Below, piece after piece: positions 1 through 64,000 of a stretch of 64,000 nt of DNA. The DNA is from the human T2T-CHM13v2.0 reference genome, Homo sapiens. The stretch lies in the NCBI RefSeq assembly GCF_009914755.1, contig NC_060947.1. One strand, 5' to 3'. Under the pieces are notes generated by a model. It did no database searches, was not told where the DNA came from, and saw nothing but the letters and a program-made list of their open reading frames with translations. The translations under genes were made by a program, and so were the position numbers. How positions within the stretch are numbered: the first letter of the stretch is position 1; each line of letters begins with the position of its first letter.

Positions 1-122
1 ATTGGAAGCTTCCTGAGGCCTCCCCGGAAGCAGAAGCCACTATATTTCCTGCACAGCCTGCAAAACCGTGAGTCAATGAAAACTCTTTTCTTTATAAATT
101 ACCCAATCTCAGAACTAATACA
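1..122 (+). mobile_element. 3' end of an ERVL-MaLR LTR (MST-type)
   Basis: cttcctgaggcctcccc..gaagcagaagcc...ctttataaattaccca..ctcag...aactaataca terminus. Confidence 0.8.
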
Positions 123-319
123 CTACTATTTTGCTTCAATAAAGCCAGGACAGAGCCCAGGGTTTTATGTCTTCTAAAATCAAAACTCTCCAAAAAATTT
201 TAAATCACTCTGATAATGTCAGTAATTTAGCTCAACAGATCTCACCCTGGATATTTCAACAACATTTATTACACAGAGTTGTGAAAAAAGCAGTGTTCCC
301 TGTTGTTGGTTGCTATGCC

Positions 320-650
320 AAAAAAAAAAAAAGAAGAAAGAAGGAAGAAGAAGGAGAAGGAAGAAGGAGGAGGAGGAGGAAGCAGGAAGGAGGAAGGAGG
401 TGGAAGGAGGAGGAAGGAGGGAGGAGGAGGGAGGAGGAGGAGGAAGAAGAAGAAAGAAGAAGAAGAAGGAAGAAGGAAGAAGGAAGGAGGAAGGAGAAGG
501 AAGAAGGAGGAAGGAGGAGGAAGAAAAAAGAAGAAGGAAGAAGAAGGAAGGAGGAGGAAGGAGGAAGAAGGAGGAGGAAGAAGAAGGAAGGAGGAGGAAG
601 GAGGAGGAAGAAGAAAGAAGAAGGAGGAAGAAGGAAGGAGGAGGAAGAAG
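320..650. repeat. Complex polypurine (GAA/GGA)n low-complexity tract after an A13 run
   Basis: About 330 nt almost entirely A/G on the + strand. Confidence 0.97.
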
Positions 651-914
651 ACAGTCCCAAACAAGAACTGTGCGACTCAGGATGTCAACATGACTACCAC
701 TGAAAAACACTGTAAATACATGATGTGAAAAGAAAAAAATATTTAGAAACACTGGTTTCAGAACCACAGGCTCAAAAATCATGATAGGAACATATAATAC
801 CTTCTAATTACAAAACGGAAACAATTATCACAAGCTCCTTATTTAGAATAAAACTTAAGTAGATATAATATATGCACACAGGTAACAAGTGTGTGTGTGC
901 ATATATTTTTTGCT

Positions 915-1115
915 GTCTTATCCTAATCTCTATCCGTTACATAGTATATTCAGTAACTACGCAAGATAGGTACAAGTATTACCATTTGACAGATGAAAAA
1001 ACTGAGGGACAGAGAAGTAAAGTAACCTGCACAAGGTCATACGACTATTGAGTATCATGACACTGAGATTTACCCAGAGGGTTGATCCCCCGAGTCCATG
1101 CTCTTAAACATTACA
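915..1115 (-). mobile_element. MIR SINE
   Basis: ccatttgacagatgaaaaaactgagg..cagagaagtaaagtaacctgcacaaggtca MIR core in reverse orientation. Confidence 0.75.
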
Positions 1116-1217
1116 AAATACTAGTTTAGTAAAATAAATGCTTGTGATAAACAGTTTTATGGTTCCATGAAAAAAAAATAGAAACTCGTGATTTTAAAAT
1201 CATAAAAACATTACGCA

Positions 1218-1530
1218 GTTGGGCACGGTGGCTCACTCCTATAATCCTAACACTTTGGTAGGCTGAGGGGGATGGATCGCCTGAGGTCAAGAGTTCAAGA
1301 CCAGCCTGGCCAACATGGTGAAACCCTGTCTCTACAAAATATACAAAAATTAGCCAGGCTGGTGGCGGGCGCCTGTAATCCCAGCTACTCTGGAGGCCGA
1401 GACAGGAGAATGGATTGAACCTGGCAGCGGAGGTTGCAATGAGCCGAGATCGTGCCACTTCATTCCAGCCTGGGTGAAAGAGCAAAGCTCCATCTCAAAA
1501 AAAAAAAAAAAAAAACACAAACAAACAAAA
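1218..1530 (+). mobile_element. Alu (AluS-like)
   Basis: Two-arm Alu consensus with A tail. Confidence 0.95.
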
Positions 1531-1737
1531 AAAACTTTAAAAAAAAATTAAAAAACAAAAATTACAATGGTGAAGAAATAAAATTTTAGGCACTTTTTTC
1601 TTATTTACAATTAAAACTAGTTAACAAATGAATTTGTTAATGTTCAATATAGAAATTTTCAAACATACACAAAAGTAGATGGAAGAGAATAATAAATCCT
1701 ATTACCCATCACTCAGCTTCAAAAATTATCAACTTAA

Positions 1738-2043
<306 letters not shown>

Positions 2044-2326
2044 TTATCAACTTAAGGCCAGTTTTGTTTCACTGACAGCATTTTACCCATTGTCCAGTTC
2101 CCCAGATCCCACAAATCATTTTGAAGCGAACACAAGAAAATATGCAATGTCATCTATAAAATGTTTGTAAATGTCTCTTTAAAAGGACACTTCCTCTTTG
2201 TAAAACCATACGATCATTGTCACATCCAAAAAACTACAAATAAGTCACAGATTTGCAGTAAATTATCTGAATAGATATTGTACTTACATAAAATTGTGAT
2301 ATACAAACCAAGATTAACGCTGAGAA

Positions 2327-2530
2327 ACAGTGTGGTGAAGTAAAAATAGCATAGGCCATTCAGACCCAAATTCCATTTCATCAAGCTACCTAAACCCTCT
2401 TAGCTTCTGTGTCTGAATCTGCAAACTGGGAATGATTATCAATAGTTTCCACAAGGTTGTTCTGGAGACTGAATAAGGCAATGTATGCAAAGTATCTGGC
2501 ATAGGCTAAGTATTCACTAAATTATTACTG
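2327..2530 (+). mobile_element. MIR SINE (degraded)
   Basis: Similar to the MIR body ...tctgcaaactgggaatgattatc...ggttgttctggagactgaataaggcaatgtatg. Confidence 0.55.
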
Positions 2531-2626
2531 TGTCCTAGCCTGGATATGTAGTAGCTTCATATCACTGGGGTAAAGCCATTATATAAAAATGGAAAATTCC
2601 CTAAATGTCTTGTCCTGTTTACAAGG

Positions 2627-3168
2627 TGTGGTACACAGAATCCTAAAATGGCCCCAGAATTACCGTCATCTGATATAAACACCCTGCATAATCCCCTCAC
2701 CTTCTGAGTATGGTTGAGACCTGTAAATATGATTGGGCTATCATTCGCATAATTGGCCCACTAATAAGCTGACTCTGATTTAATCAAAAGGGAGATATTC
2801 TAGGTGAGCCTGACCTAATTAAAGTGAGCCCTTTAAATGACTGAAATGCTTTTCTATTGATCTCAAAGATGAAACAATCTGCCATGTTGTGGAGAGAGAA
2901 CTCTAGTAGCTAAGGACCTAAGTGTAATAACTGAAAGGAACTAAATTCTACCAACAAGTGAGTTGGAAAAGGATACAAAGTCTTAGATGAAAGCAAAACT
3001 CTAGTTAACATCTTAATTTCGGCTTGGTGGGAAACTAAGCAGAAAACCCAGTAGAGCCACGCTCACTAAGCTATTCCCAACTTCCTGACCCGTGAGACAA
3101 ATAAGTTTGTCTTAAGAGGTTAAGTGTGTGGTACATTTTAATGCCACAATAAAAAAAACTAATATACA
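2627..3168 (+). mobile_element. ERVL-MaLR LTR (MLT1-type)
   Basis: Starts tgtggtacacagaatcctaaaatggcccc and ends aactaatataca. Confidence 0.7.
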
Positions 3169-3379
3169 AGGCTTTAATTAAGATTTCTGAACCATATGTT
3201 CATCAGTGACTTGATGATACTTTTGTTATTAAGTGTTGTCTTCAGGATTGAGGATTAGTGTATCTTCATCCTAAATGTAGGAGGAGATAAGTTAAAAAGA
3301 AATCATCTGCCTATTAGTGACTAAGTAGATGTGTTTATGCACTCAAGCTATAATATAAGGAAACTTTATTTAACTAATA

Positions 3380-3905
3380 ATACTGGGTATATACCCAAAG
3401 GAAAATAAATAATTCTTCCAAAAAAGACACAAGTACTCATAAGTTCATTGCCATGCTATTCACAATAGCAAAGACATGTAATCAGCCTAGGTGACCATGA
3501 ATGGTGGATTAGGTAAACAAAATGTGGTACATATACACCACGGAATACTATGCAGCCATAAAGAAGAAAATCATGTCCTCTACAGCAACTTGGAGGCAGC
3601 TGGAGGCTATAAATCTAAGCAAATTCACATAGGAACAGAAAACCAAATACCACATGTTCTCCCAAGTGGGAACTAAACACTGAGCACACATGGACATCAA
3701 CATGGGAACAATAGACACTATGAACTACTGGAGGGGGAGGGAAGGAAGAGGGCATAGGCTGAACAACTATTGGGTACTATGTTCACTACCACGGTGATGG
3801 GATCCACATCCCAAACCTGAGCATCACACAATATACCTAGTAACAAACCTGTACATGTACCCCCCCACCCCGTATCTAAACTAAAAGCTGAAATTTTAAA
3901 AAATG
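3380..3905 (+). mobile_element. L1 3' end (L1PB/L1MA-type)
   Basis: ctgggtatatacccaaagg...aaatgtggtacatatacacc..ggaatactatgcagccataaa...aacaaacctgtacatgtaccc. Confidence 0.85.
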
Positions 3906-4769
3906 ATAAATACACAGCAATGAAATAGGAGAAAAACTTAGGACAAATAATCACTTAAGGTGTAGTAAAAATAAATACAGACATGAAATATCTCCCATAT
4001 CTGAATTGAAGGGAAAATAAAGGAAAAAAAATCATATGACCAAAATATTAAAAGGTTGAGCCAAACTTCTGCTTCCAGTCATGATGGTTTATTAGGAACC
4101 AGGTTTACCTTCCTGCTGTAATCAAGTAGAAAAGTAGGCAAAATATATGAAAAAAATTTTTTTCAGTCATTAAATAAAGACACCACGGGACCCTGATCCC
4201 TCAGAGTAGGAAAACCAACAAGACCCCTATATTCCCCTTGAATTGGTGCCTGAAGGATCAGGGAAAAGGGATTCCCAAGGAGAGCACTGGAGATATATCA
4301 AGTTGAAGAAACAAAGGTCAGGCTGAGATGACTGAAGTTGTGGGGCAGAACTACAAAGAAAAAAGAGCTACACAAAAAGAACTCAAAATCAAGACAGGAT
4401 TCACTTTGAGTCATAGCTGAACATTAAAATGCACACATGAGGAGTGAAACTTTGTGAGGCCAGGCAGAGCATGACCAAGAAGCTGTGAGCTAAACAGCTC
4501 CCAGTGATCACATGGTGCTGGGAGGCATTCGATTTCAGAGGAGGCACAGTAGCCTCTTCGTTTATAACCCAGGGCATTCAGTAGAGACCACGAAGAGACC
4601 AAATCTTAGCAGTGGGTCAAAGCAATTCATAAATTAAAGAGTATTGAAGAAACGCATTAACCAGGCTTTTTTAAAAGCTTCAAAATTAAACTGAACTTTT
4701 TAATAAAACATTACTAGGTTTGTCAAGAAGAAAAAAAATATGAAGAATAACCAGGGGAAAAAAGAGTCA

Positions 4770-5158
<389 letters not shown>

Positions 5159-5476
5159 TGCCCAAACACTGAAAACATGAACACAATGAAAACAAAAATA
5201 GAAGATATTTCAAAAAACTAAATGGAATTCCTAGTGATGAAAATTATAGTACACTGTAATTCACTAAGTGGATTAATATCATAATAGTGCAGAAGAAAAG
5301 ATCAACAAAATTGAAGACAAAGCAAGAAAAACTATCCAAAATGAAACAGAGGGGGGAAAATAAGAAACCTATGGAACAATATTAAAGAGCATAATATATA
5401 AGTCCCAAAGAAAAATAGAACAGAAAAAAATTATTTCAAAAAATAATGATGTGAACTTTCCAAAAATTTGATGGAA

Positions 5477-5765
5477 GCTGGATATGGTAGCTCACACCTG
5501 TAATCCAAGATCTTTGGGAGGCCAAGGTGTGAGGATCACTTGAGGTCACAAGTTTGAGGCCAGCTTGGGCAACATAGCAAGACCTTGTTTCTACGAAAAG
5601 TTTAAAAATTAGCAATAGGGCATGCCTCTAGTCCTAGCCACTCCGGAAGCTGAGGCAAGAGTATCTCTTGAGCCCAGGAGTTTGAGGTTACAGTGACCAA
5701 TTATCGTACCACTGCACTCTAGCATGGGCAACAGAGTAAGACCCTGTCTCTAAAACAAACCAACA
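5477..5765 (+). mobile_element. Alu (AluJ-like)
   Basis: Diverged two-arm Alu. Confidence 0.9.
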
Positions 5766-6074
5766 AAAATTTGATGAAACTATAAACTCACAGATCCAAC
5801 AAGTTCAAGGAACCCAGAGCAGGATAAACAAAGAAAATAAAAATCTTCAATTTCCGAAAGCCAGACATTAACAGAAAATCTTAAAATACTGAAAAATCTT
5901 TTAAGACTATCTTTCCAAGAAATAAAAGGCACATGCAGAGGAGCAAAGATGAAGGAAAAAGGAGAAAGATAACAAACAAAATGTCACAAAGAAGTAACAT
6001 CTTTAAAGAGATTTTTTTAAAGTATCAATTTAGAATTCTATACCCAGGGAAAACAACTTTCAAAAATGAAGAGA

Positions 6075-6230
6075 TTAGCTTGCTCCTGTACTTCTAGCTA
6101 CTCAGAAGGCTGAAGTGGGAGAATTGCTTGAGCCCAGGAATTCCAGGCTACAGTGATCATGCTACTGCATCATTCCAAGCTGGGTGACAGAGTAAGACTG
6201 TCTCCAAAAAAAAAACAAAAAAAAAAAAGA
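6075..6230 (+). mobile_element. Alu right-arm fragment
   Basis: gctactcagaaggctgaagtgggagaattgcttgagcccagg...gactgtctccaaaa. Confidence 0.8.
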
Positions 6231-6404
6231 AGGGAAAATGTAGATATCAACAAAACAATAGATTAGGAAGCTCCAAACTCCAGTTCCCACACAGAACTAT
6301 TTTGTAAACAAGTAGAAACTTTCTGAACCAACTTTGTCAGAGCTCTGGAACACAGTCAAAGGTTTACAGCAACCAAGCAAATACCCAATCAAGAAAACAA
6401 CATC

Positions 6405-6541
6405 TTAGCCAGGCATGGTGGTGACCGCCTGTAGTACAAACAACTAGGCCTAGACAGGAGGATCGCTTGAACCCAAGAATTTGAGGCTAACCCAGGCAAC
6501 ATAGCAAGACCCTGTCTCTAAAATAACGAAAAAGAAAAAAA
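6405..6541 (+). mobile_element. Alu monomer (FLAM-like)
   Basis: agccaggcatggtggtgaccgcctgtagt...agaccctgtctctaaaa. Confidence 0.75.
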
Positions 6542-6944
6542 GTCACCTTCAATACAATAGGAACGTTTTACAGCATTTTTACTTGTCCTTGCCCCACCAC
6601 CTACCAGAAGGTGAAGGTTTTAGTCTCAAAGCAGCAGCACCCTGTTTCCCAGTATCCTCCCACAAACCAGAGGGAGCAAAGCAGATGTTATTTACAAATT
6701 ATTGTGTAAATTTTATCTAACCTGTCTGAAGGATACTTGAAGGACTGACATAAGGCTCTCATCATTTCTTCACCTAACTCAGAGCTCTGGTGAGAAGGAC
6801 AACAAGAACAGCTTTAAAACACACACACACACACACACACAAAACAACTGCAACGTGACTACAGGCCTGGGGCAAGGCATTACAGGGGAACACACCCAAA
6901 ACACCACCTAAGGCCCAAATAGCTAGAGATAGGACACTTTTGGA

Positions 6945-7271
6945 ATTTTTTTTTTCAAGATACAGGGTCTTGCTTTGTCACCAAGGCTGGAGTGCTGTGG
7001 TGTAATTATAGCTCACTGCAGCACTGAACTCCTGGGTTGAATTGATCCAGCCACCTCAACCGATCTAGCCACCTCAACCGATCTAGCCACCTCAACCGCC
7101 CAAGTAGCTGGGACTATAGGTGTGCACCACCACGCCCAACTAGTCTTTATTTTTGTAGAAACAGGGTCTCACAATGTTGCCCAGGCTGGCCTCACACAAC
7201 TGGGCTCAAGCTATCCTCCTACCTCAGCCTCCAGAGTTGCTGGGACTACAGGTATGAGCCACCACACGCAG
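6945..7271 (-). mobile_element. Alu (AluJ-like) containing an internal 18-bp triplication
   Basis: Reverse Alu; gatc(c/t)agccacctcaacc x3 at 7044-7097. Confidence 0.9.
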
Positions 7272-7438
7272 CTACTTTTAAATTTGGGACACTCAAAAGC
7301 AACCAGGTATATAGGATAATTCAGAAAGCCATATGTGTGTCCAGGTAAAATACATGCTCAGAAAAGATCTTTATTAAAATCTTAAGTTTTCCCCTCAGGC
7401 TTATCTTTAGGTTTAGTGGAAGCCTAGTTATGGATTAA

Positions 7439-7796
<358 letters not shown>

Positions 7797-8043
7797 AGAC
7801 GTTCAAAAAAATCTTTCAAAACATTAGTTGAACATGAATGAAAGGGACAGAGACTTTACTGATGACACACAACAAGAACACTCTTTGAAAAAATAATGTG
7901 GGGGAGTCTTAAAACAATAGGTCTACTACAATTTATATATATTTTAAAATCCCAGCAAACCCTTGAAAAGGGAGAGAACCTCATATGCAGAGTTGCCAAG
8001 TTACAACAGTCAAATACACAATATGCAATTTTAAAAAATCACA

Positions 8044-8138
8044 CGAGTTGATGGGTGCAGCAAACCAACATGGCACATGTATACCTATGTAACAAACCTG
8101 CACATTGTGCACATGTACCCTAGAACTTAAAGTATTAA
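8044..8138 (+). mobile_element. Extremely 5'-truncated primate L1PA 3' end (about 95 bp) with 11-bp TSD
   Basis: gagttgatgggtgcagcaaaccaacatggcacatgtatacc...tagaacttaaagtat; TSD aaaaaatcaca at 8033-8043 and 8139-8149. Confidence 0.9.
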
Positions 8139-8696
8139 AAAAAATCACAAAGATACAGCCAAATAGGAAAATATGGCCCAATCAAAAGAGGATGAATAGC
8201 AGATTTGAGCAGGCAGAAGAATCAGTGAATATGAAGATATTAACTGAAATCCTCAAGTCCGAAGATCAAAAAGGGAAAAAAAAAAACTAAAGTGAAGAAA
8301 CAAAAAGGGATGGGAGGGAAACCATCATGAAGAACATCTTATGTATTACGAGAGTCACAGAAGGAGAAAAGAAAAAGAAAGAAGCAACAATTATTTGATG
8401 AAATAATTGTGGAAAACTTCCCAAATTGAAGGAGAGAGACTTAAATCTACAAATACAGGAATGAACTCAAACTGGGATAAACTCAAATACGTATAGATCA
8501 AAACACATTACACACAAACTGTCGAAGGCCAAAGACAAAGAGAATATTGAAAGCAGCAAGAGAGAAGCAAGTCAACACATACAAAAAAACTTCAATAAGA
8601 TCATCACCTAATTTCTCATCAAAAACTTTAGAGGCCAGAAGGCAGTGTGACAATATATTTCAAAGTGATGAATGAAAAAAAAAGTTAGCTGAGGAT

Positions 8697-9145
<449 letters not shown>

Positions 9146-10195
9146 TAGAAGTAACTCAAAGCCATATAAAGAAATAAAGATCTCCTAGAAGAGATACATA
9201 CAGGGGCAAATATAAAACCTAGTATCACAAAATTTTGTTTCATAACCTCACTTTTTACTTTCTTTAGGATTTAAAAGACAAAAGCATAAAATACAATTAT
9301 GAATATATGTTACCATTCACGACATGTATAAAAATGTAATTTGTGATATCAATAATTGTAACAGAGTCACCACATAATATACAGGGGAATGGAGCTGTGG
9401 AAGAGTAGAATTTTTGTATGCAACTGAAGTTAAGTTCACATCAATTCAAGTAAGACTCTCATAACTTTAGGATGTTATATGTAATCTCCATGATAACCAC
9501 AAAGAAAATATAGAATATACAAAAATGAAAGTGAGATGGGAATCAAAATATGTCACTGCAAAAAATTAACCAAACACAAAAGAAAGCAGTAATGGAGGAA
9601 ATAATGAACAAAATAATGAACAAAATGAAAAAGGAAAACACAAAATGGCAGAAGTAAATCCTTATTTATCACTACTTACCTCAAGTGTAAATGGATTAAA
9701 CTCCTGGATCAAAAAGACATAGATGGACATAATAATTTTTAAAAAATGATCCAAATACTGGTTATCTAAAAAAGGTTCGCTTTAGATCTAAAGACACAAA
9801 TAAACTGAAAGTGAAAGAATAGTAAAAGACATTCCATGCAAATAACAACCAAAAGAGAGCTGAGATGACTATATAGACATCAGACAAAATAGACTTTAAG
9901 TCAGAAACTGTTACAAGAGACAAATAGGATATTATGTATTGATAATAAAGCCAGGTTCTCAAAAAATGTAATTATAAACATAAATACAACAAACAACAGA
10001 GCACCAAGACATATGAAGAAAGCACTGAAAGAACTAAAAGGAGAAATATACATCAGTGTAGTAGGGGAAAACTAAAACAAAAAAAGAGAGAAACAGTTGG
10101 AGACATAAATAGCCCAATATCAATAAAAGCGTAAAACAAGTAGACAAAGATAATTAAGGAAATATAGGACTCGAATAACACTATAAACCAATTGG

Positions 10196-10497
10196 AGCTG
10201 GCCACAGTGTTTCATGCCTTAATTCCACCACTTTAGGAAGCCAAGGCAGGAGGATCACTTGAGGCCAGGAGTTGGAGACCAACCTGGGCAACACTGTAAG
10301 ACCCTGCCTCTGTAAAACAGTTTAAAAAAATTAGCTGGGGTGGTGGCATGCACCTATGGTCCCAGCTACTCAAGGGGCGGAGGCAGGAGGATCACTTGAG
10401 CCCAGGAGTTCGAGGCTACAGTGAGCTATGATCACGTCACTGCACTCCAGCCTGAGCAACAGAGCAAGACACTGTGTCTTTAAAAAAAAAAAAAAAA
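10196..10497 (+). mobile_element. Alu (AluJ-like)
   Basis: Diverged Alu with A tail. Confidence 0.9.
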
Positions 10498-12442
10498 TAG
10501 ACCTAACAGACATATAAAGAACACTCCACTCAACAATGGTAGACTATACATTTTCTCTCAAGTGCACATTCTCAAGGACAGACCATATAATCAGGCACAA
10601 AAAAGCCTTAATAAATATAAAGAGACTGAAGTATCTTTTCCAGTCACAAGGGAATGCAACAAAAAATCCATAACAGAAGACAACTGGAAAGAACACAAAT
10701 ATGTGGAAATTAAATAAGTAACTAAAGGATCAAGTAAAAGATCACAAGGAAAATTAGAAAACACTTTGAGACAAATGAAAGTTAAAACACAAAATACAAA
10801 ACATATGGGACGTAGAGAAAACAGTACTAAGAAGAGGATTTACAGCGATAAAGGCATACAGTAGAAAAGAAGAAAGATCACAATCAAGAACCTAACTTTA
10901 CACCTTAAGGAACCAGAAAAGGAAGCACAAACTAAACCCTAGCTAGAGAATAAAAGGAAATAATACAGATTAGAGCAGGGACGAATAAAATGGTTGATGG
11001 ATGCATAGATAAGACAGATATGTAATAAAGCAAATACAGCAACATGTTAAGAAATGAAGAAGCTACATGGTAGGTACATTCGTGTTCATGTTTACAATTC
11101 TCTCCATATATTTACAAATTTCACGATAAAATTGTGGGGGAACAAAATTACTAGAAAAAAATAATGAGAAAATATACACCACATATTATTCAAAAACAAA
11201 TGTACACAAGATTTTTGCCTTTCATTTTAAGTAAATTTCCTTTTACATAAAAAGGAAAACACATAAATATTGAACTTTAGCTAATGATACACCTGCTAAA
11301 GCATTTGAGATAAATGAAATGATGTATGCAATTTACTATGAAATGCATAAAAAGATGTACTGATAGATAAAGATTAGTACATAAATAGGAATGTAATAAA
11401 GGAAACATGAAAATGAAAAATATGACAATGAAAAAAATCTAGGAAGTAAGTTTACAGGAAATCAATGAAATACTTTCAACCTGGCTGTATAAATGAAACT
11501 TTTCCTAAGATGTTGGAAAAGAAAGATGATGATGTCGTTACCATTATTATCAAATACAGCAGACTTCAGGTGAAAGAAAATTACCAGATAATACAGAGTC
11601 ACATTACATGTTGTTAAAGGGGGAATTAACCAGAAAGATGTAATCCTAAATGTATATGTACCTAACAAAACAACTTCCAGCAAACATGAAGCAAAATCTG
11701 AGAGACCTACAAGGAGAAAGAGATGAATTAACAATTATAGTTGGAGACATCAACACTCCTCTGATTGGAGAGAATACCATTAAAACTACAGAAGATGTGA
11801 ATATAATCAGCCATCAATATAATCTGATCAAAATTTATAGAATATGTCACCCAACAACAGCAGAATATAAACATTGAACATCCACCAAGACAGATCATAT
11901 TCTGGCTCACAGAAATTAGAAAAGATTCAGAGCAGAGTAAAAATGAACACAAAATACCAAAATCTGTAAGATGCAGTGTTTAAACAGTATGCACAGTGGC
12001 AAATTTTATACCTTTAAAAATGCATACGTTAAAGAAGATCCAAAATCCACCTTAAGTAGCTAGAAAAAGAACAGAAAATAAGTCCAAAGAAGGATAAACA
12101 CAGTAAAAAGAAGAATGAAAATCAATGAAATAGAAAAGGGTCAAACAATAGAAAAAAAATTAATGAAATCCAAAGCTGCGTTTTTTTTTTTTTTGAGATA
12201 GTAAAATTGTGAACTTTTTGCACAGATTAATCAAGGAAAAAATGATAAAACACAAATTCCTAACAGAAACAATAAATGACAGAACCTACAAAGTATAATG
12301 AAAGACTATAAACAAATTTACATAAATAATTTGACTACTTAAATGAAATGGAAAAATTCCTTAAGTTTGAAATTTACCAAAACAGACCTAAAGAAAAAGA
12401 AAAGATCTAAATAGTTCTACATGTATTAAAGAAATGGAATAT

Positions 12443-12782
<340 letters not shown>

Positions 12783-13104
12783 ATCAGCAAATGCAATACA
12801 ATATATAAAAGGAGTAATATAACGTGACTAAGCAAGGTTTATTCAAGGAATACAAGACATTTTCTAGGTCACTCCAACAGATGCAATGAAAAGCATTTGA
12901 AGAAATTCACCATTTATAATTTTAAAAAAATAAATGACAGATTGGAATGGAATTAGCAAAATAGTTTTTCTTTACAGACAACACAAACGTATACATGAAA
13001 GTCACAAAGAATTTATCAAAAAAGCTACTATAACGAGTAAGTAAATTTAGAGCTTAGGACACAAGGTCATTATGCCAACATTACGTGAAACTACATTTAC
13101 TATA

Positions 13105-13444
13105 TGATATGGCTTGGCTGTGTCCCCACCCAAATCTCATCTTGAATTCCCACATGTTGTGGGACGGACCCAGTGGGAGGTAATTGAATCACGGGGGCAG
13201 GTCTTTCCTGTGCTGTTCTTGTGATAGTGAATAAGTCTCACAAGATCTATAGTTTTAAAAAGAGGAGTTTCCCTGCACAAGTTCTTCTCGTCTGCCACAA
13301 TGTGAAATGTGCCTTTTACCTTCCACCATGATTGTGAGGCCTCCCCAAGCCACATGGAACTATAAGTCCAATAAAACTCTTTCTTTTATAAATTGCCCAG
13401 TCTTGGGTATGTCTTTATTAGCAGCGTGAAAATGGACTAATACA
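13105..13444 (+). mobile_element. THE1 solo LTR (ERVL-MaLR)
   Basis: tgatatggcttggctgtgtccccacccaaatctcatcttgaattccc...gcagcgtgaaaatggactaataca; inserted in an L1 ORF2 remnant. Confidence 0.92.
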
Positions 13445-14144
13445 ATGTAACATCAAAAATCAGGAATTACTTGGGGATAAATTTTTTAAAATATGTACTA
13501 GACCTGTACAGAGAAAACTACAAAACATTCCTAAGAGAAATTAAAGAGAAGGTAAATAAATAGAGAAGTACACTATATTCATGTAACAGGAGACAAAACA
13601 CTGTTAAGATGTCTTCTGGCCACATTACAAGAAAGATTCAACAAAATTCCAACAGAAATTCCACAGGGATTTTTGTAAAAACCAACAACGTAATACTATG
13701 TGGAAATGCAAAGAACTGAGAATATCCAAAAAGATTCTGAAAAAGTGGAACAAAGTTAGAGGAGCTGTACCACAAAAAAAGGGACAAGCAGTTTTAAAGT
13801 ACCTCTTAATGAGATCCAAAAGGAAGTACATATTACTGCCCATGAGTATTTCTACCAAAAAGAGAACTGAATCTAAATCTGATCAGGACTCTAGATCTTA
13901 TTACCAATTTATACGAAATATAGAAGCCAGTGAAACTGTACCACAGGGATGCAAATAACAAAACTCAGAATATAGAAAATTTTACAAAAATAATCTGGTT
14001 TCTTAAGCAAATGAACTGTAAGAATGGGTAAAGAAAAAGAAAGAACCAAAGAGAAACTAGGTTAAAATTAGGTAAGAGATGTAACATCCAAATACAACAG
14101 AATATGCAGATGGCCCTTGTTAAGACCCTGATTCAAACCAACTA

Positions 14145-14458
<314 letters not shown>

Positions 14459-14623
14459 TAAAACTACTATGTGAGGCAATGAGAGAATTCAGTTTAATAA
14501 TGGCACTGCAGTAATGTTTAAAATACCATTATCTTTTAACAATACATTCCCAACTATTTATAAACAGAATATGATTTCTGAGATTTGCTCTGAAATAATC
14601 TGAAGGAAAAAGAATAGATGAAA

Positions 14624-14806
<183 letters not shown>

Positions 14807-15116
14807 TGAAACAAGACTCGTCCTGTGTTAGTAACTGCTGAAACTGAGTTAATAGATCCAGGGAGAATTATTATATTATTCTCTCCACCTGTGAATTTGA
14901 AAACTTTTGTAACATAAAGTCCATTTAAAAAACTGAAATCTTTTATGGATTTAAGAAGTAATTTTGAAACATTTCTCTACCCAAAATACAACATAACCAT
15001 TTTGGTGATCATTCAAGAATCTCAATGCTTTCCATGCACTTAATTAAATTAATAAAGCTTAATGACTATTTTAAGTTGCATGAAATAGTGACAGTAGGAA
15101 AAATCAATTGCAACTA

Positions 15117-15447
<331 letters not shown>

Positions 15448-15519
15448 CTACTCTTAAAATGCTGAAATATATTGAAGTCATATACCAAATAAAATAAATC
15501 ATTAATAGAAATAAATTAA

Positions 15520-15660
15520 GGCTGGGTGTGTTGACTCACGCCTGTAATCCCAGAAGTTTAGGAGGCCAAGGTAGGAGGATCACTTGAGCCCAAGAGTTCG
15601 AGGCCAGCCTGGGCAACAGAGCAAGACCCTGTAGCTACAAAAGAAAAAGAAGAAGAAAGA
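15520..15660 (+). mobile_element. Alu left monomer (FLAM-like) ending about 10 bp from the exon 15 donor
   Basis: ggctgggtgtgttgactcacgcctgtaatccc...agaccctgtagctacaaaag. Confidence 0.85.
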
Positions 15661-15670
15661 AATTAGTTAC

Positions 15671-15910
15671 CTCTCTCAATTTTTCTCGCTCACGCTCCCT
15701 CTCAGCAATACGTTTTCGTCTCTCTTCCTCTTCCTTAAGAGCATTTTGTGTTTCTGTTCTCAGTTTATCATCTTTAAGAATCTTCCGAATTTTCTTTCTG
15801 CCTTTTCCAGGAGACTTGGAATCATCATTTTCATCTTCCTCCTCCTCTTCCTCCTCCTCCTCCTCTTCCTCCTCCTCTTCTTTTTCCTCCTCTTCTTCCT
15901 CAGAATTACT
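15671..15910 (-). CDS. ATRX: ATRX exon 15 (240 nt), SNS-E6-K-E15-DENDDSKSPGKGRKKIRKILKDDKLRTETQNALKEEEERRKRIAEREREREKLRE
   Basis: TAG acceptor; GAG|GTAACT donor; phase 0 to phase 0; GAG/GAA poly-Glu tract. Confidence 0.97.
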
Positions 15911-16076
15911 CTACAGAATTTAAACAATTAGAGGTAAACAGTACAAAGTCATTTAATTTATCCATTTCATATTCCATTAATTAACACAGCAGGAAAAGGT
16001 GGAAGAAAACATGCTGAAAACCTTTAGAATTATATTCAGCAATAGAGTAGTATTAAAAAAAAAAAAACAACTCTTC

Positions 16077-16375
16077 GGCCGGGCACGGTGGCTCACACCT
16101 ATAATCCCAGCACTTTGGGAGGCCGAGGCGGGTGGATCACAAGGTCAGGAGATAGAGACCATCCTGGCTAACACGGTGAAACCCCGTCTCTACTAAAAAT
16201 ACAAAAAAAAAAAATTAGCCGGGCATGGCAGTGTGCGCCTGTAGTCCCAGCTACTCAGGAGGCTGAGGCAGGAAGATGGTGTGAACCCAGGAGGCGGAGC
16301 TCGCAGGGAGCCGAGATCGTGCCATCAGACTCCAGCCTGGGCGACAGAGCGAGACTCTGTCTCAAAAAAAAAAAA
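16077..16375 (+). mobile_element. AluY-like with TSD aaaacaactcttc
   Basis: Diagnostic gagaccatcctggctaacacggtgaaaccccg. Confidence 0.92.
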
Positions 16376-16384
16376 CAACTCTTC

Positions 16385-17210
16385 AACACCTATTAAAAAA
16401 AACAAACAACTCAATTAAAAATGGGCTACCAACTAGAATAAACATTTCTCAAAAGAAGATATAAGCATATGAAAAGATGTTGAATATCACCAGTCATTAG
16501 GAAAATACAAAACAAAACCACAAAGAAATGCCACTTCCCACTCATTAGGATGTTTCTTGTTAAAAAAAAAAAAAAAAAGAAAAAAAGAAAAAAAGAAAGA
16601 AACAAAGGAAGTGTTGGCAAAGATGCAGACAAATTGGAATCTTGGTACATTGCTAACGGGAACGTCAAATGTTACAGATACCAGAGAAAAACAGTGTGGA
16701 GTTTTCCAAAAGTTAAACATACAACTACTATATGATGTAGCAATTCCATTTTTCCATATATACCTAGAATAATTAAAAACAGGGACTCAGATATGTAAAC
16801 ACCCATATTCATAGCAGTATTATTCAAAATAGCCGAAAGGTAGAAACAACCCAAATGTCCATCAACAGATGACTGGGCTAACAAAATGTGGCACACACTT
16901 ACAATGGAATATTATTCACCTTAAAAAGGGAATGAAATTCTGATATATGCTAAAACATGGATGAACCTAGAAAATATTATGTCAATGAAATAAGCCAGAC
17001 ACAAAAGGACAAATATTGCATGATTCAACTTATATATATGAGGTACTTAAAATACACAAATTCTTGGAGACATAAATGAAAATAGAGGTTACCAGGGGAT
17101 GGGGGATAGAAGGAAATGGTGTTAATGTTTAATGAGTGAAGAGTTTCTGCTTGTGAATATAATTAAGGCCACTGAACTGTACATTTTAAAATATTTTAAA
17201 AGTTAATTTT
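16385..17210 (+). mobile_element. Old L1M (L1MB/MC-type) 3' region
   Basis: aaacaacccaaatgtccatcaacagatga...aaataagccagacacaaaaggacaaatattg. Confidence 0.8.
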
Positions 17211-17654
17211 CAAAAGACAAATATCCCTCTGAAGAGCATTGTGTTGACAGAATCAAACATATTACAGACACCTTTTACTTTATGTAAGCCTGCTTAAATA
17301 CAAAAATTCAAATTGGCTGATTTCACTATGAGAAGAAATTTATTCATATATGAGTCATCATTCAGGATAGTATTTTGTCTTCAGAAAATAGAACACTCAC
17401 ATCACTACAAATGTAAAATAATGAATTAGAATGGCTTAAATAAAATTCCATTAGAAATTAAGGAATAGAAAAAAATGATAATGTCAAATCAATACTTTTA
17501 CATATATATATTCAATAACCAATCCTTCCACAAGTGTAAAATGTAAATAAGCCAGTACAATACAATGAATGAATGGAACAGAGAGGTAACAGCATAATTA
17601 CCATAGTCTACTGTACTGGTTATAATTCAAGCATGTGGTAAATGTCATTATTAC

Positions 17655-17757
17655 CTTGTTTTCACTGGATGAATCTTCTTGAACCTTAATACGTCGCCTT
17701 TTCTTTTTCTGTTTATAGCTCCGCTGATTTTCTTCCAACTCTGCTTTCTTTGCAGAC
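17655..17757 (-). CDS. ATRX: ATRX exon 14 (103 nt), (R)SAKKAELEENQRSYKQKKKRRRIKVQEDSSSENK
   Basis: CAG acceptor; AAG|GTAATA donor; basic NLS-like KKKRRR; the R1426 CGA codon at 17694-17696 is intact. Confidence 0.97.
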
Positions 17758-18194
17758 CTGACGAAAATTTAAAACACAAAATAAAATATTTCATGATAAA
17801 CTTCCATCAATAAGTTATGTACTATTTTAAAACTGTTCTACCTCTGTATGCATTCCTAAAAACAAACAGAAAAAAAATCAATAGGTTCAAAATGGATATT
17901 CCAGCAGCAGCCTAACCCTTCATTTTAATCCAATGATCAACATTTTACAGTATCCTGAGGGGAGGTTTGTTATATGAGTAAGAAGATGCATAAAAGGACA
18001 TTAAGACTATTCTTCTAGTATAAAATACAAACAGCCAATAGACATACTAAAAAACATTCATCATCACTAAAAAAAAGCAGATTACAAATTTGAATACTGT
18101 TTTCTTCATAACAGGTCACAGAGATTTAAAAAAAAAAGTAACAACTTTTGGTGAGAAAAATATTTCTGGGCTTAGAAATTGGTACACAAAGCTA

Positions 18195-19260
18195 CATTAA
18201 TCCAGACAAAATAACCACTGTCAGTAAGGATGTGGAGAAAGTGAAACCCTGTTCACTATTAATGGAAATGTAAAATGGTGCAGCTGCTATGGAAACATTA
18301 TGGCAGTTCGTCAAAAAATTAAAAATAGAATTACCATGCAATTCCTTTTCTGGGTATATACCCAAAAGAAATGAAAGCAAGGACTTGAAGAGATATTTCT
18401 ACACCCATGTTCAAAGCAGCATTATTCATGATAGCCAAAAGGTTACAAATCAAATGTCCATCAACAAATAAATTGATAAACAAAACGTGGTATACAATGG
18501 AACATTAAGTCTTTAAAAGGAAGAAAATTCTGAAACATGCCTCAACATACATGAACCTGGAGCACATGATGCTAAGTGAAATAAGCCAGTCAAAAAAGAC
18601 AAATACTGTATGATTCCACTTATATGAGGTTCCTAGAGTAGTAAAATTCATAGAGACAGAAAATAGAATGGTGGTTGCCAGGGGCTTCAGGGAAGAGGAA
18701 AAAGAGAGTGGTTTAATGAGTAACATTTCAATTTTGCAAGGGGAAAAGGTTTTGGAGATTGGTTCAAAAAAAGTGAATGTACTTAACACTACTAAGCCAT
18801 ACACTTAAAAATCGTTAAGATGAAAATAAAAATTCCCAGTAATACCATGAAAGAAAAAAAATGGTTAAGATGGTAAATGTTATGTGCATTTTACCACTAT
18901 TAAAAATAATCATTAAAGAAAGAATGAAGTACTGATACAGGCTACAACATGGATGAACCATGAAAACATTATGCTAAGTGAAAAAAAAATCCATTCATAA
19001 AAGGATATACATTATATGAATCAACTCATGCAAAATATCCAGAACAGGCAAATCCATAGAGACAGAAAGTAGATTTTAGTGTTTATTAGAGTACGAGGGC
19101 ATGGGGAATGGAAAATGACTGCTAGTAAGTACAGGGTTGTTTTCTTGGATGATGGAAATGTTCAGAAATTATAGAGTGGTGTTTGTTGCACAACTTTGCA
19201 AATATTCTGAAGACCACTGTATTCCACAGTATAACATGCTGAATTGTATCTTGGTTTAAA
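18195..19260 (+). mobile_element. Two old L1M 3'-end fragments
   Basis: gatgtggagaaagtgaaaccct...gctaagtgaaataagccagtc; a second copy starts near 18920. Confidence 0.75.
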
Positions 19261-19629
19261 AAAAAAAAAAACCTCTCATCATATCTTATCATTTTCATTT
19301 TATATTGACTTAAAGTATAATATATTGCTATATTCTAAGCACAACCTGGTAAGTATTAACCTAAAAAAACCTCGAATGTTCTAAAACTTACAAATGCAGA
19401 TAGACACCTTTGTAGACATACATACACAAACACACACAGATTGTTCATTTGATAAACTGTAGAAAGATTATGTTATTCTGGGGGAAATAAGAAAATTGTA
19501 GTAGTAGTATTATCTAACATACCATACTAAGAAGGAAGCCAAATTTTAAATTACAGGTAATCTAGATCAGTGACTGTTCGTGTTACAAGAACAAGCATAT
19601 CATTATTACTGTAGTACTACTGAGACCAA

Positions 19630-19850
19630 TAATTTATATATTGAGCACTTACTATTTGCCAGGTAGGTACTATTATAAACCTTGTACACGTATTGTCTCA
19701 TTTAATGCCCACAATAGTCAGTCAAGTATATTGTAATCCCCCACTTTACAGATGAGGAAACTGAAGCATAGATTATTTATACAAACAGAAAGTAGAAAAG
19801 CCCAAAGTTAGACTGAGGCAGTTTTTCTATAAAGCCTCTTTACTATTATC
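19630..19850 (-). mobile_element. MIR SINE
   Basis: tattgagcacttactatttgccagg...cccactttacagatgaggaaactgaagc. Confidence 0.75.
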
Positions 19851-20116
19851 CTACAATTTCCCCCGTAACAATAAAACACTGCAGACACGAGTGGTTTTGC
19901 AGACTGAAAATCTACCCAGGTTAGAATACATAATTCAACTACACATAAAATATGCTTAGATTCTTTTTAAACTATTAAGTATAACAATTAGTTTCAAATC
20001 AAAATATTATATATCACACTAACTTAACTTTATTGGTAACAGTAACCATATAAATCATTTGAAGGCATGGTCATTCAGATTAATTCCTAAAATTTTTTAA
20101 AAACCAATTATAATAC

Positions 20117-20210
20117 CTTGTTCTGGGCCGCTGTTCATCTTCGGATTCACTAACTTCTTCACTAACTCCTGATTCCTGAAAATCAGAATCTTCTGAATCT
20201 TCACTGCTCA
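20117..20210 (-). CDS. ATRX: ATRX exon 13 (94 nt), (V)SSEDSEDSDFQESGVSEEVSESEDEQRPRT(R)
   Basis: AAG acceptor; AAG|GTATTA donor; frame continuous. Confidence 0.96.
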
Positions 20211-21407
20211 CTTGAATTTTAAAAAATACATAAAATTATTAATTATTTTTCAATAGAAACCTAATTCACTTAATTTACCACTGACTCGACATTAAAACAG
20301 AGCATTGTAAGAACATCAGAGGTATATATGTGAATGGATAATACATAATATAGAATATACCAGTTAATGCTTTACATGATATACATAAAATTCAGATGTA
20401 TTTCTAATGTAATTATAAAACTGTGGTTGTACATTAAAATATAAGTATTCAATTGTATATGAATTGACAGAATAAGAATAAATTACCTGTCAATAAAATA
20501 TATGTAATTACCAAAGGTAAATTAATGAAAAAGAAGTTTGGCTATTCAAAACAAGCAAGGTAGGCTGGCCAAGATGGAGTAAGATTACAGATTGTCTCCA
20601 CCAATGATGACACAACCGAAGAACTCGGAAAGGGAAACAATAATAGGCAGATTGGAGACTGAAATCAAAACTTGAATAATGACCCCTCTACAATTGGTGG
20701 AGGGGAGAGAGCTGTGAGGGCGTATGGTTATTTTCTTTCTTTGTTTCCTGGTTTTGACCAGAAGGCAGGCTAAATTCCAAAGGTATGCAGACGGTACTGA
20801 CAACAAGACTGTGAAGAAAAATCCCTATTTCTAGCCACAACACCAGGAAAATCAGGCTCTACATGTGGAATCCTCAATTTTCTTTTTCTCACAATTAACA
20901 CAGTAATGGAAGCATATAAAATTCCAGGAGAAAACCTCTTTCTGGCCAGAGGAAGCAGGGCAGAAAAAAATACAAGATAAGCTTACAACATCTTATAGTG
21001 CCAGAAAACAAAGCAGTGTTCAAACATGGGCAGGCACATGTTGAAAGGACACAAGATTCAACTTGAAGGAGCTCCCAACAACCAAAGCTAGAACAATTTG
21101 AGCAATAAAATAAATGATACTATTTGATTATAACTGGTAAAATAAAAATCTATAAGTCATATTGATATAAATAATGCAATAAATAAATAGGGGAAAACAA
21201 ATCTCCCTTACAATTACTAAATGTGGAAGTAATGAAATAAATAGAAAATTACAACTAGGCAAATACCACAGTACTAACTGCTTCACCCAAGATGCATACT
21301 AAAATTAGTGGGCTTAAGTATGATAAGAAACAGGATATATGCATGGTCACAAAGTATCTCCCAACAAAATACTAAATATAGATAGAAAAATAATATTTTC
21401 TTCTTTA

Positions 21408-21844
<437 letters not shown>

Positions 21845-22102
21845 TCAAAATGCATAATAATCTCAATTCGATCATGAGAAAACATTAGACAAATATATAT
21901 CAAGGAACAGTTGAGAAAATAAGGAATCAACACTCCACAAGTGTCAAGGTCATCAAAGTAAAGACTGAGGAATTGTCACAGGCTGAAGTAGATTAAGGAG
22001 ACATTATAACTCGATGCAATGTGAGATCCTGGATTGAATCATAGAGCAGAAAGAAAACATTAGTGGGAAAACTAATCTCTGAATAAGATCTATAGTTTAC
22101 TT

Positions 22103-22325
22103 CAGAGGTCATAAAACATTTTATGTAAAAAGTTTGATAGTAAATATTTTTGACTTGTGGACCGTATGGTCTCTGTTGCAACTACTCATCTCTACTCAAC
22201 TTTGCCATTGTACATATGTGAAAACAGTAAATTAATGAATATGGCTGTGTTTCAATAAAAGCTTATTTATAAAAACAGGCAGAGGATCAGATTTGGCCCA
22301 CAGGTGCAGTTTGTAAACCCCCGGC
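22103..22325. mobile_element. MER58A-like hAT-Charlie DNA transposon relic
   Basis: atagtaaatatttt...gtatggtctctgttgcaactactca...atggctgtgtttcaataaaa...gatttggcccacagg. Confidence 0.75.
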
Positions 22326-23035
22326 TTAGTTGATAGTATTGTACCAATATTAATTTCCTGGTTTTGATCATGGTACTATGATAGGGTATTAAATCAGGGA
22401 AGCTAGGTGAAAGATACACAGAACTCTGCACTATTTGTGTAACATTTCTGTAAATCAAGAATTGTTTCAAAATAATTTTTTAAAAAAATCTATCATAACC
22501 TGAGATCAGAATCAAAGATCTATTCCAGCTTTTTAAAAAATGAGAGAACATAAATGCTAACAGAAATGCTATAAATGGGAGAACATAAATGCTATAAAGA
22601 AATGTCGGGGGAGAGGGGAACAAAGAGTTATTGTTTAATGGTTAAAGAGATTCCATTTGGAATGACGACACGTTTTAGGGACAGACAGAAGTTATGGTTG
22701 TATAAAAATGTGAATGTACTTAATGTCACTGAATCATACACTTAAAAATGGGTAAAATGGTAAATTTTATGTTACATATATTTTACCACAATAATAAAAA
22801 AAAAGAATAGCTAAGCAACTGGAAAGCTGGGAGAATACCAAAAACACACACACTGACACAAAAAAATCCTGTAATTAAGTATAATTTTAAGCCTAGTATT
22901 AATTGTTCACCCAGCATTTTAAAATTTTTGAAATCTACCAAAAATTTGAAAGAATTATTGAATGAACACTTGTATCCCTTCTCCTAAATTCACTTATTGT
23001 TAGCAGTTTACCACATTTGCTTTTTTTCTTTCTCT

Positions 23036-23039
<4 letters not shown>

Positions 23040-23080
<41 letters not shown>
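23040..23080. repeat. (CA)n microsatellite, about 20 units
   Basis: Direct reading. Confidence 0.97.
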
Positions 23081-23082
<2 letters not shown>

Positions 23083-23837
23083 CAGACACAACTTTTCTTA
23101 CACTGAACCATGTGATATTAAGCGCGGATGACACTTTACCCCTAAGCATAAGGATACTGCCCTACATAACTAAATACCATTATCACATCTGAAAAAAAAA
23201 TTACTATCATCTAATATGAAGGCAATATTTACAATTTCAAATTGTCACTAAAATAATTTTGTAACATTTTTCTAATTTAGGAGAAAATTAGAGTTCACAT
23301 GTTGCACTTTGTTCTTATACCTCTTCAATGCATTTCAATTTAATTCAACTAGATTTAATAAGCAGACTATTCACTACTGATTTTTTCCCATCTCTCAATT
23401 CAAATTTCCAAATAATATAGGAACATTAGAATTTACAAAACTCAGAAAATCATGCAACTTCAACTATATATCAACCACTATGATCACAATCCATATTAGA
23501 AACACAAATATGATGAGATTTTAGAAGTTTACTCTCTCCTACACAAACAAAAAACAACAACAACAAAACCACTTGGGTAATAAATTACCCACAGAATCAG
23601 GCTGTAGAAACACAGATCACAGAAAACTCAGGTTTTAATAAAGCAAATCTCAAATGTAATCATATATATTAAAAGGGTCTATATATTGAACTAAGCTTCA
23701 GAAGCAAAATCAATATTGCCCCTTTTGTTGAAGAGGCACAGGAATCCATGTTGTGATATATAACATGCTAAATCACACAGTTCCTTTATAGAATCTGTAA
23801 GAGCTTGCAGCCATATTGCAAAGAAATTTATAAGACA

Positions 23838-24172
23838 AGCTGGGCGCAGTGGCTCACGCCTGTAATCCCAGCACTTTTGGGAGGCCGAGGCGGGTGGATC
23901 ACGAGGTCAGGAGATCGAGACCATCCTGGCTAACACGGTGAAACCCTGTTTCTACTAAAAATATAAAAAATTAGCCGGGCATGGTGGTGGGCGCCTGTAG
24001 TCCCAGCTACTAGGGAAGCTGAGGCAGGAGAATGGCATGAACCCGGGAGGCAGAGCTTGCAGTGTGAGCCGAGATCGCGCCACTGCACTCCGGCCTGGGC
24101 GACAAAGCAAGACTCCGACTCAAAATAAATAAATAAATAAATAATAAAAATAAAAAAATAATAATAATAAAA
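23838..24172 (+). mobile_element. AluY-like with TSD aagaaatttataagacaag
   Basis: acgaggtcaggagatcgagaccatcctggctaacacggtgaaacc; 19-bp flanking direct repeat. Confidence 0.95.
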
Positions 24173-24923
24173 AAGAAATTTATAAGACAAGTAGTCACAA
24201 AATGATGTACTATTATTTATTAACATTAAAATGTCCATGACATATTAATTGTATATGTGTGTGGCAAGAACTTCTCCCCCTCATCTTTAGTGAATAACTC
24301 TTGCCCAAAAGCCCTATAAATGTTTAGGATTCCAAGACTATGTCCTTAGCTTTCCATTTGTAAAACATTACAACTCCACTGAATAACCTTAACTATTTCT
24401 GTGATATTGTACATACACCATGACAACTCTAAAAACCTGACACTCATTGTAGACTTTTCCCTTTCATACCAATTAAGAAGACCTAACAATTCAACCTCCT
24501 ATAAGACTCAAGTCAATCTTCCTCTTCTCCAACAACCCCATTTGTCATCAACTACAGCAATACCTTCCAAACATTCAGTGCCTTCATTCTCACTGAATAG
24601 TAAGGAACTAATCTGATCATATGATATCTTTGATTAAAATCTTTCAATAGGGAAAAAAGTGGTCATGCTGAGATTGTGATTCTTGGGTGTTAGTAATCAA
24701 CATCTTGTTCCTTGATCTGGGTGCCCTACGTTTTCATCAAGATGTCTACTTATTGATAATGTGCACTTCTTTGTACATACATTTCAAATAAAACATTTTT
24801 TAAAGTGGTGGTAATCCTCTATGATTATACTAAAAACTGCTAAATTGTATACTGTAAATGGTGAACTGTGTGGTTTGTGAGTTATATCTCAATATAGCTG
24901 TTATACAAAAAATTTAAAAATAA

Positions 24924-25035
24924 GGCCGGTACGGTGGCTCACGCCTATAATCCCAGCACTTTGGGAGGCCGAGGTAGGTGGATAACCAGAGGTCCAGAGT
25001 TCAAAAATAAATACAGTAATTGAAAAAAAAAAAAA
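24924..25035 (+). mobile_element. Alu 5' fragment
   Basis: ggccggtacggtggctcacgcctataatcccagcactttgggaggccgagg...agttcaa followed by A-rich sequence. Confidence 0.85.
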
Positions 25036-26226
25036 ACTTTTCAATGGCTCTGCATCCTTTAGAGCCTATTATATTTCCCAAACACTTGCAAAAATGCGTT
25101 CCTATTCCCAGTTGGCAAAGAAGAGTTCATCTGCCATCCATGGGTTGGGTACTAACAACAGTCTTCAAAATTTACCCCTAGTCATCAAAAAGCCCACCAC
25201 AGCAACAACAAAAAAATTCTTTGAACTTTTTGTTACCCAAAATTCGCAGGCAAATATCACATTTAATTACCCAATATATATTATTTAACATAAAATGACC
25301 TTCCCCAAACCTCAAATTATAAATAGAGACACCAAAGAGATGTACACCTTGGTATACCACCCAGTACTCCAGTGTGAAAAACACAGGCTTACAAAGATCT
25401 CCAGTATCTGGTCTCTGTTTTACAGGCCCAGCTTCATCCCCTGTTGTTCCTTTCCCTACTCCTATCTATAGAGCAGCTTATACTATATTAATTGTATCCC
25501 ATCCATCATGTGCCAACATTTTACACAGGTTTTAAAATTTTTTTCCCTGCTTGTGTTGTAAATCTTCACAACAATCTACGTGCTCCCACATTTTGAATTT
25601 AATCTGTTGGGTAAAAGCCTTCTTTGTGAAGCCTTCTCTGGGGTAACTCCTACCCCTCAAGAAGCTAAAGAAGCCCTTCTTTGTGCCACATTATATAATT
25701 ACGTTACACAAAATGTCCCTCATGGTGCTATAATTTTTTTATAATACAAAGGTCAATAATTCTTACTAAACCAGTGACTGCCAAACCTAGTTACCTATCA
25801 GAATCACTGAGATACATTTTTATTCATTTTTGTATCCTCAATGCCCACCATACTGCTGGAAACATGTAAGCCCTCAATGCAAAAGGACTCAGGCTTTTAA
25901 TGAAATGGAAATCTACTCTGACTATATGCCAGTCAAGTTCTGCATATAAGCTTGCATAAATTTACCCAAATTAATTTCATTTTCTACCCTTCTACAGGAA
26001 AGCACTAATTCTGCAGTTGTATGCAATCTTATACTTTCTACATAATGTTTTATTTATTAAATCATATTTATTTCTCTTTATAATCTAAAGGTTAAAAATA
26101 TTCTTTGTGTCATCTAAAGTTTCTGGGTTATCTTCCCACTCTAAATTATTAATTTTAATCTCATGTGATAGTATACTTGTTGCCAGTGTACTGACATTTG
26201 CTTAATATAAGTGGTCAACTGTTTGA

Positions 26227-26548
<322 letters not shown>

Positions 26549-26577
26549 ATACACTTAAATTTCATTACTATAATTAG

Positions 26578-26922
<345 letters not shown>

Positions 26923-26935
26923 TAAAACATCTTAC

Positions 26936-27112
26936 CCTTTCTTCTGTTTCTGCCTTTGACTTCTTTATGCTCTTTAGGCTTTGTCTTTTTTTCTTCTCCA
27001 GATTCTCCGTCACTCACAGTCAATTTGTGCCGCAAAAGCCTATGTCTGTATCTTGGCTTCTTAGATTCTTCAGAATCTGAATCTGATTCAGAATTGACTT
27101 GATTTTTTGCTT
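26936..27112 (-). CDS. ATRX: ATRX exon 12 (177 nt), (E)AKNQVNSESDSDSEESKKPRYRHRLLRHKLTVSDGESGEEKKTKPKEHKEVKGRNRRK(V)
   Basis: Lies inside ORF 26922..27134(-); TAG acceptor; AGG|GTAAGA donor. Confidence 0.97.
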
Positions 27113-27373
27113 CTAAATGAAGGAAATAAATCAATAAAACCTTCTTCAGCCTTTAAAATGCCTCGTATATCTATTTTGCCTGTTGACAACTACTGCAACT
27201 TATGAAAAAAATCAGAGTTAGACACATACTTTGGTATCATTGGTGTTATCAGGTAATCTCACACATCAGACTTGACATATTACTATTATTAAATATTGAC
27301 TAAATATCACCTATATATTTATAGAACCCTTTGTAAGGTATAAAATATTTTGCTTTGAAAATCATCTGTTTAG

Positions 27374-27670
<297 letters not shown>

Positions 27671-27775
27671 ATCATCTGTTTATTGGCAGTAACTGACAAA
27701 ATTAGAGTAACTTCCATAATTATTACAAGATATTCAAGAGAAGTCATGGTAATAAAGTTTTAAACATTTCCATGA

Positions 27776-28108
<333 letters not shown>

Positions 28109-28198
28109 TAAGATATTTCTTGGTCAGATATTCTTCAAAGACTGAATTAGTCAAGGAATCAAATTATGACATTATAAACTTCTCTCTGGGGAGCTCAC

Positions 28199-28332
28199 CC
28201 TCATCTCCTGGGTTTTCTTCATTTTGTTTTCCAGTTCTTTTTTTCCCTTCTTCTGGCTCATCATCTGAAGATCCATCCTCATCAGAGGAAAGATTGGCTT
28301 TAATTTCTTCTAAAAGCATCTTCTTGGCAATT
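28199..28332 (-). CDS. ATRX: ATRX exon 11 (134 nt), (R)IAKKMLLEEIKANLSSDEDGSSDDEPEEGKKRTGKQNEENPGDE(E); DAXX-binding helix
   Basis: AAG acceptor after a T-rich tract; AGG|GTGAGC donor; frame continuous with exon 10. Confidence 0.97.
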
Positions 28333-30136
28333 CTTGAGAGTAAAAAACAATAAAAAAAGAACTATATATCTGGGGGTGAAATACACCAAATTAAAAATAA
28401 AAACAGACTTCTTTGAATCAAAATAGAAATAAATGTGCCAATAGATTTTATATTGTAAATAAACAACTAGCAAAACCATGTTTTAACCTAAGCTATAAAC
28501 AAAAACTTTTAAAAATGTTCTTTACACTTATTATTTCTCAATTCTATACAATTCTGCAATATATTGAAAACTCTGAAGGACATATTCTATTGACTATTTT
28601 TACCAATTGCAATTTGATGCTGCATAACCTTCCAATCCTCTATTTGCTTTGCTGACACCATCCTACAACTACAAAGTCAGACAGGTCAACAACAGTAAAT
28701 GAACTTGTTCAGATAAATGGCATTCCAAGATAAAACTCCACGAGAGGTTTTATTCAACAGCAAAATATATTCTTGGAAAACCAATGTGTAATAAACCACT
28801 ATATAATGACACCTTGCTTCAAACTAGAGGATGATAGTTTTGGACCTTAATTTCAATGTACTACATAAATGCTGTGAACCAGATGAAAGCATACACAAAT
28901 GTTAAGTATTACAGCAATAAATAATCTCTAATAATATTCAAGACAGGGGAAAGAAGGGACATGAGTGCTATTAATTACATACATGGTAAAAAGAACACGA
29001 ATTACCATAAATGGGTTACTTTAAAAAAAATAGTGCAGTTGCTTCACTCACAACAAAATTTCTCAAGATGCTCCTCAAAGACCAATTTGCTAATGGAAAA
29101 ATCAATTACTAAAAGCATAAGAAAACACTACTTTTACTCCTACCATCATATGTTAAAATAAAATATATTCCTAGGAAATCTCCATGTTTATACTCAAGAA
29201 AAATAACTGAAAATGTAAGATTAAAGCAATCATACAGCTTTTGTGCAAGACAAGATGTTTTGATAAGTCTGGGTATCCTTTCAATATAAATTCACAAATC
29301 ACGGTAACAAGAAAATAGCTTATAGAAAAGTTCAAAAAGAAGATGGCATGATCCTGACAGTCTGCCATGAGCTAATCTGTATGGGATAAACATGTTCTCT
29401 GCAATCAAGACTGACTCTCTAAGTCAAAAACTTGTAGCTGAGATGATGGAACATTTGTTATTTCTGGATTTGAAACCCCTCTTTACACTTCTTAGCACGC
29501 ACCCACATTTCAATGAAGAATTCATTCAATGGCAGGAGATATTAATGCATGTTAGCTGCCTCCTAAATTTTATTTGACAGATAGATTGTTCATTACTATT
29601 CATATTCAAAGATGCATAGCAAAGGCATCTAAATAGACTGAAGCAAAATAGGCAATCACTTCCATAAATGTTTATTATATGCCTTTTGGTGCTTTCTCCC
29701 TCAAACAGATGGATCAGGAATATTTAGACAACACACAGAATCATCAATTGCTAAAGGAAGCCACAGATGGGTTTGCTTTTCTGAGGATTTCTGCCCTGAT
29801 TTGTATTTCAATAAAGTGAAGATTAGATCACACCAATTTAAATCTTACTAAAGTTGAGCTATAAAGTTTTGCTCTTACATTTCTAGATCAATGGTTTGCA
29901 CACTGTAAGCTTTCTTAAAATGGGACAAATACAGGGTTGCCAACTTTTCATTTTGCCAAAAAAAGAAATTTAAACCCAAATTCCATTTACTTTCATCATT
30001 TATAAAATAAAGACTATTTACAACATACCCTCCCCAAATTAGGAAACAGTTTCAGAATAAAGGGAAACCCTTTAAATTGAAGATATACATCTTTCTGGAA
30101 AAATTCTCTAAAATCATCTTTTTAAAAAAAATTTCA

Positions 30137-30438
<302 letters not shown>

Positions 30439-30850
30439 TTATTATAATGTTGTCTGCAATAGCAAAGGGTGAGAAAACGTTTAAACATTCAATATCAGAA
30501 ACTGATTAAATAGTATTTTCACATGATTATCCATAAGAGATAGAAATTAAAATGATATTCTAAATAAGATTAAGATAGAAAATATTTATTAATATTCAGT
30601 GAAAAAGTAATTTATAAACCACAATATAGTTCTATTTAAAAAAAAAAAACTTCTAAAATTTGTATGTCCCTAAAAAAGACTAGAAGATACTAAAATAAAA
30701 TGTTAGCAGCAAATTTCTATGTCTGGCACAGCACTTTTTTTTTCTGTTGGTATATATTAAAACCATCTTTAGTAATACTACACTGTCATTTCTCATGGAC
30801 CAGAAAAACTTCCTCAAACTAATCTGAATAATGAATTTTGGGACGAATAA

Positions 30851-30854
<4 letters not shown>

Positions 30855-30894
<40 letters not shown>
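30855..30894. repeat. (TG)n microsatellite, about 20 units
   Basis: Direct reading. Confidence 0.97.
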
Positions 30895-30897
<3 letters not shown>

Positions 30898-31796
30898 AAA
30901 TATGTGAAGCATTGAATACTGGATTAGAAATGGAAAAACACAGTTTACTTGCAAGTACAAGATCTCATACCATCATTTGGGTTGAACACTAAACAGCCAA
31001 CAAAAATACAATTCCTAATCTAGTTACTTGAAAGCCTAGTTCAACAACCTGATTTCAGTTTGTGTTTACAAGTTCAAAAAAAGTCTTTAAAAAATTCCTA
31101 TTAACTATAAAGATTTGGTTGTTAATTGTAGGAAATCACACAATTTTTCTTCTTTCAAATCCCAGTCTCCAAAGAATATGTCTACTAAAAAACGGAAAGT
31201 CACAATACATAAACCTACTTAATGCATTCTCAAGTTCTGGATTGTCATTAGACTAAGAAATATGATGTACATGAGATAAAATACAATTGTATACCTATTA
31301 ATAAATCATATAAAGTGAAATCAGATCCACATACTGTAGAAGTACAACTTAGCGACAACTTTCAGTAAGATCATAACATATAGAACAATCATAGTACATT
31401 CAGAAGCCAAAAAATTACAAACTTCAGGTCATTTTTCTCCAAATCACAAATTATATACAGAGTGATGGAGACTACCTGGCTAAAGGTTTTATTTTTGCCC
31501 TCTAACACCTTTTGTCCAAAGGAAAACCTAATTTATAGCTATGTAAATTAAGCCCTAAAAAGAATAAGTTGAATCATTTTGCATAAGTTATTACTGAAGT
31601 CCAATATGTCAAAGACCCAGTCTACCATAAACCTAGCCTATAACATAATAACCTACATTTCAAAATTAGAACTTAATTTAACGGACCTAAGGGCTGAGGC
31701 TGACCTTCAACCTGAGTAGTCAGCAAGCATGTTGAAGTGAGATGTGTCCCATCTACAAAGCCTGCTGTGAGATGCTTTAAAGGGAAACTCCACTAC

Positions 31797-32148
31797 CTTA
31801 ACTCTGGAGTCACGGGCCACAGAGACTTCAAGGATATCATCACTTGAGAACCAGCTGAGGCTGGCAAAGCATCATTTTGGAGGCCTCGGCTGGACCCATG
31901 CTGGATCATGCTGGATGTATAGTCATGATCCCTAGTTGATTCTGTTTGCTCTGAAGTTTCCTTTCTTGAGGCTTTCCAGGACGATGTACTGCCCCTGGAA
32001 TCTCAATGCTCAATATTACATCTTGGGGCAGGTGTAGCATCCAAAGCAGTCACGACTCTATCAGAAGCATTAGAGGCACAGGCCGTGCCACTCTTGTGGC
32101 AGAAAACCTGGGCAGAGCCAGAAGTAATGGAGCCACTCCTCCATTTTC
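31797..32148 (-). other. Candidate unannotated or alternative 352-nt exon in intron 10
   Basis: Strong pyrimidine tract and CAG acceptor at 32149-32150; AAG|GTAGTG donor at 31795-31796; non-repetitive island with higher GC; see findings. Confidence 0.5.
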
Positions 32149-32624
32149 CTGAAAGGGAGGGAAGGGAGAGGGGGAGAAAGCAAAACAATATGGGAGGAAG
32201 GGTAAAAACCCACAAACAAACAATGATCGGAACTGGCGCATGAGAAAATAAATAGGACCCCAAAACCCACATATACTAAGTCTTCCAAAGTACATAATGA
32301 ACACCAAGATAACACCATTACTAAAAGAAAGCACAAATAAAATAATAAGAAGTGAGCCCAACAACACAATGACAAACAAGCAATCGGGGAAAAAAAAAAA
32401 AAAACATAGGAGAAAGCCAAGAAAGCCTTTATTAACTCCAATCCTATCTAGAAAGGAAATGAGTAATGTCGCTTGTTTAAACGCTCAAACAGGAAAGGAA
32501 AGTAAACCACCTCTTGCTGATAGGTAAATCAATAATTCGAAATGTTGAGTTTCTTAAAATGCAATCAAGAGAAGGACCTCCTGCACCAGGGAGCTTTCGA
32601 GCCATTAACAAAAGCAATACAAAA

Positions 32625-32790
32625 TGTTAGAGCCAGAAGGACAAACCTCAGAGTACAGCTTTGTCATTCTACAGATGAGGAAACAGGCTTAGATATAGGA
32701 AATGACTCAGCCAAAGAAACAAAGCTAACTAGTGGCAAAGTCAGGAGTAGAACCTAAGATCCTAAATCCCAATCTGCTATTAATTTTACT
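32625..32790 (-). mobile_element. MIR SINE
   Basis: cattctacagatgaggaaacaggcttaga...aatgactcagccaaag...actagtggcaaagtcaggagtagaacc. Confidence 0.7.
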
Positions 32791-32862
32791 GTGCCAGCAC
32801 TATACCCTCTACTTGTTAATACTTGTATGCTAATGAGTGCCTGGGCAAATACAGATGATGCC

Positions 32863-33174
32863 TTTTTTTTTTTTTTCCAGACAAAGTCTTGTTCTGTCAC
32901 CCAGGCTGAAGTGCAGTAGCACAATCTCAACCTGGAGTGAGGGAGGCTCACTGCAACCTCTGCTTCCCAGGTTCAAGCAATTCTCCTGCCTCAGCCTCCC
33001 GAGTACGTAGGACTACAGGTGTGTGCCACCACACCCAGCTAATTGTTGTAGTTTTATTAGAAACAGGCTTTCACCATGTTGACCAGGATGGTCTCAAACT
33101 CCTGACCTCAGGTGATCCATCCACCTCAGCCTCCCAAAGTGCTGGGATTACAGGCATGAGCCACCGCGCTGACC
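32863..33174 (-). mobile_element. Alu (AluS-like)
   Basis: Reverse Alu with a short internal insertion near 32930-32944. Confidence 0.93.
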
Positions 33175-33249
33175 CCCATTTTTAAAAATAAGTGTATTTC
33201 GCATATTTTAAATTTATGTATTTAGAAATGCAAGAACTCAAGCTTTAAT

Positions 33250-33643
<394 letters not shown>

Positions 33644-33987
33644 TGACCATTTTATCTTTTAAGAGGTTCTGAGAACAGGTTTGAAGAAAATTGCTGGAAA
33701 AAAATATATTTTTAGAAGGCCAAAATACTGGGCATCCATAAACAAGGTGATAAAATTTGCTTAAAAATTGGTTTTTGTGTACAATATCATAATAGAGTAC
33801 TTAATTTACAGAATTATAAATAAGATAATGGGTTTAAATGCATGCTCTTTAGAGGTACCTAAGTATATGTAGTACTAAAGCATCACACCATATTTTAAAG
33901 TTTGATATATAAAATAATTCAAAGGAGTATAGCCAAGGAATGTTAAATATTTTAGTAGGGTGTGAGGCTTTGTTTTAATAAATGTCA

Positions 33988-34341
<354 letters not shown>

Positions 34342-34368
34342 TCAAAATTCATATTAGTATATATTTCA

Positions 34369-34720
<352 letters not shown>

Positions 34721-34765
<45 letters not shown>
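34721..34765. repeat. (AT)n microsatellite, about 22 units, appended to an Alu A tail
   Basis: Direct reading. Confidence 0.97.
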
Positions 34766-34769
<4 letters not shown>

Positions 34770-35617
34770 TAAGGCATAATGATCTGTACCCCAAAATGGT
34801 GGAATTCACGAGATAATAATGAAGTCACCAAATAATCAAAAAGCTAAACAATGGTTTGAAATATTTTTTTTTAGTCGCAAATCCTACAATGTGGGTAGTT
34901 AATGAAAAGTAGCTCTGTATCCTTTTTGGTGAGGGTACCAGGAAAATTAATATCAAATGACTTTTTAAAAAAATCTTGGAGGTAGAACAATAAAAACTAT
35001 GAAATTAAGAACCCACAGTTATTAATAATTCATACAGACTTATGTTTCAATAGGCCTGAATTATTACATGTGTATTCCCTAATTTTATACAAAAATCTAA
35101 ACCAGTTTTAGAGGCATTTTAACAAGAAAAAATATATTCAAATTAATATGGGAAATTTGATCATATTAAATAACTAGTTCAATATTTTTATACTTGAAAA
35201 ATGAAAACACAGAATTTACTCATCTCAAATTTCAAAATTTTATTTTGAAATTTCAAAGTTAAAGACAAAGGATATTAAGTCAGAAAAATGAATCACTTTT
35301 CCTAACACTAGAAATCCAAACTCTTCCTTTTTCTCTTTTTCTTTTTTTTCTTTTTTGAGGAAGACCTATTTCTTATTTTCTGAAAGTCCCAATATCACCA
35401 AAGAACAGAGAACAAGAAAGAAACACTGGTTATAATGTTTAAATCTTGACCATAGAAGGACAAAGGTCACCACTACACATCATATGTCTTTCCTGACTGG
35501 GAATTCTAGTAGAAAAAAGAAAGCCAGTAACAACTACAGCCAGTTCAGATATCTACAAGTAGATCCTATCTACTGGCTGGACACCTGTGTTATACTTAAA
35601 TGACTTGCAATACTTAC

Positions 35618-35622
35618 CTGTG
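35618..35622 (-). other. Candidate 5-nt microexon (CACAG) or recursive splice site
   Basis: Minus strand reads TTTTTTTTTCAATTTCCTTTGTCTGTATAG|CACAG|GTAAGTA. Confidence 0.45.
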
Positions 35623-37538
35623 CTATACAGACAAAGGAAATTGAAAAAAAAATTACCGTAAAATTGCTAGATATTTAAAACCCTTACTCAAATGGAAAAA
35701 CAAGTAAAATACTTAATTTAAAACGCCACCTTTGTTTTTCAAGTACAATAAAGGAGAATCAAAGCAGTTTTGCTAACGAAACAGAACTACCACAAAAAAA
35801 AAATCACAGAAAAAAATTATTCCAAATTTAGCAAATTTGCATAGAGAATAGACAACATGTGTAGGAGACAGACATTTGAAAAAGTGTTTAAAATGAAAGC
35901 AAAGTGAACATCAAACGATTAAGGGACTTGTGATACATCCATGCCATTAATTGTGCTGAAATCAGGTAAACAATCATTAAATATCTTCTTAGGCATAAAT
36001 AACATCCAGAAATCATTAGTTTCCTCCGAAAATATGCTGGATTAACAATACAGAGCCGTCATCAACAGCATACCCACACCAAGCCAGTAGGAAAAAAAAA
36101 AATCATTAGCATATTTTCTAGTTTGAAACACAAAATTATCATCAAATGATACAACAACAGTTGGAAATTTAAAATGCTATGGTCTAGTCCCAATATAATT
36201 AAATATAACAATGGGACAATTTTTTTTAGCAATCTCCACATCAAATTTCGCTTCTATGAAAAAAAAAGCATTTAGTCGCACCCACAGAGAAATTATGAGA
36301 AAAAATGTGGAGTATTACTAGACCCAATTAAGCACATTTCAACAATAAAGTAAATGTGTTTGTTAGGGGAGCAGACATCCATGTAGAAATCTCAGCTCTT
36401 AGTCAAAGTTGTCAGGGAGAAAGAATGCTTATTTAGAAAAACCTAGCACTTTGGTCTTTTGCTCTCAAAAGCTCAATTGTAAATATTTCTCACATCCTGC
36501 AAAATAAGCGAATAAAGAAATTTCAAAAGATAATTCTTTTTTGGGATAAATGGTCTCTTCAGTGATTGTTCAGTATGCAATCTCTAAAGACAAGCCTAGT
36601 TTAATGATCCTCAAAACTAATACTGTTAAAACTTGAACACACTACTATCGTATTACTTGAGGCTCATTCCCAGTACAGATATTAAATTAAAATATATGAT
36701 ATTATTAGAAAATGTTTGGTCAAAATATCCCCAGTTATATTGAACATATAAAGGAATTATGGTGTATTTTCAATGCCAGGCTAATTATTGAATTGAAATA
36801 AATTATATGAATAGATGTCTTTTCAGAGAAAGAACCAATTTAAAATCCAACTAACAGGTATTTGAAAGGCCAATGAAACCCTACCCTAATGGCACTTTCA
36901 AGTATATTACTTTAAAATTACGTGTATAAATGTGAAAACCTGACAACCTATTTGGTATTATTATTCTGCCATTGAGAAACTACATAAAGCCTAAGCTCTA
37001 AATTTTCAGTTATATAAAATTCAAAATATATGATTAGTCTACTTTTTTTTATAAAAAGCTAAACCAGAAACATACAAGTGTTGATCAATCTATAATATTC
37101 TGTCCTTGTTCATTAAGTAAATCCAATTAAATAGAAATTAATTTATAGGTTAGACCACTGTCTCATAATATTATACATTTACTTTCAAATATGAGTGACG
37201 CTACATAATAGCATGCTAAAACAGAAATGTATTCACATTTACTAAAATATTCAGGATATGACTAAGTTTTTTAAATGCCCCCAAAAGCCATCATAGCTTT
37301 AAAACAGAAAAAGTAAATAGTAGTTAAATCTGTTGTAAAACTTTCACACAAATATATATAAGTATATATGTTAGGGGAATTAAAAGTATTTACGTCCTAA
37401 ATTTCAAAATTTCAAAACTTCTTTGGCTACAAACTAGCCTCTATATTTTAATAACAAATTATGTCAACTCTCATGATATAAAAAAGTAACATTATTATTA
37501 AAATTAAATGCTTGAACAAGAAAAAAGGTTTACAAAAA

Positions 37539-37544
37539 TTTATT
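37539..37544 (-). terminator. Candidate intronic polyadenylation signal AATAAA for ATRXt
   Basis: Minus strand reads GCAATAAATTTTTGTAAACCTTTTTTCTTGTT, i.e. the hexamer followed by a U-rich downstream element; other AATAAA copies at 39257-39262 and 35239-35244. Confidence 0.4.
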
Positions 37545-39607
37545 GCATCCAAATAGTTAACCATTTGCAATAATACACTATCGCTTCATAAACACCAACA
37601 CTGAAAATGTATTACAATACTGCTAAAAAGACAAAGCATATAAGATTTATACACAATTTACACACAATTGTGTACAAATTTACATACAATTACAATATGC
37701 TGTCTACCAAAATACAACCTACTCAAAAATTAGGAAGTTAGAAAAATAATTCTAAGACTTAATCGTGATCTGCAAATGAATTTTTTAAGTTGCTTAGTGC
37801 ATATTCAAATATGCTCAAATATATAATCTATACTAAAATAGTGCAAGAAAGTATTTGTATCCCCATCATGACTACATAACCCATGGGTATTAGATACCTC
37901 TTTGGTATAGTGAATATTAAACAAGTTAATAAATTGTATATTTTATAAAAACAAATTAAACTGAGTATAGAAAGACATGCTCAAGATAAAATTCAATTCT
38001 TCTCAAAAGTACTCAACAGGGTTGTATTTTTTAATCACAAATTCAAGGTGGAATTAAAGATACTTTCCAATAAAATACTTGCCAGTTACAGAGAGATACG
38101 ATCAGGTAACTTAAAAGTTGAAAATGATATTTATATTTTGACAAGCTCTAACACACACAAAAAAATTATACCTTAACAACACTCTTATTTGGTGGTTAAA
38201 TATGAAATTAAAGTAAATCATTCACAGTTAAATTAAGATATAGAATGTTTAAAACATTATTAGCCTTTGAGTAACATCTGAGGCCTCATGATGTATAGAA
38301 AATCAAATAGCAAATATAAATGAAGAAAAATTAAAGCATCTTAAAAAAGAGTAAAATTTTAAATGCTTTCAGTATCTGGCTGTGATGATATAATGTAAAA
38401 TCCCTGATGAATAAATTGTATGCCCTTATCACTCCATTCTGGAACCTACCACCTATCCCATAAAATAAATGGATATACATTTTTTAATTTAAAAAAGTAG
38501 GCAAGCAGAATCTGAATATTTGTGTCCACAATTAAGCTCTATTCAAAACTGTAAAATAAAACTGTTCATTCACCTTAATAAAAACATTCTTCTGTTAATT
38601 AGCAGAATGCTGACCTTTGAAACAGAGAAACCTAACAGCATCAGCAAGATATAAAAGAGCGAAACTAACAGCTGAACCCAGGGCATTTACTAAGTCAGTT
38701 AATTTCTTACAAAATTATGACAGAAAATTACATGTATATTTTTATGTTTTCTTAATGTTAGAACTTACTATTAGGAATAAATGAATGGTTAATGTAGTGC
38801 TCTTTAATGAAATCATCTCAAATCTATCATGGATTTTTTGGTACTAGAATTACAGAAAATTTCGCCCAACTTTTTCTTCTTAAATATAGTAAATTTTTGA
38901 CAAAAAGTAAAGTCACTTGCCCATGATGACACAGACAGTTGTTAAAAATGTTAGAAATCAGATACCCTTATGCCCATTATTCCAAAATTCCATGCACTAT
39001 ACCATGCTGTCTTCTTGTTGAAGATTATGAGCATGGGGTATGCTATTGTCCAGGAAGTGTTTAAAAGTTATGTTGAAACATTATAGCTATAGTCTTTAAT
39101 ACTGTTGTTTTCCTTATTCTTCACTACACTGATAGTGTCTTTTTTTTTCTTCACCCAGCCACCCCTTACTTAAGTATATCTGTATAGGCTACACTGTTGA
39201 CATTTAAACCTATTAAGTCTTATTAAAGTAAATGCTCTCATACCGTGTATTTCTATTTTATTTGAAAACTGGTTAAACTCTAACTCAGTCTAGATACCTT
39301 GTAAACTGACACTTATTTTGAAAGCAATTTCTTAATCTTAAATATCTGAGTAATCTCTCTTTTTGTTTCTTCTCAACAGGCCTTAATAAATAGGACCACC
39401 ATATTGGATGGCAATTAACAATAGTCAAATATAGAGGAGATGTCTGTTGTTACCAATTTACTGAGATATGATTTACTTTCATCAATAATCTGTCAAAATA
39501 AATTATTCCAAAAAAATTACTGCAGTTTACATAGCAACATAAAATTGACAGTTCTGTATTTATAACACACCCTATGCTAGGTGTGTAAATAATGATATTA
39601 CTTTCTC

Positions 39608-39794
39608 TTAAGGTTTCTGAGTTTTAGCCCATTTTCTGGCCTTTCTTTCAAACTTGCAGGAAGACTGTGAGCGAGTCTTTCTAAGGCAGGCACTCCTGGT
39701 TTTTACAACCTGCTTGCTGTTCCGTTGCTGCTGTTTGTGCCCATGCCTAGGGTGTGTTATAATCTTTTTAAAGTCCTTACAGATGGAATCATAC
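39608..39794 (-). CDS. ATRX: Intron-encoded 61-aa C-terminal tail of the truncated isoform ATRXt (YDSICKDFKK...KWAKTQKP*)
   Basis: ORF 39608..39844(-) reads through the exon 10 donor in frame to TAA; ATRXt is known to arise by retention of this intron (intron 11 in the old 36-exon numbering). Confidence 0.8.
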
Positions 39795-39867
39795 CTATTC
39801 TCAGGATCATTGTCGTCATCATCATCATCCACTGTGACAGGCACTGATTTAGATAAGGCTTCATCTC
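39795..39867 (-). CDS. ATRX: ATRX exon 10 (73 nt), (G)DEALSKSVPVTVDDDDDDNDPEN(R)
   Basis: AAG acceptor at 39868-39869; TAG|GTATGA donor; phase 1 to phase 2. Confidence 0.97.
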
Positions 39868-40407
39868 CTTGAGGGAAAAAAGTGTACTTAAAATTAGCTT
39901 TAAATAAGCTATATAATTAAAACCATGTAAAATAAAACTGAAAGCCAAAAACTTTAAAGCAAACTAAGTGGGGTCTAAACTCTGGACTCCAAAATATGAG
40001 TAAAAAGCATTCTTATAGAAAACATAACAGGTTATTTGTGAAGTGCCAGCAGTAAAATGATAAATAGCTGGACCTTATATATTTCAGAGTTCCTTCCCAG
40101 GGCACAAGGCTTTTAAAGTCCACCCTTCTCAGTAACAATTCTGTATCAACAGCCATCATATTAGCATAAGTTTCTTGCCACAATAACCTTCGTACTGGTC
40201 CATTTTAATTTTGACGTTAACTGGTGCTGTATCTTCGAGGAATAGCAAAAACAGTATTAATATTTTGGTAGTAGCAAGTAATTTTAAAATGCAGTTGAAT
40301 GTGTATGGTATTTGTGACCTGAGTTACCCAGAGATACAGTTCAGTACAGTAAAACTTATTTTCTTATAAAAAGCTGCATTTCTATATTTTGATTAAAAAT
40401 CTAAAGA

Positions 40408-40697
40408 GGGCCGGGTGAGGTGGCGCACGCCTGTAATCCCAGCACTTTGGGAAGCCAAGGCAAGCGGATCACCTGAGGTCAGGAGTTCCAGACCAGCCTG
40501 GCCAACATGGCGAAATCCCGTCTCTACTAAAAACACAAAAATTAACCAGCCATGGTGGTGTGTGCCTGTAATCCCAGCTACTAGGGAGGCTGAGGCAGGA
40601 GAATCACTTGAACCTGGGAGGCGGAGGTTTCAGTAAGCCAAGATCGCACCACGGCACTCCAGCCTGGGTAACAACTCTCTCAAAAAAAAAAAAAAAA
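40408..40697 (+). mobile_element. Alu (AluS-like) with TSD aaaaatctaaagagg
   Basis: Full Alu and flanking direct repeat. Confidence 0.95.
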
Positions 40698-40719
40698 TCT
40701 AAAGAGGTTAAGATTTGGG

Positions 40720-41825
<1,106 letters not shown>

Positions 41826-42039
41826 ATTTCATAATATCCCAGCAAACTCACAATAAATATCTCATTCAAACAGACCAATCTTCAAATGAAATATAATTAG
41901 TAACAGTACTGTCACTCCCTCTTTACTACACCTTTCAAAATTTGACCTATCCTTTGAAGTTCAAATGCCAACTATTCTTCTAAATATTTCCCCAAATATT
42001 TAAGTAGTTCACTTGCCATTTATTGTGTAGCCCCATTAT

Positions 42040-42336
<297 letters not shown>

Positions 42337-43513
42337 CATTCTAGTTTTATATCTTTCTTCTGTTACTTTTTTTAATGATTTCTCTATGTCTGTCTTGCAT
42401 TAAACTGCAATCTCCTAGGACCATGTTCTTCATCTTGGTTATTCATGCCATTACCAAGCCCCAATTTCTAGGAAAATACTGTAGCTGTAATATGATACCC
42501 AAATACTGCGAATAAACTGGAATCCTCTAAACTCAATAGGGGGCAGGGTTTTTCTTTTAACCTTCTAAAACTGTGACCTAAAATTAAGTTAGACAGAGGA
42601 GTACATAAATTCAGCATGCTTACATAAGCATGTAAGTAAATTCTGAAGGAATATCATAACACTGGCTCACACGCAAACTTATCTTTAAAAACAGAACTTT
42701 TTACAGCGCTTATTTTCAAGGCACTCATATTCTATTCTACTTGTTTCTATTGACAAGGCCCAATTTTTCACAGGTTAAATTCCCTAACAAATTTATCTTC
42801 TTTCTTATTTCATCCCAAATAATCAGCTTAGCCCCCAAAAATATCCAGGGTAAAGAAAATCTCAACAAGGCTTATTTCACCAAGCAGTTGAAGGATTGGA
42901 ATTTGCTGAAGTGACGAATTCTCAAAGTTTCTCTTGATACACACCTGAGAAAAAGTTTACTCCCCATCAGCCTATTTGTCCTTCAGATCAAAGTTAAATA
43001 AATCAAAATGGAACACAGTGATCTAGATCAGTGCTGAGATAAGTAATTATCAAGAGATGCATCAATTGAGTATTTGCCATATATCACCATCCCTTCTTAA
43101 GGCCTAATGAATTCATATTAATTATTACACTAAATATTAATAATTCTCAACATGAGAGGTGCATAACAGAAACTTTCATAGGTATCAATAAATCAAGTGA
43201 GATCTTAAGAAAAGTAGTAAAATACTTGAAATCAAACATACTGATTTCACCAGTGAAACTGTTTAATCACAGAAACCAATTTTCCAAAGTTTAAAAATAG
43301 CCAGACTAAGAAAAAAAGAGAGAAGATCCAAATAAATAAAACCAGAAATAAAATTAGCTCAGTGACATATAATTTTTAATGGATTTTAACTAATTTTTAA
43401 ACACAATTTATTATTCTTAAACTCTAATCCTTAATAAGGATTTTCACAGCTAACCTAACAACTAAAACATTGATTTGACATCAAAGTAAATATTAGATTC
43501 TGTATTTTTAATA

Positions 43514-43825
43514 TAAGTCCACAATCCCTTATATATAATTTTGAAATCTAAAACACTCTCAAAATGGAAAGTTTCTGTAAGAGGGTACCAAAGACAATCT
43601 GGCAGCAAAACCTGGTCTAAACTGCTTATTCCTTTAAATGTGAATCTTCAAATGTTTTGCTGCAGAAATACTATGTGTTTGATTATCTGGTGCTGCATCA
43701 GGCCCCACTGGAGCTTTTATAAAATATATAGTAACTTCTCTCTATTATTTTTCTAAAAACCAAAAAGTTGCAAATTCTGAAACACAACAGACCCCAAGAA
43801 TTTCAGGTAAGAAACTGTGAACTTG
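43514..43825. mobile_element. TcMar-Tigger-type non-autonomous DNA transposon (MER46-like)
   Basis: Imperfect terminal inverted repeats aagtccacaatcccttat and gtaagaaactgtgaactt; family name from memory. Confidence 0.55.
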
Positions 43826-43982
43826 AAGTTACAATAGCCACACAAACAGAGCTCCATCTAGTCATCTGATATAGCAGAGCATTCAATTGAAACACACACA
43901 CTGCATATCACATGTGGTTTTCAAGTCAAGTCATAAGTACTCCATAAAAGAAATGTAAAGTTTTATTAAAAAACAAGATTTT

Positions 43983-44130
43983 GCTGGGCACAGTAGCTCA
44001 TGCCTGTAATTCCAACACTTTGGAAGGCCGAGGTGGAAGGATTGCTTGATGCCAGGAGTTCAAGATCAGCCTGGGTAACATAGCAAGACCTCATCTCTAC
44101 AAAATTAAAAATTAAAATTTAAAAAATAGC
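43983..44130 (+). mobile_element. Alu left monomer (FLAM-like)
   Basis: gctgggcacagtagctcatgcctgtaat...catctctacaaaa. Confidence 0.85.
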
Positions 44131-45085
44131 CAAGATTCAAATTAATTCCATTAAAATCCAATTGGGATAAATTGAAAACTGTAACATAAGAACTGGAAGG
44201 AAAAATTTTTAAATTCTACCTATGTTGGAAATACAATTTTATGTAAAACCCACTTTATAAACATTTTTAAATAAATTCTGAGTATCCATAGAACTGACAG
44301 GTCTTACTGACTAAAAAAAAAGACAAATGACCAATACACATTTATTATACAACTGATTTTTAAAATAACTTCAATAATAAAAACTTATTTTTAAAATTAT
44401 TTTTCATAAATTTTAAAGATTTTAATTAATTCATAAAAATATTTTCATTCACCAGCTGACCCAAACTTTAATGTTCCTAGTACTCTACCTCATCAGGGTA
44501 GGCTAATCCAGCTAATGTTTGGATTTTCTTCCTTCATTTTGACAGTGTTTTTAAAAGAAAAACATCTGTTCATGTCATTAGAAACTAGTTAATAAGCATC
44601 AACAAAGGGTTTTAATGAGGTAAATTAAAAATAATTAAAGGGGATTTCATGAGACACAAAGTTATATGTTCAAACTTAAAAAGCCATATGCATGGCAGTT
44701 AAAATTTTGACACACCATGTCATACCAGTACCAAGCACTCACTTCCATTATATAACTAAATAGCTACTGAACCACTGGCACCAGTCCGCTTTTCCTTCTG
44801 CTCATTACTCCAGAGAAAAGCACTAAACATTGATAAAGAAATTTTGTCATTTACTCAACAAATTTGAGATCCCTGATACTGAATACTAGCAATGTTCAAA
44901 ATATCTTCCAATGGCAGCATAAAAATAAATAGGGAAACTTTTTTTAATAAACTCCTAAATAATTTTTAAGTGGTATTCTCCTAAGTAGTAACCCTAAATT
45001 TGATTAGCTTCAGAGGAAATTAAACAATGTAGTAACTCAAGAGGGGGAAGTACAAATTATGAATTTTTTATTTATTTTTGCATAC

Positions 45086-48000
45086 CTGAAGATTGGCAAA
45101 ATCCAGTATGTGAAGACAGCACTAAATTTTCAGTCACAGGCTTAATTTTCTGTTCATCGCTGCTTCCCTCACCTATAGAATTCTGATCATCATCTTCTAT
45201 ATCAGAAGAAGATGAGGATGTAATGTCAGCTTGCTTCCTTTTAGTGCTTGTTCTTAGGGAGTTTCTCTTTTTCTCCTTGACAATGACTGCCTTCTTTTTA
45301 GATGAAGTTCTTTGCTTCTTCTTTTTATTATCTTCAGAACTTTCCTCAGCATCAGATGATGATGAGCCACTTTGTATTTCCTTAGTATTTCTCTTTGAAC
45401 TTAAATTTCTTCTTTCCCTCAATTCTATTCTTTTCAGTCTCTTATCAGAAGAGTTACAACCATCTTCTTTCATGGAATATTTCTCAGTATCAGATGATGA
45501 ACAATCTTGTCTCTTCCTTGAACTCTTTCCAAGCAACTTGCACCTTTTCTTCTCTCTACCATATGCTCCATTCTTACTCTTTTTATCCTCTGAAGAGTCA
45601 CAACTATCTCCTTTCCCTGTTGACTTCTCAGCATAATCAGATAATTCATCCTTCTTTTTAGAAGTTTTATCTCTTATTTTTTTACTTTTCTTTTCTCCAT
45701 CAGTTGTTCCATTCTTAATTTGTTTTATGCCCTTAGGAAAATGACAAATTTCTTCTCGCTCAGGTAACTTTTCAGTGCCATCAGATGAAGATTCATACTG
45801 TTGTTCCATTTTAATTACTTTTTTCTTAAAGTCTGAAGGTTTCTTTTTTTCTTCAGTTCCCTTTTTGCTCTGCTTTTTATCATCTTCAGAAGTTTCATCG
45901 CTCTGGTCTTTCTTTAGGAATTTCTCTGCAATATCAGATAAGCCATCCTGTACTTTTTTACATGTTTTGGTTTTGAGATGCTTGCTCTTTTCTTTAGTTT
46001 CAGCAACTTTTCTAACTTCCAAAGAAGTAAAACTCTGCTCTTTCCCAGAAAGCTTATCGACACCATCAGTGGAAGCACTTGCTTGCTGCTTCTTAGGAAG
46101 TCGATCTCTTAATTCCATGATGGTCGTGTCTTTATCAACTGTGCCTTCTGCTGAAGAGAAAGTCTCTCTCTCTTGTTTTCTTTCAGCATCATCAGATGAT
46201 CCTTCTTGTGAGGTCTTCAAATTTTTGTGCCCTTGATTATCCATTCCTTTTTTGCTGTGTTTCTCATCTTCAGAAGAGTCAAAATCTTTTGTATTTGGAA
46301 TTCTTTTTTTGGTGGTTCTGGCAGCACCAATTTTACTCATGCTCTTTATCTCTTTTTCTAATTCTGAGTCATAATTAGAAGACTCAGACTGGGTTTGTCG
46401 TTTCTTTTTAGAAATTATAGAGCTCTTAGCTGATTTGCCCTTTTTAGTATCAAAATCTGAGCCAGATGTAGAACTTTTTCGTTTCCTTTTTCCTTTATCA
46501 TCTTTCCCCGCCTGAGTCTTTAAATCATACAAAGTCTTATGGTTTGTATGAATTTCATTAATATCAGTATCTGAAGAAGAACTGTGACTCATCCTGCTCA
46601 CCTCTTTGAGGATTGCTAGCATTTCATCAGAATCTGAATTTTGATCCACAGTCTCTGATTGCTTAGATTTTGGCAATTTATTAGGCTTAGGATTATCTAT
46701 AGCACTGTCAGAAGAATTACGCTTATCCTTTTTTCTCACTGGAACTGATAGTTTTTGTTTCTCCTTAACTGTTTCATTACATTCTTCATCTGAATTAGAT
46801 GTTACAGGGTTAGTTTCTGTCGGTCGCCTCAAGGGTGTAGTCTTTACACGTGGGGATCTTCGAAGATCAGATTCCTCTAAAAGTAATGAAACTTCATTTT
46901 CAACCAAATGCTCATTATCACTGTTTTCCTGTCCAAGTCCACATTTCTCTAACTTGGGGTTCAGACCACAACTTTTATAGCCATCTTTATCTTGTGGAAC
47001 TTCCTGACAATCAGCACCTTTAATTGGGGAATTAGAAAGGGAAACAGGAGTGAGTTTAACATATAATTCTTTTGTTACTTTAGCTGTAGTTTTTGATTTA
47101 ATACCTCCTCTGTTGTCTTTTGAAGAAATATTTAATTTTACAGATGAACTCTCCACTTCTTGTTCAGTTCCACTGCTGCCATCCCCTTGATGATCAACTG
47201 AACTCTGAACTTCCATAGCAGTCTCAAGATTCTCAAAAATGTCTTCTGGAACTGAGGAAGGAACAGACACAATATCCATGTCTAAATCTTCAGAAGTGTT
47301 GGCAGGTTCATATTGAGGTTCTTCTTTTCTATCAGATTTCTTATGTTCACCACCGGTACTTTTATTTGTTCTTTGTTCCTCTGTTGGAACATTCTGATGC
47401 ATGTGCTCACTATCTACCTGTTTTCTTGAAAGTTTAGCTTCTGACTTTGAAATATCCTTCTTTTCCAAAGCACAAGGTTTTTCTCCTTTTCGTGCTTTTG
47501 TTTCAAACTTAGCATCTATGACTTTATGCTCTTTGGTATTTTTCTCTTTGTTTACAGCATCCATCGCTCGAAACTCGGAATTTAAGTCTTCTTCCAATGC
47601 AAGATGAGCCTTCTTAATATCAGCCAACACAGACTTAAAAGCCTTAAGCTGACGTAATTTTGTAGCAGAACTGATTTCTGAATTATCTGTTGCCTGCTTT
47701 AAAAATTTAACATAACTGGAGTTCATGTTGGCTGTGGTCTCAATCAGTTTTTTTGCCTTCTTAATCATCTCTTTGGGCACAATTAGTGCGGAATAAGAGT
47801 AGGTTACAGAGCCAGAACAGGAATCATCTAATTTCTTTTCTTCTCCATTACAATTTGAACTAGTCTTCTTTGGAGAAAATCTGGATGTATGTTCATATAC
47901 TTTATTACTCTTTTCACTGTCAACTTTTATCTTCTTCTTATTTTGCTGCAACAACTGTTCTAAATTCTCAAATACGCTGTTACATGCAGTGACCAAGTCC

Positions 48001-48159
48001 AACAAAGGCTCTGGGTGACAAATGTAGCAATACCATTGGTTGTTTTCATCCATTATTGTGGACAACTCCTTTCGACCAAGGTTGCGTAGAATGCATTTCT
48101 TGCAGAAAGCATTATGGCAAAAGTCACAACAAATCAAGTTTCCACCTTCCGCACACCAC
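45086..48159 (-). CDS. ATRX: ATRX exon 9 (3,074 nt): PHD finger of the ADD domain followed by a long Lys/Ser/acidic disordered region with the HP1-binding LYVKL motif
   Basis: 1021-aa ORF 45072..48137(-) containing CCDFCHNAFCKKCILRNLGRKELSTIMDENNQWYCYIC; CAG acceptor at 48160-48161; CAG|GTATGC donor at 45084-45085. Confidence 0.99.
47052..47066 (-). other. ATRX: Codons for the HP1-binding PxVxL-variant motif LYVKL (residues 586-590)
   Basis: TTA TAT GTT AAA CTC read on the minus strand; established HP1-alpha binding site of ATRX. Confidence 0.85.
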
Positions 48160-48504
48160 CTGAAATGTTTTAAAGATTAAAACATTATTCCCTTCTTTCA
48201 GGAAACTGAAAAGATATGTAAAAAAATAAAAATAAACATTATTCCCAACAAAACTCATTTTAATCTCTTTGTTATAATGCAATTTAAATTTTACTGCCAG
48301 TAATTTTAGTGGTAATTTAGGTCATCTGCTTACTCTTTATTAGAAACTTAAACTAGACATAAATCCAGGGTTTTATGGAAAAGAACAACCTTTCATTAAA
48401 GACATCAATGACGATACTATGAAAGACAAACCTCATAAATGATTATGTAACAATTCCTCCCAAAAGTAGGAAACACTGAATGTTAGCTCATCTATATTAC
48501 CTAC

Positions 48505-48572
48505 CTACATTGTTCATCCATTCCATCTGAGTCACGGCTAATATCATCACTCATGTAATACTTAAAGCAATT
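48505..48572 (-). CDS. ATRX: ATRX exon 8 (68 nt), ADD domain, NCFKYYMSDDISRDSDGMDEQC(R)
   Basis: Pyrimidine tract and TAG acceptor; TAG|GTAGGT donor; links exon 7 and exon 9 in frame. Confidence 0.97.
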
Positions 48573-48659
48573 CTATTAAAAGAAAAGAGGAAGGGGAAAT
48601 TTAATTCAAAATTGATAACATTCATAAAGGACAAAAACTTTATTTTTTTAAGTAATTAA

Positions 48660-49925
48660 AAACACTGGGGAAAATCTCCAGGACACTGGTGTGGGCAAAG
48701 ATTTATTGAGCATATTACACAAGCTCAGGCAACCAAAGCAAAAATTGGCAAATGAGATCACATCAAGTTAAAAAGCTTCTGCACAGCAAAGGATACAATC
48801 AACAAAATGAAAAGACAACCCACAGAATGGGAGAACATTTTGCAAAGTGCCCATCTGACAATGGATTAATAACCACAATATATAAAGAGCTCCAACAATT
48901 CTATAGGAAAAAATCAAATAATCCAATCAAAAAATGGGCAAAAGATTAGACTGGACATTTCTCCAAAGAAGACATACAAATGACAAACAGGCATATGAAA
49001 AGCTGCTCACCATCATTGATTATCAGAGAAATGTTAATCAAAACTATAATAAGATATCATCTCACCCCAGTTAAAATGGCTTATATCCAAAAGACAGGCA
49101 ATAACAAATGCTGGCAAGGATGTGGAGAAAAGGGAACCCTTGTATACTGTTGGTAGGAATGTAAATGAGTACAATCACTATAGAAAACAGTTGGGAGATT
49201 CCTCAAAAAAACTAAAAATTGAGATACCGTATGATCCAGCAATCCACCTGCTGAGTATATACACAAAAGAAAGGAAATGAGTATATCAAAGAGATACTGG
49301 CACTCCTATGATTGTTGGGCCACTGTTTACAATAGCAAAGATTTGGAAGCAACCTAAGTGCCCATCAACAGATAAGTAAATAAATAAAATGCGGTACATA
49401 TACACAATGGAGTACTATTCAGCCATAAAAAAGAATGAGATCCTGTCATTTGCAACAACATGGAAGGAACTGGAGATCATTATGTTAAGTGAAATAAGCC
49501 AGGCACAGAAAGACAAACACTGCATGTTGTCACTTATAAGTGGGATCTAAAAATCAAAACAATTGAACTCATGGATGAACTAATGAAGGATGTCATGAAG
49601 GACAGTTACAAGAAGCTGGGAAAGGTAGTGAGGGGATAGGGAGGAGGTGGGGATGGTTAATGAGTACAAAAAAATACAAAGAATAAGACCTACTATTTAA
49701 TAGCACAATAGGGTGACTACAGTCAATAGCAACTTAATTGTACATTTTTAAATAACTTAAAGAATGTAATTAGATTGCTTGTAACTCAAAGGATAAATGC
49801 TTGAGGGGATGGATACCCCATTTTCCACAATGTGCTTATTTTACATTGCACGCCAGTATTAAAACATCTCATGTATGCCATAAATATATACACCTACCAT
49901 GAACCCACAAAAATTTTAAAAATAC
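48660..49925 (+). mobile_element. L1 3' portion (ORF2 end and 3'UTR; L1MA-type), about 90 bp from the exon 8 acceptor
   Basis: aaaagcttctgcacagcaaagga...gatgtggagaaaagggaaccct...aaaggataaatgcttgaggggatggatacccc. Confidence 0.9.
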
Positions 49926-49999
49926 AAACAATTTTTTTTTAAAAAAGGGAGTATGTGTGCATGTTTCAGAGACTCAAAGCAAAAACACTGCACTACTGC

Positions 50000-50304
50000 A
50001 GCCGGGTACAGTGGCTCATGCCTATAATCCCAGCACTCTGGGAGGACGAGGAGGGTGGATCACCTGAGGTCAGGAGTTCAAGACCAGCCTGGCCAACATG
50101 GCGAAACCCAGTCTCTACTAAAAATACAAAAATTAGCCGGGCGTGGTGGCAAGCGCCTGTAATCCCAGCTATTCTAAAGGTTGAGGCAGGAGACTCACTT
50201 GAACCCTGAGGCGGAGGTTGCAGTGAGCCAAGATCACGCCATTGCACTCCAGCCTGGGCAACAGAGTGACACTCCGCCTCAAAAATAAATAAATAAATAA
50301 AATA
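50000..50304 (+). mobile_element. Alu (AluS-like) with (TAAA)n tail
   Basis: Full Alu consensus. Confidence 0.95.
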
Positions 50305-50435
50305 AACACTGCTACCCACTACCCAATGTCTGTATTTTCCAGACATCTAACTATCTCAAGAATTAATGCCTTGAAACAGATTTCCATACACTCAAGTACC
50401 ACTATTCCTTATTTAAAAGTGTATAAAAGATTTTT

Positions 50436-50743
50436 GGCTGGGTGTTTGGTGGCTCATGCCTGTAATCCCAGCACTTTGGGAGGCTGAGATGGGTGGATCA
50501 CTTGAGGTCAGGAGTTCAAGACCAGCCTGGCCAACAGGGTAAAACCCCGTCTCTACTAAAAATACAAAAATTAGCCAGGTGTGGTAGTGGACACCTGTAA
50601 TCCCAGCTACTCGAGAGGCTGAGGCAGGAGAATCACTTGACCCAGGAGGTGGACGTTGTCGTGAGCCAAGATCGCGCCACTGTACTCCAGCCTGGGCGAC
50701 AGAGCAAGACTCCGTCTCAAAAAAAAAAAAAAAAAAAAAAAAA
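50436..50743 (+). mobile_element. Alu (AluS-like)
   Basis: Full Alu consensus. Confidence 0.95.
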
Positions 50744-51514
50744 GTTTACAAAAGATTTTAGTAAAGCTAATTTCTGGTCTCATACATCTAGCTACTAAAG
50801 CTCTACATAAAAATGTATTAGATTTGGGTACTTAACAATTTTAATAGCCACCATATACAAACAGCTACTATGTATACAGCTAAACAATTAATCTATATTA
50901 TCTTTAAATACCAAATACCTACCATGCAAGGTAGGACATATTATGAGAGAAAAGGCTAACTTTCATTAATATGTAAATAAATCTAAAGTCATACAACTAG
51001 TAAGAGGCAAAGCTGTTATTCAAATCCAAGTTTGACTGACTTCAAAGTCTTTCCAGTGGGACTGCAGAAAGGGAAAAGGTGCTCACTGATACAAACTACC
51101 GATTAGTGAAATGGCCTAGGCTCAACAGACTGGTTCTTGAAAAAAGACAATCACATAGATAAGAAAACAGAAAGGCAAATACATGTCACAAATCCAGCAA
51201 TATTAGATTCTACTGTCACAATTTAAAATGAAACTCTCTAATACATACCCTAGATAGGCCCCTGGCTGAACTGAATTCAAGGAAAGGAGGGATACAAATT
51301 GCTAAAGAACAAAGTACAGTTCATTTAAGCATGTCTGAATCTATCAAAAATTCATGCAAGAAAAGATCTAGAGCTAGAATTCCAAGGAAAACATGGCCTG
51401 CCACTGCATTTCAAAGGCAGCTTTTTATTGGGAAACAAACTAACATAGGATTAATCTTAGCAGGAATATGAGTTAAGAAAACCATAACCTTGACATTTAT
51501 AGGTAGGTAGGTAG

Positions 51515-51819
<305 letters not shown>

Positions 51820-52169
51820 TAAAATTAACTCCAAGGTATTACTAACAAAAAAGTGGCACAGACTGTTAAAATTATAATCAACACATAAAAAACATTTTTA
51901 ATTCTATCATCTCCAAGTTATGTCAAAACCCTGCTCCACATAGATAGTTTACATTTGGGGAAGTAGGATATATAAGGGGAAAGATTATAAAACACAAACA
52001 TTACACACATCCACTCTTGAGATTTTCAAACACACCAAGCTCTCCCTCAACTACCAGTATCTGAATACTATGTTGCCTCTTCCCAGAACATGATGAACCA
52101 ATCTCACTTACCAGGCTGATTCTTATTCATATTTCACATACAGCTTTCCACTAGAAAGCCATCCAAATC

Positions 52170-52350
52170 CTATTTACACAGGCTTCCGGTGTGCTCCCAT
52201 AATCACAGTATCTCCCCTATCATGACACTTAGGCTTTGTACGTCTATTTTCCCCACTATAGTAGAAGTCTTCCAAGGGCAGATACCATTTTCATCTTTCT
52301 TCAAGACTGTGCCCTCAAAGGCCTGGTATATGGTAAGCATTCAAATATTT
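52170..52350 (+). mobile_element. L2 LINE 3' fragment
   Basis: tctattttccccacta...ccaagggcaga...gcctggtatatggtaagcattcaaatattt, an L2-like terminus. Confidence 0.55.
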
Positions 52351-52382
52351 ACGGTATGAAATATCAACAGATCATTACATAC

Positions 52383-52492
52383 CTTACAAATAAGAACTTG
52401 CAATGAAGGGTGTCTATAAATGGAATCTTTTTGAAAATGATTGACCTGTTGTCCACAAGCAGTGCAGCTCACAATCCCATGAAGCCCATCTT
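52383..52492 (-). CDS. ATRX: ATRX exon 7 (110 nt), start of ADD domain GATA-like finger, (E)DGLHGIVSCTACGQQVNHFQKDSIYRHPSLQVLICK
   Basis: Lies inside ORF 52341..52532(-); CxxC motif; TAG acceptor; AAG|GTATGT donor. Confidence 0.98.
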
Positions 52493-53649
52493 CTAGGAGA
52501 AAGGAGTGGCTATTATTCACACATTTATACACAGAAAAAGATACTTACTTTAGTCAGCATTTTGTAACTTTTGTATTAGACATGAAATACCTCATAATCC
52601 TTAGAAAAATGGCATATTGGACACAAGTAAAAAAGGTTAATATTTTATCGACTTACTAAGCACATGACAACCTTGGCAAATTCCAAGTTACAAATCCTAA
52701 TTGTTTCCTTTTACAGATGCAAATGCCATTTTTTACAACTTGAAATAACATTAAGAGAACCCATAAAAAGTTCTAAAACTAGGGGCCAAGAGCTCTTATT
52801 TTGTTATTGCTTTGCAAATAAATTCAGTATCAGTCCTTAAAGAATGGGGAAGTAAGTAACATATACGGAACAGATTCTTTTGCAATCCTACACTTAAGTA
52901 TGCCATAAAGGTTTTTATTCTCATTGGAATTGTCTGCACAGATCCTATCAATATGGTATGTAAAAACTTGGTAATTTTATGATATTACCAATTTCCTTGC
53001 TAATATTTACTTCAACACTATACATAAATTGTCATTAAACTGCCTTTTTTCTATGTGTACTCCACTATCCACTCCATATCAATACTGTCTACTATTTCCA
53101 AATAAAGACAAACAAGACATTGCAGGTATATCTATTTTGGCAGCAAAACATCAGAACGACTGGGGGAAAAAGGCAGAGTCCCATTCTGTACTGTCTCCTG
53201 ATAAACAGACTGAAGAAAACCTACAGAAACCTCTCCAGCCTCCCTCTTGTCCCTAGTTCTGCTAAGGCAGTGTTTCACACCCTGAGCTAAACATTAGAGT
53301 CATCTGAAGAATCTTTTTAAAAACAGCCATTCCCACCCCTAAACCACTGAATTAAAATCTCTCAGGCATTTTCTTAAAGTTTCAAAGATGATCCTGATGT
53401 GCAACCAAGACCTTGATCAAAATAAGATGGTAGATTATAATTCAGAAGTCACTCAAAATGCTTACATTCACAAATAAAAAGGAGACAACTAAAAAACAAA
53501 TTGGCTCCATCCTTAAATAAAAAACAAAACATCACATATATTTTTCACCCTTTTAATTTTCTCTTTTGGGTTTCTGTTAGGTTTAAGGTCCAAAGCGCCA
53601 TGGACCCAAATATTATCATGAATATTTTTATTTGTAGAAACTTTAAAAA

Positions 53650-53933
<284 letters not shown>

Positions 53934-54017
53934 GAAGCTAAAAACGTTAATGTATAAGAACACCATCATACTTTTTTAGAAAAGTAAACTTGAAGGTTTA
54001 CTATTTATGTTGCTAAT

Positions 54018-54173
54018 ATTTTTATTTATTTATTTTTTTAATTTTAAAGATGGGGTCTCAATCCATCACCCAGACTGGAGTACAATGGCACAATTATAAA
54101 TCACTGTAGCCTCAAACGCCTGAGTTCAAGCAATCCTCCTATCTCAACCTACCTAATAGCAGGCATTACAAGC
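54018..54173 (-). mobile_element. Alu right-arm fragment
   Basis: agatggggtctca...cccagactggagtacaatggc...agcaatcctcct. Confidence 0.8.
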
Positions 54174-56408
54174 CTAATGTATTATAATCACATTATTTAC
54201 AAACACCAGTTTGATCTTGGGTATTCATATATTCTGTATTTGTTTTAACAGAAACAAATACACCACACCATACTTTTTCATTTCAAACAATGATTTCATT
54301 CAGATAAACTAACAAGATAAATAAAATGTAGAATCTGAATGTTCATCCAGTGTTAAGTAATACTTACTAAGTATCTTCTATGTGCTTTGGTGCATACATC
54401 GCTCAAGAATTAAACAAAACTAGGTAATTCTTTGGAGATTTTCTCCCACATGTGCACAAGGAATCAAATATAAGGATATTCACCACAGCACTAATTAGAA
54501 AATTAGAAAATGAAAAATTGGGAATAACTTCCTATGTGGGAAATGAATAGTGGCTTATTGATATAACATAATTCTATAGAGCAGTGAAAAATAAACAAAC
54601 TAGATGTACATTTACTGACATGAATACAATTCAAAAACAATGTTAAATGAAAAACGTTCCCAAATGATATATACAGCATATTATTTTGTTATACTTTTAA
54701 ATGAAAAATGTTTTATGAATACATATATAAAAAACATAGAAAAACATGCACACACATGCACATGCATAAAACTTCAATATAATCATTACCTGTGGGGTGG
54801 GAAGAAGGGGAAATGGATGAGAGTAGGACTGAACCAATATTTTACTTAAGTGAGATCTGAAGCAAATATGGTAAAATGTTGAAATGTTACTTTATGTACT
54901 TGTTGCTGTATACATGTTTAAATTTTTTATTTTTAATTATGAAATATATTTAAAATTGTAACACAGGGTATAAATGGAAAAGAGGCATTTTCATTTCTGA
55001 GCTCAATAGATTTTAATGGTTTTAAATAGAACAAAATTATTGTGTCATGTAAAAAAGTTAGGTGTAAAATATACTTTCTAACAATTAAACTGGGAAGAGA
55101 ATGTCAAAATAGGGTATGATACTGAAAATTTTTTAAAAAATCAGCTCCTGAAATGTTAACTTTAACCGTATCTTTGTGTTATAATATTATTCCAAATCAA
55201 TATAAGACTTTATATATTGTCTTACATTCTTGTAATGTCTTACATTTCTTGTAATACAAGAAAGTTTACATTCTTGACAGTTTCCTAAGTTAGGCTTCAA
55301 TTTGGAACCAGCTTTCTTAAAAAGTTTAAATATTAACTACACCAATTCAGTATTTCAGATCACCAATTTATCTATATATGTGTATATAAAGTAAACCTAG
55401 TGTTAAATTTCCTGTGTGATTTCTGACAGCTTAAAAATGTAACAAATCATTAAGATGAAAATAGATGTGAAAGATTTAAGTGCTACTGATGGCTATAAAT
55501 GCATGTATTCCCTTAAGCGTGATACCAAAACATTCCTACACAGATCATTCAATAAAATGTTCCTGAAACTTATCAGCTGAGACCAAATGTCAGCAGCATA
55601 CCAAAGTGGCACTAGGAATACCCTCGTCAACAACAGTGGTTCTTTTATTCTTTCAGCCCTTATCCACATTTCAGACACTGACTGCTACAGGGTCCCTTCC
55701 CAAAAATAACACCATTTAGACACTCTGTACACTAAGTGTACACAATGCAGAACACTTAGTTATTTGTCTTCTCTAGAGAACCTATGATCAGAGGAAAGAA
55801 ACTCTTACTACTGATCTTTACCATCACTTTATAATTGAGGATTCTCTTAAATTTTAAGACTACTACCTTAGCTTTAATGAGCTCTGTTGCTGCAATGGCA
55901 GTTTCCCTACCATGAACTAGATTCTCAGAAAGATTCCTTATGCTCAAAAGGAGTTGACTACCCCTTTGTGGACAAAAGACTATATAATATTTCCTTTATT
56001 TTTGCCAACAACCTTACAAATTATTTAATCGGAAAATGAATATATAAAATATGTTATAAAAATAGATATATTTTACTGGTTCCAGCAAGATAATCATAGC
56101 ATTAAAATAAAAATCCACACAAAATTTCACCAATATAAGAACTTCACTATAATTTCACAATTATATAATCTGATCAATATTAAATGGATATGCTTTCACT
56201 ACACTTCTACTTAGAAATTTAGTGTCATGTTCTATCATTTGGAGATTCATTCCTTTTATAGTTATGAATTCTGGCTTTATTAAGCTGCCCCAAAATATAT
56301 ATAGGCACCATTTAAGAATCACACACAAACAAGTGGGACACATAGTCCACTATTATTTCTAAATGAATCCTTCTGATGCAAACTTTTTATAGATGGTTAG
56401 CCAATATT

Positions 56409-56746
<338 letters not shown>

Positions 56747-57388
56747 CCACCGTTTGTGTGTTTAAGGGAAGATAGACAGACAAAGGGAGAGGTGCCTCTG
56801 GAAGACAGAGGGAGGGTTATCAGCTCTAGCTCCCTACTCCTTCCTACTTATGTCCATGTTGCCATTCTTAGATTAGTGGATTTGAAACTTCAGTGTACAC
56901 AAGAACAAACTGGAGTACATTCTTGACCTCATCAACAGAAATTCTAATTTGTGAGGAGTGGAGTCAAGGGACTTGCATTTATAATACCCCAACTAATACT
57001 AATGCAGATGTACGTCACTCTATCCAACTCTAAATATATATAAAGTTACCTGTAGGCCACAGACAAGATTTTGCATGAATCTAAAATTATTTTAGGGTTG
57101 GGGGGAAAACATAGTATTATGGCATATATGTATTATAGAACATGTGGAAGAAGGAAATGCTACGCTTCTTGAGATAACTTAATAGCCACTGAAGGCAAAG
57201 GTGTTTCGATAAATGGTGCTTAACCTTTTCTGCTTCAGAGCTCAGAGAGAAACAGAAGTTATATTTAAGTAGTGCTTTTAATAAACAAAAGGCAGAAAAG
57301 TGGAGGTATTTTTAGTAAGCACATCCGATTTTCCAATATGGTCATAAACAGCAATTTAAATTCATGTTTCATTTTCACTTGTATTTAC

Positions 57389-57502
57389 CTCCGCGTTTTT
57401 TGAGATTTTCAGTTTTCATTTTACTTCTGCTTCTAAATTCAGGCCCTTTAAAATCATCTTTGTCTTCATTCAGCACTGGCTCTGGCTGTACAATCACTGT
57501 AC
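57389..57502 (-). CDS. ATRX: ATRX exon 6 (114 nt, frame-preserving cassette exon), (G)TVIVQPEPVLNEDKDDFKGPEFRSRSKMKTENLKKRG(E)
   Basis: Lies inside ORF 57375..57560(-); TAG acceptor and GAG|GTAAAT donor; phase 1 to phase 1; known to be alternatively skipped. Confidence 0.97.
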
Positions 57503-58679
57503 CTAGAATGATTTCATTTAAAAAACCATTACACATATTAAATGTGCAAGTGAAGTACAAGACTTCAGTTCAGATAAAGCCAACATTGCTGGTACATAGT
57601 TTGTTTCTTTCAAGCTTTAGATATTGGTGTAAGGACCTCACAAAAGTAAATAAAACAGGGAAATAGTAAAAGGGCCAGGTGTCAACAGTTTATTTGTTGA
57701 AATATAGTTCATAAAAACAGGAAAGGGAGGTATTATGGAGTGATTACAAAACAAATGTGTGAATCAAACAGAAAGCCTCAACCCAGTTCTGAATTTTTAT
57801 AGTGCCTATCACAAAAGCTGTTATGAATATGAACATCTATGCTAAGTTCCATAAAGAATTCATAAAATATGTGTGGTTCAGAGGGAAAAAATTTTTAAAG
57901 ACATCCTATTTTCATAATCCAAATCATAAACTCAGAAAGATTTTTAAGGGTAGTTTTATATTGCAAGGGAGGGGTATTGGTGGGGGAAATGAAGTTCATT
58001 CTATTACTCCTGTATCTATACTGCAGCATTTCCCAACTGGTATGTCAAAGTTTCACTACTCTGTAAAGTCCTTAAAGAGTTTTAACAGATTAAGATACTT
58101 TAGCTGAAGTACCCTAACAATAAATTGTAGAATGAGATCATTTGTTGATCCCTATGTTAATATTTTAGAAAGAATGTCCTTCCTTAACTATAAAACATGT
58201 GAATTGAAGAGAGAGGCTGTCAATTTAAGTTTTCATTAGTTCTCTCAAGAGCAAATAAGACAGGCATAGTAAAAAGGGTTTAGGTTTCAATGTTTACCTA
58301 CATTGCTGGGCTTAGTAACTGGCTATCATTGGCAACAATTAAGGAAAAAAAAGCAGGTAGTCACCAGGGGCTTTCTCTGAAATATGGCTCTATGTTATTC
58401 AACAAGCAAATTTTGACAAGTTATAGCATCTAGTTGTTAAATGAGTTTCTGAGTCTCTGAAAGGGTGGGGGGGGGGAGGACACAGATGATTGAGATTTTA
58501 CAGATTGTAGTAAAATTAAATAATCCCCACCAAAAAAAAGTTATTCACAGCAATCATTGCATGTAGACACTCAGAGAAGCCCCAGCATTTGAAAAGAACT
58601 AAAGATTTTAAATTAACAACAACGACAAAAAAAAAAAAAACTGAATTCTCCCTAGATTTCTTCTAGGGAGAATTGGAAG

Positions 58680-58900
58680 CAAAGCAGCAGAGTGAAAAGA
58701 GCACTCACTAGGCTTTGGATTCAAGCAGACCTGGGTTGAAATCTTAGCTTCTCAATTTAAAGCTGAAAAAGTTCCTTGGGTTCTGAATTTGTTCCTTTAT
58801 CTCTACAAGCAAAATAATAACTACCTTACAGTGTTGTTTTGAGGATTAAAGGAGTTAATTCTGTAAGAGCCTGGTACTTATACATACTCAATAAATATTA
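58680..58900 (+). mobile_element. MIR SINE
   Basis: aaagagcact...cagacctgggttgaaatcttagc...aataataactaccttacagtgttgttttgaggattaaa...ctcaataaatatta. Confidence 0.75.
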
Positions 58901-60140
58901 CAACAATAATATAAACACCCAAATTTAACCTTATGAAACGGGTCTGTTTTTGTTTTGGTCTGACAGAATTAGGCATAGTTCAGGTTAGTAACATCATATG
59001 CTGACTTTCTTCCACAGTACAATTAAAACAAAAGTTTGAATTCCTATTTCTTACATCATAAACACTCCCAGTGACAACCACTGAGAATGTAAAAATCCAA
59101 AGTAAGTCACCACCTATGGGACTTAGACTCCCATGTTAGTTGTTTCTGCCCTTGGCCACCAAAACCATTACATAAAATTGTCATAAATGATTTGCAAAAC
59201 TAAGTAAGCGGTAGGCCCCTATCTCTCTTCTTTCATTAATTTCCTTTCCTCATTTCATTTATCACCTTTTGTAACTTCTAATTTATCCTAGTCAAGGAAA
59301 GTCCCATCCCTCCTACCTACTGTATTTTTTAAACTTCCATAATTTGAAAATATGTCATAAAAACATAGACAGGGAACAAGGTTTAATAAGCACTGCTGTA
59401 AAAGATCTATGAGAATGAATTTGAAAAATGTGCCAAGAGACTACAACATATTATTTAACAAAGAAAAAAAATCTAAAATTTGACTCTTTGAACCAAGTTC
59501 CCTGTCATTCTCATCATCCAATTATATTGCTCTCAGACTTGAGCTATGAAGAGTCCAAGATATTCATTTGGCTATTGTTCCCTATTCTTATTAACAAGGT
59601 TTTATGGTTAGAACTTCAACAGTTGAGAGGTATGTGACAAAGTTTTTTAAAAAAGATAACAGCAAGAAATACAACTAAATCTATCTATGATAGTTAACTT
59701 CAGCTTTTAGCCTTAGGGAATTTAAGAATGCAATAAGACTAAACTAGACTGTACATGATTTTTAAGTTTTCAGGAACAGTCATTACATTTTTGTATAAAG
59801 CAAGCACATTAACATTGACTGAACCAAAACCTAATATATTAAATTTTTAAACCTGCTTACACACTGAAGTATAATTTGGAAACTAAAGCCCCTTGTCTAA
59901 AACTCAAAGGAAAGAAAAAAATAGATTTCATTCTTTACAAAACCAACTGAATATTCCAAATTTTTAACTTCAATAACACATATTATCATTGGCATACAAA
60001 TATATTTCTAGACAACCACTAGGAAAATGCCATGTTTGGTCGTTTGTACATAGTTAACAGTAATCAAGTTCCAATTTTATAAAAATGATGTTTAAAAATT
60101 CATTTCAACTTTAACTTCATGAAAAATTAACACACATTAC

Positions 60141-60268
60141 CTTTTGGCAAGCTCTGCATAGTAATATCATTTTCTGAATTTTCATTAGACGCATCTTCAT
60201 TTACAGTTTCATCATCCAAAGGTTTTTCATCATCTGATTCTACATACTTTGTTACAATTGAAGGTTTC
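60141..60268 (-). CDS. ATRX: ATRX exon 5 (128 nt), (R)KPSIVTKYVESDDEKPLDDETVNEDASNENSENDITMQSLPK(G)
   Basis: TAG acceptor; AAG|GTAATG donor; frame continuous with both neighbours. Confidence 0.97.
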
Positions 60269-60356
60269 CTATGAAAGAATTAAGTTCATAGAATTATGAA
60301 TGTTTCTGACAACTGGAACAATACCCAAAGAACATAAATAACATGTTGAGATTGAG

Positions 60357-60530
60357 CAGTGGGTCTCAACAAGGAAGCACATCAGAATCACCTAGGGAAG
60401 CATGTATGTCTATACCATATCACTGAAGATTATGATTCAGTAGGTCTGGAGCAGGACCAAGGCATACGCATTCTGAAAAAGCTACCAGGGAGACCCTGGA
60501 GGACACTCTTCTTTAAGAATCACTACTTCA
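60357..60530. mobile_element. MER5A-like hAT-Charlie relic
   Basis: cagtgggtctcaac...cacatcagaatcacctaggg...gattcagtaggtctgg...ctttaagaatcact. Confidence 0.7.
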
Positions 60531-61146
60531 GAGAATAAATTAATATCAAACAAGCTTGGTTTTTAAGAGACATTCCCACTGGTTAGAAACAATGAAAGTC
60601 CAATAGACTAAGCGGCAAACTTCTAATAACAATTATACTGCATAGTATATTGGGTACTACATTATGTTAGAAAAGTTTCAGTTTTTATGTATGACTTGAG
60701 TTGACAATTTAGCAGAAAAAAGTGTTTTTTACCACTCTTTTTTCTCCTTATAACTTACAACTATGATGACTAACTTCCCATCCTAGACAATTTCATATAA
60801 CCCAAAAAACCCACTGCCTCATAGGCATTCAACAATTATTTTGTCCTTTTTCAAGGACATATATTGTCTAATGAAATAAACTACATATTGCAAGGGCCAC
60901 TAATATATAATAAATCCTTAAAAACCCTTTAGAATTCAAAGTTAGAATGAATAATAATTGTTGAAATCAGGTGATAGATACAAAGGGATTCATTATATTA
61001 TGCTAATCATTTTCAAATATGTATATTTGTATAGAATAGTTAACTCAGAATAGTGGTTGACATGAGTTCAGAAAAAAACATGGTTTTAGAAACAGAAAAT
61101 AACCTGAAAAAGAAAATAACTTTTTGTCCCTTCAACATCAACCAAC

Positions 61147-61199
61147 CTCTTTGATCGTGACGATCCTGAAGACTTGGATTTTTCTGAAGAGCTAGTTCC
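61147..61199 (-). CDS. ATRX: ATRX exon 4 (53 nt), GTSSSEKSKSSGSSRSK(R)
   Basis: TAG acceptor at 61200-61201; GAG|GTTGGT donor; frame continues from exon 3. Confidence 0.96.
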
Positions 61200-62137
61200 C
61201 TAGATGTGAGACATAAATATAAAAGTGAATAAAATTCTCGAAACGGCATCCCTACAATTAGCTATTTCCCTATAGCAACTTCAATACAGTGATATAATGA
61301 GATGCTATTTATGTGCCTAGAATATTTTTCTAAAAGGAACTTCAAAAACTAATTCTCTACCACATAAGGAACACAGATGCAAAAAAATAAAAATTAAAAC
61401 TAATTCTCATTTACTGCCAGGTTTCCTTGGCTGAAGATTAAATTTCTCGTTTTTTACATGGTTGCTGTGGCATGCTGCGGGGAATACACTGCTGCAAAAT
61501 GATCATGGCCCCAGTCAACAAAGACAAAACAAAGATGCAGAAGTAATCAGATCTCAAGAGAAGTAGGGAGTTTCAAGGATCTAAATATGTTTCATTCTTC
61601 TCTAAGCTAACATATGGCATGAAGTAACTTCTACAACTTGCTTTGAGATACTAAACTTACCCTCATTTTGCCAGTATAATCAATATATTTTACTGGATTC
61701 AGTTTTTTTTTACAGTAGGTCAAAAAATTCCCAAAACCACAGTTGTGGACCTGTGTATCAGGCAAAGGACCTTGTTATGAGTTGCTATAATAATGCTTAG
61801 CAGACTCTAGATACCAAGTTTTGAGAGATTTCACAACCATGGAGTTCATGCCCTTAACATCCACCTCAAACACCTTTGGGGCAATATAAAGACAGTTTAA
61901 TATCTATCTGTTGGAAGTCTTCAGTTGTCTGACTTTAGGTAAACCACTGAAGTGAACCACAACAATAACAGAAACAATGAACACCTGTTCTCAAACTGGA
62001 AAACAACGAAACTGAAGTATAATGACAACTGGGTATCAGTAGCCTTCGACACATACATGTGTCCAGAAGCAATCTAAAGACATATGCTCTACTTGGTTAA
62101 TCGTAACTAACAAATATCTCTAAATAATTATCCTTAC

Positions 62138-62193
62138 CTCTTCCTTGCTGTTTTCCATCATATCAGAGTTACTTCCAGAACCACTGATTTTAT
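62138..62193 (-). CDS. ATRX: ATRX exon 3 (56 nt), (D)KISGSGSNSDMMENSKEE
   Basis: TAG acceptor at 62194-62195 after a T-rich tract; GAG|GTAAGG donor at 62136-62137; peptide matches the recalled ATRX N-terminus. Confidence 0.97.
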
Positions 62194-62705
62194 CTAAAAA
62201 AGAAGAAATAAAGAACATTATTTATCTCTTCGATGCATTATCAAACAGAACATCAATACCTATAACTCCACAAACCCATTCTCACACTATGAAGTCTGGC
62301 AGTATTGTTAACATACTACTCACATTAAAATATTCCTAGAAGTGTTCTTTCACTAGAATCACTCTCCTTTTGCATACTAACCCCTCCTTATAAAGCATGA
62401 AATCTCTGTAAAGATTACTTTGGTATAAAAACATTTCCTGTTGTAGTTTATAAATATTGCAAGACATTTCCCAGCAGAAGAAAATTTAAACTATTACACT
62501 AAAAATAAAAAACATACTACCAATAAAGTATATTTCATTTTACCATAAAATACTGGGAAAATAAGAGCAAACTAAACCAAAATCAAGGAGAAGGAAATAA
62601 TAAAGATTATGGCAGAAATTCATGAAACTAATGAAATAGGAAATAGAAAAGCAATAGAAAAAAAAAATCAATAAAACCAAAGAGTAGTTCTTTTCCTTTT
62701 CCTCC

Positions 62706-62990
62706 TTTTTTTTTAGAGATAGGGTCTCACTCCATTGTCCATACTGGAGTGCAGAGGTGCTATCATGGTTCACTTTAGCCTCAACCTCCCGGGTTCAGGT
62801 GATCCTCCCCTCTAAGCCTCCCAGGTAGCTGGGACTACAGGCGCGCACCACCACACCTGGCTAATTTTTTGTGGAGATGGGGTTTTGTCATGTTGCCCAG
62901 CCTGGTCTCTAACTCCTGGGTTCAAGTGGTCTGCCCACCTTGGCCTCCCAAAGTGCTGAGATTGCAGGCGTGAGCCACAGGCACCTGGCC
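62706..62990 (-). mobile_element. Alu (AluJ-like)
   Basis: Reverse Alu. Confidence 0.92.
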
Positions 62991-63020
62991 AAAAACTAAT
63001 TTTTTAAAAAGATGATCAAA

Positions 63021-63076
63021 GAGGACCTTGGCCATGAAAGTTGGAATCTGCTAGGGATTGTGTAACAACTTACCTG
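63021..63076 (+). pseudogene. Short 28S rRNA-derived retrocopy (tailless) with target-site duplication
   Basis: ggaccttggccatgaaagttggaatctgctagggattgtgtaacaacttacctg versus recalled 28S GGACGGTGGCCATGGAAGTCGGAATCCGCTAAGGAGTGTGTAACAACTCACCTG (about 46/54); flanked by aaaagatgatcaaa and aaaagatgaacaaa. Confidence 0.85.
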
Positions 63077-64000
63077 TGGGGGAAGAAAAGATGAACAAAC
63101 TTTAGGGTAGACTGACCAAGAAAAAAAAGAAACAAGACTCAAGTTACTAGAATCAGAAATGAAAAAGAGGACATTACTACTAATCTTACTGAAATAAACG
63201 GATTATAAAGGAATACTATGAACAACTGTGTGCCAAAAAACTAAATAACTTACATGAAATGAACAAATTCCAAAACACAAACTACTAAAACTGACTCAAG
63301 AAGAAACAGGTGTGAACAGACCTGTAACAATTGATGAGATTAAATTAGCAATAAAAAAAGCTACCCATAAAGAAAAGGCCCAAATGTTCTCACCACTTAA
63401 TTATAACAAACATTTAAAAAAGGACTAATACCAATCCTTCACAAACTCTTCTAAAAAACAGAAAAGGAGGCAACATTTCCCAACTCATTTTATGAAAACA
63501 GTATTGCCCTGATATAAAAAATATATCACAAATAGAGAAAACTACAGGCAAGTATCACTTATGAATATAGATGCAAAAGTCCACAAAAATATTAGAAAAC
63601 TTCAAATCAGAAGACAGGCTAGAGACTGGGAGAAAATCTTCACAAAGTACACATCTGATAAAAGACAATTATCCAAACTATACAAAGAATGCTTAAAACT
63701 CAACAATAAAACAAACAACATGATTTTAAAGCAAGGAAAAAAAAAGAAATATGTGAACAGACACCTCACCAAAAAAGATATACAGACGCAAATAAGCACA
63801 TGAAAAAATGCTCAACATGTCATTAGGGAATTGCAAATTAAAACAATATACCCCTGCATGCCTATTAGAATAGCCAAAATCCAGAACACTGACTACATCA
63901 AAACTGCTGAGAAGCATATGGAGCAAAAGAAACTATCATTTATTGCTGGTGGGAATGCAAAATGATACAGCCACTCAGGAAAACAGTTCAGCAATTTCTT

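What the first reader, a model, noticed from the sequence alone, without database searches (positions are those of the whole stretch)
47018..47104. 87-nt in-frame exitron inside exon 9 that removes the HP1-binding LYVKL motif
Seen: within coding sequence the minus strand reads GAG|GTATTA...CTCACTCCTGTTTCCCTTTCTAATTCCCCAATTAAAG|GTGCT. This gives a donor, branch-like CTCAC and TCTAAT motifs, a pyrimidine tract that is unusual in this purine-rich exon, and an AG. Removal of c.1718-1804 deletes 29 residues (about 573-601), keeps the frame and excises LYVKL (586-590), the established HP1-alpha binding site. I recall a curated ATRX isoform lacking residues 573-601, which fits but needs checking. Inference: a splicing switch that produces HP1-uncoupled ATRX.
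Basis: partly seen in the sequence, partly recalled or inferred. Interest (0 to 1): 0.7.

Follow-up and report, generated by a model that had tools for sequence, protein, structure and literature searches.

The report
Known ATRX exitron deleting HP1 motif
This is a real, already published 87-base mini-intron hidden in the largest coding exon of the chromatin gene ATRX, normally kept unused by the protein RBMX; splicing it out removes the short motif that ATRX uses to bind HP1, which would likely loosen ATRX from heterochromatin, but it is more likely a suppressed leak than a purposeful switch.

Summary
Observation confirmed: window 47018-47104 (minus) is an 87-nt GT-AG segment inside ATRX exon 9 (c.1718-1804); removal keeps the frame and deletes residues 573-601 with LYVKL 586-590. 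It is already known: RefSeq annotates it (hub table), a 2020 preprint names an 87-nt RBMX-controlled exitron in ATRX exon 9, 'hardly ever used' in control cells, and the eLife 2024 RT-PCR primers bracket it. Added here: protein records lacking this segment exist for 9 other placental mammals; pig and manatee use an acceptor shifted by 6 nt, so those models are not copies of the human one. Against a selected switch: murine rodents cannot form the donor, the pyrimidine tract largely follows from a peptide conserved to reptiles, and horses carry a second, lineage-specific exitron in the same exon. The link to HP1 binding was not found in print and is inferred from the V588E mutant. Best reading: an old, RBMX-masked cryptic exitron whose product would lack HP1 binding. 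Interest 0.3.

The parts
47018..47104 (-). 87-nt in-frame exitron in ATRX exon 9 (c.1718-1804; codes for residues 573-601 when retained)
   Evidence: RefSeq alternative exons 45086-47017 and 47105-48159 in the hub table; preprint passage
47099..47107 (-). 5' splice site GAG|GTATTA, formed by codons Gly572-Gly573-Ile574
   Evidence: rank 2 of 123 GT in exon 9 by a rough matrix; codons
47050..47054 (-). likely branch point CTCAC (A at 47051, -34); predicted, not mapped
   Evidence: no AG between -53 and the acceptor
47026..47050 (-). polypyrimidine tract (22 of 25), coding for TPVSLSNSP
47018..47019 (-). 3' splice site AG (AAAG|G), from codons Lys601-Gly602
   Evidence: rank 4 of 308 AG in exon 9
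47052..47066 (-). codons for LYVKL (586-590), the LxVxL HP1-binding motif
   Evidence: V588E named as HP1-site mutant in PMC5577318
47105..48159 (-). upstream piece of exon 9 (1055 nt) when the exitron is spliced
   Evidence: hub table
45086..47017 (-). downstream piece of exon 9 (1932 nt) when the exitron is spliced
   Evidence: hub table
45086..48159 (-). host ultra-long exon 9 (3074 nt), densely bound by RBMX
   Evidence: PMC11446547 passages and supplement rows

Best explanation
The segment is a true spliceosomal exitron in ATRX exon 9 that RBMX normally represses, and it is likely an old cryptic by-product of the coding sequence whose product would lack HP1 binding. Steps: (1, shown in print) RBMX binds exon 9 densely; its loss turns the exitron on, and RBMXL2 or RBMY restores repression. 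(2, predicted) The spliceosome uses the donor at 47104, a branch A at -34 and the first AG downstream. (3, shown by translation) The mRNA stays in frame without a new stop, so it should escape decay, and codes for ATRX lacking residues 573-601. (4, inferred) That protein keeps the ADD, DAXX-binding and ATPase regions but loses the LxVxL motif, so it should behave like V588E: weaker heterochromatin and senescence foci, little change in replication-stress or telomere functions. (5, inferred) The acceptor side is largely a side effect of the conserved peptide after the motif; in placental mammals a usable donor 87 nt upstream completes the pair, and masking by RBMX keeps the cost low enough for it to persist.
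For: Preprint passage: 87-nt exitron in ATRX exon 9, RBMX-controlled, hardly used in control cells. eLife passages and supplement rows: exitron, annotated, repressed by RBMX with both siRNAs in HEK293, restored by RBMXL2. Primers map to 47191-47173 and 46913-46887, giving 305 vs 218 bp. Recoding with the protein fixed already gives a mean of 17.6 of 25 pyrimidines; LxVxLTPV is present in 85 of 85 records new, 83 of them non-placental. Residue 573 is Asn, which cannot supply the GT, in 3 of 58 species records plus Mus caroli, all murines; Ser, Cys or Arg in 9 more. Horse and donkey records carry a second in-frame deletion (437-523) that matches an Ala-to-Gly change at 437, showing that this exon gains exitrons by single changes. 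V588E lowers foci and senescence; an LxVxL mutant is nearly neutral for replication stress, telomeric ssDNA and telomeric H3.3.
Against: The event is annotated in 9 other placental species from 4 orders of Boreoeutheria plus an afrotherian (17 of 239 stored proteins), always removing the motif in frame; long persistence of a site that removes a conserved motif could mean it is kept. Synonymous positions lean towards splicing: 8 of 9 fourfold sites in 590-601 are pyrimidines (exon mean 58%), 0.5% of 20,000 recodings reach 22 of 25 pyrimidines and 0.48% match both site scores, though the site was chosen for these features. Usage was seen described only for cell lines; tissues were not examined here.
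Confidence: 0.7

Rival explanations
1. A regulated, selected switch of placental mammals: cells lower RBMX activity (stress, senescence entry, development) to make an HP1-uncoupled ATRX that keeps H3K9me3 reading, DAXX binding and ATPase activity.
For: Clean in-frame removal of the motif and little else; native models in 9 other species, with a shifted acceptor in pig and manatee that still removes the motif in frame; synonymous bias to pyrimidines; in-frame exitrons are enriched for short linear motifs (PMC4484396 passages).
Against: Hardly used in control cells; donor impossible in murines; no natural inducing condition found; RBMXL2 replaces RBMX where it is silenced; 72 of 600 recoded exons hold a comparable in-frame pair somewhere.
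Confidence: 0.2
2. A reverse-transcription or mapping artefact (falsitron) that entered annotation.
For: A 4-nt direct repeat (AGGT) spans both ends, which meets the lowest threshold of PMC8240250. Published evidence seen is cDNA-based.
Against: Canonical GT-AG with a strong tract and donor; depends on RBMX and is rescued by paralogues; no stable hairpin (z +1.46, 190 of 200 shuffles fold as well); single copy in the genome; ATRX absent from the falsitron paper's text and 5 supplements; the pig and manatee boundary moves as first-AG scanning predicts.
Confidence: 0.03
3. The exitron is real but its product matters for another reason than HP1, or not at all: the protein is not made in useful amounts, or HP1 contact is kept indirectly.
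For: An LxVxL mutant is nearly silent in several assays; no protein evidence for the isoform was found; ATRX also reaches heterochromatin through its ADD domain.
Against: No new stop codon; V588E alone lowers foci and senescence; no second good LxVxL/PxVxL in the part of the protein coded in the window (only LQVLI 192 and LSVPV 691).
Confidence: 0.07

Closest known systems
RBMX-repressed exitron of ATRX exon 9 (bioRxiv 10.1101/2020.10.09.333039; eLife RP89705, PMC11446547)
   Same: Same gene, exon and length (87 nt); published primers bracket 47018-47104; listed as annotated. This is the same event.
   Different: The papers give no exitron coordinates in the text seen, and the word HP1 occurs 0 times in either main text: they do not say what the deletion removes. 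The preprint gives the exon as 3097 nt; it is 3074 nt here and in the eLife supplement.
In-frame exitrons (EIx3) of Marquez et al. 2015 (PMC4484396)
   Same: Internal to a long coding exon, canonical signals, no stop, multiple of 3, removes a short linear motif.
   Different: AT-rich (28.7% GC against 36.3% for the exon), whereas exitrons are described as GC-richer than retained introns; tissue regulation not shown. The paper's gene lists could not be read.
RBMX-repressed cryptic sites in ETAA1 exon 5 and REV3L exon 13
   Same: Ultra-long exon, RBMX masking, rescue by RBMXL2 and RBMY.
   Different: Those are single cryptic 3' sites that remove most of the exon (ETAA1 protein is lost); here a donor-acceptor pair removes 29 residues and leaves the enzyme otherwise whole.
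ATRX V588E / LxVxL mutants and the ATRXt isoform
   Same: The mutants remove the same contact and are the best guide to the phenotype.
   Different: They are engineered point changes. ATRXt, the studied natural isoform, is the reverse case: it keeps HP1 binding and lacks the ATPase.

Membership tests
Exitron (Marquez 2015) | Lies wholly inside an annotated protein-coding exon | tested here: met
   47018-47104 within exon 45086-48159 (hub table)
Exitron (Marquez 2015) | Canonical 5' and 3' splice sites | tested here: met
   GT and AG; scores within the range of the window's real sites
Exitron (Marquez 2015) | Branch point | tested here: inconclusive
   Consensus-like A at -34; not mapped
Exitron (Marquez 2015) | No stop when retained; multiple of 3 for the in-frame class | tested here: met
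   87 nt, open in both forms
Exitron (Marquez 2015) | Both spliced and retained forms seen in RNA | not testable with these tools
   No reads here; reported in print and annotated by RefSeq (hub table)
RBMX-repressed cryptic events in ultra-long exons | Host exon over 1 kb | tested here: met
   3074 nt
RBMX-repressed cryptic events in ultra-long exons | Rises on RBMX loss, RBMX bound nearby, rescued by RBMXL2 | not testable with these tools
   Published: supplement rows say repressed, iCLIP present, restored; primers map around this segment
Falsitron (RT artefact, Schulz 2021) | Direct repeat of 4 nt or more at the ends | tested here: met
   AGGT, the minimum length, made of the splice consensus itself
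Falsitron (RT artefact, Schulz 2021) | Lacks canonical GU-AG and pyrimidine tract | tested here: not met
   Both present
Falsitron (RT artefact, Schulz 2021) | Stable hairpin joining the ends | tested here: not met
   -13.4 kcal/mol, weaker than shuffles
Falsitron (RT artefact, Schulz 2021) | Absent from direct RNA sequencing | not testable with these tools
   No reads available
Conserved regulated isoform switch | Event present in several lineages | tested here: met
   17 protein records of 9 other placental species; gene models, not reads
Conserved regulated isoform switch | Splice signals kept throughout the clade | tested here: not met
   Asn573 in four murine records excludes the GT
Conserved regulated isoform switch | Sizeable, condition-specific use in normal cells | not testable with these tools
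HP1 chromoshadow-binding PxVxL/LxVxL motif | Pentamer with central Val, conserved | tested here: met
   LxVxL in 58 of 58 placental species records and 85 of 85 records
HP1 chromoshadow-binding PxVxL/LxVxL motif | Mutation of the Val abolishes HP1 binding | not testable with these tools
   V588E cited as the HP1-site mutant; the primary paper (Eustermann 2011) was not held; no solved structure of this region

The most novel reading that the evidence does not exclude
An RBMX-gated exitron, used across placental mammals and lost in mice and their kin, is a dedicated switch that makes ATRX unable to bind HP1 while leaving its histone reader, DAXX site and motor intact; it would tie RBMX dosage to heterochromatin and senescence, offer a route by which RBMX-linked intellectual disability overlaps ATR-X syndrome, and be invisible in mouse models.
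Probability: 0.2. Interest if true: 0.65.

Novelty: already known. Interest (0 to 1): 0.3.

Why it matters
The event itself is annotated and published. Two additions are useful. First, what it deletes is precisely the HP1-binding motif, so RBMX loss is predicted to yield a natural separation-of-function ATRX; this gives a cheap, direct test of one route from RBMX deficiency to heterochromatin and senescence defects. Second, the event appears in gene models across placental mammals but cannot occur at this donor in murine rodents, so mouse Rbmx models would miss it. If usage stays low in all normal tissues it is an ordinary cryptic site and matters mainly for interpreting RBMX perturbations and synonymous or missense variants near the sites.

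Tried and rejected
TCTAAT as branch point: A at -15, too close. RT artefact: rejected. Paralogue or pseudogene source: one match in the genome for 46800-47400. Solved structure of residues 523-640: 0 matches at E up to 10. Projection of the human isoform as the sole source of other species' records: possible for the 29-residue records (chimpanzee and the TrEMBL dog record above all), not for pig and manatee, whose boundary differs, nor for the horse-only second deletion. Deletion records outside placental mammals: 0 of 83, but the query was a full-length form and only 120 of 305 hits were listed, so this is weak. Literature searches for the HP1 link: 'ATRX exitron' (3 listed of 4), 'ATRX HP1 LxVxL', 'ATRX V588', 'ATRX RBMX heterochromatin splicing', 'ATRX isoform/HP1/exon 9/alternative splicing' (25 of 86 listed), 'ATRX/retained intron/exon 9/cryptic splice' (20 of 55 listed), 'ATRX HP1 586 chromoshadow', 'RBMX ATRX exon 9', 'ATRX 573-601' (0 papers): none seen to link the exitron to the motif; most hits were seen as listings only, and subscription papers are not covered. 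The exitron lists of Marquez 2015 and bioRxiv supplements could not be read and may list the event. No orthologous DNA was available, so the synonymous-rate test was not done.

Full report
Observation. The minus strand at 47104-47018 is an 87-nt stretch that starts with GT after GAG and ends with AG before GTG. Joining the window's 13 annotated exons gives one open frame. With 133 coding bases assumed for exons 1-2 (recalled; the numbering then places Val at 588, as in print), the stretch is c.1718-1804, phase 1; removing it leaves the frame open and deletes residues 573-601, including LYVKL at 586-590. Its 3' part is the most pyrimidine-rich 25-mer of exon 9 (22 of 25). A rough matrix from the window's 13 donors and 13 acceptors ranks the donor 2 of 123 GT and the acceptor 4 of 308 AG in the exon. 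Consensus-like branch As lie at -34 and -15, and no AG lies between -53 and the acceptor; -34 fits the usual spacing (established knowledge).

Chance. With the protein fixed and exon 9 codon usage, 0.48% of 20,000 recodings matched both site scores at this place and 0.5% reached 22 pyrimidines; the mean was already 17.6. This is after the fact, as the site was picked for these features. Allowing any place in the exon, 128 of 600 recodings held a pair as strong within 65-500 nt, 72 of 600 in frame, 9 of 600 in frame within 150 nt. So the protein supplies much of the tract, and third positions add to it.

It is known. The hub table lists RefSeq exons 45086-47017 and 47105-48159. [quoted passage not shown] The eLife version PMC11446547 (passages, Discussion and supplement rows read) reports dense RBMX binding in exon 9, exitron formation on knock-down, and rescue by RBMXL2 and RBMY. 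Its ATRX primers map to 47191-47173 and 46913-46887, for products of 305 and 218 bp. The papers give no exitron coordinates in what I saw, and figure values (percent spliced) are not held; identity rests on length, primers and annotation. HP1 occurs 0 times in both main texts.

What is lost. PMC5577318 (passages) names V588E as the HP1-site mutant and finds fewer ATRX foci and less CDK4-inhibitor senescence. PMC13074095 (passages) places the HP1 interaction domain at 581-594, ADD at 161-292 and the DAXX region at 1189-1326. PMC13372662 (passages) finds the LxVxL mutant only weakly needed under hydroxyurea and not needed for telomeric ssDNA control or telomeric H3.3. PMC7465937 (passages) gives LxVxL as a degenerate PxVxL motif. 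The primary binding paper was not held. The isoform is therefore predicted to lose HP1 binding with a limited phenotype; I found no test of it.

Other species. Three protein searches (120 of 328 hits listed; 102 hits; 120 of 305) and one search of representatives (10 hits) stored 239 proteins. Twelve lack exactly 573-601 (green monkey, chimpanzee, tarsier, dog, five horse, two donkey, red deer) and five lack 573-599 (manatee, four pig). The green monkey record equals its full-length partner minus 29 residues. Pig has Val at 600 and the manatee record reads Val after the junction; since human has CCA ATT at 599-600, Val would create a CAG 6 nt earlier, which first-AG scanning would choose (inferred; no DNA seen). 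These records cannot be copies of the human boundary. All are gene models and cluster representatives, not reads, and say nothing on abundance.

Selection or by-product. In 58 records picked one per species from the 144 then stored, residue 573 is Gly in 46, Ser 7, Asn 3, Arg 1, Cys 1, while LxVxL is kept in all 58. Asn cannot supply the GT; it occurs in three murines and in Mus caroli. LxVxLTPV is present in 85 of 85 records new, 83 of them from reptiles, birds, marsupials and platypus, none with the Gly-Ile or Lys-Gly flanks of placentals; whether their DNA holds splice sites was not testable. Horse and donkey records carry a second in-frame deletion, 437-523, and these species have Gly at 437 where human has Ala: this exon gains in-frame exitrons by single changes. 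Together this favours an old cryptic pair tolerated under RBMX masking over a selected switch, without excluding the latter.

Artefact. A 4-nt repeat spans both ends, but the region folds worse than 190 of 200 shuffles, is single-copy, has canonical signals, depends on RBMX, and ATRX is absent from the falsitron paper PMC8240250 (passages and 5 supplements).

Known class. It meets the tested features of an in-frame exitron of PMC4484396 (passages; supplements not held), though it is AT-rich (28.7% GC).

Verdict. Real and already known as an RBMX-repressed exitron. New here, as far as ten searches of open papers reach, are the overlap with the HP1 motif, the presence in other placental gene models with a shifted acceptor, and the loss in murines. 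Cryptic by-product 0.7, regulated switch 0.2, real but without HP1 consequence 0.07, artefact 0.03. Interest 0.3.

Noticed in passing
window 47252-47512 (-), residues 437-523: Horse and donkey protein records lack these 87 residues (261 nt) in frame. Equids, rhino, pangolin and one elephant shrew have Gly437; human has Ala (GCT AAG T), one base from a near-perfect donor, and already holds the pyrimidine-rich acceptor at 47252. A human Ala437Gly variant would be predicted to open this second exitron.
   Followed up: partly
window 46877 (-): Top-scoring AG of exon 9 by the rough matrix; with the donor at 47104 it would remove 228 nt in frame (76 residues, also the HP1 motif). Not in the RefSeq row and just outside the published amplicon, so that assay could not see it.
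   Followed up: no
window 46601 (-): Top-scoring unused donor in exon 9 (GAG|GTGAGC); no acceptor as strong as the exitron's within 500 nt.
   Followed up: no
window 52489-52492 (-): The alternative exon end in the hub table is a tandem acceptor (TAG AAG), a 3-nt shift that drops one codon.
   Followed up: partly
proteins P0091 and P0105: Records with other long gaps in exon 9 (residues 778-869 and 868-972); could be further exitrons or assembly gaps.
   Followed up: no
proteins P0146, P0147, P0152, P0154: Unnamed, diverged ATRX-like proteins (52-62% identity), some with a decayed or missing HP1 motif.
   Followed up: no
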